Shown in pieces: positions 1 through 64,000 of a stretch of 64,000 bases of DNA. Under the pieces are notes generated by a model that worked only from the letters and a program-made list of their open reading frames with translations, made no database searches and was not told where the DNA came from. The stretch lies in IMG/VR virus record IMGVR_UViG_3300045988_124082; one strand, written 5' to 3'. The stretch's first letter is position 1. Each line of letters opens with the position of its first letter. The stretch is from a virus. The position numbers and the translations under genes were made by a program.

Positions 1-1229
1 TCTGACTGTAAGATGTTCTTCTCAGTCATATTCTTACCTCGTAGGAAGAGCAGAGTCTTTCTGTAATCCATTCCAAGAATGTCTTTGATCTCTTTTATGG
101 TTGGCTCACAAAGCTCTCTTATTTGGTCGTCTGTAAGATAATAGCTTTGTAAGAACTGATAGTTAAGATTCCTTTCAGTATCACATTCTTGTTCGGCTGT
201 CTTGGCAAGAGCAAAGTGATAATCATACTTCTCAATGTTCTCTAAGTAGTCTTCCATAGACTCATATGCATCCCATAGCTTAAACATAGATGTTGTAAGT
301 ATCACCTGAGCGTCTCTAACGTCCCTAGGATGGCCCCAAGCATCAATAATGGTATAAGTCTTAGCTACGTCCTCTGCAAAGGCTCTAAAGTCCATACAGT
401 GAAGCATACCTTTACAGAATGGCCATCCTCTCATGTTGCCAGATGGAAGAGGAGTATCATAATCTCCATTCAGTTCACCGTTCCATTGTCTTGCAAGTTC
501 TGGAAGAACTAATCCTTCTCCATCAGATCCGTTGTGTACAAACTCTTGATCATCAAGAAGAGTTACTTCTGGCTCATCTGAGTTTGTATCATCCACATAA
601 AGAGCTTGTCCCTTAAAGATCGTCTCACAGTCTTGTACAACAATCACTCCTGATGGTGTAGTAACAACTGTAGAAGAAGAGCAGAAGAGTGCTTTGTACG
701 CTCCGAGCTTGTTTGGTATGATCGGAACTTCTTTATTTCTTCCGGCATCTACTTTCTCACAGAGAGCATCGTATACATTGTCACTGACAAAGATCACGAC
801 ACTATTCTTTAAACCTCCTGTGGTTCCTAAGAAGAGATTGTAGTGAAGATCGTTTACAATGAATCCATGCTTGCTGCAGTAGTCATAATCTTTCTTTGTG
901 TCGAAGACCACTGTGAGGTAGTCTGTTTGGAATCGACATTTGTACAGATCATTGTAGAGTAGTGAGATAAGTTCTTTGCTTCCTCTGTTGGCTGAAAGCT
1001 CTTTGATCTTCTTTCGGATTCTTTTTGCTCTTATGTCTGAATCATAGTCATGGATCAATGAGTCAATTGTTCTTAATGCTTCAGAACTTGAAAGAGTAAT
1101 AATGTCGTCTCCATTCTCCCTCGCTTCATTGAGTGGTAGAGAAAGTTTCCACTTCGCCTTTCTTAATCGGCTGCTGTGTAGTTTGTAAATATATTTCTGA
1201 CTCGTTTTTTGCTTAGAAATAATGATCAC
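1..1229 (-). CDS. Partial CDS (C-terminus lies beyond the window start); N-terminal ~409 aa of a putative eukaryotic-RdRP/YonO-like single-subunit RNA polymerase (tentative)
   Basis: My own translation shows an uninterrupted minus-strand frame from position 1 up to an AAGGAG RBS at 1229-1234. It is absent from the ORF track because there is no stop inside the window. Motifs read: LGAYKALFCSSST, NGSDGEGLVLPELA, MRGWPFCKGML, QVILTTSMFK, NLNYQFLQSY. Start codon is unclear (GTG at 1229 overlaps the RBS; ATT at 1223 or 1220 has better spacing). Confidence 0.5.
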   Translation of the reverse strand, partial: MIIISKQKTSQKYIYKLHSSRLRKAKWKLSLPLNEARENGDDIITLSSSEALRTIDSLIHDYDSDIRAKRIRKKIKELSANRGSKELISLLYNDLYKCRFQTDYLTVVFDTKKDYDYCSKHGFIVNDLHYNLFLGTTGGLKNSVVIFVSDNVYDALCEKVDAGRNKEVPIIPNKLGAYKALFCSSSTVVTTPSGVIVVQDCETIFKGQALYVDDTNSDEPEVTLLDDQEFVHNGSDGEGLVLPELARQWNGELNGDYDTPLPSGNMRGWPFCKGMLHCMDFRAFAEDVAKTYTIIDAWGHPRDVRDAQVILTTSMFKLWDAYESMEDYLENIEKYDYHFALAKTAEQECDTERNLNYQFLQSYYLTDDQIRELCEPTIKEIKDILGMDYRKTLLFLRGKNMTEKNILQS

Positions 1230-1335
1230 TCCTTTTTTGATTTTTTATGTGTTGAGTGGAGAGAAGTTTTTGTAATTTTTAGCCTCTCCAAAACTTAATC
1301 TCTTAGTATAAAAATTTCGGCGTCCATAATTTAAG

Positions 1336-1374
1336 TAATATTCTTAATGTTACTACGTAACATTAAAAATATTA
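1336..1374. promoter_or_regulatory. AT-rich imperfect palindrome between two minus-strand genes (operator or bidirectional terminator candidate)
   Basis: TAATATT-c-TTAATGTTAC-tac-GTAACATTAA-aa-AATATTA; the core 9-bp arms TAATGTTAC/GTAACATTA pair perfectly. Confidence 0.3.
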
Positions 1375-1472
1375 TTAAATCATTTATTTATTTTATAAAA
1401 CACTATTATTAAATAATATTTAATATTACTGTACCGCCCGATTTCGAAGACGGCATCGTAAGAATAGCGTAT

Positions 1473-2615
1473 TTATGCTGTTTGATACATAACAGAGGGT
1501 CTAAAACCTCTCCCAAAAAGAGGACTGATTTTACCATGTTTTTGAAGAAAAATGATAACTTTTCGAACATCTGTTTTGTACCGAACATGTTTCTTCTCAT
1601 AATACTCATGAATAAAATTCATTGATACATCACTTAACTCTTCTTCAGTCATATTAAGTCCATCGAGAAGTGGTTTACGAACCTTGTTCATATACTTTAT
1701 GGTGTAATTATTTATCAAATCATCTTTTCTACGCTGCGCAACTTTAATATACTTGTCAGTTAAATTATTCTGAACTCTTTTTTGATACATATAAAATTCA
1801 TACTCTCTTAGGTAGCTATGCTCTTGTGGGTAGAGATACTCTAAGTCGTATACAAACTTAAAGTATAAGTCTTGAAATTCAGGATATTTTTTTATCTCGT
1901 GCTTGAACTTAGAGAATACATTTGTATACATATGAGTTGAATATATGTCAACGTCAACATTCGTATGATATACAACACCTAAACAGTGTTTGTAGATTTC
2001 TTCTTCTCGAGGTGTGAATGGTCGCCATTCAGCTCCAGGATGATTTCTACAAATGATTTTCACATGTTTCTTAACTACACCTCTTTCTTGAAGAGATACA
2101 ATTGCATTCCTAAATCTTCCTTGAGCGCAATCTTTAATTGCTTCATATGCCGTATGGAAATATTCGACAGGGTATTTAAAATCGCTTAGGTCATAATCTT
2201 TTTTGTTTCCACAGATAAGTCCAAGTTTATTACACCAGTCATATTGGCTCCAGTTGTCATTAATATGATTGTCCAGAATATAGATGATCATCATTTCTAA
2301 CATGTATCCAGTACTCATGAAAGGACTTTTTAATTCCCATGAGAAGGGATTCTCAACATATTCTCCTCTTGCTTTTGTCACTTTAACTTGTCCATCTTTT
2401 TGTTTTTTTACATTTACGAAATGACTTAAATTAGCTTTATGGACTGCATAGTGACTCTTTCTGCCTTCCTTGTCGATTCCAACTAATTGAAGAATGTCAG
2501 AGTATTTGCTGTACTTGTGTCCTTCTTTCAGATTGGATAAATCGAAAAGATGTTGTCTCTCTTTCATGAACCAGAACTGTTCGTTTAGATATTCGTTTCT
2601 TTCTTGTAATGTCAT
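1473..2615 (-). CDS. Hypothetical protein (~380 aa)
   Basis: Track ORF 1473..2687. I start it at the internal ATG (MTLQERNEYL...), which is preceded by AAAGGAGG plus 8 nt. The longer N-terminus has no RBS and overlaps a repeat. Confidence 0.7.
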   Translation of the reverse strand: MTLQERNEYLNEQFWFMKERQHLFDLSNLKEGHKYSKYSDILQLVGIDKEGRKSHYAVHKANLSHFVNVKKQKDGQVKVTKARGEYVENPFSWELKSPFMSTGYMLEMMIIYILDNHINDNWSQYDWCNKLGLICGNKKDYDLSDFKYPVEYFHTAYEAIKDCAQGRFRNAIVSLQERGVVKKHVKIICRNHPGAEWRPFTPREEEIYKHCLGVVYHTNVDVDIYSTHMYTNVFSKFKHEIKKYPEFQDLYFKFVYDLEYLYPQEHSYLREYEFYMYQKRVQNNLTDKYIKVAQRRKDDLINNYTIKYMNKVRKPLLDGLNMTEEELSDVSMNFIHEYYEKKHVRYKTDVRKVIIFLQKHGKISPLFGRGFRPSVMYQTA

Positions 2616-2675
2616 TTTTTTGACCTCCTTTTCGTTGTTTGTTGTTGTTAATTTAATGAAAAAATGCATTTGTCT

Positions 2676-2781
2676 GAGTAATGACACTTTTCTTTCGATG
2701 AATTCACATTACCACAGATGTATGACAAAATCAATAGTTTTTTGAAGAAAAAAATAAAATTGTGAGAGTAATGACACTTTT
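2676..2781. repeat. Two exact 16-nt direct repeats GAGTAATGACACTTTT (2676-2691, 2766-2781)
   Basis: Read directly. They are spaced 90 nt apart, just upstream of the minus-strand gene start, so they may be operator or promoter elements. Confidence 0.6.
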
Positions 2782-2828
2782 TATTTCATTTAAGTACGTT
2801 TAAGGAGGCTTAGACTGGGATTTTTATG

Positions 2829-3024
2829 TCAAGTGTTTTTTGAAAATTTCTTAAAATGGTGCTTTCTTTGGCTGTTTTACTGGGGTTGTTCTGGATTTTT
2901 CTTTGATTTGTTGTACTTAGATGGGTAGGAATATGGCCGTTTTATGCGATTGTACAAAAATAAAATAAATTAATTTTTTATATGCTAAAGTATTGACTTT
3001 TGAAAAATCAAGTGTTTTTTGAAA
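2829..3024. repeat. Two exact 17-nt direct repeats TCAAGTGTTTTTTGAAA (2829-2845, 3008-3024)
   Basis: Read directly in the ORF-free divergent region. The second copy sits 8 nt after a TTGACT -35-like hexamer at 2994. Confidence 0.6.
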
Positions 3025-3039
3025 GAAATTTAAAAAAAT

Positions 3040-3300
3040 TTTTACCATGTGGAATTCTCAGAGAAGGGGTTTGCATTTATATAAGAAGAGCTTGGTTTTT
3101 GAAAAAATTTCAGAGAGATGGGTTTGCGGCAGAACAGGTGTTCTATATTTTAGAGTGTGCTGAGGGGTGTGTTTCTGGGGAAAGTTTTTATGAGGGGGGA
3201 GGAGTGTATGTGGGGTGTTTGGAAAGAAATATGGGGGATGTTTTTAGGGGGTTTTGAGGGGTTAAATGGCGTAGATGTGGGGTGGAGAAACGTCTGGCTG
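3040..3300 (+). other. C-depleted G/T-rich tract with about 10 runs of G3-G6 (G-quadruplex candidate)
   Basis: GGGG, GGGGGG and GGGGG runs at about 3066, 3164, 3176, 3194, 3212, 3233, 3246, 3258 and 3280. There are almost no C residues on the plus strand. The track ORFs here (3000..3257, 3157..3354) are low-complexity artefacts. Confidence 0.5.
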
Positions 3301-3544
3301 AACTTGTGGTATAGAATTACCAGCTATACAAATATCAGCAAAACTGCGATTTAAAAATAGTTTTAAGTAGCCCCATAAACACTTGTAAAAGTCCGTAAAT
3401 AACTATTTACTTGCGTTTTTGATCAGAAATAGATAGTCAAAAAAGCACGTATTTATGCGGGTTTGAGACCGTTTGAAAAGATTTTTAAAAATAATTTTTT
3501 TAGGGTATTGCAATATTTTCGTGGGCGTGGTCTTATACAGTTGT

Positions 3545-4440
3545 TCAAACGAACAGGGAACTTGATAAAGCAACAACCGGCAAGGGTTGTAAAACGTGCT
3601 TGCCAATGATTCAACATAAAAAGGGGGTAGCCCTACCCCTGTATAAAAATCGGGCGTGTACCTTGATAATTTCATAGCCTAAGGACTCTCGTTTTTCGGG
3701 AAGTCCGTTACTGTTCGACAAGTCTCCGAACAGGTTCAAAAAATCAGTTTCTTTGGAAACTGAACGACAGGCTAAAACTCTGCCCTGTTACTCATTCGTG
3801 ACAGGCAGACAAGTAAACCTTTGACTTATTGCCTGTACCCAACGTCACACGAACGTGGTACAGGATTTATAAGAAGTCGTTGCAAGTCCAAAGAAGTGTA
3901 GCAGATTTTTTGAATCGGTTCGCAAAAATACAGGTAGTGACAGCCTGTAGACAAACTACCGAACGGTTGAAAGGTTTCCTAAGCGATATATTTTATATTG
4001 CTTAGTATAGTCGATATGACAGGGTGTCAAACATTGACGGTTGACCCGAAACACGTCCATATACTATAAGTCCCTGTGGGGGTGGGGTCCTGTCTTTCAA
4101 GTGTTTGAAAAGCGTTGTTGTTGACACTATAACAGAGTACCGCCCACGGTAGAAAGTTCTAACAGGCACGACAACGGCTCTCATTCGAGCTGGGTATATT
4201 GTGCATTGAATACTACTACTTATCTAGTTCAACGGTAGGAGACTAGACTCTGTGAAATAATAGGCTATGACAGGTGCAACCCCTGTATAGTATCGAGTGA
4301 GTGCATGAACACTTGCGAGCGGTCAAAAGTCCCTTTAGGGATAATATTAGAACTCTGTGAGTTCATTAGAATACATCTAACAGGTGTGGTCTAATGAGTT
4401 CATAGGAACTCAATGCAACAAATACATATTTTTTAGGGTA
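3545..4440 (+). ncRNA. Candidate large structured ncRNA (class unknown); boundaries approximate
   Basis: About 0.9 kb with no credible ORF and visibly higher GC than its flanks. Dense local hairpins at 3711-3733, 3745-3762, 3780-3808, 3832-3864, 3930-3948 and 3979-4005. G-U-compatible mismatches favour the plus strand. A possible TTGCAA -35 lies at 3507. Confidence 0.4.
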
Positions 4441-4467
4441 CGACTGTATCCGGAATAGGAGTTTATC

Positions 4468-5445
4468 ATGAGTAGAAAATCAACAAAAACAACAACAGTA
4501 GCAAACATTACACTACCAGTCCGTAAAATGGACTTCACAGAAGCAACTAAAGAATTCCGTACTCTTTGTCGCAATTTCTATACAGATTTTGAGAAAGTCG
4601 CAGAGAACAGGGAAGCTCTACGAGCAGAGAAAACAGAGTGTGAAGAACACTTTGACACTCGAGTAAACAATGCTTTTGACGTATCCGAACCTGTGGATAC
4701 AGACAAAGAATTACCAACGGAGTATGCAGACCTTAGGAATATTCTAGAAAAATATTCCGTAATACAGGCTACAGGTCTGCTTTCTAAGGAAGATAATGAC
4801 TATCTTTCTGCACTTTGCGATAAGTGGAAAAAAGCTGACGCAAAGATTAGAAACTTAAAAAATCCAGTGCCTGAGAAGTCTCTAGTTGTAGATGCAATCT
4901 ATGACCTATACAAGGGATGCTCTACAGATATGAGTGAAAACCGTGACGGCTACGCTCGTAAAGTCAAGGGGTTCTTTGAATCTAAAGGCATGACACTAAC
5001 TTCTTATGGTTGGGATGTGTTCAATGCTTCCATTGGGTTCAATGTGAATAATGACAAAAACTTCTTAGAGACAGGTAAGTTCTTCAACCCTATTAAAAAG
5101 AGCAAGTTTGTAGAAAGATTCTATATGTTCTTCTGTGAGGGGTTTGTAAGTGCAGATTGCTTCCCTAAGACTAAGAAAGCACGTCATGTAGATGCAGAAG
5201 AACAGGCACCAGTGGCACCTCAGAAAGTTGAAACACCTGAGGAAGTACATGAAAAGTGTGCAGACGCTCGTGCTGAAATCTCAGCTCAGAAACTGGGTAC
5301 AACTGAGTCCAAACCAATGGACAAAATGACAGTGGCAGAGTTACGTACTTTCATTAAGAAACATGATACAACTGCCAAAGTATCTAAGTTGAAAAAAGCT
5401 GACTTAGTAGCTATGGCTACAAAGTTCACAAATGTAGCAGCTTAA
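4468..5445 (+). CDS. Hypothetical protein with a C-terminal SAP/HeH (Rho-N-like) DNA-binding motif
   Basis: RBS GGAATAGGAG. C-terminus MTVAELRTFIKKHDTTAKVSKLKKADLVAMA matches the helix-extension-helix pattern. Confidence 0.7.
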   Translation: MSRKSTKTTTVANITLPVRKMDFTEATKEFRTLCRNFYTDFEKVAENREALRAEKTECEEHFDTRVNNAFDVSEPVDTDKELPTEYADLRNILEKYSVIQATGLLSKEDNDYLSALCDKWKKADAKIRNLKNPVPEKSLVVDAIYDLYKGCSTDMSENRDGYARKVKGFFESKGMTLTSYGWDVFNASIGFNVNNDKNFLETGKFFNPIKKSKFVERFYMFFCEGFVSADCFPKTKKARHVDAEEQAPVAPQKVETPEEVHEKCADARAEISAQKLGTTESKPMDKMTVAELRTFIKKHDTTAKVSKLKKADLVAMATKFTNVAA

Positions 5446-5457
5446 TCTTACACAAAT

Positions 5458-5478
5458 AAATACCCATAGTGGGTATTT
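5458..5478 (+). terminator. Hairpin downstream of 4468..5445 (weak terminator; short T run)
   Basis: AAATACCC-atagt-GGGTATTT. Confidence 0.4.
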
Positions 5479-5484
5479 GTATAA

Positions 5485-5555
5485 GCCTGAGTGGGTACTC
5501 ACTTCCAACACCTCCAGAGTGAGTACGTCACAGGGTTCAACTCCCTGTACAGGCT
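5485..5555 (+). ncRNA. 71-nt tRNA-like element (acceptor-like stem plus canonical T arm, no D arm or anticodon loop)
   Basis: GCCTGAG pairs with TACAGGC (one A-A mismatch). An 8-bp hairpin spans 5495-5502/5519-5526 and is followed by a 4-nt linker. The T arm is CAGGG-TTCAACT-CCCTG (5531-5547). Confidence 0.35.
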
Positions 5556-5607
5556 ATAACTATCAATTTTTGAATTCCTAGTGACTGCTAGGAGAAAGGG
5601 GTATACC

Positions 5608-5904
5608 ATGATGTATACAAACAATTCAACAAATGACACGATGCACGAAAACTACGTCAACAGCTTACAGGCAGACATTGACAAGCTCAAAGTAACTCTG
5701 TCAACAACAACAGACCCAGATAAGAAATCTTGGTGTGAAGATTATATCAAAGCACTAGAAGAAGAGAAACAGGAATGTAAATACGAAACCTGTGCACTCT
5801 GTGGTGGAATCTGTGACCGTTGTTACTACACAGAAGCCTGTGAACGCTACAACGGAACAGGAACGGAAACACCTGTAGTCCGTAATGGGTTAGTAATTGG
5901 ATAA
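5608..5904 (+). CDS. Small Cys-rich hypothetical protein
   Basis: Started at ATG 5608 behind AGGAGAAAGGGG. Contains CALCGGICDRCYYTEAC. Confidence 0.65.
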   Translation: MMYTNNSTNDTMHENYVNSLQADIDKLKVTLSTTTDPDKKSWCEDYIKALEEEKQECKYETCALCGGICDRCYYTEACERYNGTGTETPVVRNGLVIG

Positions 5905-5916
5905 GGGGGTATAACC

Positions 5917-6234
5917 ATGAGGGATATAACCATGAGTAAGAAAATTAAAGTAGCTGTCTGCAAAGGCAGACACGAAATCCCACAGGCTACAGATGGGGCA
6001 ATCTTTGGAAACACAATAAAGGAAATGGATCCATTTAGCCTGTTATTAGAAGCATCAAAGAGATTGTTCTCTGACTTTGCTTTACGTAGTGGAGATAGAG
6101 TAGACCTGTATGTAACAGGTCTAACAATGGCGACTCTAGCCATAGTAAATGCTTGTCTTTCGACAGGCATAAGGATTGTATGCTATCACTATGATAGAGA
6201 AACAGGGAAATATATCCCACAGCCTATGCTGTAA
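5917..6234 (+). CDS. Hypothetical protein
   Basis: ORF with AAGGGGG RBS 7 nt upstream. Confidence 0.65.
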   Translation: MRDITMSKKIKVAVCKGRHEIPQATDGAIFGNTIKEMDPFSLLLEASKRLFSDFALRSGDRVDLYVTGLTMATLAIVNACLSTGIRIVCYHYDRETGKYIPQPML

Positions 6235-6256
6235 GACAAACTAAAACAGAAACCAA

Positions 6257-6292
6257 AAAAGCACGGAGAATAAAATAATTCCGTGCTTTTTT
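6257..6292 (+). terminator. Rho-independent terminator
   Basis: GCACGGA...TCCGTGC followed by T6. Confidence 0.75.
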
Positions 6293-6318
6293 CTATGTCT
6301 AAAGAAAGGAAATGAAAC

Positions 6319-6600
6319 ATGAATTTAAAAAGTACAATTTTATTAATTATTGGGGTCGTTATGATGATATGGGGGACGTTGGCAACAATGCAGAATATTA
6401 CTGACGCTCTCAGCACACGCACCACAATAGGCACATACAACAACGGAACCATCACGACCAAAGATGGAAACGTATGGAAAGTGTCTAATCACAACGGAAT
6501 CAGCACAAACAAATCTGTCAAAGTATCTGTCAAGTTTGATACAAAAGGAACTGACAGCGTACTTGATGACGAAATTGTAGAAATCACAGAAGCCAACTAA
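6319..6600 (+). CDS. Small membrane protein
   Basis: Hydrophobic N-terminal helix ILLIIGVVMMIWGTLA; RBS AAAGGAAATGAAAC. Confidence 0.65.
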   Translation: MNLKSTILLIIGVVMMIWGTLATMQNITDALSTRTTIGTYNNGTITTKDGNVWKVSNHNGISTNKSVKVSVKFDTKGTDSVLDDEIVEITEAN

Positions 6601-6617
6601 GAAAGGAAATAGGAATC

Positions 6618-7115
6618 ATGATAAAAATAACTGAAAATCTAGACAAGGCAAAGTTTGAAATGTTAAAAGCACACGTTGTAAATGTACTTTCAGCCCCAGA
6701 AAAATGGGTAGCAACAAAAGACCGGTCTAGAATGGTTACACACTGGGGTCGCAAGTGGGAGTTTGAATGTGAGTCAGATACAGAATGTTTTACAACGGAA
6801 AGTATCTTTGATGCTGTAGATTGGCTGTACGCAGAGCAAGACCCATACAAGGAAGAAAGCAAACCAGAACTAGAAGTGAAATTCTCAGCAGAAGTGAGTG
6901 TACAGGTTACAGATGAGTACATTGAGAAAGCGAAAAGAGGAGCCAAAAGAGAAATCTTGGAACATTTACAGGCTCATTTAGATGTAATGGCACAGCAGTC
7001 TTGGGAGCTTTACATAGACGAAGGTGTAGAACAAGGGAATGATATGCACTTAGGAGAGCAGAGAGCCTTTGCAATGACGCTCGCACAGGTAAACACAATT
7101 CTTAAAAACTTATAG
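6618..7115 (+). CDS. Hypothetical protein
   Basis: ORF with RBS GAAAGGAAATAGG. Confidence 0.65.
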   Translation: MIKITENLDKAKFEMLKAHVVNVLSAPEKWVATKDRSRMVTHWGRKWEFECESDTECFTTESIFDAVDWLYAEQDPYKEESKPELEVKFSAEVSVQVTDEYIEKAKRGAKREILEHLQAHLDVMAQQSWELYIDEGVEQGNDMHLGEQRAFAMTLAQVNTILKNL

Positions 7116-7132
7116 GAAAGGAAACTAAAACC

Positions 7133-7564
7133 ATGAGAACAAAAAGAGAATTAATGACAGAAATCTTAGAAACAGCTGTAATCGAATCTGTAAAATCAGA
7201 TTGTGAAGTTGTCCATTACGATGTAGAAGTACACGGGGAGATGCACAGATTACAAGTAATTACAGGTCAATTTTTTGTTGAGTTTCATCATCTGGAAGAT
7301 GGAGAATATAACTACAATTGTCCACACTTAGTCTATACTTTCGATCCATGGGAAATCGAAGAAGCGTTGGATACTTTCTTTATGATGGATGGAGAAACAG
7401 GAGAACTTCATGTTGACGAAAGCAAAATCGAACTTGGTATTGACTCTGATTTTACACCAGAAGCGAAACCAGAAATCACACGAGAAAATATTGAGGAAGC
7501 CTATAGTCATGCAACACAGTTAGCTTTCTTGCTTAAGGAAATTTACTTCGGAAACACTAATTAA
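7133..7564 (+). CDS. Hypothetical acidic protein
   Basis: ORF with RBS AGGAAAGGAAAC. Confidence 0.65.
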   Translation: MRTKRELMTEILETAVIESVKSDCEVVHYDVEVHGEMHRLQVITGQFFVEFHHLEDGEYNYNCPHLVYTFDPWEIEEALDTFFMMDGETGELHVDESKIELGIDSDFTPEAKPEITRENIEEAYSHATQLAFLLKEIYFGNTN

Positions 7565-7634
7565 TCAATACATAGAGGGGTAGTGATTTGATATATATCT
7601 AGTACAAATTATATATATTTGTAGCTAGAAAATC

Positions 7635-7675
7635 AGCCTTAGATAGCCAGTAAAGGAAATCTAAGGCTTTTTTTG
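7635..7675 (+). terminator. Rho-independent terminator
   Basis: AGCCTTAGAT...ATCTAAGGCT followed by T7. Confidence 0.8.
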
Positions 7676-7726
7676 TATCTATAAATATATTAATTCTTGT
7701 GGATGCACAAGAGAAAGGAAGAGCCT

Positions 7727-7999
7727 ATGGGATTAACAAAAAAAGAAATCTGTGAACGCTCAGAAACCATTGCATATTACAGTGGTTTATGTGGCGTAGA
7801 AGTGAAACAAATTACTTATGGAATTGAAGACTACATGTACTGTGAGTCTGGAGCTTGGGGTGGTGGTAAGAGCTATCACAAACTGAAAATCCAGACAGAC
7901 ATCAAAGGAAATATGTTCGTTAAATTACACGGGTATAGACTATTCTTAGATGAATTCATTCGTACAGGAAAGGAACAGACAAAGCTATGGGAACAATAA
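7727..7999 (+). CDS. Hypothetical protein
   Basis: Internal ATG behind GAGAAAGGAAGAG is preferred over the TTG/ATG at 7697. Confidence 0.6.
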   Translation: MGLTKKEICERSETIAYYSGLCGVEVKQITYGIEDYMYCESGAWGGGKSYHKLKIQTDIKGNMFVKLHGYRLFLDEFIRTGKEQTKLWEQ

Positions 8000-8274
8000 C
8001 ATCTTTAACATTGTTTGAACAACAATGTATGGAACAAAAGATATTCAAACTGAAAACACTAAAAGATTTTGGTCATGCAACTTACAAAGGATTTACACTT
8101 CGCAATGGTTATAGATACGGAATCACAGAGGAAGACGGAATCCATGTTGCGACTTCAAACTGGCAGCAAGGGAATTTCATTTACATGTACTTCTACAATG
8201 AATTAACAAACCAGTGGGAAGGATTGTGGATTGACTTAGAAGACGTAGAAATTGTGGAAGAGAAAGGAAATTAA
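7987..8274 (+). CDS. Hypothetical protein
   Basis: ORF overlapping the previous stop. Confidence 0.6.
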   Translation: MGTITSLTLFEQQCMEQKIFKLKTLKDFGHATYKGFTLRNGYRYGITEEDGIHVATSNWQQGNFIYMYFYNELTNQWEGLWIDLEDVEIVEEKGN

Positions 8275-8275
8275 G

Positions 8276-8728
8276 ATGGAAATTATAATTATTGCAAGTG
8301 CACTTTTTGGGATTATGACCGGATGGGTGTTAGGATACTCAATTAAAGAAGCTGAGGTAAAAGATACAAAGAACTTAGTCGATAATCTGAACAAGTTAAC
8401 CAGCAAAATAACCGAAGTCGAAAAGGAACTGGCAGAAACCAAAAAGGAAAGAGATTACGAAAAAAGCATGAACATTCATTGGTTCAATGAATATGAAAGA
8501 ATACGAGAAAAACATTATAGAGAAATGTCAAAACTCCGCCAGCAAACGGACTTTTTCGCAGCTGATGGAATAGACAAGTTTGTGGAAATGCGAAAACTAA
8601 AAAGCAAATGTTCAGAAGCTGTCAAGTATGCTATGAAAATGTCTCATCCAGACAACAATGGAAACGCCGAAGACTTTATGAAGTTCAGAAAGCTTTATAA
8701 AGAAATAACAGAGCAGAAAGGAAATTAA
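8276..8728 (+). CDS. Membrane-anchored coiled-coil protein with a C-terminal J-domain-like HPD segment
   Basis: N-terminal TM helix MEIIIIASALFGIMTGWVLGY. C-terminus AVKYAMKMSHPDNNGNAEDFMKFRKLYKEI. Paralog of 36283..36645. Confidence 0.6.
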   Translation: MEIIIIASALFGIMTGWVLGYSIKEAEVKDTKNLVDNLNKLTSKITEVEKELAETKKERDYEKSMNIHWFNEYERIREKHYREMSKLRQQTDFFAADGIDKFVEMRKLKSKCSEAVKYAMKMSHPDNNGNAEDFMKFRKLYKEITEQKGN

Positions 8729-8729
8729 G

Positions 8730-9026
8730 ATGTGGGAAATTGGAGATAGAGTGGTTGTTACTAAAGCCCCAGGTAGAACAATTGTAGCTAAGCTAGGCTA
8801 CAAGGGAACAGTTATTGATGTAGTAGATACAAGCGTACTTGTTGAATTTGATAAATACATTGGTGGACATAGTGGAAGTTGGAGTTCTCGTAACGGAAAG
8901 TTCGGACATTGTTATTGGCTACATCAGCTTGACGATGCAGACACAATTGGGGCTTATGTAGACTTTGCTTTAAGAGAAGAAGACTGTGTGTGTAAGAAAC
9001 TTAAAAAGAAAAACAACTTCTACTAA
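8730..9026 (+). CDS. NNYY-tail small protein (family I, MWEIGDRV small beta-barrel-like); tail KKKNNFY
   Basis: ORF plus RBS. The GDRVVV...GTV...VEFD...GGH...GHCYW pattern is shared with 7 paralogs. Confidence 0.75.
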   Translation: MWEIGDRVVVTKAPGRTIVAKLGYKGTVIDVVDTSVLVEFDKYIGGHSGSWSSRNGKFGHCYWLHQLDDADTIGAYVDFALREEDCVCKKLKKKNNFY

Positions 9027-9044
9027 AAGAAAGGCAGGGCAAAC

Positions 9045-9344
9045 ATGAGAGAACTTAAACTTGAAGATTGTAAAGTTGGGATGACTCTTAAGCTAAAGGA
9101 AGATTGTCCTTTTAGAAAGTATTGGGAAATAGATCCTAAGGAACCGGTAAAGTGCATTGTCCTAGAGGTGACCGAGAGTCAAATAGATAGCATTTTTGTA
9201 GATATCTACTATAAAAATGGGCGAAAATGTGTCCCGAGGAATTGGTATTTCTATACAGAAGATTCAATAATAGAGGCTAACGGTTATGAACTAATCTCAA
9301 AGAACTTAGAGTATCCGAACAAGCGAAAGAACAATTATTACTAA
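9045..9344 (+). CDS. NNYY-tail small protein (family II, LEDCKVG); tail KRKNNYY
   Basis: ORF plus RBS; N-terminal xEDCxVG motif. Confidence 0.75.
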   Translation: MRELKLEDCKVGMTLKLKEDCPFRKYWEIDPKEPVKCIVLEVTESQIDSIFVDIYYKNGRKCVPRNWYFYTEDSIIEANGYELISKNLEYPNKRKNNYY

Positions 9345-9354
9345 GAGGTGTAAT

Positions 9355-9681
9355 ATGCAGAAAGAAAGAGAAATTCAATTTGAAGATTGTCATATTGGCG
9401 ATGTTTTTAAGTTAGATAGACGCTCGCCATGGGTTGTGGAATGGATAATGGAATCAAATGGATACATCCCTAGAGAAGAAATCACAGCAGAGATTGTACA
9501 TATGATAAATAATGGTGACGTCAAAGAAGTTGGAATAAATGTTTATATAGGTAAAGCTTCATATGATCATTATGATACTTCTTATCTCCGAGAGGGAAGT
9601 AGGTATAAGGAAGACAATCTTGAAATGAATCTTAAAATGAAAAATCGTATCAAAGCAGGAAGAAAGAACAATTATTATTAG
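9355..9681 (+). CDS. NNYY-tail small protein (family II); tail GRKNNYY
   Basis: REIQFEDCHIGDVFKL; RBS GAGGTG. Confidence 0.75.
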   Translation: MQKEREIQFEDCHIGDVFKLDRRSPWVVEWIMESNGYIPREEITAEIVHMINNGDVKEVGINVYIGKASYDHYDTSYLREGSRYKEDNLEMNLKMKNRIKAGRKNNYY

Positions 9682-9691
9682 GAGTGGTTAT

Positions 9692-10000
9692 ATGAAGACA
9701 AAAGAAAGGGAAATTCGATTCGAAGATTGCCATGTTGGAGATGTACTTAGGTTAAAAACAAGATGTCCTTTTGTGGAATTTTACCTTACATCTGAAGAAA
9801 TTCCTGTAGCAAAAGAAGATAAGGTCACCGCAACAGTAGTTCACAAAGAAAAAGATATTCTTGATGTAATAGTACATATAAATGGAAAAAGATGTGAACT
9901 ATATTGGGATTGTTGGCTTACAAGTTCTACGGCTTATCGTGAACATAGTTTTCACATTAATGTCGATTCAAAGATTAATCGAAAGAACAACTATTATTAG
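9692..10000 (+). CDS. NNYY-tail small protein (family II); tail NRKNNYY
   Basis: REIRFEDCHVGDVLRL; RBS AGGAGTGG. Confidence 0.75.
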   Translation: MKTKEREIRFEDCHVGDVLRLKTRCPFVEFYLTSEEIPVAKEDKVTATVVHKEKDILDVIVHINGKRCELYWDCWLTSSTAYREHSFHINVDSKINRKNNYY

Positions 10001-10025
10001 ATATAAGAGAAAGGAAAATAAGACT

Positions 10026-10319
10026 ATGGGATATTTTAAAGTAGGAGATAGAGTAGAAGTTATTAAAAGCCATACCGAGGATTCATGTATTGATCACTAT
10101 GCTCCTGTAGGGCTTAAAGGAACTGTAGTTTATACAGAACCGAGACGTTTGACAAGGCAAATAGCTGTTGAGTTTGATAAGTCTTTTAAAGAAGGACACG
10201 GTTGTGATGGAAAAGTAAGAGGTAAGCGAGGGCAGTGGTATGAATATGATCCACATTCCAATATATATTGGAAAAATTGCTTAAAAATCTTATCCAAAAA
10301 GAAAAACAACTATTACTAA
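10026..10319 (+). CDS. NNYY-tail small protein (family I); tail KKKNNYY
   Basis: Track ORF 9882..10319 trimmed to MGYFKVGDRVEV behind AGAGAAAGGAAAA. The longer form overlaps the previous gene. Confidence 0.7.
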   Translation: MGYFKVGDRVEVIKSHTEDSCIDHYAPVGLKGTVVYTEPRRLTRQIAVEFDKSFKEGHGCDGKVRGKRGQWYEYDPHSNIYWKNCLKILSKKKNNYY

Positions 10320-10365
10320 AGGTATTTCAAAATCAGTGGAGTGATTTTTGTTAATACATGAAGAA

Positions 10366-10391
10366 AGGCGGGATTTATTCCCGTCTTTTTT
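10366..10391 (+). terminator. Rho-independent terminator
   Basis: GGCGGGA-tttat-TCCCGTC (one G-U pair) followed by T6. Confidence 0.7.
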
Positions 10392-10412
10392 CAAAATAGA
10401 AAGGAAATTAAG

Positions 10413-10808
10413 ATGAGCAAATTTAGATATTTAAATGAAGAAGAAACAAAAGTGTTATTACAGGTAACAGAATGGTTAGATAATCATTTCTTTAGTCCAG
10501 AAAATAAATTCGATGAAGAATATTTTGAGAAATACATGAGAGCAATCATTGACAACACAAGAGAAATGTACGAAGCGGTATACATTTGTGTGAACACAAA
10601 ACCTGTAACTGTAATGATTTATGACTATGTGCTTGACATTATTATTACCGATGCACAAGTTGACAAAGAAGATAGAGAGATTGTAGAGATTGCCTTTACA
10701 ACTTGGTTAATAAACATGACAGATAAACCATTTGAAAAGATTTTTGAATGGATGATTGAAGAAAGTTACAGGGGAAGAAAAGGAAGAGAGGATGAAGATA
10801 ATGAATAG
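10413..10808 (+). CDS. Hypothetical protein (no NNYY tail)
   Basis: ORF plus RBS AGAAAGGAAATTAAG. Confidence 0.65.
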   Translation: MSKFRYLNEEETKVLLQVTEWLDNHFFSPENKFDEEYFEKYMRAIIDNTREMYEAVYICVNTKPVTVMIYDYVLDIIITDAQVDKEDREIVEIAFTTWLINMTDKPFEKIFEWMIEESYRGRKGREDEDNE

Positions 10809-10944
10809 ATTTGAAACAGTAATGAAGTTAATTTGTTGGATTGCAGCAGTGACATTGGCATGGATGCACGTTTCAATTGTTGCAGTGATTGCACTTGCAT
10901 TGGTTGGAACTTTTGGAAGCGAGGTTGATTTGAGTGCAAAGTAG
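10801..10944 (+). CDS. Small membrane protein (47 aa)
   Basis: MNRFETVMKLICWIAAVTLAWMHVSIVAVIALALVG. Internal ATG with GGAAGAGAGG upstream. Confidence 0.5.
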   Translation: MNRFETVMKLICWIAAVTLAWMHVSIVAVIALALVGTFGSEVDLSAK

Positions 10945-11266
10945 AGAAACGAGAAGAAAAGTACACTTTGGAGATTGTCATGTAGGCGATGTTTTTGGAA
11001 TAGATAAAGATAGTCCTTATGTACGTAGAAAAAACAGCTTATATGATCTTGAACCATCAGATGTATTAAAGGCAAAAGTTATATATGTAGACAAAGAAGA
11101 TTCCTCCATTCGCATAAAGGCTTATGTAAATAATGAAGAGACTCCAAGATTTTCAGGTTGGCTTTACTCTTTGGTAAACAATTCAGGAATATTACTACAT
11201 AGGTCAGATTTGTTTATTGAGGACAATCTCAGATTCTTGTCAAAGAGAAAGAATAACTACTGGTAA
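10934..11266 (+). CDS. NNYY-tail small protein (family II); tail KRKNNYW
   Basis: GTG start; KVHFGDCHVGDVFGI. Confidence 0.7.
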   Translation: MQSRETRRKVHFGDCHVGDVFGIDKDSPYVRRKNSLYDLEPSDVLKAKVIYVDKEDSSIRIKAYVNNEETPRFSGWLYSLVNNSGILLHRSDLFIEDNLRFLSKRKNNYW

Positions 11267-11280
11267 AGAGAGGTGTAAGG

Positions 11281-11598
11281 ATGGAAGAGAAAAGAAAAGT
11301 ATGCTTCGATGATTGCGAAGTTGGCATGTTTTTTAGGATCGATAAAGACTGTCCATGGATGTATGACAATGAGTGGATGGATGGTTTTGATACATTGACA
11401 AACGCAGATGAGTTAAAAGTTAAAATTATCGATAAAGATGCTGATGATAGCAGTGTTGAGATAGAACTTTGGGCAGATGGTCAAAAGACACATATAACAG
11501 ATTGGCTCTATCAGTTTGAAGACGATCCAGAAGACAGAATTGGAAATAACCTTGAGTTTATATTAAAGAGGAAAAATAGAAAAAATAACTATTGGTGA
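11281..11598 (+). CDS. NNYY-tail small protein (family II); tail NRKNNYW
   Basis: KVCFDDCEVGMFFRI; RBS AGAGAGGTG. Confidence 0.75.
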   Translation: MEEKRKVCFDDCEVGMFFRIDKDCPWMYDNEWMDGFDTLTNADELKVKIIDKDADDSSVEIELWADGQKTHITDWLYQFEDDPEDRIGNNLEFILKRKNRKNNYW

Positions 11599-11608
11599 GG
11601 TGGTGTAA

Positions 11609-11869
11609 ATGGATAATGAATTAAAAATTGGAATGAAGTTCTTAGAAGTAAAAACCGGAATTGTCTGGAAGCTTACAGATATGAATTTTATACAAGAAGG
11701 GTTTTATATAATAGACAAATCATTGTGTTTTCAAGCTGTACGTATAAATACAGACGAGGATGATGTATGGAGAAGTACATCGTCAATGATACCTAAGACA
11801 ATGCTCGAAAGAAGATTGAAAAAAGGCGAATGGAAACAAATAAACAATAGAAAAAACAATTACTATTGA
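11609..11869 (+). CDS. NNYY-tail small protein (family IV); tail NRKNNYY
   Basis: ORF plus RBS GAGGTGGTG. Confidence 0.75.
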   Translation: MDNELKIGMKFLEVKTGIVWKLTDMNFIQEGFYIIDKSLCFQAVRINTDEDDVWRSTSSMIPKTMLERRLKKGEWKQINNRKNNYY

Positions 11870-11891
11870 TTGATAGTAGAAAGGACATATT

Positions 11892-13025
11892 ATGGAGGAT
11901 TTAAGATTAGTAACAACAGAAGAATTTAATGGGGTTGATTGCAACTTTTACAAGGCAGATAGTAACATGTGGATGACAAGAGGACAGATTGGTAAAGCTT
12001 TAGGGTATCACAATCCAAGGATTGCAATCGGGAAAATACATACTGCACATAGAGATAGACTTGATCCACTTTCAGTTGATACCAATTTAGTGTCTACTGA
12101 TGGAAAAGAATATTCTACTTATATATATAATGAAAGAGGCATCTTTGAAATCTGTAGATGGTCAAGACAACCAAAAGCAAATGAATTTATGGATTGGGTA
12201 TGGGACATTATAGAAGCATATAGACGTGGAGAATTCCAGAGAAAGCCTAGGGAAACAGCCATTACACCTGTTGAGAAATTCTTAGATGGAATGCAGAATA
12301 TGTTCTTAGAAATGAGAGAAGAGAACAAAATATTCAAAGATACTGTGTTGAAGATTTTAGAATCTCAGCAAGGACAGGAAGTACAAAAACCTGTTGAAAA
12401 ACTTGAAGCTCAAGAGAAAACTGTTAATCAAGTAAAAACAAAACCAGCTGTTAAGTCAGTTGTTAAGATTGAAAACCCTAGATTAGACACTTGGAAGTTC
12501 GAAATTGGTGCTAAAGCAGCCTATATTGTTTTTAATGGAAATGAATATAAAACAAAAGGAAAAGTATTCTCAGCATGTTATTCAAAAATGAAGAATGTGT
12601 ATGGAATTTGTTGGTCACAGGAAAATAAAGAATACAGGAGAGCTTTCGGATTAGAATCTCAGAGAGGTAGATTAAGTACTTTAGATGTTGTATTCAATGA
12701 TGAAAATTTGAAAGACCTGTTTGACAGTATTCTTGATGGAATATATGAAAACACAAAAAGAAAAGCTATAAAGAGAAATACGGGAACCAATCCAGAAAAA
12801 GATTGGCAATATTATAAAGAAAAGATTCAAAAACTTTGTGAGCAAACAGGCAACAAAAGTTTAGGCGGAAGCTCTATTTACTCAGGAATCATTAGAAAGA
12901 TGGATGTAGATTGGAGCAAGTATGAAACAAACAAAAAGAAAACTGAATTAGTTAAAAAATATCCAGAGTTGTTTGCAGAGTTCTCTAAGACAGCGGATAA
13001 ATATTTAGAGGAGAAGTTAAAATGA
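11892..13025 (+). CDS. Bro-N domain protein (phage antirepressor-like) with a long C-terminal extension
   Basis: N-terminus FNGVDCNFYKADSNMWMTRGQIGKALGY...ERGIFEICRWSRQPKANEFMDWVWDII fits the Bro-N pattern. Confidence 0.7.
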   Translation: MEDLRLVTTEEFNGVDCNFYKADSNMWMTRGQIGKALGYHNPRIAIGKIHTAHRDRLDPLSVDTNLVSTDGKEYSTYIYNERGIFEICRWSRQPKANEFMDWVWDIIEAYRRGEFQRKPRETAITPVEKFLDGMQNMFLEMREENKIFKDTVLKILESQQGQEVQKPVEKLEAQEKTVNQVKTKPAVKSVVKIENPRLDTWKFEIGAKAAYIVFNGNEYKTKGKVFSACYSKMKNVYGICWSQENKEYRRAFGLESQRGRLSTLDVVFNDENLKDLFDSILDGIYENTKRKAIKRNTGTNPEKDWQYYKEKIQKLCEQTGNKSLGGSSIYSGIIRKMDVDWSKYETNKKKTELVKKYPELFAEFSKTADKYLEEKLK

Positions 13026-13141
13026 GTATTAAAATTTTAGGACTTCGTCAAGATTGCTACAAAGTAATCATTGATGGAGTCCTTTTTAAATTCCCAACAG
13101 AACAAGAGTTTTTGGAATTCTTAGAGGAGATTGAGATATGA
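13022..13141 (+). CDS. Unlisted 39-aa ORF MSIKILGLRQDCYKVIIDGVLFKFPTEQEFLEFLEEIEI
   Basis: Below the track size cutoff. ATGA overlaps at both ends (13022-13025 and 13138-13141), which indicates translational coupling. Confidence 0.5.
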   Translation: MSIKILGLRQDCYKVIIDGVLFKFPTEQEFLEFLEEIEI

Positions 13142-13416
13142 GTTTTAGATTTGAAGTAGGTCAAGAGCTGGAATTACACAATAACTTGACGGATATGAAA
13201 GTTTACATGAGATCGGGAACGGTTGTTCGTATCTTAAGTAGAAAAACAAGAATGGATCATACACAAGGGGTTGAGAGAAATCGTTACAAGATTGCATATG
13301 AATTTCATACAAGCTTTTTGGAGATTGGAGATGGTTGTTACCACTGTGGAAAAGACTTTATCTGGGAAGAAGATTTAATTAGAGCTGTCGGTCAACGGAA
13401 GAATAATTATTATTAA
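13138..13416 (+). CDS. NNYY-tail small protein (family IV-like); tail QRKNNYY
   Basis: ORF coupled to the upstream small ORF. Confidence 0.75.
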   Translation: MSFRFEVGQELELHNNLTDMKVYMRSGTVVRILSRKTRMDHTQGVERNRYKIAYEFHTSFLEIGDGCYHCGKDFIWEEDLIRAVGQRKNNYY

Positions 13417-13428
13417 GAGGTGATTAAA

Positions 13429-13698
13429 ATGTGGAAAGTCGGAGATAGAGTCGTAATTATTCAAGATGCTAGAAGAAATTTAGAATCCTTTGTAGGTTTC
13501 AAGGGAACGGTTAACTTTGCAAGTAGAGATGAGATAAGTGTAGTTTTTGACAAATATGTAAACGGTCATGACTTACTAGGGGATTGTAAAAAAGGTTATG
13601 GATGGTTTTTGTCCTCAGACGGAGAGAACGAAAACGAAGCCGAAGCAAATGGAATGAGAGTCAAGAAAATTAACAACAGAAAAAATAATTATTGGTAG
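13429..13698 (+). CDS. NNYY-tail small protein (family I); tail NRKNNYW
   Basis: MWKVGDRVVII...GTV...VVFDKYVNGHD; RBS AAGAGGTGA. Confidence 0.75.
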   Translation: MWKVGDRVVIIQDARRNLESFVGFKGTVNFASRDEISVVFDKYVNGHDLLGDCKKGYGWFLSSDGENENEAEANGMRVKKINNRKNNYW

Positions 13699-13707
13699 GT
13701 GATAGGA

Positions 13708-13980
13708 ATGTGGGAAAAAGGTACAAGAGTTAGAATTATAAAATCAAACAGACTTATGACGCAAGTTGGTATCATGGGCACTGTGGTTTACATACATAAG
13801 GATGGAAATGATCGTTTTATAGTAGAGTTTGACGAACCTATGGATGGGAATTATATGACTACTTTTTGTGATTGCAAACCGAAGTGTTGGTGGTGGTTTG
13901 ATAATGTTCCGGGGAGAGTTGTTGAAACAGATGGTATAACAATTGAAAAAATAGGAAAAAGAAAAAACAATTATTACTAA
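13708..13980 (+). CDS. NNYY-tail small protein (family I); tail KRKNNYY
   Basis: MWEKGTRVRII...GTVVY...VEFDEPMDG...CWWWF. Confidence 0.75.
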   Translation: MWEKGTRVRIIKSNRLMTQVGIMGTVVYIHKDGNDRFIVEFDEPMDGNYMTTFCDCKPKCWWWFDNVPGRVVETDGITIEKIGKRKNNYY

Positions 13981-13992
13981 GGCGGTGAGAAC

Positions 13993-14340
13993 ATGTGGGA
14001 AATTGGAGATAGAGTGGCTGTTACAGACTTAGGCAAAGTCTCTCAAGAGAATTATGGAATTGAAATAAAGATTGGATACAAGGGAACTATTATCAACTTT
14101 TTAAAGATTGATGTCCCATGGAATTCTGATGAGATAATTAAATTCTTAGTAGAGTTTGACGAACCCATGGATGGACATGATGGAAATGATTTCGGTAAAA
14201 TAAGTGGGAAATCGGGACACTGTTGGTGGATGCGTGGAAACCAAGATAGTAATTTAATCAAATGGCGAGATAGCCGGGATTGTGAAGCACCATTAATATG
14301 TAAGAAAATCATGAAGAAAAGGAAAAACAATTTTTACTAA
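13993..14340 (+). CDS. NNYY-tail small protein (family I); tail KRKNNFY
   Basis: MWEIGDRVAV...VEFDEPMDGHDG...GHCWWM. Confidence 0.75.
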   Translation: MWEIGDRVAVTDLGKVSQENYGIEIKIGYKGTIINFLKIDVPWNSDEIIKFLVEFDEPMDGHDGNDFGKISGKSGHCWWMRGNQDSNLIKWRDSRDCEAPLICKKIMKKRKNNFY

Positions 14341-14355
14341 AAGGAGAATAAAGAA

Positions 14356-14946
14356 ATGTTTAAAGTTGGAGATAGTATTAAGATAACAAAAACAAAGATG
14401 GTTAATGATGGAATATTGGTAATAAATGATCGTTATATTCGGTTATGGTCTGTTTATGGAAAAGTAAAAAATCAACAGGAAGACGAAAAAGGTACTAAAA
14501 GCTTTATTGTAACTTTTGATAGTTGGAAAGAATTATTGGATAATGGGGATGGGGTATATAAAGAAGCGACAAATGAATGTGGATTAAATATAGTTATGTC
14601 AGAGAAAGGTGAAATATTTGATTCGGATGGAAAAGTTGTTGTTTGGTGTGAAAAACACTTACCATGGAAAGAGATAGAGGAAGGGGAAACCTATAAAATA
14701 AAACCAAATTCACGCTTATGTAAAGAAGTATTAGAATGGGTTGAATATAAATCAAAAGCTGAATTAAAAATAGACCCGAATGAACTGACTGCTATGGTTA
14801 AACACACAAATATTGCCCAGGGGCTTCTCTTAGCAGTTGTTGTTCCTCTTGTCAATGGTAAGAGAGTTACTGAACGTGGTTGGGAATTGTTTGAAAACAA
14901 TTATTCAGATCAACTTAACATAGATGACAGCATTGAAGAGTTATAA
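14356..14946 (+). CDS. Family I N-terminal domain fused to an extra domain, without the NNYY tail
   Basis: MFKVGDSIKI...; ends DDSIEEL. Confidence 0.7.
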   Translation: MFKVGDSIKITKTKMVNDGILVINDRYIRLWSVYGKVKNQQEDEKGTKSFIVTFDSWKELLDNGDGVYKEATNECGLNIVMSEKGEIFDSDGKVVVWCEKHLPWKEIEEGETYKIKPNSRLCKEVLEWVEYKSKAELKIDPNELTAMVKHTNIAQGLLLAVVVPLVNGKRVTERGWELFENNYSDQLNIDDSIEEL

Positions 14947-14959
14947 ATGATTTTTATTA

Positions 14960-14986
14960 AAAGCACAGGTTTTACTTGTGCTTTTT
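14960..14986 (+). terminator. Rho-independent terminator
   Basis: AAGCACA-ggttttact-TGTGCTT followed by T5. Confidence 0.7.
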
Positions 14987-15147
14987 ACATTGTATAGGAT
15001 GACCAAACATTGGTTGTCTTATAGAGTGTAAAAGCTCTAAATTACATATCTAAAATACATAACACTGCAAATTAATGGCTAGGGCAGGATCGTGTGTAAG
15101 AGATACATAGCTACAATAATATTTTATAAAAGAAAAGGAGAAACAAA

Positions 15148-15513
15148 ATGAAAGTAGTAATCGCAGAAAACAGATTAGAGGTAGTAACAGGAATCAAAAA
15201 GGCAGACTTCGACAAACAGGTAACAGACATGACTGTTAAAGATGACAAAGGAAATGTGACATTTAAGTTAAAAGTTGGAGAACAGCCTAACATTTCAGTA
15301 CTTGGTTTAACTTGCAACACAACTGTTGACAAAGAGTTAGCGGTAACAATGATTCTTCCAATGGAAACAGATGTTGAAGAAATCAAAATCAAGTATGGTA
15401 AGGCTTTAGTAGCAGCTGAAAAGAATCTGAAAGTAATTGCTGACAGAATCGTAGCAGATACAGAAGCAGTTGATGGAATCTTTGCAGACACAGAAGAAGC
15501 AACAGAAGCCTAG
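15148..15513 (+). CDS. Small protein A1 (121 aa), paralog of 16018..16362
   Basis: Strong RBS AAAAGGAGAAAC. Conserved LGLTCN(T/S)T(V/I)DK motif. Confidence 0.75.
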   Translation: MKVVIAENRLEVVTGIKKADFDKQVTDMTVKDDKGNVTFKLKVGEQPNISVLGLTCNTTVDKELAVTMILPMETDVEEIKIKYGKALVAAEKNLKVIADRIVADTEAVDGIFADTEEATEA

Positions 15514-15569
15514 GAACAGCCTTGAGTAAAGGTAAAACAATATAATCTAATATTAATTCATTCACTTAT

Positions 15570-15597
15570 AGGACGTCTCCCAAGGGCGTCCTTTTTA
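15570..15597 (+). terminator. Rho-independent terminator
   Basis: AGGACG-tctcccaagg-CGTCCT followed by T5. Confidence 0.7.
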
Positions 15598-15641
15598 GTT
15601 ACACATTTACATATTCAGGAGATTAAAAGGAGAACAAAATT

Positions 15642-15881
15642 ATGATGATCAATGTAACATTAGCAACAACAGCAGGTAAAAGTCTTGTAACAGTAGAAGG
15701 AAACCAGACTCCATCACAAGTACTTGAAGAGAACAGCGTAGCAACAACAGGAGCTACTGTATCACTCAATATGAGACCACTTGCAGATAATGAAAAAGGT
15801 AAAACTTTTGAAGAATTAGGATGCACAGATGGTGATTCCGTAATGTTATCAGCAGTTGTAAAAGCAGACTCAGCAATGTAG
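15642..15881 (+). CDS. Small protein B1 (79 aa), ThiS/MoaD/ubiquitin-like beta-grasp candidate
   Basis: The pattern V-TL....VTVEG..TPSQVLEE......GATVSLN.....L..LGCTDGDSVMLSAVVKA resembles sulfur-carrier/Ubl proteins. There is no C-terminal GG (it ends KADSAM). Confidence 0.7.
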   Translation: MMINVTLATTAGKSLVTVEGNQTPSQVLEENSVATTGATVSLNMRPLADNEKGKTFEELGCTDGDSVMLSAVVKADSAM

Positions 15882-16017
15882 TAGTAAATCAAATTAGATA
15901 GTAAATATTGAAAATCATAACGCCATGGGAAGTAATAAATTAGATGGGACAGGATGATTTGAGATTTTACATATAAAGAAACTTAAAAAAATCAATGAAT
16001 TAAAAAGGAGAACAAAC

Positions 16018-16362
16018 ATGAAAGTATCATTAAAAGAAAACGCATTAGAAATCAACACAGAAATCAAAAAAGCTGACTTTGACAAGAAAGTAAGCAACAT
16101 GACAGTAACAAACAAAGATGGTGTACCAACATTTGTTTTACGCTGTGGAAGAGAGGGAGAAATTTCTCAGTTAGGACTTACATGTAACTCTACAATTGAC
16201 AAGAACTTAGCTGTAACAATTGTGTTGCCTCCAGAAACAAAAATGGAAGACATCAAAGTTGAATATGGTAAAGCCCTTGTAAATGCAGAAAAGGGATTAA
16301 AAGTCCTTGCTGGGAGAATTGAAGCCGATACGAAAGCTATTGATGCGATTTTTGCGGAATAG
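16018..16362 (+). CDS. Small protein A2 (114 aa), paralog of A1
   Basis: RBS AAAAGGAGAACAAAC; aligns along its whole length with A1. Confidence 0.75.
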   Translation: MKVSLKENALEINTEIKKADFDKKVSNMTVTNKDGVPTFVLRCGREGEISQLGLTCNSTIDKNLAVTIVLPPETKMEDIKVEYGKALVNAEKGLKVLAGRIEADTKAIDAIFAE

Positions 16363-16467
16363 AAAGTAAAATAATATCTAATGTAATTTCACAACAAACA
16401 GGGACAGTCAACCCAATAAGTCCTACGAGTAACTGTTAACCAAGCAAAATATTTTCTCTTTCGACTC

Positions 16468-16510
16468 AAAAGCTTTGCAGGTAGGGGTTGGACAGCAAAG
16501 CTTTTGTTTT
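16468..16510 (+). terminator. Rho-independent terminator
   Basis: AAAAGCTTTGC...GCAAAGCTTTT followed by a T run. Confidence 0.75.
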
Positions 16511-16559
16511 AGTAACTATAGAACACAAGTATTAAAAGGATATAAAGGAGAACAAAATT

Positions 16560-16799
16560 ATGATGATCAATGTAACATTAGCAACAACAGCAGGTAAAAG
16601 TCTTGTAACAGTAGAAGGAAACCAGACTCCAAGTGAAGTGTTAGCTGAAAATAATGTAGCAACAACAGGAGCTACAATCTCTATGAATATGAGACCATTA
16701 AGTGTAGCTGAATTAACTGATACATTTGAAGAGCTTGGATGTAATGATGGTGATTCTATCATGTTATCAGCTGTAGTTAAAGCCGATTCTGCTTTCTAG
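16560..16799 (+). CDS. Small protein B2 (79 aa), paralog of B1 (beta-grasp candidate)
   Basis: The first 24 codons plus the RBS are 100 percent identical at nucleotide level to B1; the remainder has diverged. Ends KADSAF. Confidence 0.7.
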   Translation: MMINVTLATTAGKSLVTVEGNQTPSEVLAENNVATTGATISMNMRPLSVAELTDTFEELGCNDGDSIMLSAVVKADSAF

Positions 16800-16827
16800 T
16801 TCTAGCAGGTAAAGAGAGAAGAACATG

Positions 16828-16864
16828 AAGAGCGTAGGTGTCATAGCCTACGTTCTTATTTTTT
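16828..16864 (+). terminator. Rho-independent terminator
   Basis: AAGAGCGTAGG...CCTACGTTCTT followed by a T run. Confidence 0.7.
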
Positions 16865-16901
16865 ACTTATTAATTATATTCATAAGAAAGGAAAATACAT
16901 T

Positions 16902-18626
16902 ATGGAAGAAAGAAAATTTAAAACAAATGACTACGTGGTAGTAAAGAATTGGGATGAATTGGTTGAAGAATATGGATTGGTTGATCCCGAATCTGTTAGA
17001 GAACAGATGAGGAATGATGAGGATTGTTATTGGTCAGAAGAAGAGATTAATGAATACAATCCAGAAATCATTAATGTTCCATGGGGAGCAAGAAAAGCAA
17101 TGATTGATGAACTTGTAACTATGGGATTGATGAAGGTCAAAGAATATGGAGAAGATGGAAGTGTCCAGCTGGAAAGCGATACTTACATTGACAGTATTAT
17201 CCCAGAAGAGATTTTACAGCCTGTAAGCGAAGATGAGGTTAAGAATTATATCTTTTGGCTTAATAAAAAAGATGATGATTTTGTAATGCAGGACTACGAT
17301 TTTGCTCAAGCAAATGGATTATTAACTTATGTAGGATTGGTCAATGGAAGTATTGATTTTATCGGAGGAAACAAAGGTAATGAATTAATTGCTTATTTCT
17401 ATGCAGCATCAATTTTAAGATCAATTGATTTTAATGAGGGAGTTACAGAATATCTAAGCCATTGTCATGAAGTTAGTGTTCATACATTTGACCATTTTTA
17501 CACTGACAGAAAATCACATTTGCAGATTGTAGCGATAAAAGATGTTTCTGAGGATGGAGAAGAAGAACTTGTTAATATGTGGACAGAAAGAGGCTGGGAA
17601 GAAGTTGAATTCCACAACGATAAAGTTTTTAAGGTGTTTACTCATCCTGAGCAGAAAGGAACCACAATTTTCTTAAATGGAGAAAAAGAAGATTATAAAA
17701 AAGACTTTGAAGCTTATGAACTGATCATGCAGATTGTTAGCCATGTTTATGGAGATACAATGCAGGATGTTTTAGAAGTTGTTAGCAATAGAGATAGATC
17801 AGAAGCTATGAATATGATCCGTGATATTTTCTCAGAAGCGGATAAGCAGTATGTGAAAATCAAAAACAAAATTAATATTGAAAACTTCCTAAAGGTTGCA
17901 TCTAAAGGTCAGCAGAAACATTTAGAACGAGAAGTTCAGAATAATCAGGACAGAGTTAATAGCTATAAAGATAATCTCAGACACTCTCTTAAAACATTAA
18001 GAGAGTCACAAGAAAGACTCTTCGGATATTTACATATGAAAGATGATTCCCAGTTCAATGAAGTAAGAGAAATGTTAAACATGATGGGTGATGATTTAAG
18101 TGATTTTAGGTGTAATCCTAGCGGTGATTGGTTTAGCTTTGCAATCGTTCAGCCATTGTTATATTGGGATGATGATATTTACGAAAGAAACTTTGATGAT
18201 GAATACTTTGAAGAAGAGGCTGAATATGAAAAGACGAAAAAAGTATTCGACAAAATCTTTAAGACAAGAGAATACACTTTGTATCTACAGCAAGCAATAA
18301 TGATTGACTTGGTCAATAATAAACCAGTTGCAATGAGAGATTATAATTATACAAATGATATGTATATTCCTAATCCACATTTCCATGAGTTTAACTGTTG
18401 GGGAGCAAATGAAGCAAATTTAATTGAAGCGATTTCAAACAGAGATTATATGTCAATTTTCAATCTTGTTAGATCAGCTGTCGCTGGAATTTCTTTATAT
18501 GATACTTCTGTAGTAGGAGCTTTCTTTAATTATTGTGAAGACAGATTTACAAATAAAAAATGTCTTAAAGTTCCAGGAAGAGAAGAATTTATTTCATTCA
18601 AAGAAGCAAGAGCATTGGAGGATTAA
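16902..18626 (+). CDS. Large hypothetical protein (574 aa); possible E2-like Cys segment near the C-terminus (speculative)
   Basis: ORF plus RBS. Followed 3 nt later by the JAB gene. C-terminal IPNPHFHEFNCWG loosely recalls the E2 HPN...C motif. Confidence 0.7.
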   Translation: MEERKFKTNDYVVVKNWDELVEEYGLVDPESVREQMRNDEDCYWSEEEINEYNPEIINVPWGARKAMIDELVTMGLMKVKEYGEDGSVQLESDTYIDSIIPEEILQPVSEDEVKNYIFWLNKKDDDFVMQDYDFAQANGLLTYVGLVNGSIDFIGGNKGNELIAYFYAASILRSIDFNEGVTEYLSHCHEVSVHTFDHFYTDRKSHLQIVAIKDVSEDGEEELVNMWTERGWEEVEFHNDKVFKVFTHPEQKGTTIFLNGEKEDYKKDFEAYELIMQIVSHVYGDTMQDVLEVVSNRDRSEAMNMIRDIFSEADKQYVKIKNKINIENFLKVASKGQQKHLEREVQNNQDRVNSYKDNLRHSLKTLRESQERLFGYLHMKDDSQFNEVREMLNMMGDDLSDFRCNPSGDWFSFAIVQPLLYWDDDIYERNFDDEYFEEEAEYEKTKKVFDKIFKTREYTLYLQQAIMIDLVNNKPVAMRDYNYTNDMYIPNPHFHEFNCWGANEANLIEAISNRDYMSIFNLVRSAVAGISLYDTSVVGAFFNYCEDRFTNKKCLKVPGREEFISFKEARALED

Positions 18627-18629
18627 AAA

Positions 18630-19595
18630 ATGAGAAAAATTAGAATTGAAGAATTAGATGCACAGAGATTAGTACAAGAAGTGATAGCGAAAGCTATCAC
18701 TTCTATTGGTTTAACCCCAGAAAAATTACAGATGGAAATTAATCCTAATGTAAAACTTAAAGAAGAAGAGAAAATTGAGATTGCTTTTTCAGAAATGGCA
18801 GAAAAGAAAATGTATTATCTCATTCACGAATGTGAAAAAGAAATTGGTTGGCATGGACTTGTCAGTCGAAGCGAAAATGGATTCTATGTAGAAGACATTA
18901 TTGTATTCCCACAGGAAGTTACAGGAGCTACTGTAACATCAGATGATGAGCTATATCCAACTTGGATGCTTAGTCAGCCAGATGAGATTTACAATAAGAT
19001 TAGATTTCATGGACATTCACATGTAAATATGGCAACAAGTCCAAGTGGTGTAGATGATACGTATCAGGAGCAGATTATTCAACAGTTTATGTCTAGTCCA
19101 CTTGATGAAAATAATTTTTACATATTCGGCATTTTCAACAAAAAGGGAAGCTATTGGTTAAATATTTATGACATTTATAACAATAAATTTTATGAGACAG
19201 ATGATATTAGTTATGTTTTTTATCAGTCAGATGAACAGGCATGGGCTAAAGAACAGATTAAAGAGAATGTAAAAGAAGAAGTAGCTGTAAAAACAAGTGG
19301 ATATTATTCTAATGGATATGGTTATAGAGGCGGTGGATACGGAACAGAAGAGCTGTATGATACTTGGAAAAAGAACTATGATAAAAACAAAGGCAAAGAG
19401 AAGCCAAAAAAAGATGAAGCAGAGTTGCGAAAAGAATTAAGTGGAGCAATTATTGCAGATTTAACACCTCCAAAATGGCATAGTAAATGGAGTAAATGTT
19501 TACAGAGGATGATTAGCTGTGATGAAAGTCTTGATGATTTAATTGAAGAGTATTGTATTACTTATCCAGATTATAGTGGAACAAAAAAGAAATAG
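18630..19595 (+). CDS. JAB/MPN+ (JAMM) metallopeptidase domain protein
   Basis: Complete JAMM signature: E in HECEKEIGWHG, then HGHSHVNMATSPSGVDD, which fits H-x-H-x7-S-x2-D. Confidence 0.8.
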   Translation: MRKIRIEELDAQRLVQEVIAKAITSIGLTPEKLQMEINPNVKLKEEEKIEIAFSEMAEKKMYYLIHECEKEIGWHGLVSRSENGFYVEDIIVFPQEVTGATVTSDDELYPTWMLSQPDEIYNKIRFHGHSHVNMATSPSGVDDTYQEQIIQQFMSSPLDENNFYIFGIFNKKGSYWLNIYDIYNNKFYETDDISYVFYQSDEQAWAKEQIKENVKEEVAVKTSGYYSNGYGYRGGGYGTEELYDTWKKNYDKNKGKEKPKKDEAELRKELSGAIIADLTPPKWHSKWSKCLQRMISCDESLDDLIEEYCITYPDYSGTKKK

Positions 19596-19607
19596 AGGAG
19601 GATGATT

Positions 19608-20285
19608 ATGAATACAAGTAAAGTTTTAGAATTTTTTGATGCACAGACATTAGTTAAAAAACCAGTTCATGTAATTGGATGTGGAGCAATTGGCTCAAAT
19701 GTCGCAGAACAGCTTACAAGATTAGGAGTCTCAGTGATTCATCTCTGGGATTACGATCATGTTGAGCCTAAAAATGTAACTAATCAGATGTTCTTTGATG
19801 GGGATATCGGAAAAGCTAAGGTAGATGCAATTGAAAATTTGTGTAAGTCAATTAATCCACAGATTAAAATAATCAAACATGAAAGAGGGATTGATGATCC
19901 ATATATTCTTACAGGATATGTATTCTTATGTGTAGATAATATTGAGCTTAGAAAGAAAATCGTAGAGGCCAATAAGTTAAATCCAAACTGTATTGCGTTC
20001 TTTGATTTTAGAATGAGACTTACAGATGCACAGCATTATTTTGCTGATTGTTCAGTTAAAGAACAGGTTGAAAACTTAATTGGAACCATGAATTTTACCC
20101 ATGAAGAAGCGGCTGCAGCAACTCCTACAAGTGCTTGTGGAGTGGAATTAAGTGTATGCTATACAGTTAAGAATATTGTTTGTTATGGAATTGCAAATTT
20201 TGTTAACTTTTGCCTAGGGAATGAACCAAAACAGATGATTATTACAGATATGAAGACAATGGATGTGACAGTATTCCCTATGTAA
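19608..20285 (+). CDS. ThiF/MoeB/E1-like adenylyltransferase
   Basis: VHVIGCGAIGSNVAEQLTRLGV..IHLWDYDHVEPKNVTNQ: a Rossmann GxGxxG followed by the D-x-D-x-V-E-x-x-N motif. ATG 19608 is preferred over 19602 on RBS spacing. Confidence 0.8.
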   Translation: MNTSKVLEFFDAQTLVKKPVHVIGCGAIGSNVAEQLTRLGVSVIHLWDYDHVEPKNVTNQMFFDGDIGKAKVDAIENLCKSINPQIKIIKHERGIDDPYILTGYVFLCVDNIELRKKIVEANKLNPNCIAFFDFRMRLTDAQHYFADCSVKEQVENLIGTMNFTHEEAAAATPTSACGVELSVCYTVKNIVCYGIANFVNFCLGNEPKQMIITDMKTMDVTVFPM

Positions 20286-20291
20286 GAGGTG

Positions 20292-20567
20292 ATGATCTTG
20301 ATAGAAGAAAAATATAAAGCGGTACCTAAAAATTATAAGGGGATTGTAAGACTTAAGCCAACAATAGCACGTTTCCGCCCTTATTACCATGCGTATGTTA
20401 AGTTGGAGGAGGGCTATCACTATACGGGTAATCCAGATCACACAGTATACGTTGAGTTGTACAAGACTTATCAAGATTTAACAAACAATGGTAGGTGTAT
20501 AAGGGAAGGCCTTATAGAAGAAAGAAGCTTATATGTTCCAAGAGAACGTAAGAATAATTATTGGTAG
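20292..20567 (+). CDS. NNYY-tail small protein (family III, VPKxYKG); tail ERKNNYW
   Basis: Starts 4-7 nt after the E1 stop; the start codon is ambiguous (GTG 20289, ATG 20292 or TTG 20298). KAVPKNYKGIVRL...GNPDHTVYV. Confidence 0.7.
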   Translation: MILIEEKYKAVPKNYKGIVRLKPTIARFRPYYHAYVKLEEGYHYTGNPDHTVYVELYKTYQDLTNNGRCIREGLIEERSLYVPRERKNNYW

Positions 20568-20575
20568 GTGAGAAT

Positions 20576-20848
20576 ATGTGGGAAAAAGGTACAAGAGTTA
20601 AGATAATAGGGGGAGCAAAAATCGGCTTAATGGGGACAGTGGTTGTTAAGTGCACAGAAACCCCTGTCAATGACATTAGAGATCGCTTCTTAGTAGAGTT
20701 TGACGAATCCATGGGTGGACATAGTGGAAATGGAGCTTATGAAGGAAAGCGGGGACATTGTTGGTGGTTTGATTATTGTTTAGAAAAGGTTACTATCACA
20801 GATGGCATAAGCATTGAGCAAGTCAAAAGGAAAAATAATTTTTACTAG
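20576..20848 (+). CDS. NNYY-tail small protein (family I); tail KRKNNFY
   Basis: MWEKGTRVKII...VEFDESMGGHSG...GHCWWF. Confidence 0.75.
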   Translation: MWEKGTRVKIIGGAKIGLMGTVVVKCTETPVNDIRDRFLVEFDESMGGHSGNGAYEGKRGHCWWFDYCLEKVTITDGISIEQVKRKNNFY

Positions 20849-20861
20849 GGGGGGTGATTAG

Positions 20862-21077
20862 ATGTGGGAAGTTGGTGACAGAGTAGTAGTTAGTAGTGCA
20901 TTTAGGCCTAAAGTGAAAGGGACAGTCATTGCTATAGATGCGGAATCTACAATGCCTGTATTGGTTAAAATAGGTGGAATAGGAACAGGTATGTGGTTCT
21001 ATGAAAATGGTGATGATTTAGTTTGGAGTGACATTACTTGCACACGAGTGAAAAAGAGGAAAAACAATTATTATTGA
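20862..21077 (+). CDS. NNYY-tail small protein (family I, short); tail KRKNNYY
   Basis: MWEVGDRVVV...GTVIAID. Confidence 0.75.
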   Translation: MWEVGDRVVVSSAFRPKVKGTVIAIDAESTMPVLVKIGGIGTGMWFYENGDDLVWSDITCTRVKKRKNNYY

Positions 21078-21093
21078 GAAAGGATGATGACAG

Positions 21094-21381
21094 GTGTTTA
21101 AGGTTGGAGATAGGATCGTACTAACAGAAGAAAGCCGTCAAAGCTGCAATATATTTCATGAACATCCGGGAGATACTGCAACGGTTATTGGAGTTTCGAA
21201 AGTATCAAGTAGGTCTGATTATGAATGTGTTTTAGAATTTGATAGACATATTGGTGGACATGATGGGTTAACCGATGCCACAGGCAAGAACGGTCATTGT
21301 GTTATCTATTATTTTGATTCAACACAGTGGGATAAGTATTTTAGGAAAATCCAAAGTAAACGTAAGAATAATTATTATTAA
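21094..21381 (+). CDS. NNYY-tail small protein (family I); tail KRKNNYY
   Basis: GTG start; FKVGDRIVL...LEFDRHIGGHDG...GHCVIYY. Confidence 0.75.
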   Translation: MFKVGDRIVLTEESRQSCNIFHEHPGDTATVIGVSKVSSRSDYECVLEFDRHIGGHDGLTDATGKNGHCVIYYFDSTQWDKYFRKIQSKRKNNYY

Positions 21382-21396
21382 GAAAGAGGTGATCGT

Positions 21397-21713
21397 ATGC
21401 CAGAGGATGTAAAGTACCGTCCAGTTCCTAAAGGGTATACAGGTGTTTTTAGGCTAAGAGAAGATACGACGTCCTTAGCCAATGAGTTTTATGGAGCATG
21501 GGGCATTATAGACGACAAATTTTTAATCGATGAAGATTATTATAATGAAGAAAATGAATTTAAGGGAGATCCCGATCATGTAATTCGAGTAAGTTTTTAT
21601 CCTAGCCTTTTAGATCTGCAAAGAGGTGAAATCTTATTAGAGAAGTAGGAAGAGTGTCTGGGACAGAAAAGTATTGTTATATTCCTTTCAAAAGAAAAAA
21701 TAATTACTATTAA
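21397..21713 (+). pseudogene. Frameshifted family III NNYY-tail gene (or recoding site)
   Basis: Frame 0 stops at 21646-21648. Frame +2 continues ...EVGRVSGTEKYCYIPFKRKNNYY-stop (21711-21713) and aligns with its paralogs. The shift window is about 21628-21648. Confidence 0.6.
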
Positions 21714-21728
21714 GAAAGAGGTAATCAA

Positions 21729-22043
21729 ATGGAAAATAATGGTATATATCCTCCAGTACCTAAGGGATACAAGGGTGTTTTTAGAGTTAGACCTGATATG
21801 ATAGGATCAGATAATATGTTCTATGAAGCATATGGTATTACAGGAAAAGGTATTATAGAAGACATTGATTATTTAGAAGGCCAAGGAGAATTTACAGGAA
21901 ATCCACATCATATAATTAAAGCCATTTTTTATCAAACCTATGAAGACTTAAAGAACAGAGAATGTATGATACAAGGAAGGCCTGTTAAAATAAAAGAACA
22001 CTTACTTTACCCCGTGTCAAACAAGAAGAACAATTACTGGTAG
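21729..22043 (+). CDS. NNYY-tail small protein (family III); tail NKKNNYW
   Basis: YPPVPKGYKGVFRV...GNPHHIIKA. Confidence 0.75.
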   Translation: MENNGIYPPVPKGYKGVFRVRPDMIGSDNMFYEAYGITGKGIIEDIDYLEGQGEFTGNPHHIIKAIFYQTYEDLKNRECMIQGRPVKIKEHLLYPVSNKKNNYW

Positions 22044-22053
22044 GTGATTTAAG

Positions 22054-22323
22054 ATGATAGACGCAAAAGATATTAAAGAGGGTATGAAAATTAAGTATAA
22101 TGGTTGGGAATGGACTATAACAAAAGTGTTTGCAAAATATAATAATGTCTTGGATCTTCGGAATGATTGTATTAAAAAAATCATTGATCAAGATAGTTCA
22201 TTGATTTGGATTGAAGCATCGAAGAGACGCTTTGTGCCTGAATCTATGACTATGGAGTGGTTCTTTAAAGAACTGAAATATGGAACAATAAAGATTTTAA
22301 ATCGTAAAAATAATTATTATTGA
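22054..22323 (+). CDS. NNYY-tail small protein (family IV); tail NRKNNYY
   Basis: ORF plus RBS TAGGTGA. Confidence 0.75.
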   Translation: MIDAKDIKEGMKIKYNGWEWTITKVFAKYNNVLDLRNDCIKKIIDQDSSLIWIEASKRRFVPESMTMEWFFKELKYGTIKILNRKNNYY

Positions 22324-22332
22324 GGTGATGTG

Positions 22333-22623
22333 ATGTATTTAGAAGACATTAAAGTTGGTCAGAAAGTGAACTATCGAGGTCATTCCTACATAATAACTAA
22401 AAATGTTGTAAAGTATCGGGGAATAATTAGACCTTATTATTCTACATATTCGTATATCAAGGAAAGTACAAATTGTCATAGATCACGAATGTATTTTCGA
22501 AGAGTAGAAAATAAAAATGAACCGATTGATGGATTTTGGTTATTATATGACGAGATTGAAGAAAAAATGGATCGAGGGCTTATTAAATTTTTGAACATGT
22601 CAAAGAAAAATAATTATTATTAA
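22333..22623 (+). CDS. NNYY-tail small protein (family IV); tail SKKNNYY
   Basis: ATG 5 nt after GAGGTG. Confidence 0.75.
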   Translation: MYLEDIKVGQKVNYRGHSYIITKNVVKYRGIIRPYYSTYSYIKESTNCHRSRMYFRRVENKNEPIDGFWLLYDEIEEKMDRGLIKFLNMSKKNNYY

Positions 22624-22638
22624 AGGGGGTGCCACAAA

Positions 22639-23940
22639 GTGAATGGAATCAATAAAAGGAAATTAGAACTGTTTATGGATGATCAGCTATGGAGACAAAA
22701 TATTACACATCAGCAAAGCAAAGGTGTACATAGAGATGTATTAAGAATTGTGTGTGATCCAGAATACAAAGCACGGCTTTTAGGAATGATCTGGGATGGT
22801 AATTACAAAATTGCACCTCCGTATGTAGTAGAAATTCCTAAAGACAATGGAAAAGTAAGAGAAGTGTATGTTAATCAGCCAATTGACAGATTTGTTATGA
22901 CACAAATCAATTATGTTTATATGCAATTATATGGTCATATGATTCATCCAAGATGTGTGTCTTATCAGAAAGGAATTGGAGTTAAAAATATCGTAGATGA
23001 TATTTGTATGGAGCTTAAGAAACATCAAGGAGCTGTCGGGTATAAGGTAGACATTAGTAAGTATTTTGACAGTGTAAGCCGTGAGGTCCTTAATGAAATG
23101 ATTGATAAAATTGATACAGGAAGTCCTATTGATCAGATCGTAAGAGATTATTATATGGATGATTGTATCATTGATCAGAAAGGAAATGTTATTGAGAAAT
23201 ACAAAAGTATGACTCAGGGTTGTGCAGTGTCTACATTCTTTGCCAATTGTGTTTTAAAAGATGTTGATGAAGAGTTAAGCAAGATGGATATTATTTATTA
23301 CAGATATTCAGATGATATCTTGATGGTTGGTAAGGATGCAGATAAGGCTTTGAAGATGTTGGGAGAAATGTTAGAAACGAAAGGACTTACATTAAATCCT
23401 AAAAAGGTAGAAACAGTCAGTACAGATCAATGGTTTACATTCTTAGGAGTGCGAATTAATGGACAGAAAAGAAGTTTTTCTGAGAAGAGCTTAAAGGAAT
23501 TTCAGAAACATATTAGAGAATATGTAAATAAGAAAGCAGGAATTGGTAGCGTAAAAGTTGCAATCAGACAAATTAATAAATATCTGTATTTGAATTTCTT
23601 AAGGAATCCTAATGAGTTTGGTTGGGCTGAGTATTTCTTTAGTATTGTGAATGTCGAAGATGATATTAAGACATTAGATATGTGGATTAAAGATACACTC
23701 AGAGGTTTGTATACTGGTAAGAGAGGAAAAGAACAGATAGGTGGACTAGGTGTAAATAAAGTAACTAATGAATGTGGAGTATTAAGAGGGAAGGGCAACA
23801 AAGTAAGTTCAAATTTACGTAAAACAAGAAGTGATAAAGACATTTTAGAAGAAGCAGGATATATCAGTATGAATGAAATGTATCATCAGTTTAGATATAG
23901 CAAAGAATTGTACAGGGCTTCATTGACGGCTTTATCTTAA
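22639..23940 (+). CDS. Reverse transcriptase (free-standing, group-II-intron-like RT with a thumb/X-like C-terminus)
   Basis: RT motifs in order: IPKDNGKVREV (1), DRFVMTQI (2), YKVDISKYFDSV (3), TQGCAVSTFFANCVL (4), YYRYSDDILMVG (5, YxDD), KGLTLNPKKVE (6), FTFLGVRI (7). GTG start behind AAAGGGGGTG, 15 nt after the last NNYY gene. Confidence 0.85.
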   Translation: MNGINKRKLELFMDDQLWRQNITHQQSKGVHRDVLRIVCDPEYKARLLGMIWDGNYKIAPPYVVEIPKDNGKVREVYVNQPIDRFVMTQINYVYMQLYGHMIHPRCVSYQKGIGVKNIVDDICMELKKHQGAVGYKVDISKYFDSVSREVLNEMIDKIDTGSPIDQIVRDYYMDDCIIDQKGNVIEKYKSMTQGCAVSTFFANCVLKDVDEELSKMDIIYYRYSDDILMVGKDADKALKMLGEMLETKGLTLNPKKVETVSTDQWFTFLGVRINGQKRSFSEKSLKEFQKHIREYVNKKAGIGSVKVAIRQINKYLYLNFLRNPNEFGWAEYFFSIVNVEDDIKTLDMWIKDTLRGLYTGKRGKEQIGGLGVNKVTNECGVLRGKGNKVSSNLRKTRSDKDILEEAGYISMNEMYHQFRYSKELYRASLTALS

Positions 23941-23987
23941 GTGTAACCTAACACGAGGTACTTATGTGAAATGTTATAAGTCAAATC

Positions 23988-24075
23988 AGATCCCTAGGAT
24001 ACACGGGTGATTCCATGCATGGTTGATAACCAGCATTCCATCAACCCGTTCCTCCCTGGATCTTATCATCATAAA
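23988..24075 (+). repeat. Hairpin-box unit 1: imperfect ~76-nt hairpin plus ATCATAAA box (24068-24075)
   Basis: AGATCC..AGGA..ACGGGT...ACCCGT.TCCT..GGATCT, then TATC-ATCATAAA. Confidence 0.55.
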
Positions 24076-24160
24076 GGAAATTTAGAAACGTGTTATTAAC
24101 ATGAACATAAGAAAGTTACTATGGACGTTGTATGTGAGACAATGGAATTACATATAAGGC

Positions 24161-24235
24161 GCGTTGAAGCTGCAGGATGACTGGCAATACATTGACCAAG
24201 TCATCCCTGCAGCTCAACCGCTTTATAATCATAAA
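24161..24235 (+). repeat. Hairpin-box unit 2: ~61-nt hairpin plus ATCATAAA box (24228-24235)
   Basis: GCGgTTGAAGCTGCAGGATGACT-loop-AGTCATCCcTGCAGCTCAAcCGC with bulges, then TTTATA-ATCATAAA. Confidence 0.6.
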
Positions 24236-24318
24236 AGAATAAAGGAACATAGCATGATTGTGAGCATACAAACAAGCTAACATGGGCTAAACATACGAGA
24301 CGTTGAATCATACATAAT

Positions 24319-24422
24319 AAGGGCACAGCTGCCTTATGCAGCGGGAAATTAGTCTCCTCGACAATAATTTCACCGCTGCCACAGGCGTGCGTGCCCTTAT
24401 TAATCATAAACCAATAGAGAAA
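24319..24422 (+). repeat. Hairpin-box unit 3: ~80-nt three-segment hairpin plus a 20-nt box ATCATAAACCAATAGAGAAA
   Basis: AAGGGCAC/GTGCCCTT, GCAGCGG/CCGCTGC and GAAATTA/TAATTTC stems. The box at 24403-24422 is identical to 26662-26681. Confidence 0.6.
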
Positions 24423-24459
24423 ACATGTCGCCAATGTAGAGTATGTAGAAAGGAAAATC

Positions 24460-24996
24460 ATGAAAAGTTTATTTAAAGTATTGTATGAGCTGTCACAAGG
24501 AAACACCTTAATGATTAATAGTTGCATGTCTTTTAGAATGACAACTGATCTATACAAAAGACAAGTGAGATTTAAGAAGTATAAGGTTGTTGATCAAGGA
24601 AGCGTAGTAAGTGATGTGACATTGTGTAGTGGAGAGGTTATTGAGTATGATGACTTAATAAAGGAAGGAGATTTAGATTTTATATTACCAATTGAATTAA
24701 ACGAAAAAGAAAATCCATATGAGGTTATTGAATACCTGTATGGATTATTTTATTGTTCAGTTCCTGATAGATCTGCTGTTCAAAAGAAACAGAATTTTAT
24801 AGCAAAAGGATTAAATGATTTTGGGGCAAATGATTTTACAGGAATGAGAAGAAGTGAAATTCAGCCATTGTTAGAACTCTATGTGTTACTCGCTGGAATG
24901 AAAGGATGGATCACTTGGAAAGATGATAAGTTGTTCTTTTGGAAAGGTGAGCATAAGAGTTTGTATATATATAGAAAATGGATTTTAGGTTATTAG
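24460..24996 (+). CDS. Hypothetical protein (178 aa)
   Basis: ORF with RBS GAAAGGAAAATC. First gene after hairpin cluster 1. Confidence 0.65.
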   Translation: MKSLFKVLYELSQGNTLMINSCMSFRMTTDLYKRQVRFKKYKVVDQGSVVSDVTLCSGEVIEYDDLIKEGDLDFILPIELNEKENPYEVIEYLYGLFYCSVPDRSAVQKKQNFIAKGLNDFGANDFTGMRRSEIQPLLELYVLLAGMKGWITWKDDKLFFWKGEHKSLYIYRKWILGY

Positions 24997-25013
24997 GAAA
25001 GGAAGAACGTAAA

Positions 25014-25775
25014 ATGAATGTAGAAAAGAGTTTGGAAAAAGCAGGAGTAGACACAAAGAAATATCCTTCATTAGCTATGCAGAATATTTTAGGATATCAA
25101 GGGAAAGCGTTTGCAGAAAATTCATACCTGTATAGAAAGATCATGGGAGATGGGCATGTGTTTAATCCTTATATACACAGAAGATGGCTTCCATATCAGT
25201 TTATGAATGCTGTCCATTGGACAAGACAGTATTATGCAGAGACTATTGGTTATGTAAAGATGCTTGAAAAAGAATTGATGCGTGGCAATAATGTAGATAA
25301 TTGGAAATATATGTACGATAAATTTGGAAAAGAGCTTAATGCTTTATATACACTCTCAAAAAGAGATAAAAAAGCGTATAAAGAAAGATGGGCTGCTTTT
25401 GGAAGATTAGAAATTTTGAAATATTTCTCTCAAGGGTTTGATTGTGTAGGGATAAATCAAAATACATTTTTGGAAATGAAAAATTTATTAGCGGATGAAA
25501 GATTTGAAGCTGAACGATATTGGCGATATCCTAATTGTTTATTGTATAAACGGCCACAATTTAGAAAAGATTTGGTAACAACAACTTTCCATTCAGGAAT
25601 TTATTTTACATTAAAACATATTATGATGTTTGATTATGAAAAATTACATATGTCTTCATCCCAAAAAGAAAGCCTAAAACGGATTAGAGAAGATTTAATT
25701 AACGGAGATTTCAATTATGAGCAGGCTTTTACAATTATTGAAGATTACGTAGCAAGATATTACAATCCAAGATAG
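25014..25775 (+). CDS. Hypothetical protein (253 aa)
   Basis: Internal ATG behind AGGAAAGGAAG is preferred over 24978, which overlaps the previous gene. Confidence 0.6.
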   Translation: MNVEKSLEKAGVDTKKYPSLAMQNILGYQGKAFAENSYLYRKIMGDGHVFNPYIHRRWLPYQFMNAVHWTRQYYAETIGYVKMLEKELMRGNNVDNWKYMYDKFGKELNALYTLSKRDKKAYKERWAAFGRLEILKYFSQGFDCVGINQNTFLEMKNLLADERFEAERYWRYPNCLLYKRPQFRKDLVTTTFHSGIYFTLKHIMMFDYEKLHMSSSQKESLKRIREDLINGDFNYEQAFTIIEDYVARYYNPR

Positions 25776-25788
25776 AGAGGGGAATTAT

Positions 25789-26286
25789 ATGCCAGAAGAA
25801 GTAAAAGAATTAACTATTAAAGAAGCAGATGAGTTTATTAAAAAGAAAGTAATCGGAGTTCTCATAAAAGCAGATGTAACAATCATAGTAAATGAATTAG
25901 AAGCTATTTATGGAGATTCGTTAGCAAATGGAACGGTTGGAGATTCGTTTTATATTTATAACTGTCCAGAAAATTATGATGAATCAGATTATGAAGAGCT
26001 TGAGTATATTGATTATGATGATATGTATGAAGATGATATTCGTGAAGAGAGAGCTGAAGCAGGAGATTTTAATCTTAAAGTATATAAGTGGTTCATTGTT
26101 GATCCAAGATTTACAGAATTATTAAAAGATTTGGGCGAGATAGTTGCTCCAGATATTAACCTTTGGGGATGTTGTGAAGACATTGAAGACGCAAGCGAAG
26201 CAACTGTAATTGAAGAATTTTTTGAAAGAATGCAGATTCTGTATGGACAAAAGAATGCAATTATTACAGAAAAGCTGAGTGCTTAA
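25789..26286 (+). CDS. Highly acidic hypothetical protein (possible DNA mimic; speculative)
   Basis: ORF plus RBS GAGAGGGGAA. Contains the stretch ENYDESDYEELEYIDYDDMYEDDIREERAEAGD. Confidence 0.65.
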   Translation: MPEEVKELTIKEADEFIKKKVIGVLIKADVTIIVNELEAIYGDSLANGTVGDSFYIYNCPENYDESDYEELEYIDYDDMYEDDIREERAEAGDFNLKVYKWFIVDPRFTELLKDLGEIVAPDINLWGCCEDIEDASEATVIEEFFERMQILYGQKNAIITEKLSA

Positions 26287-26290
26287 ACCA

Positions 26291-26332
26291 ACAAAAGGGA
26301 GATGTACCCTTTGTAGAAATACTTATCATAAA
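26291..26332 (+). repeat. Hairpin-box unit 4a: short hairpin plus ATCATAAA box (26325-26332)
   Basis: ACAAAAGGG-agatgta-CCCTTTGT, then agaaatactt-ATCATAAA. Confidence 0.5.
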
Positions 26333-26337
26333 CCATC

Positions 26338-26454
26338 GAAGAAGGAGGATCTTCAGAACCCTCCGCATTGATTACGTTAAACATCACTTCGTAATGATTT
26401 AACAGCATCAACTGCGAGAGGAGTTCATGAAGATCCTCCTTCTTGAATCATAAA
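26338..26454 (+). repeat. Hairpin-box unit 4b: ~108-nt hairpin plus ATCATAAA box (26447-26454)
   Basis: The 16-bp basal stem pairs GAAGAAGGAGGATCTT with AAGATCCTCCTTCTT. An inner stem pairs ATTACG with CGTAAT. Confidence 0.6.
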
Positions 26455-26550
26455 TACATAGAGGAATACATCAAAGATAAGTTGTTCTACATTTTTTGCA
26501 AGAGATATACTTGCTGATTTAATGAATTGTGTTTGAATCACTCACATAAT

Positions 26551-26681
26551 CGGGAGAAAGGAGGCATAATCTCATCTCCTCCACTGGCAAGCCAGGGAGG
26601 ACTTGATGAGATTACATTCCGCTGCGGCGTCATTGTGCCTCCATTCTCCTGATCATGTTTGATCATAAACCAATAGAGAAA
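26551..26681 (+). repeat. Hairpin-box unit 5: ~99-nt hairpin plus the 20-nt box ATCATAAACCAATAGAGAAA
   Basis: Stems GGGAGAA.GGAGGCA/TGCCTCC.TTCTCC, AATCTCATC/GATGAGATT and CCTCC/GGAGG. Box at 26662-26681. Confidence 0.6.
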
Positions 26682-26742
26682 TATATCACCTCACAATGAG
26701 TTAAATCTGTAACTATTAATTTACATAGAAAAGGAGAAACAG

Positions 26743-27312
26743 ATGAAAGCGATTTTTAAAGGAGAAAAAGTTGTAAGAACTAAATTAACATTAGACACTG
26801 GACTTGAAAGACTGGAAGGATCGGATGTTAGCTATTTTGTGAGACGACCTAAGCTGACACATGAAGTAAGTGAAGAAAAGGGTGGAATCATTTTAGAAAA
26901 GGATCTTTCTTTTAATAAAATCTTACTCTTAAAAGATGCTAATGAAGTGACAGTTGATGAATTTACATTTGTATTATCAGGCATTATTGATTACAACTTA
27001 GATGAAGAATGTGTAGTTTTTTACACAGACGCTTGTTGTTCAATTGAAGATACAGATGGGCAGAACAAAATCGAAGCCTATCATAAACTTTTGGATGCAT
27101 ATGAAAAGCAGGTAGGAACGAAAGAAAGTCAAGAGGAAGAATGCGATTGTGCTTACTGTAATGGAGATTACGTTTGTGCTTTTTGTAGAGATGATGATGA
27201 ATCAGAATTAGATGATGAAGAGGACATCGGAAAGAAAGCAATGGATAATCTAGAAGATCTAAATAAAATTCTTGCAGAGTTCTTCGGGGATATTCCGGGA
27301 TTCAAGTGTTAG
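26743..27312 (+). CDS. Hypothetical acidic Cys-rich protein
   Basis: RBS AAAAGGAGAAAC; CDCAYCNGDYVCAFC. Confidence 0.65.
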   Translation: MKAIFKGEKVVRTKLTLDTGLERLEGSDVSYFVRRPKLTHEVSEEKGGIILEKDLSFNKILLLKDANEVTVDEFTFVLSGIIDYNLDEECVVFYTDACCSIEDTDGQNKIEAYHKLLDAYEKQVGTKESQEEECDCAYCNGDYVCAFCRDDDESELDDEEDIGKKAMDNLEDLNKILAEFFGDIPGFKC

Positions 27313-27328
27313 TTAAAGATTGATATTG

Positions 27329-27359
27329 AGAGAGACACTTCGTATGAGGTGTCTCTTTT
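27329..27359 (+). terminator. Rho-independent terminator
   Basis: AGAGACACT-tcgtatga-GGTGTCTCT followed by T4. Confidence 0.7.
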
Positions 27360-27397
27360 AGTATATAGATTTTTTAGAAAGGAGATGAAAAAGGAAA

Positions 27398-28192
27398 ATG
27401 GCAACAGAGTTTGACAAACGAATGAAAGCTTATGAATGTGTCTCAAGACAGTACTTAACAAGAAGAGTACCAGTTGCAATTAGGGTAGATGGAAAGGCAT
27501 TTCATACATTCACTAGAGGGTTTCAGAAACCATTTGATGAAGTGCTTAGCAACACAATGCAAGCCACAATGATGAAAATGTGTAGACAGATTCAGGGTTG
27601 TGTGTTTGCTTACACACAGAGTGATGAAATTACATTTATTCTTATCGATTATCAGAAGCTAAATTCTGATGGCTGGTTTAACTACCGTACTGATAAGATG
27701 TGTAGCATTGCAGCGAGTATGGCTACTATGGAGTTCAATAAGGCTTTTAGTGCTTTTGTTTATGGATTTAAGGTAAACAAGGGAGAAGACATATCAAGCG
27801 AAGATATGGAAGTGCTTAAGGCCTATGAGAAATCTAAGGAACGTGGAGCTATGTTTGATGCTAGAGCGTTCTCAATTCCAAAAGAAGAAGTCACAAACTT
27901 AATCTATTGGAGACAACAGGATGCTATGAGAAATGCAGTTCAGATGGTTGGACAAGCATTTTATTCTCACAAAGAACTTCAGGGTGTTAATTGTGAAATG
28001 CTTAAAGAAATGTTACTGGCTGATAAGGGAATTGAATGGGATAAGATTCCTGTGAAATACCAGAGAGGCAGTTGTTGTGTCAAGGTTGATGGTGAATGGA
28101 CTATTGACAATAACATTTCTATCTTCAGAGGTAGTGACAGAGAGCAAATTGATAAGCTTGTGTTTGTTGAGAGTGAAGAGGATCAGGAGTGA
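27398..28192 (+). CDS. Thg1-like protein (tRNA-His guanylyltransferase family, 3'-5' nucleotidyltransferase)
   Basis: FDKRMKAYE...RRVPVAIRVDGKAFHTFTRGFQKPFDE...VFAYTQSDEITFIL matches the Thg1/TLP N-terminal catalytic core pattern. Confidence 0.75.
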   Translation: MATEFDKRMKAYECVSRQYLTRRVPVAIRVDGKAFHTFTRGFQKPFDEVLSNTMQATMMKMCRQIQGCVFAYTQSDEITFILIDYQKLNSDGWFNYRTDKMCSIAASMATMEFNKAFSAFVYGFKVNKGEDISSEDMEVLKAYEKSKERGAMFDARAFSIPKEEVTNLIYWRQQDAMRNAVQMVGQAFYSHKELQGVNCEMLKEMLLADKGIEWDKIPVKYQRGSCCVKVDGEWTIDNNISIFRGSDREQIDKLVFVESEEDQE

Positions 28193-28214
28193 TCAGGAAG
28201 GAGAAATATGATTA

Positions 28215-28448
28215 GTGATTTATAAACATGAGAAAAGAACTGTAACGATAGAGGAAATTGAAATTAAATCATGCCCTTTTTGTGGTTCAGATGAAGTAAA
28301 ACCGATTTACTACAAAGAGCAATGGGGATGGTCAAATGCCGAAAACTTTGTTAAATGTTGCAGATGCGGAGCAAAAGGCCCTTTGATTTCAAGAGTTGAA
28401 GGTGACCATACCATTGAATCAATAAAAGCTTGGAATAGAAGAAACTAA
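28215..28448 (+). CDS. Lar-family restriction-alleviation-like zinc-ribbon protein
   Basis: CPFCGS...CCRCGAKGP...SIKAWNRR; GTG start. Confidence 0.6.
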   Translation: MIYKHEKRTVTIEEIEIKSCPFCGSDEVKPIYYKEQWGWSNAENFVKCCRCGAKGPLISRVEGDHTIESIKAWNRRN

Positions 28449-28464
28449 TCAGGAAGGAGGATAA

Positions 28465-29217
28465 ATGGGAGTAGAGACAAAAGAAATCCCATTCTATGAT
28501 GACACTTTGTTAGGTGTTAAAGATGAGGATGGTAAAGTTTGGTTGGCTGTTAGAAAAGCTTGTTTGGATATTGGGTTGTCAAATGAACAGGCTAAAAGAC
28601 AAATTAGAAATATTAGGAATTCCGAACTCTTTAAATCCAAGTGGGGCAAATTCGCCCCAGTTCAAAATGAGGGCGGAAGACAGGTGACTAGAGAAGTAAT
28701 TTGCATCCAAGAAAAATTTGTACCAATGTGGTTAGCTCAAATTACTCTTACGCCTAAGATGAAAAAAGAAAACCCAGAAGCGGTAAGCAAGTTACTCAGG
28801 TATCAGCTTGAAGCTGCTGATGTATTACATACGGCCTTCTATAAAACAGATAGACAGAAAGAGCTGTTACATGAGTCTTTAGGACTGGAAGGCAAAATTC
28901 TTAAAATGGAAGAGCAGATCGTAGCTTTTACAGAAACCATTAAAGAGCAAGCAGAAAGACTTGATAAAGTCATGGACAATATGACTATTGATACTAAAAA
29001 GCAGAGTCGTATTCAGAAAGCAGCAAAGGAAAGAGTAAGTGAATTACTTGGTGGAGCTCATTCAGGGCTTTATAAAGCTAAAGGTGCTTTGTATTTTGCA
29101 AATCTGTGGCATCAGTTTAGAGAACAGTTTGAATGTGGAACTTATAAAGATCTTAGTCCAAACGATTTTGAAGATGCAATTGATTTCATTGAGAGTTGGA
29201 CATATGTAGAAAGGTAG
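28465..29217 (+). CDS. Phage regulatory (antirepressor-like) protein with an ORF6C-type C-terminal domain
   Basis: C-terminal IQKAAKERVSELLGGAHSGLY...YFANLWHQFREQFECGTYKDL is paralogous to the C-terminus of 32793..33530. Confidence 0.6.
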   Translation: MGVETKEIPFYDDTLLGVKDEDGKVWLAVRKACLDIGLSNEQAKRQIRNIRNSELFKSKWGKFAPVQNEGGRQVTREVICIQEKFVPMWLAQITLTPKMKKENPEAVSKLLRYQLEAADVLHTAFYKTDRQKELLHESLGLEGKILKMEEQIVAFTETIKEQAERLDKVMDNMTIDTKKQSRIQKAAKERVSELLGGAHSGLYKAKGALYFANLWHQFREQFECGTYKDLSPNDFEDAIDFIESWTYVER

Positions 29218-29229
29218 AGGAAGTTTAAA

Positions 29230-30108
29230 ATGTTAATGTTTTTATTTAGAGTATTGTTGATTATTGCAACTATAGTGTTAATTGTTGTTGGGTGTTTTGA
29301 TTTCGATATACAGGAACCAAAGAAATCCAAGAAAGGTGCTTTATGGGCATTAGTTCCTATTGTGATTTTTGTACTTACATTGTGTGTTGTATATGTACCA
29401 TCTAATAATGTAGGAATCCGTTGGTCAGCGTTCAGTGGAACTAGCAGCAAGACATTAAATGAAGGAATTACATTCAAGAGTCCAATTGATAAGGTATTCC
29501 TTATTCCAACTACTGTAGAAGAGAGAACAATCAAAAACGTAAATGTGCAAACGAAAGATGCACAGTTTGTCAGAGCTGAAGTGAATGTTAAGTTCCGTGT
29601 TAATCAGAAAGACGCCTTTAAGGTATACAAGAGATACACAACACTTGACAACTTAAAGCAGAATATCATTAGCAACTATGCTCAGAAGAGTATTGAAACA
29701 GTTGTTACTCAGTACAATGTGATTGATACTCTTGGTGCTAAGAAAAATGAGATTTATGCTTTAGCTACAAAAGATTTACAGAATATGCTTAAAGATGAGG
29801 GTGTTGAGCTTGTGCAGCTGACTATCAAAGACATGAACGCAGGTAGTGAGATTGAAAAAGCGATCGCTGATGAGGCAGTTGCCAAGAAACGTGTAGAAAC
29901 AGCAGAGCAGAATCGTCTTAAGGCTAAGAAAGATGCTGAGACTAAGGTAGTTAATGCTAAAGCAGAAGCAGATGCAAACAAAATCTTAGAGAAACAGTTG
30001 ACAAATAAAATCTTAATTCAGCAGTGGATTGAGAAATGGAACGGAGAGGTTCCTAAAGTATCTGGTGATAGTAAATCTATGATCAATATTCAGGATCTCT
30101 TGAATTAG
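29230..30108 (+). CDS. SPFH/band-7 (prohibitin/HflC-like) membrane protein
   Basis: N-terminal TM helix, then VPSNNVGIRWSAFSG...FKSPIDKVFLIPTT...VQTKDAQFVRAEVNVKFRV, followed by a coiled coil. Confidence 0.7.
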   Translation: MLMFLFRVLLIIATIVLIVVGCFDFDIQEPKKSKKGALWALVPIVIFVLTLCVVYVPSNNVGIRWSAFSGTSSKTLNEGITFKSPIDKVFLIPTTVEERTIKNVNVQTKDAQFVRAEVNVKFRVNQKDAFKVYKRYTTLDNLKQNIISNYAQKSIETVVTQYNVIDTLGAKKNEIYALATKDLQNMLKDEGVELVQLTIKDMNAGSEIEKAIADEAVAKKRVETAEQNRLKAKKDAETKVVNAKAEADANKILEKQLTNKILIQQWIEKWNGEVPKVSGDSKSMINIQDLLN

Positions 30109-30114
30109 TATTGA

Positions 30115-30139
30115 GCCGGCTCGTAAGAGCTGGCATTTT
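30115..30139 (+). terminator. Rho-independent terminator abutting the tRNA-like gene
   Basis: GCCGGCTC-gtaa-GAGCTGGC followed by ATTTT. Confidence 0.7.
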
Positions 30140-30289
30140 GGGGACATAGCTTAATAGGTAAAGCAAAACTACATTCTTCCATAAAGAACTTAAAACTAAA
30201 ATTTTCATATTAAATATAAACATTTTGTACCTCCCTATTGTAATAAAATAACACTTATATTTATGTGGGTTCGAATCCCACTGTCCCCA
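30140..30289 (+). tRNA. tRNA-like gene with an aberrant ~95-nt AT-rich middle; anticodon not assignable
   Basis: 7-bp acceptor stem GGGGACA/TGTCCCC. D arm GCTT-AATAGGTA-AAGC (30149-30164). T arm GTGGG-TTCGAAT-CCCAC (30265-30281). Discriminator A, no encoded CCA. I could not fold a 5-bp anticodon stem in 30166-30259. Confidence 0.45.
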
Positions 30290-30331
30290 TTGTAGTTTTT
30301 AAATAAGTAAGTAAAGAAAGGAAGTAGAAGT

Positions 30332-30571
30332 ATGTTAATTGTAAGTCAGGAGAAATCTGAAGTCTATAATATACAGATGATGAAATGCTTGTATGTATCT
30401 CATTCTGGAGATTGGTTTTTTATCTCTATGGATCTCTTAGGAGATGGAAATGTAACCTTAGGAGATTTTGAATCATATGAAAGAGCGAATGAGGTATTAC
30501 TTAAAATTATAGAAGAATATAAGAACCGTATTCCAGATCAGAATACGGTTTTTTACATGCCACAGGAATAG
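30332..30571 (+). CDS. Hypothetical protein
   Basis: ORF plus RBS AAAGGAAGTAG. Confidence 0.6.
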   Translation: MLIVSQEKSEVYNIQMMKCLYVSHSGDWFFISMDLLGDGNVTLGDFESYERANEVLLKIIEEYKNRIPDQNTVFYMPQE

Positions 30572-30581
30572 AGGTGAGATT

Positions 30582-31076
30582 ATGGGAATTCGATATAAGT
30601 GTTTTTATCATTCAATTTATAAAAAAGACAACGGAGAATTAGACATAAGAACAAGAGATATATGTATAGGAGCTTTAGCTAGAGGTTATAAAAATTTAGA
30701 AGACTGTAAAACGAAATGTAGATCAAAAGGTATCTGTATTCCTATTATTCTCATTGAGAATATACTAATGGAATTTAAAGAACAGAAATTTACTTGGAAA
30801 GACATGGTTGAAATAGATGGGAAACATTATGAAGAAGAATTTCCCATTTCTGGATTAATGGATGATGAAAACACTTATCAAATTGATGAGTTTATAAATG
30901 CAGTTGCACTGAAACATAATGTATATCCAGAAAATATTAAAACGTATATAATGGATGGATTTAAACTATGTGGAAAAGATTTTGGATTCATTGACAGTGA
31001 TGATATAGATTATGCTCCACATAGAGCAGAATATGGATGTTATATCAATGGAACTCCAGAAGAGTGTTATGACTAG
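30582..31076 (+). CDS. Hypothetical protein
   Basis: ORF plus RBS GAGGTGAG. Confidence 0.6.
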   Translation: MGIRYKCFYHSIYKKDNGELDIRTRDICIGALARGYKNLEDCKTKCRSKGICIPIILIENILMEFKEQKFTWKDMVEIDGKHYEEEFPISGLMDDENTYQIDEFINAVALKHNVYPENIKTYIMDGFKLCGKDFGFIDSDDIDYAPHRAEYGCYINGTPEECYD

Positions 31077-31159
31077 AGAGGTGAGAGCAGTGGAAATGAT
31101 CGAAGTAGAAATTAGACCAGAAGTACGTGAACAGTGTAATAACTGAGAGAGGAGAATTT

Positions 31160-31459
31160 ATGAGAGTAAGAGAGCTTTTAGATAAAGTAATTGAGTTAAA
31201 TGGAGAATTTTTAGAGAAACAGATAAAAGGGGAAATTGATCATAGTTTTAGAGATCCTGATACTATTTTAGCAGATCTTATGGATGATCAGGATTTTGAA
31301 ACAAGTGCGACAGCAATTGAATTATTTTCAATTTACAGAGATCAAGAGAATGGGCATGAGACTTTTAATGACATGTTCAGATTCTTTACAGGAAAGGAAT
31401 TCGATGATTATCTGAAAGAATGTAAAGAAGTTTTAGAGCATGAGATCGATAGAAGTTAG
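31160..31459 (+). CDS. Hypothetical acidic protein
   Basis: Internal ATG behind GAGAGAGGAG is preferred over GTG 31127. Confidence 0.6.
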   Translation: MRVRELLDKVIELNGEFLEKQIKGEIDHSFRDPDTILADLMDDQDFETSATAIELFSIYRDQENGHETFNDMFRFFTGKEFDDYLKECKEVLEHEIDRS

Positions 31460-31472
31460 GAGAGTGACCAAA

Positions 31473-31709
31473 GTGAGTAAGTTACATGAACGTGCCTATT
31501 GTCAAGAATGTGGAAAGCTTGTTGACTATAGTATTCGTGATGAAGTGGTGGAAGAGAATTTCCATGGAACTATAGTTCATTTCCCTTTTAAAGTTGGTCG
31601 TTACAAAGAATGTGGAACAGAGGTTGCAACAGATAATGGGTATAATTTTAGAAGAGGAGATGCAGTGTGGGAAGCTTATAAGAAACTGAAAGGAGAATTC
31701 ATAAGATGA
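31473..31709 (+). CDS. MqsA/YgiT-like zinc-ribbon protein (start uncertain)
   Basis: CQECGKLVDYS...FKVGRYKECGTEV. Paralog of 35068..35292. GTG 31473 lies behind AGGAGAG. Confidence 0.55.
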   Translation: MSKLHERAYCQECGKLVDYSIRDEVVEENFHGTIVHFPFKVGRYKECGTEVATDNGYNFRRGDAVWEAYKKLKGEFIR

Positions 31710-31737
31710 GGTATCAGATGCGTACCTCATCTTTTTT
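31705..31737 (+). terminator. Rho-independent terminator
   Basis: GATGAGGTA...TACCTCATC followed by T6. Confidence 0.8.
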
Positions 31738-31786
31738 CTAACGTCGCAATTTGCGACTTTAGGCTATCAGAAAGGAAAATTTACAT

Positions 31787-32377
31787 ATGAGTAGAGTAAA
31801 AGAAATCAAAAAGCAGACAGATAACAAGTTTTTGAATCTGTATGACTATACTGTGGTCGATAAGAATGGAAATGAGCATCCATATTATGTAGCTAGCAGA
31901 CATAATGAAGAAGAGTTGGTAGCTAAAGTAGGAGAGCCTAAAGCAGACGCAGTGCTAATGTATGCTTATTATGGTGAGGAAAGAGATAAGCTGGTATTGA
32001 TCAGACAGTTTAGATATCCAGTAAATGATTACATATATGAACTTCCTGCGGGTCTTGTAGATGAGGGAGAGACAGTTGTAGAAGCTGCAATTAGAGAAAT
32101 GAAAGAAGAAACCGGTTTAGACTTTAAGCCATGTGATGATATGTCTGGATTAAATAGACCGTGTTTTTCAAGTGCTGGTATGACAGATGAATGTGTTAGT
32201 ACTGTGTATGGGATTGCAACTGGTGAGATTGATTTAAGTAAGTTAGAAGCGAATGAAGATTTGACAGTACAGATCGTAGATGTGGATGAAGCAGTGAGGA
32301 TATTAGCAGAAGAGAAGTTGGGAATCAGGACTTATTATCTTCTATTGTTGTTTATTGCTGGGTCTAAGGATAGATAG
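31787..32377 (+). CDS. Nudix hydrolase (ADP-ribose pyrophosphatase-like)
   Basis: Nudix box GLVDEGETVVEAAIREMKEETGL. Confidence 0.8.
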   Translation: MSRVKEIKKQTDNKFLNLYDYTVVDKNGNEHPYYVASRHNEEELVAKVGEPKADAVLMYAYYGEERDKLVLIRQFRYPVNDYIYELPAGLVDEGETVVEAAIREMKEETGLDFKPCDDMSGLNRPCFSSAGMTDECVSTVYGIATGEIDLSKLEANEDLTVQIVDVDEAVRILAEEKLGIRTYYLLLLFIAGSKDR

Positions 32378-32390
32378 GAGTGATTATGGT

Positions 32391-32777
32391 ATGAGATGTT
32401 ATGTAACAGGAAAGGCAAAAACGACATCAGATTCAATAGCAATAGATTTTATAGAAGCCAGAAGAGGCGAGGAACTTTTTGTACTGGATTGGGACGAAAC
32501 AGAACTAGGATTTGATACCGAATGCGATAAAAATGGTTATCGTACATTCTCTGGGAGATTAAAAGGAATTAAATTTAATGAGGAGTATGCAAATGGTAGA
32601 ATTGATGAAATTCGAGGTGCACAATTATCTGATGTACAGTTTTATATTCCAGATGATACTTGTTTGGTTGAAGATATTAGTTTTAATACTGTACAGCTAG
32701 ATGATGAAGGTGACTTATATGATTTCTGGATTGATAATCCTTATAGAAAGGTAAATTATACAGTGTGTTATGAATAG
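32391..32777 (+). CDS. Hypothetical protein
   Basis: ATG 32391 behind TAGGAG is preferred over TTG 32355. Confidence 0.6.
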   Translation: MRCYVTGKAKTTSDSIAIDFIEARRGEELFVLDWDETELGFDTECDKNGYRTFSGRLKGIKFNEEYANGRIDEIRGAQLSDVQFYIPDDTCLVEDISFNTVQLDDEGDLYDFWIDNPYRKVNYTVCYE

Positions 32778-32792
32778 AAAGGAAATTTACAT

Positions 32793-33530
32793 ATGGCAGA
32801 GTTAGTTAAGAAAGAAAGTACAGTGGATCAGTTACAACAGATGGTATTTGATAATGCTGATTTTGGAGAAGTGAGAACGGTTGTTATTGATGGTGAGCCG
32901 TGGTTTGTGAGCAAGGATGTTGCAGATTGTCTCGGATATTCAAACAGTAGAGATGCAATTAGTAAGCATGTTTTCTCTGAAGATAAGGATGTCGCAAAAT
33001 GCGACACCCCTTCAGGAAGACAGAATATGTCAATCGTAAACGAATCAGGATTATACGCATTGATCTTTGGAAGCAAGTTAGAGAAAGCAAGAGAATTCAA
33101 AAGATGGGTAACATCTGAAGTACTTCCTACATTAAGGAAAACAGGACATTATGAAGTTGCAGCAGATCAGAGTGTTAACCAACTTTTAGCAGAGTTTGGT
33201 GATTTTAAGGTTACATATGTTCAACAGATGGTTGAATTCAAAGATGCTTTAGAAAAGCAGACAAAGGCATTTGACAAGAGTATTTCAAACATGACTCTTT
33301 CAACAAGTCAGCAAAACAAAGTACATAGAGCAGTTAAAGATAGAGTGGGTTTACTGTTAGGTGGTGCCCACTCTGATTTATATAAAGAGAAAAGCAGAAT
33401 GTATTTTGCTAATCTCTGGAATGATCTTAAGGCTGAGTTTGAGTGCGGTAGTAGATGGCAGGATCTGAATCCAGCTTATATGGAAGAAGCTATGAGTTGG
33501 ATTAGATATTGGAACTATGAAGGGAGATAA
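32793..33530 (+). CDS. Bro-N plus ORF6C antirepressor-like protein
   Basis: FGEVRTVVIDGEPWFVSKDVADCLGYSNSRDAISKHV...ESGLYALIFGSKLEKAREFKRWVTSEVLPTLRKTG. Confidence 0.75.
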   Translation: MAELVKKESTVDQLQQMVFDNADFGEVRTVVIDGEPWFVSKDVADCLGYSNSRDAISKHVFSEDKDVAKCDTPSGRQNMSIVNESGLYALIFGSKLEKAREFKRWVTSEVLPTLRKTGHYEVAADQSVNQLLAEFGDFKVTYVQQMVEFKDALEKQTKAFDKSISNMTLSTSQQNKVHRAVKDRVGLLLGGAHSDLYKEKSRMYFANLWNDLKAEFECGSRWQDLNPAYMEEAMSWIRYWNYEGR

Positions 33531-33533
33531 GTT

Positions 33534-33818
33534 ATGACCAATGAAATGAAAGAAATGAAAATCTGGATTTCACAGCGAGATAAGAAGTATAGATATATGC
33601 TGTTAGATCGTATGAGACAAGATTGTGAGTACTATTTAAATGGTCATGAGTGTGTTAATCATTTGTGGGGCAAGACAGAAGAAGAACAGATTGATTATAT
33701 GTTATTCATTTGGGATTTGTTCACAGAGAATGAAAAGCCAGAATGGTTAAGTAGAGAGCAGATTATTGAGTTTGGGAAAAGAATGGGAGTAGAGGTGAAA
33801 GAAAATGAGTACATATAA
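33534..33818 (+). CDS. Hypothetical protein
   Basis: ORF plus RBS. Confidence 0.6.
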   Translation: MTNEMKEMKIWISQRDKKYRYMLLDRMRQDCEYYLNGHECVNHLWGKTEEEQIDYMLFIWDLFTENEKPEWLSREQIIEFGKRMGVEVKENEYI

Positions 33819-34128
33819 AATCGGAGAAATATTAGTATCAAAAAGAGAAACAGAAGTTGAAACAAACTGGGGAAGAAAAGAGATAATTCCTAAAGGGAAC
33901 AAAATTATTATCACCGCTCATGGACTTGGACATCACATAAGGAATGGTATGAAACAGCCTTTGAGAAAGGATGATGTTGTAAAAGGTTATGACACAGAAG
34001 GACTTGCAGAGTATTTGTTTACGTGTATGAAAAGTCATCTTCCGATGGATGATATGATGTATGATTATGACTTAACAGAAGAGAATATCAAAGAAGTTAT
34101 TGAAGAAGCATTGGATGAGATTTTTTAG
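33805..34128 (+). CDS. Hypothetical protein
   Basis: ORF plus RBS GAGGTGAAAG. Confidence 0.6.
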   Translation: MSTYKIGEILVSKRETEVETNWGRKEIIPKGNKIIITAHGLGHHIRNGMKQPLRKDDVVKGYDTEGLAEYLFTCMKSHLPMDDMMYDYDLTEENIKEVIEEALDEIF

Positions 34129-34144
34129 AAGAGGTGGTTAGGAA

Positions 34145-34540
34145 ATGATAACTGTATTGATCATATTTTCGATTGTGATAGTGTATGTAATTATTTACAA
34201 AACAAATCATTATTTACTAACACATAAAGAATCACCATGGACATATCCAAGATTGCATAAATGCAGATGTGGTGGAAAGCCACAAGTTAAATGGTCTTAT
34301 AGTCCAGATCTTAATTATGAAACACATAAATTATGTGGGTTGAGAGGAATATATGAAGTTAAAATCAATTGCCCAAAATGTGGCTTTTCTGTAACAGTAA
34401 ATAGGCATTACGATTTATCAACTAAGGGGAACAATTTTAAAACAATTCCCGATCCAGGAAGTATTAATAGGGCAAATATGAAAGCGATAAGAGCATGGAA
34501 TGAAACAAGTCCAGAAAAATGTGAGGAGTGTGACCGATGA
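34145..34540 (+). CDS. Membrane-anchored Lar-like zinc-ribbon protein
   Basis: N-terminal TM helix, then CRCGGKP...CPKCGF...MKAIRAWNE. Confidence 0.55.
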   Translation: MITVLIIFSIVIVYVIIYKTNHYLLTHKESPWTYPRLHKCRCGGKPQVKWSYSPDLNYETHKLCGLRGIYEVKINCPKCGFSVTVNRHYDLSTKGNNFKTIPDPGSINRANMKAIRAWNETSPEKCEECDR

Positions 34541-34890
34541 AAAATAAGAAATTAGACAAGTTCAATATGAAATATCCAGTGATTGTATTTCACGATAAGA
34601 TACCTAAAGAAATTCCATACATAGCCTATATTCCATATTTCCTATGTAATACACAGGGAAAAACCGAAAAAGAATTGGAGCTTATGGTAGATGATCTTAT
34701 TAAGATGTATTTGGAGGAAGATCATTGGCAATTACCAGACTATGCAGATCCTGATATCAGTGATTGGGAATTAAAACAAATTGCAGACAATTCCCTTAAA
34801 GATCAGGGAGTGACTGAGGAAGAAAGAAAACAAATTGAAGTATCTGTTTGGTGGTATGAAGTGAAAACAGAGCTTAGAAAGGAACGATGA
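34537..34890 (+). CDS. HicB-like (UPF0150 fold) protein
   Basis: YPVIVFHDK...YIAYIPYFLCNTQGKTEKELELMVDDLIKMYLEE. Confidence 0.5.
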   Translation: MKNKKLDKFNMKYPVIVFHDKIPKEIPYIAYIPYFLCNTQGKTEKELELMVDDLIKMYLEEDHWQLPDYADPDISDWELKQIADNSLKDQGVTEEERKQIEVSVWWYEVKTELRKER

Positions 34891-34900
34891 GATGGAAGTG

Positions 34901-35068
34901 ATGTTTTACATATTATGGGTTTTTGGTTTGATCGCAGCTCTGTGTGTGATTATTGGAATCCCATACATGTTAATTTATAACTACAAAAGAATCAGAGCTA
35001 TTGACAAGAAACTTGATGGGATGCTTAGGGGATTAAGCATTATGTTTGGTGAAGGAGATGATGAATAA
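34901..35068 (+). CDS. Unlisted 55-aa membrane protein MFYILWVFGLIAALCVIIGIPYML...
   Basis: Below the track cutoff. Fills the gap between neighbours; its stop TAA overlaps the next ATG (TAATG at 35066-35070). Confidence 0.5.
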   Translation: MFYILWVFGLIAALCVIIGIPYMLIYNYKRIRAIDKKLDGMLRGLSIMFGEGDDE

Positions 35069-35292
35069 TGGAAGAAAAATTATTATGTTCTCATTGTCGT
35101 GAAAGAGTGCCTTATGAGACTTTTTCCAAAGAAACAACTGAAGTAATAAAGGGAATAGAAGTTACTTACACAGAAAACTATGGTGTTTGTAAAATTTGTG
35201 GACATCGAATCTTTGTTCCAGAGTTTGAGGATGACAACATGGAAAGATTAGATGAAGCTTATTGGAGAGAAGCAAAAAAAGAAAAGGAGTGA
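35068..35292 (+). CDS. MqsA/YgiT-like zinc-ribbon protein
   Basis: CSHCRERVPYE...YGVCKICGHRIFVPEFED. Confidence 0.6.
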   Translation: MEEKLLCSHCRERVPYETFSKETTEVIKGIEVTYTENYGVCKICGHRIFVPEFEDDNMERLDEAYWREAKKEKE

Positions 35293-35298
35293 GCAATA

Positions 35299-35865
35299 AT
35301 GAAACCATATGATACAGGACTAGTGTGTGGGAGATTCCAGACATTTCATAAGGGACATGAGAGACTGGTTGATACCGGTCTTTTATTATGCGATCGTTTA
35401 TTGATTCTGATTGGATCAGCACAGGAGTGCGGGACTGAAAGGAATCCATTCAACATTAACACAAGAACAAAGATCTTAAAGGAAATCTATGGAGATCGAC
35501 CAGAAGTAATGATCTATGGATTAGCTGATATGACAGATGAGAATGATATTTGTCCTGAGTGGGGTAAATACTTATTAAATAATGTAGATCGTTATATCTA
35601 CAAGAACCCAGAGATCATGATTTATGGAAACGATGAAAGTCGAAGTGGCTGGTTTGATAAGAAAGACTTGGCCAATACAGCAGAACTGATCGTAAATAGA
35701 CAGGACTTGCCAATTAGTGCAACTATGGTAAGAGAAGCCATGGCAAAAGATGATCGCAAGAAATGGATGAGTTTAGTGAATCCAAGGTTACATAAAATGT
35801 ATGATGAGCTGCGAGCAGAGCTTATGAGTGTGCCATTTTATCAGGAGTTGAACAAAGGAGAGTGA
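35299..35865 (+). CDS. Nicotinamide/nicotinate mononucleotide adenylyltransferase-like (cytidylyltransferase superfamily)
   Basis: GRFQTFHKGH (HxGH motif) and ISATMVRE (ISxTxxR-type motif). Confidence 0.75.
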   Translation: MKPYDTGLVCGRFQTFHKGHERLVDTGLLLCDRLLILIGSAQECGTERNPFNINTRTKILKEIYGDRPEVMIYGLADMTDENDICPEWGKYLLNNVDRYIYKNPEIMIYGNDESRSGWFDKKDLANTAELIVNRQDLPISATMVREAMAKDDRKKWMSLVNPRLHKMYDELRAELMSVPFYQELNKGE

Positions 35866-35869
35866 TATA

Positions 35870-36277
35870 ATGAATGATTTTAGAATAGGAGATAAGGTAT
35901 ATTTTCATCCATACTGTTATGATGATTATAGCATTAAATATGGCACGATTTCTAGATTTGAACAATCGTTAGACCCAGAAAGGCAATATGCAATTATATC
36001 ATGTAAAAGAGGAGAGGGCCAGAATAAATATCATATGTTTCCTGAGGATTTATATCGTACAAAGGGGAAAGTAGAAGAAATTCTAAAACAGGAGTTTCGC
36101 GCCAGAGTAGATGAAGTTAAAAAAGATATTCACACATTAGAGGACCTTTTGAATTTTTTATATGACAATGATGTTGCTATTGACATAGATGAGGACGATG
36201 ATTATACAGATTGGGTAGATCGTGTTGCTGTTCAAGAATTAGCAAAAGAAATCTGTGGGATTGAATTAGGAGAGTAG
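35870..36277 (+). CDS. Hypothetical protein
   Basis: ORF plus RBS AAAGGAGAG. Confidence 0.6.
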   Translation: MNDFRIGDKVYFHPYCYDDYSIKYGTISRFEQSLDPERQYAIISCKRGEGQNKYHMFPEDLYRTKGKVEEILKQEFRARVDEVKKDIHTLEDLLNFLYDNDVAIDIDEDDDYTDWVDRVAVQELAKEICGIELGE

Positions 36278-36282
36278 TACTT

Positions 36283-36645
36283 ATGAGCTTATTAGAATTT
36301 ATTTACTCACTTACAGTACTTGGTATGGGATTTTTCTTAGGCTGGGGTCTTCATGATACTAGGACAGAGGATAAGGCTGACGAATATAAAAGAAAACTTA
36401 CTTATGCAGAATATGAAATATCTGAATTAATACGAGAAAATCGTAAATTACGATTGCAGGTAAGTGTTTTAAATGATGATCTTATATCACTTAGAAAAGG
36501 AAATGCTACATATACTCAGGGACATAAGGAATCGCCTGAAGTTAAAGAGGCTGTTAAATATGCAATGAAATCTGCACATCCTGATAATGGTGGAGATGCA
36601 AAAGACTTCGTGAAGTTTAGAGAGTTATATAACAAGATTAAGTAA
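36283..36645 (+). CDS. Membrane-anchored coiled-coil protein with a J-domain-like HPD segment (paralog of 8276..8728)
   Basis: TM helix FIYSLTVLGMGFFLGWGL. C-terminus AVKYAMKSAHPDNGGDAKDFVKFRELYNKIK. Confidence 0.6.
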   Translation: MSLLEFIYSLTVLGMGFFLGWGLHDTRTEDKADEYKRKLTYAEYEISELIRENRKLRLQVSVLNDDLISLRKGNATYTQGHKESPEVKEAVKYAMKSAHPDNGGDAKDFVKFRELYNKIK

Positions 36646-36712
36646 ATACATAAAGAAACTAATCGAGTATCAGATTTAGGATACAAGGCAGTATTAACCA
36701 CAAAGTAATTAG

Positions 36713-36766
36713 AAAACCGGCGATTGGAATCTACCACAGGAAACATTCCAATCGCCGGTTTTTTTC
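36713..36766 (+). terminator. Strong Rho-independent terminator
   Basis: 14-bp stem CCGGCGATTGGAAT/ATTCCAATCGCCGG followed by T7. Confidence 0.85.
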
Positions 36767-36846
36767 TAATTACTAAGATCATAAACAAAATAAAGGAAGA
36801 TACCACACTGATGAGTATTCTGTTTAAAAGAAAAGGAGATTACATA

Positions 36847-38016
36847 ATGAGAGTAGTAGAATCAGGAAGAAAATACAAATTTTACAATAACGCAATTACA
36901 ACATATGAGCAGTTGCCAGCAAAAACATATAGGGTAGCTTTTAATGATCAGGAAGGTTTTTCATTGGTTGAAACACATGACTTAGAAATGACAGAAACAA
37001 AAGTTTATGGTCAACATTTAGAAAAAGTAGATAAGGTTCTAAATGCATTAGATAAGATGAAACGTAATTTAGGAGTGATCTTAAGTGGTGACAAAGGAAT
37101 TGGTAAGTCATTGTTCTCTAAGATGTTAGGAATCAAAGCGAAAGAAAGTGGAGTGCCAGTTATCTTAGTAGACGAGTATATTCCAGGAATTGCAAATTTC
37201 TTAGACGATATTGAACAGACTGTAATGGTATTGTTTGATGAATACGACAAGACTTTTGATGAAAACAAATATAATTGTCAGGCAGAAATGCTGTCATTGT
37301 TTGATGGGATGAGTGCAGGCAAAAAGCTATTTGTTATTACTTGTAATAAGATTGATGAGCTAAGTTCCTTCTTATTAAATAGACCAGGAAGATTTCATTA
37401 TCATTTTAGATTTGCTTACCCTACAGTAGATGAGATTCAAGCATATATGGAAGACAAACTTGAAGAACAGTACTATGGAGAAATTGAAAATGTAATTGCC
37501 TTTAGTCTACGAATGAAATTGAATTATGATTGTCTTAGAGCAATTGCATTTGAGCTAAATACTGGGTCAAGCTTTAAAGAGGCGATTGAGGATCTTAATA
37601 TTTTAAGAATGTATAGTACCGAATATATAGATATCGTTGTTGAATTTGAAAATGGGAAAATATTAGAAGGAAGTGTACCAGAAAATGAACTATATGACGG
37701 TTCAGGATATGATATGGATTTGCATATTCCTTTGACTATTTCTAAATTATACAATGATAGAGACATTGGAGAAATGAGATTAAATTTCACAGACAATTAC
37801 GTAGATCCTGAGGAAAAATTAATTATGTTTAATTTTGAAGGTAATGAAGTCAAATTTTATGATACTTATACACCACATAAAATGCCAGATGAGGCCAAGT
37901 CTGAGGTTGCTAGAGAAATTACTAAAATTATTGAGGAAAATTATTCAGAACAGCAGGTTAAACGTATTTTTATGGCACCAAAAGAAAACAAAGATGAATA
38001 TAGATTTTTTGGTTAG
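36847..38016 (+). CDS. AAA+ ATPase
   Basis: Walker A GDKGIGKS and Walker B VLFDEYD. ATG 36847 behind AAAAGGAG; the track start 36724 lies inside the terminator. Confidence 0.75.
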   Translation: MRVVESGRKYKFYNNAITTYEQLPAKTYRVAFNDQEGFSLVETHDLEMTETKVYGQHLEKVDKVLNALDKMKRNLGVILSGDKGIGKSLFSKMLGIKAKESGVPVILVDEYIPGIANFLDDIEQTVMVLFDEYDKTFDENKYNCQAEMLSLFDGMSAGKKLFVITCNKIDELSSFLLNRPGRFHYHFRFAYPTVDEIQAYMEDKLEEQYYGEIENVIAFSLRMKLNYDCLRAIAFELNTGSSFKEAIEDLNILRMYSTEYIDIVVEFENGKILEGSVPENELYDGSGYDMDLHIPLTISKLYNDRDIGEMRLNFTDNYVDPEEKLIMFNFEGNEVKFYDTYTPHKMPDEAKSEVAREITKIIEENYSEQQVKRIFMAPKENKDEYRFFG

Positions 38017-38030
38017 AGAGGAGTGATTGA

Positions 38031-38945
38031 ATGAAGTGTTTTTATCATTTAGATTTAGATGGGAAGTGTGCGGGCTATTTAGTATGGCATTATGCTTGTT
38101 TAGGAGAGGAAGATGAAAACCCAGAGAATTTTATTAAGATTAATTATGGCATGGAGTTTCCATTAGACAAAATTAAAAGAGATGAAAGAGTGTTTATTGT
38201 TGATTTTAGCATTGAACCGGAAGATATGAAAGAACTCTTAAAAATTACAAAAAATGTAGTTTGGATTGATCATCATAAAACGACTATTGAAAAATATAAG
38301 GATTTTGAAAGCTATATTCCAGGGATAAGAATGACAGGGCCTGGAATATCAGGGGCTTCATTGACATGGTGGTATTTCAATAATAATGCTCTCTTCGATG
38401 GAATGGAAAGGGTACAAGGGTTACAGCCAAAAGAAGATGAAGATTGGGATGAAGATATGCCCCTTGCTCTTTTATTAGTAGCTGACTGGGATACATGGAC
38501 ATTCAATTATAGAGAGAAAACTAAATACTTTCATACAGCATTTGAAATGTTGGAATATGAGCCTTGGCAATTTGGCGAATGGTTCGAGCTTATAAAAGAT
38601 CCTTATGTTCTTATTGAGCAAGGACGACTTCTTTATAAGTACAAACAGAAACAGGCAGAAGAATATATCAGTTCAAAGGGATTCGCTGTAGAGTTTGAGG
38701 GATATAAGTGTTTCGCTGTGAATCATGGATTGATTAATTCAGATTTCTTCGAGTCAGTTGATGATAAGTATGATATCTATATTGGATTTGCTTATAATGG
38801 TGGAAGCAAGAGATGGAGCTATAGCTTGAGAGCTGCGAATGATGATGTGGACGTAAGTGAGATCGCTATTAAGTACGGTGGTGGCGGACACAAAGGAGCT
38901 GCAGGATTCGCAAGTGATAAGTATGTTTTAGGAGAGATGAGCTAA
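38031..38945 (+). CDS. DHH/DHHA1 phosphoesterase (NrnA/RecJ-like)
   Basis: HLDLDG, DHHKT and GGGHKGAAGF motifs. Confidence 0.8.
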   Translation: MKCFYHLDLDGKCAGYLVWHYACLGEEDENPENFIKINYGMEFPLDKIKRDERVFIVDFSIEPEDMKELLKITKNVVWIDHHKTTIEKYKDFESYIPGIRMTGPGISGASLTWWYFNNNALFDGMERVQGLQPKEDEDWDEDMPLALLLVADWDTWTFNYREKTKYFHTAFEMLEYEPWQFGEWFELIKDPYVLIEQGRLLYKYKQKQAEEYISSKGFAVEFEGYKCFAVNHGLINSDFFESVDDKYDIYIGFAYNGGSKRWSYSLRAANDDVDVSEIAIKYGGGGHKGAAGFASDKYVLGEMS

Positions 38946-39475
38946 TGAAAAAGTTAAATGATGAACAGAGGAAGTTGATTGAAAATAACTACAAGTTGAT
39001 TAGGTTCCTATATAGAAGAAGTTATACTAGAGTGTGCTCTTGGGAGGTCTTTCAAGGGTTAGGACATGAAGCAATATGTAAAGCTGCTTTAGGATATGAT
39101 CCTTCAAAAGGCAAGTTTACTACATATTTTACTTGGAAAATTAAACAAGCAATTGAACATTATTTTCGCTGTAACAACTATGATGTTCGAAAAGCCAATG
39201 ATGGAGCAATGTCACTATATACACCACTTGAAGATTGTAAGAAGAAGGAAATAACCATATTAGATACATTACAAGCAAGCGATAATATCGCAGATACGGT
39301 AACAGAAGAAATTTATTGGAAAGAAAAGATAAGTAAATTACCCGATAAAATTAAAAAGATGATCCAATTGACTTATGAAGGATACGGGCGAGAAGAGGTT
39401 GCCAAGAAGTTAAATGTCAGTAGATCTCTTGTTAGTGTGCGTATCATTGAATTTAAAAAGTCCATGGGGTATTAG
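38945..39475 (+). CDS. Sigma-70 family (ECF-like) RNA polymerase sigma factor
   Basis: Region-2-like GHEAICKAALGYDPSKGKFTTYFTWKIKQAI and region-4 HTH GREEVAKKLNVSRSLVSVRI. Confidence 0.7.
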   Translation: MKKLNDEQRKLIENNYKLIRFLYRRSYTRVCSWEVFQGLGHEAICKAALGYDPSKGKFTTYFTWKIKQAIEHYFRCNNYDVRKANDGAMSLYTPLEDCKKKEITILDTLQASDNIADTVTEEIYWKEKISKLPDKIKKMIQLTYEGYGREEVAKKLNVSRSLVSVRIIEFKKSMGY

Positions 39476-39493
39476 AAAGGGGAGATGTGAAGA

Positions 39494-39958
39494 ATGGGTT
39501 TTTATCAGTATGGTCGTTATTGGGAGAACACGGAAGATGCTCACAATAGTGACTATTGGAAACACGAGGCAGCAAAAGATTTAAGAAGAAAGGGGATTGA
39601 GTGTATCTGGTTTGGTGTAGACAATAGAACACCTGAGATGTGGGCAGAAATACAGGAAGACATTGCCAGAGAAGAAAGAGAAAAAGAAGAAGACCGCAAA
39701 TATATGGAAGAGCATATTGGAGAATATATATGGGCTTTTATTAAAGGAATTGTTATAGTCTGTACGTTCCCTTGTTTGTGCTGGCTATACTTAGGTGTTA
39801 GGTATGGCCATATGAACTACCAACAAAAAAATGCGTATAAGCTGGCTTGGGTGTTTAGTTTATTAGCATTAATATTTGGCCCTGTAGGATTTATGATGGT
39901 GTTTACACTGTTTGGATTGTATATCATCTTTGATGCAGGGCATGGGATGATGCCATAG
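39494..39958 (+). CDS. Membrane protein
   Basis: Two C-terminal hydrophobic helices. Confidence 0.6.
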   Translation: MGFYQYGRYWENTEDAHNSDYWKHEAAKDLRRKGIECIWFGVDNRTPEMWAEIQEDIAREEREKEEDRKYMEEHIGEYIWAFIKGIVIVCTFPCLCWLYLGVRYGHMNYQQKNAYKLAWVFSLLALIFGPVGFMMVFTLFGLYIIFDAGHGMMP

Positions 39959-39973
39959 AAAGGAGACGATTAA

Positions 39974-40963
39974 GTGAGCAATAGGGAAGGACACGAACAA
40001 GAAATTGAAGCAAAGACCAGAGAAAAACTTAAGGATTTGCCAGACTATTTGAACCAGTTCTATTATAGAATGACAGCAAATGGAATGCAGGCAACTACGA
40101 AAAGAAGTTACATTGGTTATTGTGTAAATTTCTTAAAGTATTTTTCTCCTGATTTGAGCATAGATCCAAACGATATAACAGATAGTGATATTGACAAATA
40201 TATGGATTCAATCACTTATATAAATGGTAAGAAAGCTTCGGTGTCTAGTAGGGCAACGAAGCTTTCTGCTTTAAAAACATTCTTTGGATTTATGAAAGAA
40301 AGGGGAATTATAGAAAGAGATCCAACTAAAAGTATTAGGCCACCTAAGAATAAAGGACTTAATCCTGTTGTATACTTAACAGAAACAGAAATTAAGATGG
40401 TTGAGCACACAATTCGTACTGGAGCAGGATCTCATAAAGCAAAAGCCAAACAAAAGAAATGGCGGAATAGAGATTTAGCCATTTACTTTTTATTCTTATC
40501 AACCGGGATAAGGGTAGAAGCCTTGTCTGAGATTGATGTCGAAGACATTGACTTTCACGATAAAAAACTAATTGTTATAGACAAAGGTGAGAAAGAAATA
40601 ATACATTTTTTGTCTGACCAGTTGATAGAATATATACAGATTTGGCTCGAAGATAGAGAAAAGTTTTTAACAGAAAAAGGTAAAGAAGAAAAAGCGTTAT
40701 TTCTTAATACTTCTTTAAACAGGTTGGGAGCAACAGGTATAAGAAGAATGATAAAGAAATATACAGCAAATTTAGATAAAAAAATCACTCCACATAAATT
40801 AAGAAGTACATTTGCAACTATGATTTATCAAAAGACAGGGGACATTTATTTAGCTTCTCAGATGATAGCTCACGAAAATATTAACACAACAAAGCGATAT
40901 GCAGCTTGTGTTGAAGAGAGCAAGAGAGAAGCATCAGATATGATAGGAGATGTCCTTTTTTAA
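39974..40963 (+). CDS. Tyrosine recombinase/integrase (XerC/D-like)
   Basis: Catalytic pattern TGIRVEAL ... HKLRSTFAT ... HENINTTKRY; N-terminal SAM-like domain. Confidence 0.8.
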   Translation: MSNREGHEQEIEAKTREKLKDLPDYLNQFYYRMTANGMQATTKRSYIGYCVNFLKYFSPDLSIDPNDITDSDIDKYMDSITYINGKKASVSSRATKLSALKTFFGFMKERGIIERDPTKSIRPPKNKGLNPVVYLTETEIKMVEHTIRTGAGSHKAKAKQKKWRNRDLAIYFLFLSTGIRVEALSEIDVEDIDFHDKKLIVIDKGEKEIIHFLSDQLIEYIQIWLEDREKFLTEKGKEEKALFLNTSLNRLGATGIRRMIKKYTANLDKKITPHKLRSTFATMIYQKTGDIYLASQMIAHENINTTKRYAACVEESKREASDMIGDVLF

Positions 40964-40979
40964 TAAGGAGGAGTGCTTT

Positions 40980-41321
40980 ATGTGCATGAGGGGAGATATT
41001 TATTGTGTTGAATTAAAGAGTTATGAAAAACACGTACAAAAAGGAAAGCGACCAGTATTGGTCATCAGTAATAACAAAAACAACTTTAATAGTCCAGTCG
41101 TTACCGTGGTGCCTTTTACATCTGTAACAAAGAAAATGGATTTGGACACACATGTAGTTATTTATAAGAGCTTTGGATTACGATTGGATTCTATGGCTCT
41201 TGGTGAACAGATTATGCCTATCGATAAAAGCAGGCTTACAGAAGATAATTTGATAGGTCACATAGACGACAAAAGGCTTTTAGAGAAAATAAAAGAAGCA
41301 TGTATTTGCCAGATTTCATAG
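40980..41321 (+). CDS. PemK/MazF-family toxin-like endoribonuclease
   Basis: RGDIYCVEL...GKRPVLVISNN...VVTVVPFTS; RBS AAGGAGGAG. Confidence 0.75.
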   Translation: MCMRGDIYCVELKSYEKHVQKGKRPVLVISNNKNNFNSPVVTVVPFTSVTKKMDLDTHVVIYKSFGLRLDSMALGEQIMPIDKSRLTEDNLIGHIDDKRLLEKIKEACICQIS

Positions 41322-41377
41322 AATCATTATAAATTATATGGTAAGATAAGAAAAGATATATAGAAAGTTGGTGGAAC

Positions 41378-42172
41378 ATGATTATTACAGAGACCAATAA
41401 TGAAACAATTGTAGAAAATTTGAAAAAGCTTCTTGAATACAGGGTTGGGTTGACAAAGTATTTAAGAAAAATAGTTAGTAATTTTGATATAGACTTGGTT
41501 AGATTGTCACAAATTGTATCAGGTCAGGTTAAGCTAAATGAAATAACATTATATGAATATTATGCAATTTGTTGGGGATTCATAGCTTTTAATAAAGAAA
41601 GACATAACTTTTTTAAGACTATTGATCTAAAAGAAGCGACTATTGATTTAAGTTCAAAAACAATAAAGATTTCTCACCATGTAGAAAAAAATAGAATATT
41701 AGAGGTTGTGCCTCAAAAGTATTACACAATCAGATCTTCTATTAAAGAATTAAATATGTTGACTCACAATGGACTGATAAAAGAAACAGATGTTATAAAA
41801 CAAACATTGATATCTCATGATGGTAGATCAGGGTCTTTAGGTTATGGAAGCAAACGTAGCATAGATGAAATCAGAAATATGATACTAAAGGGAACATATT
41901 GGAGTGTTCCGATCACCATAGGCACAATTAAGAATGACATCAAAATAGAAAATGGTGATTTGGTAATTGCCGGAACCTATGAGGTGATAGATGGATACCA
42001 TACTTTCATGGCATTTAAGGGAATCAGCGAAGAAAAAGATTTTCCAGTGATATTAAATGTAGTAAAGCTAGAAGATCAGAATGAAATGGAAAGCATCATT
42101 CTTCAAATGGATCATAAAAATACTGTTTGGAAAAATAGTTATGCAAAGAAAGGGGATCCCTATGGAGAATAA
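41378..42172 (+). CDS. Hypothetical protein (N-terminal HTH-like segment; IDGYHTF ParB/Srx-like motif, weak)
   Basis: ORF; motif reading only. Confidence 0.5.
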   Translation: MIITETNNETIVENLKKLLEYRVGLTKYLRKIVSNFDIDLVRLSQIVSGQVKLNEITLYEYYAICWGFIAFNKERHNFFKTIDLKEATIDLSSKTIKISHHVEKNRILEVVPQKYYTIRSSIKELNMLTHNGLIKETDVIKQTLISHDGRSGSLGYGSKRSIDEIRNMILKGTYWSVPITIGTIKNDIKIENGDLVIAGTYEVIDGYHTFMAFKGISEEKDFPVILNVVKLEDQNEMESIILQMDHKNTVWKNSYAKKGDPYGE

Positions 42173-43028
42173 GACTTTTATTGATCAGATGGGAGAGAAT
42201 GGATACACAATTAATGATGTAACATTCTTTTTAGATATGGTTAAATTATACGAAGAACATTACCAGATGTCTATTGCAGATTTTGATATAAATAAAATCA
42301 ACAGTATGCTTAATATTTTAAGTCCTAAAAATTCATTAGAAATCAATGGTCTAAAAGGCTTGTTGGAGTGCTATTTTAAATATCTAAACGCAAGTATGAA
42401 ATTCAATCCAAAAGATATAAAGATTAAAATTCCTTACTATCTTATGTGTGAAGATAAAATACAAAGCGAAGAAGAGATTTTAAGCCAGATTCGCAAGTTG
42501 GATAATCCAATAGATAAAGTTATCTTGGCATGTCCTTATTATGGGATAGGTGGAACAGGCATGAGCGAGCTTTTAGGAATAATGAGCTATGATATGGACT
42601 ATGAAAATAATCAGGTTGCTGTGTATAAACAAAAAATTGATCCAAACAAAAGAGTGGTTATTGATTTACCAAAGGAAACAATTTTATGGATGAAAGAGGC
42701 TATAGAATGTGTTGAATGTAATGGAGAAATGTTTATACAAGATGATCATCTTATTAAGAAAAGAGTTACAAGCAAAGGAGATGATCGAAAGAAATGGATT
42801 GATCAAAGAATGAAGCGAATCAATGAAGAGCTAGGCACTCAGTATTCATTTGCATTATTAAGGCGAACAGGATTGATCAATTCTTTTAGAGCTGCGGCAG
42901 AACAATATCATATCAACTTGGATGCGATACTTAATTCAGAAATTGGTGTGAGGATTATGACACAATACTCGTATCAGACTCGAAGAAAGGCAGTGTTGTT
43001 AAATAAATACAAAGAATATGTTGATTAA
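42162..43028 (+). CDS. Hypothetical protein
   Basis: ATG 42162 (MENKTFIDQ) overlaps the previous stop and is preferred over 42081. Confidence 0.55.
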   Translation: MENKTFIDQMGENGYTINDVTFFLDMVKLYEEHYQMSIADFDINKINSMLNILSPKNSLEINGLKGLLECYFKYLNASMKFNPKDIKIKIPYYLMCEDKIQSEEEILSQIRKLDNPIDKVILACPYYGIGGTGMSELLGIMSYDMDYENNQVAVYKQKIDPNKRVVIDLPKETILWMKEAIECVECNGEMFIQDDHLIKKRVTSKGDDRKKWIDQRMKRINEELGTQYSFALLRRTGLINSFRAAAEQYHINLDAILNSEIGVRIMTQYSYQTRRKAVLLNKYKEYVD

Positions 43029-43031
43029 CTT

Positions 43032-43063
43032 GGAAGTGGTAAATATTACCACTTCCTTTTTTT
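43032..43063 (+). terminator. Rho-independent terminator
   Basis: GGAAGTGGTA-aatat-TACCACTTCC followed by T7. Confidence 0.85.
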
Positions 43064-43139
43064 ATGCAAATGCTTCACAATATGAATGGAACATGGTAAT
43101 ATATAAAAAGAACATACGTTCGATAGGAGGTGCTACGAT

Positions 43140-43520
43140 ATGAAAGAAGCAAAAATAAACATCAGAGTGGTAACAGAAGAGGGGGACTACATTGTCGCTG
43201 GAAATGTTAGCACAGATTTTAAATTAGCTGCACAAATAAAACGATTATATAATGAAGTTTTATCTGAAAGCGAATTGGTCAAAGTTAAATATAAAAGTGA
43301 GGATGATAGTGTTCTAGTTGAACAGGATTATTATTATCCAACTATTAATATAGAAGAGAACATTGTAAGTATATTTGATTCAAGAGGCGGAAAAGATATG
43401 TCAATCCAATTGCCCGCAATAACAGATATGATTTTTAAAGAAGGAAATGGGCGTTTTGATTATACTATAACATTAAAATTACATAGTGGTAAGATTATTT
43501 TTAGTGGAATTTTAGAATAG
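43140..43520 (+). CDS. Hypothetical protein
   Basis: RBS TAGGAGGTG. Confidence 0.65.
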   Translation: MKEAKINIRVVTEEGDYIVAGNVSTDFKLAAQIKRLYNEVLSESELVKVKYKSEDDSVLVEQDYYYPTINIEENIVSIFDSRGGKDMSIQLPAITDMIFKEGNGRFDYTITLKLHSGKIIFSGILE

Positions 43521-43627
43521 TCGAGCAGACTTCCCACATTAATTGAAGCTGAATATCGTAGGCACAGCCTAGTGTTTTATGGGGGTAGTAAAATACTCAT
43601 ATATGCATAGAAGGATAAGGCAACAAC

Positions 43628-43659
43628 AAGCAGTCATGAATTGTTCATGGCTGCTTTTG
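43628..43659 (+). terminator. Rho-independent terminator
   Basis: AAGCAGTCATGAA-ttg-TTCATGGCTGCTT followed by T's. Confidence 0.7.
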
Positions 43660-43786
43660 TTATATAAAAATTTATTTTAAAGAAAGGAGACAAAAGAAAT
43701 GAAAAGGAACAAAGCAAGAGGTTCAGTCCCAATTGGAGACTAAGCAGAAGGAAATTCTTAATGGTAACCAATCGGGGATTGGAACA

Positions 43787-43984
43787 ATGATGGATAGCAC
43801 AAGAGTAATTAAACCAAGTGTAAATTATCGATACAAAAAGAAATGGCAGTGCAAAAAATGTGGTCATATCTTTAGAGCTGGAGAAGCTCATAAAAAGTAT
43901 CGTAATTATGCAGGTATTCAATTATTTGATATGTGTTGCCCAAAGTGCGAATCAAAAGATTTGTACTCAATGATTCATAACTAA
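43787..43984 (+). CDS. Zinc-ribbon protein (start uncertain)
   Basis: CKKCGH...CCPKCES. The strong RBS upstream serves a 14-codon ORF in another frame (43699-43743). Confidence 0.45.
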   Translation: MMDSTRVIKPSVNYRYKKKWQCKKCGHIFRAGEAHKKYRNYAGIQLFDMCCPKCESKDLYSMIHN

Positions 43985-44015
43985 AAACTATTTAAGAAAC
44001 AAGGAGAAAAAATTA

Positions 44016-44927
44016 ATGGAACAGACAACAATCTTTTTATCACAGGCAACAGCAAAAGCTTACACAGAAGGAGTTTTATCCGAAATCAAACTTGAAATTG
44101 TTAAAGATGAGAAAGATGGAGGAAATAAAGTAGAAGGATACATCACAATTAAAACAGATGATATCAATTATACTACTTACAATATCAGTGCAAAAGCTAC
44201 AACAAAAGCAGGTAAGCCAAGTAAATCTTATGAAAATCTGGTTGCATTTATGGGAAGAGCTCACTCTATCGCTGAAGTTGGAGAAGAGGAAGCTACAAAA
44301 GTAAGAGTTAATGGACAGGTAAATCCATGGACATCTTTTAACCAGATGGGTGCAAAAACTCATAAAGTAGGATACAAAACGGGATTTGTTTCAATTATCT
44401 CAGAACTAAAAGATCCACGTAGCACATTTGAAGTTGAGTGTTTCGTTCAGAGTGTTGATGATGAGTTTGATAAAGAAACTCAGGTTCCAACAGGAAGAGC
44501 AATTTTACATACGTTATTACCTATTTACAACAATGGAATTGAGCCATTAGATATTGTGGTACCTCAGGAATATGCAATGGCTTGTAAGCAGCTGTTTACT
44601 CAGCCAGGATGTCAGAGTGCCCATATTGTTGGTAATATTGGCAATACAAAAGAAGAAAAGAAAACTACAGTTGAATATCAGATTGGAGGAGCTGTAACAA
44701 AAACTCAGACGAAGAATGTTAATGAGCTTATCTTAACACATGCGGGAACAATGGAACAGCAGTATGAGTTGGAAACAATCCAGAGAGCAATTGCTGAATA
44801 TGATCTTGTCCTTGAATCCAAAAAGAAACGTGCAATGGAAAGCAATAAAGCAGGTGGCAATAAGACTATTGGTGGAACAACAATTGGTGCTAGTGCAGCT
44901 GCTGGACATAGAAACTTTGGATTTTAG
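44016..44927 (+). CDS. Hypothetical protein; candidate ssDNA-binding/recombination partner by position only
   Basis: RBS CAAGGAGAAAA. Sits immediately upstream of the Sak4-like ATPase. Confidence 0.6.
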   Translation: MEQTTIFLSQATAKAYTEGVLSEIKLEIVKDEKDGGNKVEGYITIKTDDINYTTYNISAKATTKAGKPSKSYENLVAFMGRAHSIAEVGEEEATKVRVNGQVNPWTSFNQMGAKTHKVGYKTGFVSIISELKDPRSTFEVECFVQSVDDEFDKETQVPTGRAILHTLLPIYNNGIEPLDIVVPQEYAMACKQLFTQPGCQSAHIVGNIGNTKEEKKTTVEYQIGGAVTKTQTKNVNELILTHAGTMEQQYELETIQRAIAEYDLVLESKKKRAMESNKAGGNKTIGGTTIGASAAAGHRNFGF

Positions 44928-44946
44928 TCAATAGGAGGATAAGTGA

Positions 44947-45939
44947 ATGCAGATTTTAGATATTTTTAATCCACAGGTAAGTCAGGTAGCTCATGGTTTA
45001 GAAGGAAAAATTATTATGCTTTATGGTGGTAACTCAACCGGTAAAACATATCAGTCAGTTAGGATGGACAAACCATTTGTACTGGCGTGTGAATCTGGAT
45101 TGAATGCTCAGAATGGGGTACCTTATGCAAACATTCATACATGGGCAGATTTCTTGAATGTTATTAATCAGCTGACAAACCCAACAACAATTGATAAAGC
45201 AAAAGAATTATACTCAACCATTATTATAGATGAAGTTTATGCATCAGCTCAGTTCTGTCAGACTTACATCTGTAATAAACACAACTCTCCAAGCATTGGA
45301 GAAGGAAATGGTGGATATGGACTTTGGCAGTACTATGAAACTGAGTATTGGAAAGCAGTAAACTCAATTGTATCTTCTGGTTACACAGTAGTATTCATTG
45401 CTCATGCATCTGAAAACAAAGATGGAAAGATTATTCCTAAAGGAGATAAGAGGTCTATCACACCAATCATGGATAACTGTGATATTATCGCTTTCTTAAA
45501 TTCTAATGGAGTAGATGAACATGGTAAAGTTGTTCATTCTTCTGCTTACTTCGCAGAGACAGATGCTTACTTTGCAAGAAGTAGATTTGATTACATTGTG
45601 CCTTACATTGAAGATTTTACAGCTGAAAATCTAAGCAAAGCTATTCAGGATGCAATTGAAGCTCAGGAAGAAGCTGAAGGATTTGAGAGTGTATCATATG
45701 AAGTTCAGACACAGAATAAAACAATTGATAAGATTCCTTTTGATAAATTAAAAGAAGATGTAGTTGCTTTAGGAATGAATTTCTGTGAGGCAGGTCATCA
45801 AGAACGTCTACAGGAATTAATTGCTGATTGCCTAGGTGAAGGAAATTCAGTACAGGAAGCGACAGAGAGACAGTATGAATCATTAGAAATCTTACTGGCT
45901 AAATTAGAAGAACAGAAACAGAAGTTAGGTGTAGCTTAG
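44947..45939 (+). CDS. Sak4-like/AAA_24-type RecA-fold ATPase
   Basis: KIIMLYGGNSTGKTY (Walker A) and TIIIDEV (Walker B). Confidence 0.7.
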   Translation: MQILDIFNPQVSQVAHGLEGKIIMLYGGNSTGKTYQSVRMDKPFVLACESGLNAQNGVPYANIHTWADFLNVINQLTNPTTIDKAKELYSTIIIDEVYASAQFCQTYICNKHNSPSIGEGNGGYGLWQYYETEYWKAVNSIVSSGYTVVFIAHASENKDGKIIPKGDKRSITPIMDNCDIIAFLNSNGVDEHGKVVHSSAYFAETDAYFARSRFDYIVPYIEDFTAENLSKAIQDAIEAQEEAEGFESVSYEVQTQNKTIDKIPFDKLKEDVVALGMNFCEAGHQERLQELIADCLGEGNSVQEATERQYESLEILLAKLEEQKQKLGVA

Positions 45940-45955
45940 GCTACGCTTTTTTAGT

Positions 45956-46558
45956 TTGGAGGCAAATAGCTTGAGTAAAAGGAAATGTGTTATTTGCTCA
46001 AACTGGATAGAAAAAGGAGATGAGACGGTTCCTTATAAGAATCGTCTCGCCCATGTCCAGTGCTTTAATTCAATGATGAAAATGGCTGTAAAAAGCAATT
46101 CTGAGAAGAAAGCAGCTAAGAGTAAAAAGACTAAGAAAATTAATCCTAAGTCTACGGTCTTGGGAGATTGCTTGACAGAAGAGGAAAGCAAGCAAAAAAG
46201 ATCTTTGATCAATTATATTGAAGAGTTGTTTGGTGAAAGAGCAAACGCTAAGACATATACACAGATCAAAAATCTTATGAGAGATTATCCCTATTTTACT
46301 TATGTGGGATTGGAACAATCGATAAGGTTTTTCTATGAGATTAAAGAGAATCCGATTACTAATCAAGGTTTGGGAATAGTTCCCTATGTCTATGATCAGG
46401 CTCAGGAATACTTTAAGAATCTCTGCGAAGTACAGGCCCACAATGCTTCCATATCAAATATAAATGAGTTATACACTCATAAAAAAGTGAGAATAGCACC
46501 ACCTAAGATAGTGGAAGAAGAAAGTATAGAAAGAACTGGAGGTGGTTACGATTGGTAG
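45956..46558 (+). CDS. Hypothetical zinc-finger protein (possible helicase loader by position)
   Basis: TTG start; CVICSNW...HVQC. Confidence 0.5.
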   Translation: MEANSLSKRKCVICSNWIEKGDETVPYKNRLAHVQCFNSMMKMAVKSNSEKKAAKSKKTKKINPKSTVLGDCLTEEESKQKRSLINYIEELFGERANAKTYTQIKNLMRDYPYFTYVGLEQSIRFFYEIKENPITNQGLGIVPYVYDQAQEYFKNLCEVQAHNASISNINELYTHKKVRIAPPKIVEEESIERTGGGYDW

Positions 46559-47784
46559 GATTAATTAATAAGCGAGCCATTGTACAGGTGTTAGGCTGCT
46601 TATTAAATAAACCAGACCTGTTAGATACCTATTATATAGAAGAAATAGATGTTGACGAAGACTTTTATGTGTATATTTTGAATACGATTAAAGTTTTACA
46701 TAAGCAAAATGTACCAGTGATTGATGCATTTGCAATTGATTCTTATCTATCGTCTTATGATGCTCAGTATAAGATCTTTTCGATGAATAATGGTGTGGAT
46801 TACATAGAGAACGCTAAGAAAATAGCTGTTCTTGAGAACTTTGAGTACAACTACAAGACTCTTAAGAAGTTCACATTATTGAGATATTACGACTATAAGG
46901 GAACTGATATTAAATTCATTTATGATCCAACAAAGTTGAATCCTGAGGATCAGGAGAGAGAGACAAGGAAATTAGATGAATATACAGTAGATGAGATTAT
47001 CGAGCTTGTTGAGCTGGAAATGGTTACAAAGCCTAAGTTACATTTTAATACAGTTCAATCAGAACAGGGACAGTTAGCTGGATCTGGACTGAAAGAACTA
47101 AAAGAGAAATGGAAACAAGAGCCAGAGTTCGGTATTTCATTACAAAGTCCAACAATGAACACAATTGCTAGAGGAGCTCGATTGAAAAAGTTTTATTTGA
47201 GATCGGGTGGAACAGCTTCAGGTAAAACAAGAATGGCTGTTGGAGATGTTTGTACGTATTCTGTACCATGGTTTTATGATACTTTCGAGTGCGAATGGAA
47301 ATTTACAGGTTTCTCAGAGCCAGCTTTGTTTATCTCAACAGAATTAGAGGCAGATGAGATCCAGAGTATGATCATAGCTTTTGTAAGTGGTGTAAACGAA
47401 TCTAAAATCTTGGATGGTAAATATTCAGGAGATGAAGAAGAACGTGTAGATAAAGCTATTCAGTTTATTGAGAGCGCCCCTTTATATATTGAACACATTG
47501 ATGATTTTGATATTAACGATATTGAGAATCTGATCAAGAGATATAAAAAAGAAAAAGGTGTGCTGTATGTGAGCTTTGACTACATTCATACATCAGTAAA
47601 GTTGATCATGCAAATTGCCAGTATGTCAAAGGGAATGAAGTTACAAGAACATCAGATCTTATATATGTTTGCTATAAAGCTAAAAGAACTCTGCAATAAG
47701 TTGGGAGTACATATTGATTCAAGTACACAGCTTAATGGAGAGTATAAAAATGCAAGAGATAAAGATGAGACTCTCTTGCGAGGT
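46552..47784 (+). CDS. dnaB: DnaB-type replicative helicase, exon 1
   Basis: Walker A GGTASGKT. The exon is exactly 411 codons and ends ...ETLLRG. The track ORF reads 16 further codons into the intron before a stop. Confidence 0.75.
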
Positions 47785-48749
47785 ACAGAAGTGCCTGTAA
47801 CTCCTTATCCGTTTATCAGCGGGGTATTTTAATAATGCTAACGGGGAAGTCTTACCATGTAAAGATGAAGATAATCCCGTGTCATGGCTAATGTGTAAGG
47901 AAGGAGTAAAATTTGTACAATAAAAAATTAAATATATCTGGGATATATGTTATAACGAATGACGTAAATGGAAAACAGTATGTGGGAGCGTCAAAAAATA
48001 TAGAGAAAAGGTGGAGCGACCATAGGTCTAAGTCCATCCATCCTAGAAAAAAGGATGAATTTGACAGTAAATTTTACAAAGCCATTAGAGAATATGGATT
48101 GGAACATTTTGACATAGAAGTGTTAGAGCAGTGTAGTGAAACAGAAATGTTTGATAGAGAAATATACTGGGTTAAAAAATTAAATACTTTCCAAAATGGC
48201 TACAACAATGACTACGGTGGGTATAAAGTTTGTGAAACACATATCCATAGAGGAGAAGACCATGGAAGGGCAGCACTAACTAAACAGGAAGTGATAGACT
48301 GTAGAAAATTATACGCCCAAGGAGAATCTTCAAGAGAGGTATATGAAAAATCTTATAAAGATAAAATTACATATAGTGGCTTCCAAAGAATGTGGCATGG
48401 AAAGAGCTGGAAAGATGTAATGCCAGAAGTGTTCCGAAATAATCCAAGACCCAAAAAGAAAGCAACAGATGATGATATTAGAACTATTAGACAGAGATTT
48501 GACAATGGAGAAGGTTGTTATTCAATTTCTAAAGATTATAAAGGTAAATTGGCTTATGCAACAGTTTACGATATTGCACATAGGAACAGATTTAAAGACG
48601 TAAATTAAAAATTGTACACATTAGCAGCGATGTATCGACTAACCCAGCAATGGGAGTAGGAGAGCTATTGATACGCTTTCCCAAACAGGGTTCTTACGGA
48701 AACGTAAGTAAGAGATAGTCAGCGCTCATAGAAATATGGGATTAACGTG
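47785..48749 (+). mobile_element. Group I intron (965 nt) carrying a GIY-YIG homing endonuclease
   Basis: The 5' exon ends in T and the intron ends in G. The P1 candidate pairs AGGT with GCCT (47794-47797). GCTAACGG at 47837 and GAGATAGTC at 48711 are shared with the polymerase introns. Joining the exons gives LLRG-AKSIADKIDIG, which fits the DnaB LRxSGxIEQDAD region. Confidence 0.7.
47913..48608 (+). CDS. GIY-YIG homing endonuclease (intron-encoded)
   Basis: SGIYVITNDVNGKQYVGAS...RWSDH...YGLEHFDIEVLE...EIYWVKKLNT. TTG start behind AAGGAAGGAG. Confidence 0.8.
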   Translation: MYNKKLNISGIYVITNDVNGKQYVGASKNIEKRWSDHRSKSIHPRKKDEFDSKFYKAIREYGLEHFDIEVLEQCSETEMFDREIYWVKKLNTFQNGYNNDYGGYKVCETHIHRGEDHGRAALTKQEVIDCRKLYAQGESSREVYEKSYKDKITYSGFQRMWHGKSWKDVMPEVFRNNPRPKKKATDDDIRTIRQRFDNGEGCYSISKDYKGKLAYATVYDIAHRNRFKDVN

Positions 48750-49115
48750 GCAAAAAGTATAGCAGATAAGATAGATATAGGTATTATATCAATGCCTCCG
48801 ACAAGAGAGGAACTCAAAGCAGTAGAACCAATCTTAGAAGACAGAGGCGTAACGATGAATCCAAACTTAATTTACCATATATATAAGGTAAGAAGAGGAA
48901 AGATTTCACGAGTTCGATTGTGGCTTCATGCAGATCTAGGCACATGTAGGTCATATGATTTGTTTGTAACAAACAATGATAATGAGCTTATACCGGTCGA
49001 ACAAATAACAATTGAAAATGTAGAACAGATTCTTGAAGATAACTCAGTAGAGCATGACGACATTCCATTAAATGAAGAAGAACACGATGAAGCTATTAAG
49101 CAGTTTTTCTTTTAG
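48750..49115 (+). CDS. dnaB: DnaB-type helicase, exon 2
   Basis: In frame when spliced to 47784 (AKSIADKIDIGIIS...). Confidence 0.7.
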   Translation, partial: AKSIADKIDIGIISMPPTREELKAVEPILEDRGVTMNPNLIYHIYKVRRGKISRVRLWLHADLGTCRSYDLFVTNNDNELIPVEQITIENVEQILEDNSVEHDDIPLNEEEHDEAIKQFFF

Positions 49116-49127
49116 GAGGTGTTTAAC

Positions 49128-50234
49128 ATGCAGAGTTTAGATAAGGATTTGATCAAGGAGAGCTTAACTCTTGATGATATTAGAGCAATCCTAAGGGATT
49201 TAGGATCGGAAGAACCGATCTTAGATGATAAAGGAAATTTAATTGCTCAGACAATATGTCATCATGGAAGCAAATTTAAGCTATATTATTATCCAGATTC
49301 TCGAATGTTTCATTGCTACACAGATTGTGGTGACTCATTTGACATTTATGAACTGGTAATTAGAAGCAAAAGAAGTGTAGGTATTACAATATCTTTTCCT
49401 CAAGCAGTGAGATACGTAGCAAATATATCTAATTTATTATTGTTTGAGAATGATGAGTTGGAACAATTCAAGGAACAGAAAATAGATGATTGGGGTTGGT
49501 TATCTAAGTTTACTCAAAAAGAAAAGAAATTTAGAAATCCAGGAGCAATCAGTGAGAATATACTTGAAATGTTTTGTTACAGACCTCATGAATTATGGAT
49601 TAAAGACAATATTAGTCCAGAATCCATGAAGAAATTTGAAATTAGCTATTGGGGCAAAGAGAATAAAATAATCATTCCTCATAGAGATATTTGTGGAAAT
49701 CTAATAGGTATCAGAGGAAGAAACTTAAATGAAGAAGAATTAGCAGCTGGACGAAAATATATGCCAATTACGGTGGAAGGAAAGACTTTGAAGCATAATT
49801 TGGGAGATACATTATATGGATTGTATCAAAACAAAGATGCAATTGTCCGATCTGGAAGATTGTTTTTGGTTGAAAGTGAAAAGTCTGTGTTGCAAATTGA
49901 AACAATGTATCCAGATTATAATTATGCATTGGCGGTATGTGGATCAAATCTGACAGATCATCAATGTGAGATTATAAAAAGCTTAGGTGTTGATCGATGT
50001 TATATTGCTTTTGATAAGGAATATATCGATCACAAAAGCAAAAGAGCATTGCTGTACTATGAAAAATTGTGCAAGCTTGCTGAGAAACTAAACCCATATA
50101 TGTCAGTTTACCTGATTATGGATCGACAGAATTTACTTCAAGAAAAAGATAGTCCTTCTGATAGAGGGAAAGAAATCTTTGAAAAGCTCTTAGATGATAA
50201 GATTGGAGTAAAGCCAAAAGAGAGAAAGGAGTAA
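49128..50234 (+). CDS. dnaG: DNA primase (DnaG-type; CHC2 zinc finger plus TOPRIM)
   Basis: CHHGSKFKLYYYPDSRMFHCYTDCG; LVESEKSVLQ; AFDKE. Confidence 0.8.
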   Translation: MQSLDKDLIKESLTLDDIRAILRDLGSEEPILDDKGNLIAQTICHHGSKFKLYYYPDSRMFHCYTDCGDSFDIYELVIRSKRSVGITISFPQAVRYVANISNLLLFENDELEQFKEQKIDDWGWLSKFTQKEKKFRNPGAISENILEMFCYRPHELWIKDNISPESMKKFEISYWGKENKIIIPHRDICGNLIGIRGRNLNEEELAAGRKYMPITVEGKTLKHNLGDTLYGLYQNKDAIVRSGRLFLVESEKSVLQIETMYPDYNYALAVCGSNLTDHQCEIIKSLGVDRCYIAFDKEYIDHKSKRALLYYEKLCKLAEKLNPYMSVYLIMDRQNLLQEKDSPSDRGKEIFEKLLDDKIGVKPKERKE

Positions 50235-50236
50235 CC

Positions 50237-50452
50237 ATGAGAAGATTAGCATTTCTTGATTATGGTACAAAAGTAGTAGATACAATTACTGGTTATTGTG
50301 GTATTGTGACTGCTGCTGCACATTATTATGACAAGTGTCCGAATCGGTATTACATTGAAGGTATCGACAGTACAGGGAGACCTTGTGGAGATTGGTTTGA
50401 TGCAGAAAGGTTAGAAGTAGAAGAGGAAGTAAACAATGATAGTTCAAAATGA
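50237..50452 (+). CDS. Hypothetical protein
   Basis: RBS AAAGGAG. Confidence 0.6.
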   Translation: MRRLAFLDYGTKVVDTITGYCGIVTAAAHYYDKCPNRYYIEGIDSTGRPCGDWFDAERLEVEEEVNNDSSK

Positions 50453-51434
50453 TTTAATTGAATTGATCAAAGACTCTGTAGTGAACATGACCAAAGATGA
50501 GGCAAAAGAGTCTGGGCTACCACAGTTTAGTTATTCCAAACTTGATGTATTACACCAATGTAATAGAAGATATAAACTGAAATACGTAGACAAAAACTAT
50601 TCAAAAAGTTCAACAATCCCTTTGGAATTTGGTAGTTTATTACATAGAGTTTTAGAAGAAAAAGGAAATATGATTCTCTCTGGGGAAGAAGTTGATTATG
50701 GAAAGCTTAGAGAGATGCTTAATGATGGGGTTCCAGATGAAGAACTCCTTGGAGTTAAGGGTCTTGCAGGTAAATATTTAATGGACTTCTATGAGGGAGA
50801 CAATGCAACTGGAAGGAACTATCCTGAAAAGGCATACTTGTTTGAGACACAGGTATTGCCAAGTAGAATGGAATCAGAAGAATGGCATCCGATTTGTACG
50901 GAACAGCCATTCTTTTTTAGTTTCGATGGGAAAATCGTTTTACATGGATTCATTGATAGAGTGGATCAGGATGCAGATGGGAATCTAAAAGTTATTGATT
51001 ATAAGACATCCAAGAAGGTGTTTTCAGAAGACAAATTGAAGACTCCATTACAGATGTTTATATATGATCTGGCCTGTTATGCATTATTTGATAAGATTCC
51101 AGTTGCTCACGAGTATGACTTTATTTGTATTGATCAACAAGTAACAGAAGAAGATGGTGTGTGTACAAAAGGCTATTTCAAGAGAGGACTTAAGAAATTG
51201 AGAAACCTTCTTGAACATGAGGAACAGATCACAAAAGATAATGATTTTGCTCCAAATGCAACTCCATTATGTTACTGGTGTGATTTTGCAGGTCATACAC
51301 CGAACGCTGATCCGACATTGAAAGGTATGTGCCCTTATTATTCTTTATGGACGCCTACTCAGAAGACGTTTAAGGTTAATGCTCGGTATGAAGAGAAGCA
51401 AGATATTAGTTCAAATAGAAAGTTTATTTTCTAG
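50436..51434 (+). CDS. PD-(D/E)XK nuclease, Cas4/RecB-like, with a C-terminal Cys cluster
   Basis: GFIDRVDQDADGNLKVIDYKTSKK; QMFIYD; CYWCDFAGH...CPYY. Confidence 0.75.
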   Translation: MIVQNDLIELIKDSVVNMTKDEAKESGLPQFSYSKLDVLHQCNRRYKLKYVDKNYSKSSTIPLEFGSLLHRVLEEKGNMILSGEEVDYGKLREMLNDGVPDEELLGVKGLAGKYLMDFYEGDNATGRNYPEKAYLFETQVLPSRMESEEWHPICTEQPFFFSFDGKIVLHGFIDRVDQDADGNLKVIDYKTSKKVFSEDKLKTPLQMFIYDLACYALFDKIPVAHEYDFICIDQQVTEEDGVCTKGYFKRGLKKLRNLLEHEEQITKDNDFAPNATPLCYWCDFAGHTPNADPTLKGMCPYYSLWTPTQKTFKVNARYEEKQDISSNRKFIF

Positions 51435-51442
51435 GAGATAAC

Positions 51443-52845
51443 ATGGCAGATTTAGAATTTTATTCATTACACAATCATACTGAGTATTCAAATATCAGGT
51501 TAATTGATTGTATCAATAAGATTCCTATGTTAATCAAAAGAGCGGTTAAATTGGGCATGAAAGGAATTGCAATCACTGATCATGAAACATTAAGTGGTCA
51601 TATTCAGGCAATGATTTATGTTCGTGATGAGAAAAAGAAAGGTAACATTCCCAAGGATTTTAAATTGATTCTTGGGAATGAAATCTATCTAGTCAATGGA
51701 ACCGCAGATTACATAAAGGAAAATTTTAAAGCTGGAAATGGAAAGTTGTTTTATCATTACATTCTTTTAGCAAAGGATGAAATTGGTCATAGACAGCTTA
51801 GAGAATTGAGTTCAAATGCATGGGACAGGTCTTTTCAAACAGGAAAAATGACAAGAGTTCCAACTGAGAAATCAGACCTTGAGAAGATCATAAGAGAGGA
51901 ACCGGGTCATTTGATTGCATCGACAGCTTGCTTAGGCGGAGAGCTTCCTACTTTGATTATGCAGATGGAAGAAGCTCAAAACGAATTGGAATTATATGAA
52001 GCCAAATGTAAAATTGATGATTTCGTTCGATGGAACATTGATTTGTTTGGTGAAGATTTCTTCTTTGAAATGCAACCAGGAGCATCTGAAGAACAGGAAA
52101 AGGTTAACAAGTGGTTACTTAAATTATCAGAAGTTTATGGTGTTAAGTGTATCATAACAACCGATTCACATTATTTATCTAAGAATTCTCAGATGATTCA
52201 TAAAGCGTATTTGCAAAGTAAAGAGGAAGAAAGAGAAGTAGATGATTTCTATCAGACTACATATTTAATGGAAATTCCAGAAATGTACGATTACATGAAG
52301 TACTTTGACAAAGAAACTGTAACAGAAGCTATCAACAATACAGCGATCATTGGGAACAAGATTAAAGAGTATTCATTAAGTTGTTCTACGATCGTCCCTG
52401 AAGCAGAAGTACCAAAATTTGAAATAGAAAATTATTTTGAAAAATATTATCAGAGATTTACAACACTGCAGGAATACGCAAATAGCAGCAACATCTATGA
52501 CAGATATCTGTTGTACTTAATTGAAAAGGGATATCAGAAGAAAGAAATTCATGCAAAAGTTCGCAGGAATGACTTTACCGAAGAGCAAAAAGTAGAACGA
52601 ATAGCTATTGAATTACAAGAGATGGCATTAGTTACAGAGAAGATTAAGTCAAGTATTTCTTCCTATTATATATCAACCTTAGAACTAATCAATATCATGT
52701 GGGAAGAGGGAGATAGTTTAGTAGGAGTAGCCAGAGGATCAGTTACTGGTATGTATACAATGTATTTAATTGATTTAATACAGATGAATCCTTTAGATTG
52801 GGGATTGCCTCATTGGAGACATATTTCCCATGAGAAAGCAGAGTT
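51443..52845 (+). CDS. dnaE: DnaE-type DNA polymerase III alpha subunit, exon 1 (PHP domain)
   Basis: HNHTEYSNIRLIDC...GIAITDHETLSGH. The exon ends within ...HEKAELS. Confidence 0.75.
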
Positions 52846-53878
52846 ATCGGATTTGAAAAAGTCCGCTTATATAGTGATATATATGACAAAATGTGGTGAA
52901 CTTACAAATGTAAGGTGTGCGAAAGTGCTAACGGTATCAGTTAAATAAGGCAAGGCTCGAATACGCTGACTAAGAGAACCTACGGTCTTGAAAGAGATAG
53001 CAGGCAATACCGTGCTAAGAATAATGTTAAATCTGTCAAAAGGCAGGTGTTAAGAAATAGAAGATTCAATAAGTTATATTTATTCTATTACAAATAAAGT
53101 TACAGGATATATTTATGTAGGATCAACATCAAGAAGTGTTGAAGAAAGAACGAATGAACACTTTAGACAAGGAATGTTACAAAAATGTCCTAATTCAGAA
53201 TTTTATAAAGATATTCAAAAATATGGAAAAGAAAATTTTGAAATAAAACAATTAGACGAATGCTTTACAAGACATCGTTATGTAATAGAAGAATATTGGT
53301 GGAAGAAATTATATAAAGAAAATTATTTAATGTATGAAATTAAGATGGGAAATAGCCATAGCAAAAATACAAAACAACGGATTGCGATTGCTAGGAACCG
53401 TCAAGACAGAATTGACTTTTATAATTCAGAAGAGTTTAAGGTTAAAACCAGTTTGAAGACTTCAGGAGAATTAAATGGTATGTGGGGCAAGAAAGATGAA
53501 CAAGCCATAAACGGAAGAATGATATGTGCATTCCATGATAAAGAACATACACAAGTTTTTAAGATTTTCAATTCTGTAAAGACTGCATTAAATTACATAG
53601 GCATAAAAGGACATGCTGGGCTATTAAAAGCTTGTAGAGGAAATGAATTATACCATGGTTACTATTGGACGAAAGAATGGATTGATAGATAGATTTAACA
53701 TTATTAAAGTGTAACGACTAAATTGGACAAACTTATAAAACTGTCCTAAGAGGAATAAGGTGAAAGTCCTTATCTGTAGTGCCACACACGAGAAATCCTT
53801 GTATAAGCAAGCCAATGGATTAACATTGGGTGATGAGATAGTCTAGTCCGTACAGAAATATCACGAAAGTGACGGTAG
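52846..53878 (+). mobile_element. Group I intron (1033 nt) with a GIY-YIG endonuclease ORF
   Basis: ATCGG is duplicated at both junctions. Only the 52845|52846 and 53878|53879 pair gives a 5' exon ending in T and an intron ending in G. GCTAACGG at 52927 and GAGATAGTC at 53835. The spliced product reads AELS-VDIDSQKNR (compare the DnaE PDIDIDF motif). Confidence 0.65.
53054..53692 (+). CDS. GIY-YIG homing endonuclease (intron-encoded); start codon unresolved
   Basis: The GIY-YIG core SYIYSITNKVTGYIYVGSTSRSVEERTNEH lies upstream of the first ATG (53174) but in the same open frame, which begins after the stop at 53051. Only ATA/ATT candidates follow AGGTG. Confidence 0.6.
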   Translation, partial: EIEDSISYIYSITNKVTGYIYVGSTSRSVEERTNEHFRQGMLQKCPNSEFYKDIQKYGKENFEIKQLDECFTRHRYVIEEYWWKKLYKENYLMYEIKMGNSHSKNTKQRIAIARNRQDRIDFYNSEEFKVKTSLKTSGELNGMWGKKDEQAINGRMICAFHDKEHTQVFKIFNSVKTALNYIGIKGHAGLLKACRGNELYHGYYWTKEWIDR

Positions 53879-55017
53879 ATCGGTTGATATTGACTCACAA
53901 AAGAATCGTAGAGAACAAATTATCTCTGCTGTAAAAGATCGAAAAGGAGAAAGAAGAGTATTAAATTGTTGTACATTCAAAACAGAAGGTAGCAAATCGG
54001 CTATTTTAACTTCATGTAGAGCTTTAGGAATTGATCCAGATACTTCTAGTTATTTGGCTGGAATGGTGCCAGTAACAAGAGGTGCTACATGGAGTTTACA
54101 TGATTGTATATACGGAAACGAAGAAAAAGAACGAGAAGCAGTGCCGGGGTTTGAGAATGAAATGAGAAGTCATGATCAATTACTTGATATTGCAATGGGA
54201 ATTGAAGGACTAATTTGTGGAAGATCTATTCATGCTTCTGCAGTATATGTCTTTAATGAAGATTTTATTGCTCACAATGCTCGAATGAAAGCCCCAAATG
54301 GAGTGTTAACCACTCAGTTTAATATGGCTGATTCAGATGAGTGTGGTGGGTTAAAGATGGATTTCTTAACGATTGAAGCGCTTGACAAGATCCGCCTGAC
54401 AATGGAACAGCTCATTGATGCAGGGTATATGGAATGGCAAGGATCTTTAAGAGAAACGTATGATAAATATCTTCATCCAGATGTTCTTGATTATGAAACT
54501 AGAGAAATGTGGGATTGGGTAGCAGAAAACAAAGTTGTGGATCTGTTCCAGTTTAATACACAGACTGGGTTACAGGCCGCAAGGCGTATCCAACCTCATA
54601 GTTTAGAAGAATTGGCTGCAGCAAACTCTATTATGAGACTTATGGTAACAGAAGAGGGAGCTGAACAGCCGATTGATACTTATATTAGATTTAAAAATGA
54701 TATTGGCCAATGGTATGACTTGATGAAAACGAAGTATCATTTGACTGATCATGAAATTGAAATTTTAGAGAAATACCTCAAATCCAATTATGGTGTAGGT
54801 GATACTCAGGAAATTGTAATGGAAATCAGTATGGATAAAGAGATTGCTGATTTTAGTGTTGCTGATAGCAATAAGCTGAGGAAAAGTATTGCAAAGAAGA
54901 AACCAGCTTTACAGCAAGCAATGAAAGAGCAATTTTTTGAGAGAGGAAAAGAAAACCATGCTTCAGATAATCTGTTGAACTACGTTTGGAAAGAAGTTGT
55001 AGGGAAACAGCTTGGGT
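53879..55017 (+). CDS. dnaE: DnaE-type polymerase, exon 2
   Basis: The frame is open from the junction (the track starts it only at 54054). Ends ...VVGKQLG. Confidence 0.7.
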
Positions 55018-55268
55018 TAAATGAAGGCTCAAGTAAAACTCAGGAAACACAAGCAAAAGTGGTGTCTGTTGTATACAGGCTAACGGTGGACAACCAGTAT
55101 TGGTCAATACCGTGCCGAGCTTAATTGAAGGTGTAGAGACTGAAGTAGGCAGAGATTAGCACTGTTGAATGCGCTGAGATAGGGTGATCAATGTCTGAAG
55201 CAATAAATATGATCACTCAAGATAGAGTCCAATCCCTTTAAAATACTAGGTAACTAGGGGTATTAATG
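55018..55268 (+). mobile_element. ORF-less group I intron (251 nt)
   Basis: P1 pairs exon CTTGGGT with GCTCAAG (55027-55033), including the terminal U-G pair. AGAGACTGAA is R-like and AAGATAGAGTCC (55219-55230) is S-like. The intron ends in G. Splicing restores QLG-Y-SFSKNHTYPYSAIGLQELNLAYHYP (compare the DnaE GYGFNKSH motif). Confidence 0.75.
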
Positions 55269-56707
55269 ATTCATTTTCTAAGAATCATACCTATCCATAC
55301 AGTGCTATAGGATTGCAGGAGTTAAATCTTGCATACCATTATCCGATTATTTATTGGAATACAGCTTGCTTAACCGTAAATGCAGGAGCTGATGAAGAAT
55401 CCAAAGGATCTAAGCAGTCCACAGATTACGGAAAAGTAGCAACGTCTATAGCACAGATGCAGAAGAGAGGTATTAAAATTCAAGCTCCACTGATTAACAA
55501 AGCGGAATTAGGATTTAAAGCCGATGAAGAGAACAATGCAATCTTATTTGCATTAAAGAGTATTTCAGGAATCGGTGATGATGTAGTAGAAATTATAAGA
55601 CAAGCAAGGCCATTCGCTTCATTCGAAGATTTTTATGAAAGAATGGTTGCCACAAAGCTAGTCAAAACAGGTCAGATGATTCAGTTGATTAAAGCAGGTT
55701 GCTTTGATGAATTTGATGAAAACAGAGTAGATTTACTTTATACGATCGTAAGATTATGTAAATGTAATCTAATCTCAAGTCTGACTAAATCACAATTGAA
55801 TCGTATGCAGGAATTACAATTTATGTATCCAGAGCTTAATCTTATTCCAGATGAAGTTTTAGATGGAATTCAAGTATACAATTTCTCACAGTATGTAAAA
55901 GAATTGAAAGTTGTAAAGAAATATATTGATCCGTCAAGAAAAATGTTGAAGTGTGGCTATCATGATGAAATCATTGAACTAGATGATAGAGCAATGCAAT
56001 TTTTCATAAATCACTACACAGAAGATTCCATCTATGACGTTAAAGATGAACATTACTTGATTTACAAAAAGAAATTCAATAAAGAAACTGAAAAGAAATT
56101 AGAGTCTCTTAGAGAATATCTGGCTAACCCGAATACATTACTTAAGTATAATAAAGCTCTCGTGAAAGATGAAGCCAAAAAAGTGGTTACAGGAACCACA
56201 TCTCATATGGAAATGGAATCACTGTGTGTTTATGTACATGAACATGAATTGGCAGACCTTAACAGAGATGAATTTAATATTGTCAATTTCTTTAATCTTT
56301 CAGAAGAACCAGTAGTTGCATCTACGTATAAAAGAAAGGTTAAGAGGGTTGAGAACGGACAAGAGATTCAAGAAGTCAAAGAGTTTCCTAAGTATTTCAT
56401 TAGTAAAATCTGGGGAACTGTCTTAGACAAGAATAAAGATCGACATACGGTTACATTATTGACCCCTGAGGGAGTTGTAAATGTGAAATATACTAAAGGA
56501 GCTTTCCTACATTATAACAAGAAGACCTCAATGGAAGAGTCTTGGTTCAAGAGAGGTCAAATGATAATGGTTACGGGGTATCGCAATGGCGATATGTTCA
56601 GATGCTATAACTATGGAGACACAATCTTCAAACATACTACATCATTGATTACAAACATCGGAGAGAAAGGAGTAGAGGTAATGACAGAAAGGATGAGAGA
56701 AGCATGA
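55269..56707 (+). CDS. dnaE: DnaE-type polymerase, exon 3
   Basis: The total spliced length is 3981 nt, i.e. 1326 codons plus a stop, with all frames consistent. Confidence 0.75.
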
Positions 56708-59004
56708 GATGTATAGGAAAAGCAGTTAAAACTATACATAGGAACAATGATTCTTATTTTACAATTGCTTCCTTTGATCTTGTAAAAGAGATCGATGGTG
56801 AAGTTGAAATTCATCCAATATATAAAACATTTACAGTAGTCGGTATCATGCCATATTTAATGGAAGATGCCGACTATGAAATTTCAGCCACAGAAGTAGA
56901 AAATAAGAAATATGGAAAGCAGTATCAAGTTAATTCGATCAATTTATATTTACCAAATGGAATTGAAAGTAAAGAAGGTCAAAAAGAATTTTTAGATATT
57001 ATCTTTACAAAACTTCAGGTAAAAGAAATGTATGAGGCATTAGATGATCCATACATGACATTGAAAGATGGTGATATATCTTCATTGGTCAAAGTTAAAA
57101 ATTGTGGTATGAAGACAGCAGTTGCTTGGATTGATAAGTTCAAAACATATATGCCATTATCAAACGCAATGAAAGAGCTTAGTGAATATGGTTTGACAGA
57201 AGCGTTATTAAGAAGAATTGTAAATCATTATAAATCATCTGATATTGCAGTTGAGATTATTCAAAATAAACCATATAAGCTTATTGAAGTCAATGGTGTT
57301 GGATGGCACAAGTGTGATGAGATTGCTATGAAAGGTGGCTTAAAGCCCGATTCACCAGAAAGAATTGGTACTTACATATTATATTATCTCCAAGAGAGAG
57401 CGAATGAGGGATATTCATATATTCCTGCGGATGCTAATACAGAGATAGAGAATGGTATTGTCTCAAAAACTCAAAAGCCAATCAATTTTATTGATACAAT
57501 GATAGAGTTTTTTGGAGATGATATTTCAGATGAGGCACTAAAAGGTGGTTTAGATTATGTAAATGATCAACTATGGTTTAGTGACGATCGTAAGTTTGTA
57601 GGACTAAAAAGGATCTATGATCTAGAAATGAGCGTTGCTGAGAACCTAATTAGGATAAGAGATGGAGAAAACGATTTCAAGTATTCTAATTGGGAAGACA
57701 TCATTAAGCAAAAGGAAATTGATCAAGGTTGGGAGTACAATGAACAACAGATTAAAGGTATTAAAGCAGTCTTAGAGAATCAAGTAGTTGTTATCACAGG
57801 TAAAGCTGGTACTGGTAAATCATCAATTGTAGATGCTATGATCGCTGTTTTACAGGGTTATTCATATGCACAAACGGCCTTAAGTGGACGAGCTGCAGCA
57901 AGAATGGCTGAAATTACACATGAAGAAGGATATACAATCCACCGTTTGTTAGGATTTCCTAAAGGAGATCGTGATCACGGTGGTTTTGTTTTTCACGAAG
58001 ATAATAAATTACCAAGAGATATCATCATTTTGGATGAAGTGTCAATGGTAGACGGAGAATTGTTTAACAGGCTTGTAAAAGCAATTAAAACAGGATCAAA
58101 GTTAATCATGTTAGGAGACACAGGACAGCTTGAATGTATTGGTTGTATGAACATAGCGGCTGATTTAATTGCATCAAAGGAAATTGTTTCTATTGAATTA
58201 AGCCAGATCCACAGACAGGCTGCTAATTCAGGAATTATTACAGAGAGCATAAAAGCCAGAGAGGGTATTCAACTTATCGAAAAAGATTGGATTGGAACCG
58301 AGGTTAGAGGTAAACTTAATGACTTGGTTTTAGATTGCTTCTCAGATAAAAGTAATACGTTTTATAAGATAATGCAACATGCTTCATCCGAACTTGAAGA
58401 TGGAACAGACATTATGGATCTTATGGTAATTGCTCCATCGTATAAAAATGAGTCAGGTGTAGACAATTTAAATGCAGCTTTACAATCACTGTACAATCCA
58501 GATAGTCCTGAAAAGAAGGAAGTGTTTGTACAAAAGAGTTCTAAAGCTTGGATACTTCGTGAGGGAGACAAGATCATCAATGTGCAGAATGATTATTATG
58601 CAAAGAATAAATTTACTGCAGGAATCTTCAATGGGAATATAGGAGTTGTTAAAAACATTGATATAGATGCTAATACAATTGCTGTTGATTTTCAGGATAT
58701 TCCGGGAATTATGATTCTTCCAAAGAAAAATTGGAAAGATTTAGAACTAGGATATGCAATCACTTGTCATAAAGCACAGGGATCTCAGTGTAAGAAAGTA
58801 ATTGTTGGATTGGATTTTGGATCATTTATACAGCTTTCAAGAGAATGGGTATATACAGCAATGACAAGAGCTATTGATAAGTGCTATATGGTTGCACAGA
58901 ATAATGCTCTTAGATATGCAGTAAGCAAGAATAGCATTTCTGTAAAGAGAACTCATTTAGTAAAGCTGTTGACCTATAAAGCTGCTAATAAATTTTCATT
59001 TTAG
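56704..59004 (+). CDS. RecD-like SF1 DNA helicase
   Basis: ITGKAGTGKSS; IIILDEVSMVD; MLGDTGQLECIG; AITCHKAQGSQ. Confidence 0.8.
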   Translation: MRCIGKAVKTIHRNNDSYFTIASFDLVKEIDGEVEIHPIYKTFTVVGIMPYLMEDADYEISATEVENKKYGKQYQVNSINLYLPNGIESKEGQKEFLDIIFTKLQVKEMYEALDDPYMTLKDGDISSLVKVKNCGMKTAVAWIDKFKTYMPLSNAMKELSEYGLTEALLRRIVNHYKSSDIAVEIIQNKPYKLIEVNGVGWHKCDEIAMKGGLKPDSPERIGTYILYYLQERANEGYSYIPADANTEIENGIVSKTQKPINFIDTMIEFFGDDISDEALKGGLDYVNDQLWFSDDRKFVGLKRIYDLEMSVAENLIRIRDGENDFKYSNWEDIIKQKEIDQGWEYNEQQIKGIKAVLENQVVVITGKAGTGKSSIVDAMIAVLQGYSYAQTALSGRAAARMAEITHEEGYTIHRLLGFPKGDRDHGGFVFHEDNKLPRDIIILDEVSMVDGELFNRLVKAIKTGSKLIMLGDTGQLECIGCMNIAADLIASKEIVSIELSQIHRQAANSGIITESIKAREGIQLIEKDWIGTEVRGKLNDLVLDCFSDKSNTFYKIMQHASSELEDGTDIMDLMVIAPSYKNESGVDNLNAALQSLYNPDSPEKKEVFVQKSSKAWILREGDKIINVQNDYYAKNKFTAGIFNGNIGVVKNIDIDANTIAVDFQDIPGIMILPKKNWKDLELGYAITCHKAQGSQCKKVIVGLDFGSFIQLSREWVYTAMTRAIDKCYMVAQNNALRYAVSKNSISVKRTHLVKLLTYKAANKFSF

Positions 59005-59016
59005 AGAGGCAATTGT

Positions 59017-59223
59017 ATGAATATAAATATACCTGAGGATGTTCTTATGTATGACCCTTTTTGCATTGCTTTAGTATACGATGTCTCAGCAAATGAGGTA
59101 CAAAAAATATTTCATAATTATGTAAAAAAATATGGGAACATGCTTTCACGTAAGGAAATATATGACCTTGTCAACTCGTATGTAAGTCTACATAAAGAAG
59201 ACATGGAAAAATTAAATTTTTAA
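59017..59223 (+). CDS. Hypothetical protein
   Basis: RBS AGAGAGG. Confidence 0.6.
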   Translation: MNINIPEDVLMYDPFCIALVYDVSANEVQKIFHNYVKKYGNMLSRKEIYDLVNSYVSLHKEDMEKLNF

Positions 59224-59231
59224 ACAAATTA

Positions 59232-59263
59232 GGACTCGATGTAAATACATCGGGTTCTTTTTT
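59232..59263 (+). terminator. Rho-independent terminator
   Basis: ACTCGATGTA-aa-TACATCGGGT followed by TCTTTTTT. Confidence 0.75.
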
Positions 59264-59289
59264 AATTTACAAAGAAAAGGAGAAGAAAC

Positions 59290-59424
59290 ATGACAACAGA
59301 AACAAAAATCACATTACTAAAAAGCAGAGTGGAACTTTTAAAGAGTAGAGGTACTCAGTGTAGTAGAATCATTGCTAAACTTCAGAGAAAAATTAGAAGT
59401 CTGGAGGGTTGTGCAAATGATTAA
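59290..59424 (+). CDS. Unlisted 44-aa ORF MTTETKITLLKSRVELLKSRG...
   Basis: RBS AAAAGGAGAAG. Overlaps the next gene's start (ATGATTAA). Confidence 0.45.
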   Translation: MTTETKITLLKSRVELLKSRGTQCSRIIAKLQRKIRSLEGCAND

Positions 59425-60700
59425 AATTGAACATCCAGTATTTCCAAGTCCTGAGCAGATGGATTTTATTATTGAAGGTATGCGTAATGCAAAGAACAGT
59501 TGGAAGCTAAGTGATAGTTTCAAATGTACAGACACTAATGCGTGTCAAGACTGTCCCTCAAATGGCGGAGATAGATGCAGATCTTTCGATCCTATTAGAG
59601 GAATGGTTTTAGGAGACAAAGATTTCGCTTTAATGGAAAAATTAGCCAAAGCAGGTACCGATCACAGAAAATACCTAAGAATGATGCAGGTAGGAGTAAG
59701 AATTACAGCACCCTTGTATTTTTATAAAGAACTAGATACATACAAGGTTGGTACGGTATGTAATTCATGTAGTACAATGCATAAAATCGAAGCAAAAGAA
59801 TTTACCTTAGATGATTTTAGCTGTGAGCATCTTGTAGAAGATAATGATATACATGAAGATATCAGTGTTCCAGACGGAGAAGAATATATTTATTATGCTC
59901 CAAAAGATATATTACAGGAATGGATTATACCAAGTCTAAACAAATGCAGAAACGTGTTCCTTGACACAAAGAATAAAGTTTGGTGGTGGCAGATGATTCA
60001 ACTACTTCCATCAAGCTATAATCAGACACGTAATTACACGTTTACATACGAAAATCTAATTAACATGTACTTCGCAAGAAGAAATCATAAATTGGATGAG
60101 TGGAGAATCTTCTGTCAGTGGATGTTAGACAATGTGCCATACTTCAAAGAATTAGTAGATTACATAGAAAAAGGAGACAACAAAGTGAGCAAAGGAATTA
60201 AGTTTAGTTACGTAGGAAAAGACGAAAAAGTAAAATCATTAAAAGAGTTCTTCTCTGCAGAAGGATTTAAAGTACCAGATGAGGAATTAGCTGCAATGAC
60301 CGTAGAACTTCCTAAGAGAGCTACAAAAGGATCTGCAGGATATGATTGCTATAGTCCAATTGGTTTCTGCTTAGAACCTGGACAGGAAATTAAATTACCT
60401 ACATTGCTTAAGGCATATATGCCTCAGGATATTTTCTTAGGAGCTTATCCAAGAAGTGGATTAGGATTTAAGTATTATGCAAGATTAGCTAACACAGTTG
60501 GTATCGTTGACAGCGACTATGCTGATAATGAAGGCAATGAGGGTCATATCTTTGTAAAGATCAGAAATGAAGGAGACAAGCCTATGAGTATTAATCCGGG
60601 AGATGGTATTTGTCAGTTTATTTTCCAGAAGTATTTTACAACAGAAGACGATGAAGCTGAAGGAACTAGAGAAGGCGGTTTTGGTAGTACAGATAAATAG
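59417..60700 (+). CDS. dut: Fusion protein: diverged ThyX-like N-terminal domain (tentative) plus a C-terminal dUTPase
   Basis: dUTPase motifs GSAGYDCYS, PRSGLG, GIVDSDY, GDGICQFIF and REGGFGSTD. The N-terminal ~270 aa resembles the ThyX layout but lacks RHR/SxRY. An internal GTG at 60186 behind AAAGGAG could also start a stand-alone dUTPase. Confidence 0.7.
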   Translation: MIKIEHPVFPSPEQMDFIIEGMRNAKNSWKLSDSFKCTDTNACQDCPSNGGDRCRSFDPIRGMVLGDKDFALMEKLAKAGTDHRKYLRMMQVGVRITAPLYFYKELDTYKVGTVCNSCSTMHKIEAKEFTLDDFSCEHLVEDNDIHEDISVPDGEEYIYYAPKDILQEWIIPSLNKCRNVFLDTKNKVWWWQMIQLLPSSYNQTRNYTFTYENLINMYFARRNHKLDEWRIFCQWMLDNVPYFKELVDYIEKGDNKVSKGIKFSYVGKDEKVKSLKEFFSAEGFKVPDEELAAMTVELPKRATKGSAGYDCYSPIGFCLEPGQEIKLPTLLKAYMPQDIFLGAYPRSGLGFKYYARLANTVGIVDSDYADNEGNEGHIFVKIRNEGDKPMSINPGDGICQFIFQKYFTTEDDEAEGTREGGFGSTDK

Positions 60701-60708
60701 GAGGCCTT

Positions 60709-60921
60709 ATGGACAATCATGAAAGAAATGATATCCATATAGGCTGTGCTATGGCTCTAGTTTTAGGAATCATTTGGATATTAATCTGGTTTGCAATCTA
60801 TTCTATATTAGCAGCAGGAATGTTGTGGGTACTTACATTGATTGCACCAACTGTTACATTTTCAATTAAATTTGTACTTATAGTCGGAGTGTTGTTGGCA
60901 ATCCTTCGATTTATTTTGTAA
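60709..60921 (+). CDS. Small membrane protein
   Basis: Two hydrophobic helices; RBS TAGGAGG. Confidence 0.65.
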   Translation: MDNHERNDIHIGCAMALVLGIIWILIWFAIYSILAAGMLWVLTLIAPTVTFSIKFVLIVGVLLAILRFIL

Positions 60922-60936
60922 GAAAGAAGTGATCAA

Positions 60937-61209
60937 GTGCTCAAGATTAAAAAGGCACATAAAGACAAAGATGAATGGATTTTATACAATCCAGACAACT
61001 TTGCATTACATACACATTGTAGGAGTTTCAGGGTCGCTTTGAGCATTAAAAAGAATGTAGAGAAGAAGCGATTACCAAGAAGCAGGAATTTACGGACATT
61101 AGAGAGTCATAGGAGAGTAACTGGTAATCGCAAATACATTCGTCAATTGGATGCACTAATAGAAGAAGTTAAAAGTGAGAAAGGAGAAAAAAAGAATGAT
61201 AATTGCTAG
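60937..61209 (+). CDS. Basic hypothetical protein
   Basis: GTG start. Confidence 0.55.
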   Translation: MLKIKKAHKDKDEWILYNPDNFALHTHCRSFRVALSIKKNVEKKRLPRSRNLRTLESHRRVTGNRKYIRQLDALIEEVKSEKGEKKNDNC

Positions 61210-61402
61210 CGTAATTAATATTATCGCAATTCTGATCTGGATTTCACTTATTGGATCGGGAGCTTATTTAATGCATACAGGTAAAAAATTAGGAGACAAA
61301 GAAAAACGAGAAAAAGGTCGTAGAACCGTCACAACAGGCTGTGTCTTTTGGTGCATTTATTATCCAATTTCAATCATTATTAGATTATTAGGAGGATTCT
61401 AA
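61196..61402 (+). CDS. Small membrane protein
   Basis: ATG behind AAAGGAGAAAAAAAG. Confidence 0.6.
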   Translation: MIIASVINIIAILIWISLIGSGAYLMHTGKKLGDKEKREKGRRTVTTGCVFWCIYYPISIIIRLLGGF

Positions 61403-61581
61403 TGAGTAAAGAAACAATTAAAATGTTTTGTATTCTTATATGGGGTTGCACTTTTATCCCCGGACTCTTTATTGAACATAAAGGAGATGTAAAAGGTGAT
61501 ATAAAATTGTCAACGATAGGTGCATTCCTCAGAATGATTGGAAGCATTTCACTATTCGTTGCGGTATTAATGAATTTTTAA
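61402..61581 (+). CDS. Unlisted 59-aa membrane protein MSKETIKMFCILIWGCTFIPGLF...
   Basis: One residue below the track cutoff. RBS AGGAGG; TAATG overlap with the previous stop. Confidence 0.55.
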   Translation: MSKETIKMFCILIWGCTFIPGLFIEHKGDVKGDIKLSTIGAFLRMIGSISLFVAVLMNF

Positions 61582-61593
61582 AAGGAGAGTCAA

Positions 61594-62127
61594 ATGAGTA
61601 AAGTATTATTAGTTTTACTTGGAGAAAGTGGAACAGGTAAAACAACAATTGCAAATGAATTAAGAAATAAGTATAACATGAAAGTTCTTCAGAGCTATAC
61701 GACTCGACCTAAAAGAGATGAAAATGAAGATGGTCATACATTCGTTTCTTTAGGAGAATATTTATTGCTAAAAGACAAAGTCGCTGAAAATAAATACAGC
61801 GGCTATTTTTATTGTGCAACTGAAGAGCAGGTTAATGAGAATGACATCTATGTATGTGACTGCGAAGGTATTAAGATGCTTCGAGAAACATATAAGGGAG
61901 ACAAAAAGATTATTGTTGTTAGACTAACATGTCCAAGAGATGAACGTATTAAGAGAATGGAGAAAGATAGAAGAACATCTCAGACCATTCTTTTAAGAGA
62001 TCTTTATGATGAGAAGGCTTTTCAGTATGCAGATATGTTAGCAGATTACATGTTAGACAATGATAATCTTGAAGAAACTGTTGATGCTGTTCGTTATATT
62101 TACGAGAAAGAATGTGAGGAAGGCTAA
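61594..62127 (+). CDS. Guanylate-kinase-like nucleoside monophosphate kinase
   Basis: GESGTGKTT P-loop; SYTTRPKRDENEDGHTFVS. Confidence 0.7.
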   Translation: MSKVLLVLLGESGTGKTTIANELRNKYNMKVLQSYTTRPKRDENEDGHTFVSLGEYLLLKDKVAENKYSGYFYCATEEQVNENDIYVCDCEGIKMLRETYKGDKKIIVVRLTCPRDERIKRMEKDRRTSQTILLRDLYDEKAFQYADMLADYMLDNDNLEETVDAVRYIYEKECEEG

Positions 62128-62687
62128 TGGAATACATAGTAGAATATCGTGCCGTTCTTAAAGAAAATAAGAGTGGGAATATTTTAGTAGAAATTCCAGA
62201 TTTGCATATGTTTTGTTATGGATCATCTATGACAGAGGCCATGGACGAAACAGAGAGATGTATTACAGAAGAGTGTATTGAGAGGCTGAGTACTAATCAG
62301 CCTCTTCCAATGGTTACAGCAAAAAAAGAAGATCTGGATTCTTACATATTGAAGAATTTTGAACAGACAATGGTGATTCCAATGTTTGTGAAATTTGATT
62401 ATACAAGACCTACTGAGATTGCAGATGTTAAAGAAAAGGCTGCTTCTTTAGGGGAGAGTGTTAAAAGATTAGGTTCTAAACTGAAAAAGTTATATGAGAT
62501 TAAAAGAGATACTCGGAAGTTGAAGAAAAAATTACATAAAGAATCTGAACAAAATCTTAAAGAAATGAAACAGATCTTTGATGAATGGCATGGAATTATT
62601 GACAAGGATATTAAAGGATCTAAAGGGAGAGCAGATGAAATTTTAGCAGAACTTAAAAATGTAGAAGATTTTGATGAGGAGGAATAA
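62127..62687 (+). CDS. HicB-like N-terminal domain protein with a charged C-terminal coiled coil
   Basis: YIVEYRAVLKENKSGNILVEIPDLHMFCYGSSMTEAMDE. Confidence 0.55.
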   Translation: MEYIVEYRAVLKENKSGNILVEIPDLHMFCYGSSMTEAMDETERCITEECIERLSTNQPLPMVTAKKEDLDSYILKNFEQTMVIPMFVKFDYTRPTEIADVKEKAASLGESVKRLGSKLKKLYEIKRDTRKLKKKLHKESEQNLKEMKQIFDEWHGIIDKDIKGSKGRADEILAELKNVEDFDEEE

Positions 62688-62690
62688 ACA

Positions 62691-64000
62691 GTGCAGGTAG
62701 TTAAGAGAGATTGTTCTTTAGTAGATTTTGATAGGACAAAAATTTATAATGCCATTATGAAAGCGATGAAAAATGGGTCAGGAATTGTCAAACCTGTTAT
62801 CGCAAAACAGATTGCGGAAGAAATTGAAGCAGAGTGTAGAGAAAAAGCAGATGATGTTGATATTTCTACAATTGAATCAAGAGTATTTTTAAAGTTAATT
62901 GAGAAAGATCAAGGACTTACAGCTAAAGCATACGAAGGGTATAGGAAAGTAAGAGAATTCCAGAGAGAAAATAATACCATAGATGATGAAATTTTTCGTT
63001 TGATCGAAGATTGTGATGATTACATTAAAGATGAAAACGCAAATAAAAATTCAGTTTTAAATCCTACAAAAAGAGATTACATAGCAGGATCAGTTAGCAA
63101 AGATGCGACAGTAAGATATTTGCTTTCTCCAGAGATTGTACAAGCACATAAAGAGGGAATTATTCATTTCCATGATACAGATTATTTTATTCAAAAGATG
63201 CACAATTGTGGATTAATTAATTTAGAAGACATGCTTCAGAATGGAACAGTGATCAGTGAAACATTGATCGAGAAGCCACATTCTTTTTCAACAGCCTGCA
63301 ATATATCAACACAAATTATTGCTCAGGTTGCAAGTTCTCAATATGGTGGACAGAGTATTTCATTGGCTCATTTGGCACCATTTGTAGAAGTTAGTAGGAA
63401 GAAAATACAAACAGAAGTTGAAAAAGAATGGGAAGGAGTTATTGTTGATGACAAAGAAGAACGATTAAGAAGAATTGTATCCGATAGATTACGTTTAGAG
63501 ATTAAAAAGGGTGTACAAACAATTCAATATCAGCTAGTGACTTTAATGACAACGAACGGGCAATCACCTTTTATTACAATCTTTATGTATTTAAACGAAG
63601 CAAGAAACGAACAAGAGAAAAAAGATCTTGCCATGCTTATTGAAGAAATGATAGTACAACGAACAGAAGGTGTTAAAAACGAAGATGGTGTATTTATTGC
63701 ACCAGCATTTCCAAAATTAATTTATGTCCTAGAAGACGATAATTGCGATGAATCTACAGAGTATTGGTATCTGACAAAATTAGCAGCAAAATGTTCTGCA
63801 AAAAGATTAGTGCCAGACTATATTTCTGAAAAGGTTATGAAAGAGCTAAAAGGAGATGTTTATACTTGCATGGGGTGCAGGTCATTCTTAACCCCTGATC
63901 GTTTCACAGACAAAGGAATTGGCAATATTGCTAACGCAAAAAATTATGATCCTAAAGAACATAAATATTATGGAAGATTTAACCAAGGTGTCGTTACTAT
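62691..64000 (+). CDS. nrdD: Anaerobic ribonucleoside-triphosphate reductase (class III), N-terminal part; runs off the window
   Basis: GTG start behind GAGGAGGAA. ATP-cone VVKRDCSLVDFDRTKIYNAIMKA; GIIHFHDTDYF. The frame is open to 64000 and is not in the track. Confidence 0.75.
   Translation, partial: MQVVKRDCSLVDFDRTKIYNAIMKAMKNGSGIVKPVIAKQIAEEIEAECREKADDVDISTIESRVFLKLIEKDQGLTAKAYEGYRKVREFQRENNTIDDEIFRLIEDCDDYIKDENANKNSVLNPTKRDYIAGSVSKDATVRYLLSPEIVQAHKEGIIHFHDTDYFIQKMHNCGLINLEDMLQNGTVISETLIEKPHSFSTACNISTQIIAQVASSQYGGQSISLAHLAPFVEVSRKKIQTEVEKEWEGVIVDDKEERLRRIVSDRLRLEIKKGVQTIQYQLVTLMTTNGQSPFITIFMYLNEARNEQEKKDLAMLIEEMIVQRTEGVKNEDGVFIAPAFPKLIYVLEDDNCDESTEYWYLTKLAAKCSAKRLVPDYISEKVMKELKGDVYTCMGCRSFLTPDRFTDKGIGNIANAKNYDPKEHKYYGRFNQGVVT

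Follow-up and report, generated by a model that had tools for sequence, protein, structure and literature searches.

Two intergenic regions of this phage genome are filled with long hairpins and recurring sequence boxes, which raises the question of what kind of element they form and which genes the element belongs to. We focus on the second region, cluster 2 (26287–26742), which is non-coding on the + strand and lies between the acidic ORF at 25789–26286 and the ORF at 26743–27312; the window, meaning the whole stretch of DNA that we analysed, is 64 kb long. A preliminary description had recognised a family of hairpins and boxes here. We find that the hairpin-box element is a genuine RNA element, with strong support, and that it belongs to a kind of system that has already been described and is therefore not new. 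By analogy with that system, cluster 2 is very probably the second, two-unit part of an array of ncRNA templates for a phage UG27 reverse transcriptase (RT). The complete system would, with similarly good confidence, comprise the RT (22639–23940), array 1 with three units, a small accessory ORF (sORF), a large accessory ORF (bORF) and array 2.

We quantified the structure of the region by comparing its folding free energy with those of shuffled sequences. The 456-nt cluster 2 folds with a free energy of -162 kcal/mol, versus -95 ± 6 kcal/mol in shuffles (z = -10.6), and cluster 1 (23941–24459) folds with z = -7.7. Covariation was assessed across eight close relatives that are 94–100% identical in the cluster 2 region. 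Standard base pairs occupy 99.3% of the structure cells, and eight pairs have changed on both sides, compared to 2.6 ± 1.1 in shuffles (0 of 500 reach eight) and at most one in slid controls. One relative (L006) has rewritten the whole lower stem of unit 5 while keeping its pairing. The predicted stems and pseudoknot are supported by these compensatory changes; the pseudoknot columns themselves are invariant or GU-compatible among the close relatives.

The window contains six ncRNA units, every one on the + strand: cluster 1 has three, cluster 2 has two and one is an orphan (Table 1). All units follow the same plan. A small 5′ hairpin opens the unit and is followed by the basal stem's 5′ strand, a 5′ loop that ends in (A/U)AUCA and the long central hairpin. 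On the far side of that hairpin, AUCAUAAA..UANAG and a gap of about three bases lead to five to seven bases that can pair with the small hairpin's loop, and the basal stem's 3′ strand closes the unit. The units accordingly share an asymmetric internal loop, with (A/U)AUCA on its 5′ side and AUCAUAAA-N-UANAG on its 3′ side. Unit lengths range from 161 to 210 nt, longer than published because the central hairpins are longer. The orphan unit is located upstream of an ATPase gene, has every feature of the other units and is conserved in three related contigs; it sits about 10 kb beyond cluster 2, some 12.7 kb away from the RT. Visual inspection contributed to the placing of unit boundaries and of the pseudoknots in units 2 and 3, which have 5 bp each; the candidate pseudoknot of unit 2, read by eye, is the weakest among the six.

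Table 1. Genes, ncRNA units and terminator-like site of the locus, with the parts of each unit
Feature	Position	Strand	Basis	Parts and remarks
UG27-group RT, 433 aa	22639–23940	+	PADLOC, Pfam	Y-S-D-D active site, residues 223–226
ncRNA unit 1, array 1	23946–24113	+	Leave-out profile match 24062–24094, E = 3e-4	Small hairpin 23946–23959 (loop AACACG); 5′ motif AAAUCA 23983–23988; central hairpin ~23989–24064; AUCAUAAA at 24068; pseudoknot strand CGUGUU(A) 24089–24095
ncRNA unit 2, array 1	24113–24273	+	Leave-out profile match 24219–24253, E = 2e-3	Central hairpin ~24153–24227; AUCAUAAAAGAAUAAAG at 24228; candidate pseudoknot CUAUG/CAUAG
ncRNA unit 3, array 1	24275–24446	+	Leave-out profile match 24393–24430, E = 4e-4	Small hairpin AGCU-AACAUG-GGCU 24275–24288; 5′ motif UUGAAUCA 24303–24310; central hairpin 24315–24402; box AUCAUAAACCAAUAGAGAAA 24403–24422; pseudoknot strand CAUGU
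UG27 small accessory protein (sORF, cluster 346)	24460–24996	+	PADLOC RTas346, E = 6.3e-14	
UG27 large accessory protein (bORF, cluster 337)	24978–25775	+	PADLOC RTas337, E = 2.4e-10; synteny	
Acidic ORF, 165 aa	25789–26286	+	Homologue distribution	42 D+E versus 15 K+R; clade-specific
ncRNA unit 4, first of cluster 2	26294–26490	+	Leave-out profile match 26438–26473, E = 9.5e-3	Small hairpin 26294–26312; basal stem 26313–26327 with 26476–26490; 5′ motif AUCA 26325–26328; central hairpin 26336–26446; AUCAUAAAUACAUAGAG 26447–26463; pseudoknot GAUGUA 26301–26306 with UACAUC 26467–26472
ncRNA unit 5, second of cluster 2	26498–26707	+	Leave-out profile match 26657–26688, E = 2e-4	Small hairpin 26498–26514; basal stem 26516–26531 with 26692–26707; 5′ motif UUGAAUCA 26533–26540; central hairpin 26544–26658; AUCAUAAACCAAUAGAG 26662–26678; pseudoknot GAUAUA 26504–26509 with UAUAUC 26682–26687
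Second acidic ORF, 189 aa	26743–27312	+		Cys-rich CDCAYCNGDYVCAFC; clade-specific; last gene before terminator
Intrinsic-terminator-like site	27323–27364	+		Sole + strand one in 22400–27500; likely end of the transcription unit
Orphan ncRNA unit 6	36661–36821	+	Relatives-only profile, E = 3.8e-3; fold z = -8.2	Small hairpin 36661–36676; basal stem 36679–36685 with 36815–36821; central hairpin 36704–36774; AUCAUAAACAAAAUAAAG 36778–36795; pseudoknot strand GAUAC 3 nt past motif

Complementarity between the loop of the small hairpin and the bases about 3 nt past UANAG is found in all six units, at 5–7 bp, and the loop and its partner vary between units in matching fashion. A detector that combined the motif with a 5-bp pseudoknot was too permissive, returning about 37 matches per shuffled strand, and still yielded about three chance matches per 64-kb strand when a central hairpin was also required; it was therefore replaced by a permutation test and a leave-out profile search. 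In the permutation test, which covered 36 units from 10 loci, loops paired better with the strand of their own unit than with those of other units (mean 5.28 versus 4.21 bp, p = 5e-5). For the profile search, a MAFFT alignment of 19 whole units brought only the 3′ block into register, the 5′ halves being scrambled by the variable hairpins, and the nhmmer profile was consequently restricted to the 3′ block. It contained 13 units of relatives only (L048, L050, L052 and L023) and no window sequences. In the window it picked out exactly six sites, each on the + strand, at 24062, 24219, 24393, 26438, 26657 and 36774 (E = 2e-4 to 1e-2); the best match after those six had E = 0.86.

The same anatomy determines how many units cluster 2 contains. 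The three hairpins and three ATCATAAA sites (26325, 26447 and 26662) reported in the preliminary description are all present in the sequence, but they make up two units and not three. The hairpin at 26294–26312, which had been counted as a unit of its own, is the small 5′ pseudoknot hairpin of unit 4, whose loop pairs with the strand past the start box of that unit (26301–26306 with 26467–26472). Nor is the first ATCATAAA, at 26325, the box of a unit: it is not followed by UANAG, it sits in the basal-stem 5′ strand and 5′ loop of unit 4, where it contains the putative 5′ stop motif AUCA, and it reads ATCATCAA in five of the eight close relatives, with AUCA alone kept. Matching this count, the relatives-only profile places two of its sites in cluster 2, at 26438 and 26657.

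Across the whole window and both strands, ATCATAAA occurs 17 times versus 8.9 ± 2.8 expected, and 6 of its 11 + strand copies are inside the two intergenic clusters, which total about 975 nt. In this clade, the AUC start motif takes the form ATCATAAA. The longer 20-mer ATCATAAACCAATAGAGAAA occurs exactly twice, at 24403 and 26662, where 0.01 occurrences would be expected even with three mismatches allowed. The identity of the boxes at 24403–24422 and 26662–26681, and their placement some 40–60 nt ahead of an ORF, were already part of the preliminary description and hold up, the distance from the box end to the next ORF start being 38 nt and 62 nt; the resemblance that it saw between the pre-hairpin boxes of each cluster's last unit is likewise borne out. 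The best reading of the boxes is that they are motifs at which the RT starts and stops, and not promoters or cassette boundaries.

Both motifs of the window differ in detail from their published forms. AUC...UANAG is present in five of the six units, while unit 1 has UAGAA, or UAAAG in another register. The spacing between AUC and UANAG is nine bases (N9) at 24228, 24403, 26447 and 26662, N10 in the orphan, and N12 or, in another register, N9 in unit 1 (24068), so that the window units have spacings of at least nine instead of exactly the published seven. On the 5′ side, the motif is (A/U)AUCA in units 1, 3, 4 and 5, AUUACA in unit 2 and UUAACCA in the orphan, compared with the published UUYA. 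Relatives at 63–84% RT identity have spacings from N8 to N11, and L022 has N9. Loci at 34–38% RT identity have N7. More distant loci (L030, L033 and L036) carry AUC-N7-UANAG, spaced 170–290 nt apart, together with UUCA/UUUA motifs and the same pseudoknot offset as the window; a true UUCA/UUUA 5′ motif is found in L022, L030 and L036. Because distant loci show the published motifs with the same pseudoknot offset, we read the N9 spacing and AUCA of the window, and spacings other than seven in general, as clade variation within one family and not as a different element.

The proteins encoded beside the arrays identify the system. The RT matches the PADLOC model RT_UG27 over its full length (residues 5–431; E = 1.3e-164, 546 bits), with RT_UG26 as the second-best model (9e-52), and it also matches Pfam RVT_1 (5.6e-21). 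Its YRYSDD is invariant in 23 homologues, and the nearest genome-encoded RTs, at 41–46% identity, belong to Clostridia MAGs. The RT ORF stops one base before cluster 1. The acidic ORF at 25789–26286 has no match in Pfam, NCBIfam, PADLOC or PHROG, and its homologues are confined to loci whose RT identity is 63% or more. What this analysis observes directly is the protein family assignments, the anatomy of the units, the covariation and the family-wide motif conservation.

An RT that adjoins a structured RNA with flanking inverted repeats (here the basal stems), and that is expected to yield ssDNA hairpins, could also suggest a retron, in which the units would be msr-msd-like elements giving branched multicopy RNA–DNA, and the Pfam and NCBIfam retron models do match the RT weakly. 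The best retron model, however, scores 59 bits against the 546 bits of the UG27 model, several units accompany one RT and lie downstream of its gene, and the conserved motifs differ. In addition, the preprint that characterises UG27 systems (10.64898/2026.09.22.753630) reports free ssDNA of 50–100 nt starting at AUC and describes no branched 2′-5′ linkage. We regard a retron-like element as highly improbable.

The arrangement of genes and arrays is conserved well beyond this phage. Ten IMG/VR contigs (70–134 kb) share the layout at 92–99% identity, and the order RT, array, sORF, bORF, acidic ORF, array is kept at 84%, 69% and 63% RT identity (L048, L050 and L052). In these three loci the units number 2+2, 2+1, and 1+1 with one more located further downstream; the central hairpins differ considerably, and the unit frames are recognisable. 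Down to about 42% RT identity, loci still have the RT, array, sORF and bORF in this order, and the two acidic ORFs and the second array belong to the closest clade only. An apparent loss of cluster 2 in one relative (L059) proved to be a 1.6-kb insertion that shifts the cluster beyond the examined range; the inserted DNA lies precisely between the acidic ORF and cluster 2.

It had also been proposed that the element family brackets a three-gene cassette. The clusters do belong to one family and do flank three genes (24460–26286), but bracketing is not the defining association: cluster 1 directly follows the RT, and of the three genes between the clusters two encode obligatory partners of the RT. 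In a related reading, the units would be sites of recombination or small mobile palindromes, attC-like or MITE/REP-like, at the borders of a mobile three-gene cassette. Conserved unit flanks around variable hairpin cores, the two flanking clusters and the position of the L059 insertion all fit such a role. Against it, all six copies lie on one strand and are tied to UG27 genes, no integrase or transposase is found nearby, the genes between the clusters are partners of the RT itself and accompany it in all relatives, and the pseudoknot and strand-specific motifs point to a function at the RNA level. We give this explanation almost no credence, less than we give to a retron, and retain the template array.

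In the template-array reading, the units of cluster 2 are most likely copied into short hairpin DNAs by the phage-encoded UG27 RT 2.3 kb upstream. We infer transcription, cDNA synthesis and cDNA end points for this phage by analogy with five other UG27 systems expressed in E. coli, which are described in one non-peer-reviewed preprint (10.64898/2026.09.22.753630). Both arrays would be transcribed on the + strand together with the operon genes; such co-transcription is probable because the sole + strand terminator-like site between 22400 and 27500 is at 27323–27364 and because promoter-like sites are not enriched. Each unit RNA would then fold into a pseudoknotted scaffold around a long central hairpin of variable sequence. 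As in the five tested UG27 systems, a complex of RT, sORF and bORF would start DNA synthesis at AUC, copy the central hairpin and stop just past the 5′ motif. The expected products of cluster 2 are ssDNA hairpins of about 121 nt (26329–26449) and about 124 nt (26541–26664), while the other four units would give ssDNA of 77–96 nt. The predicted cDNAs fold as stable DNA hairpins, with z from -4.6 to -11.5. Besides serving as a template, the array could also be processed into single units.

Structured units within an operon could instead serve its expression, as RNase III-type processing sites, attenuators or terminators, or through a phage promoter within the box; a promoter or processing role of the box is one that the preliminary description had raised. 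Long hairpins between genes are well-known RNase III substrates in phage operons, the identical 20-mer precedes the next ORF start by 38 and 62 nt in the two clusters, and in the window a T-run follows the basal stem of unit 4. That T-run, however, ranges from 2 to 9 T among close relatives, and no + strand terminator is called inside either cluster. A promoter role of the 20-nt box finds no support: promoter-like sites number 23 where 22.8 are expected, and the box is part of no such site on the + strand. Unrelated phages, moreover, share the box in the arrays beside their UG27 RTs, where cDNA starts at it, and a cleavage site does not explain the conservation of the pseudoknot and the basal stem. 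Expression signals are consequently a quite unlikely explanation of the units, and templating by the RT is preferred.

The stems of the central hairpins have a further property, which the preliminary description had interpreted as Shine–Dalgarno (SD) and anti-SD sequence. GGAGG/CCUCC pairs are indeed present in the stems, and CCUCC is enriched about 3-fold; the 16S/SD interpretation fares poorly. Under that interpretation the stems would be functional SD/anti-SD mimics, with the RNA or its cDNA binding 30S subunits, mRNAs or a recognising factor. Across 40 non-redundant structured UG27 intergenic regions, CCTCC is the second most over-represented 5-mer (35 versus 11.0, z = 7.8) and GGAGG the seventh (28 versus 12.1), while 5-mers of equal composition (CCCTC, CTCCC and CCTCT) are not enriched. 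Unstructured control gaps show no excess of CCTCC, only the AGGAG expected of true ribosome-binding sites, and a smaller, hand-picked set of 36 units gives 21 versus 5.2. Yet the motif is present in only 18 of the 40 arrays, both of its strands are sequestered in hairpins, and some of the GGAGG counts are genuine SDs of downstream genes. A role as SD mimic is disfavoured because no conserved flanks extend the CCUCC match toward the 16S 3′ end, because the density of CCUCC is the same in high-SD and low-SD loci (2.44/kb versus 2.34/kb), and because one GGAGG/CCUCC pair is GAAGG/CCUUC in five of the eight close relatives, so that the pairing is kept and not the sequence. We judge functional SD mimicry improbable, to about the same degree as expression signals.

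The enrichment of CCUCC, which is not mentioned in the UG27 preprint (10.64898/2026.09.22.753630), is a real property of the family, and it more likely reflects stem design or RT recognition than ribosomes. A broader idea, doubtful but less so than mimicry itself, is that the copied central hairpins are under family-wide selection for CCUCC/GGAGG, in phages of SD-using and of SD-poor hosts alike. If so, the RNA or ssDNA hairpins would act on a partner that recognises this sequence, be it the 16S 3′ end or the 30S subunit, on SD-bearing mRNAs, or on a host nuclease or defence protein, and the enrichment would be a first clue to the role of UG27 cDNAs. The ~3-fold excess is in any case a testable lead on what the hairpins are selected for.

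General-purpose searches returned little from this locus. An Rfam gathering scan of the whole window gave a tRNA-like match only (Rfam 15 is without the published UG27 models), Rfam E-value scans of two other regions gave nothing relevant, ARAGORN found no tRNA or tmRNA, and a blastn search of 22600–27400 against 50,697 phage records found no match. A real RNA family was thus recognised from raw sequence where Rfam and blastn missed it. The window provides a well-resolved UG27 example from a gut phage lineage of about 115–135 kb, in which the start-motif spacing is a variant one, the templates are unusually long, the array is split and one unit is a distant orphan. It illustrates that the unit frame varies widely while the pseudoknotted scaffold is kept, and that units can be dispersed through a phage genome, as at 36661–36821.

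We lastly compare the locus with known systems. UG27 RTs with two partner genes were reported in gut phages by Mestre et al. 2022 (PMC9226505), who first predicted a structured ncRNA between the UG27 RT and a partner gene. A bioRxiv preprint of 24 Sept 2026 (10.64898/2026.09.22.753630) has since described UG27 loci as carrying variable arrays of ~150-nt units, diverse in sequence and alike in structure. The central hairpin of a unit is flanked by UUYA and AUC-N7-UANAG, which lie in an asymmetric internal loop, and the unit also has a basal hairpin and a pseudoknot. Unit lengths there lie near 135, 149 or 167 nt and vary across the phylogeny, and some loci have extra units in adjacent intergenic regions. 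Five systems were expressed in E. coli; all three proteins (RT, sORF and bORF) were required, and each central hairpin gave an ssDNA of 50–100 nt that begins at AUC and stops after UUYA. The window resembles these systems in its YSDD RT, sORF, bORF, phage context and arrays of sequence-diverse units, in the extra units in adjacent intergenic regions and in unit numbers that differ between relatives. Its units share the central hairpin, the asymmetric internal loop with the 3′ AUC...UANAG, the basal hairpin and the pseudoknot, and have a short U-C/Y-A motif as the candidate 5′ counterpart. The window differs in its spacing of at least 9 (8–11 in close relatives) versus 7 and in a box extended to AUCAUAAA, in a 5′ motif that is mostly AUCA or UUAC-like versus UUYA, and in units of 161–210 nt versus 135–167 nt, with predicted cDNAs of up to ~124 nt; its second array follows a clade-specific acidic ORF, and one unit lies ~12.7 kb from the RT.

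In retrons, as is predicted for the window, a bacterial or phage RT uses part of a neighbouring structured ncRNA as template; a basal stem closes the ncRNA, and the product is a short ssDNA hairpin. Unlike the window, retrons have one ncRNA per RT, located upstream, prime from the 2′-OH of a branching G to produce RNA-linked msDNA, belong to another RT clade and act in defence with effector proteins. In the window there are instead multiple units, which lie downstream of the RT and are dispersed; their motifs differ, and the two accessory proteins are unrelated. DRT2 and DRT9 (UG2 and UG28), like UG27, are class 2 UG/Abi RTs with a dedicated structured ncRNA template. UG27 is the one large UG/Abi RT group that lives in phages and not in bacterial defence islands, and it differs from DRT2 and DRT9 in having no association with such islands (PMC9226505). 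Whereas other class 2 UG RTs produce long concatemeric cDNA from a single ncRNA (10.64898/2026.09.22.753630), UG27 RTs produce short, discrete hairpins from many units.

We calculated the over-representation of 5-mers in UG27 arrays across 40 regions, drawn from the related loci L021-L104 and the window, by comparing their counts to the expectation from dinucleotide shuffles. CCTCC was over-represented about 3-fold and GGAGG about 2.3-fold, and GCTGC was also enriched, with 41 occurrences versus 13.8 expected. CCUCC was placed 6-24 nt upstream of the AUC, the start of the AUC...UANAG motif and the proposed cDNA start, in about 10 of the 23 copies, counting only those copies that have a downstream motif.

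Features of the window described in this section
Feature	Position	Strand	Characteristics
Acidic ORF	25789-26286		net charge about -27
Acidic ORF	26743-27312		net charge about -24; cysteine cluster CDCAYCNGDYVCAFC
tRNA-like gene	30140-30289	+	Rfam tRNA, 43.7 bits
Orphan UG27-type unit	36661-36821	+	all unit features present

Array 2 sits between the two strongly acidic ORFs, which yielded no family matches and are both restricted to the clade in which RT identity is 63% or higher. L059, a close relative with 97% RT identity, carries a 1.6-kb insertion (L059 7633-9244), and its insertion point falls exactly between the acidic ORF's stop codon and the start of array 2. Upstream of the RT lies a ThiF-family gene (19602-20285), and this synteny is kept in relatives.

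The RT lies about 12.7 kb upstream of the orphan unit, and the unit is directly followed by an ATPase gene (start 36847). In one related contig (L135:2728-2963), the apical 14 nt of its central hairpin (window 36731-36744) are exactly inverted, changing from CTACCACAGGAAAC to GTTTCCTGTGGTAG, with an identical stem; this inversion looks like a flip between the arms of the hairpin. The same hairpin also resembles a terminator, since its GC stem leads into a run of U residues (U7 in the window, U4 in relatives).

The two strands of the window differ strongly in base composition (36.9% A, 28.5% T, 21.6% G and 12.9% C), and beyond about 4.4 kb its plus strand holds nearly all ORFs. A 1.1-kb stretch without long ORFs (3355-4467) lies in the region that separates the ORF at 1473-2687, on the minus strand, from the genes of the plus strand; it had neither an Rfam match nor a UG27 box. 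It contains a 196-nt hairpin (3727-3922), and its folding per base is as strong as that of the UG27 arrays (-0.317 kcal/mol/nt).

The tRNA-like gene received no ARAGORN call. A Thg1-like gene (tRNA-His guanylyltransferase family; 27398-28192) lies 2 kb from it. The acceptor, D and T arms of the tRNA-like gene are intact, and 93 AU-rich bases stand in place of the 15-nt anticodon arm.
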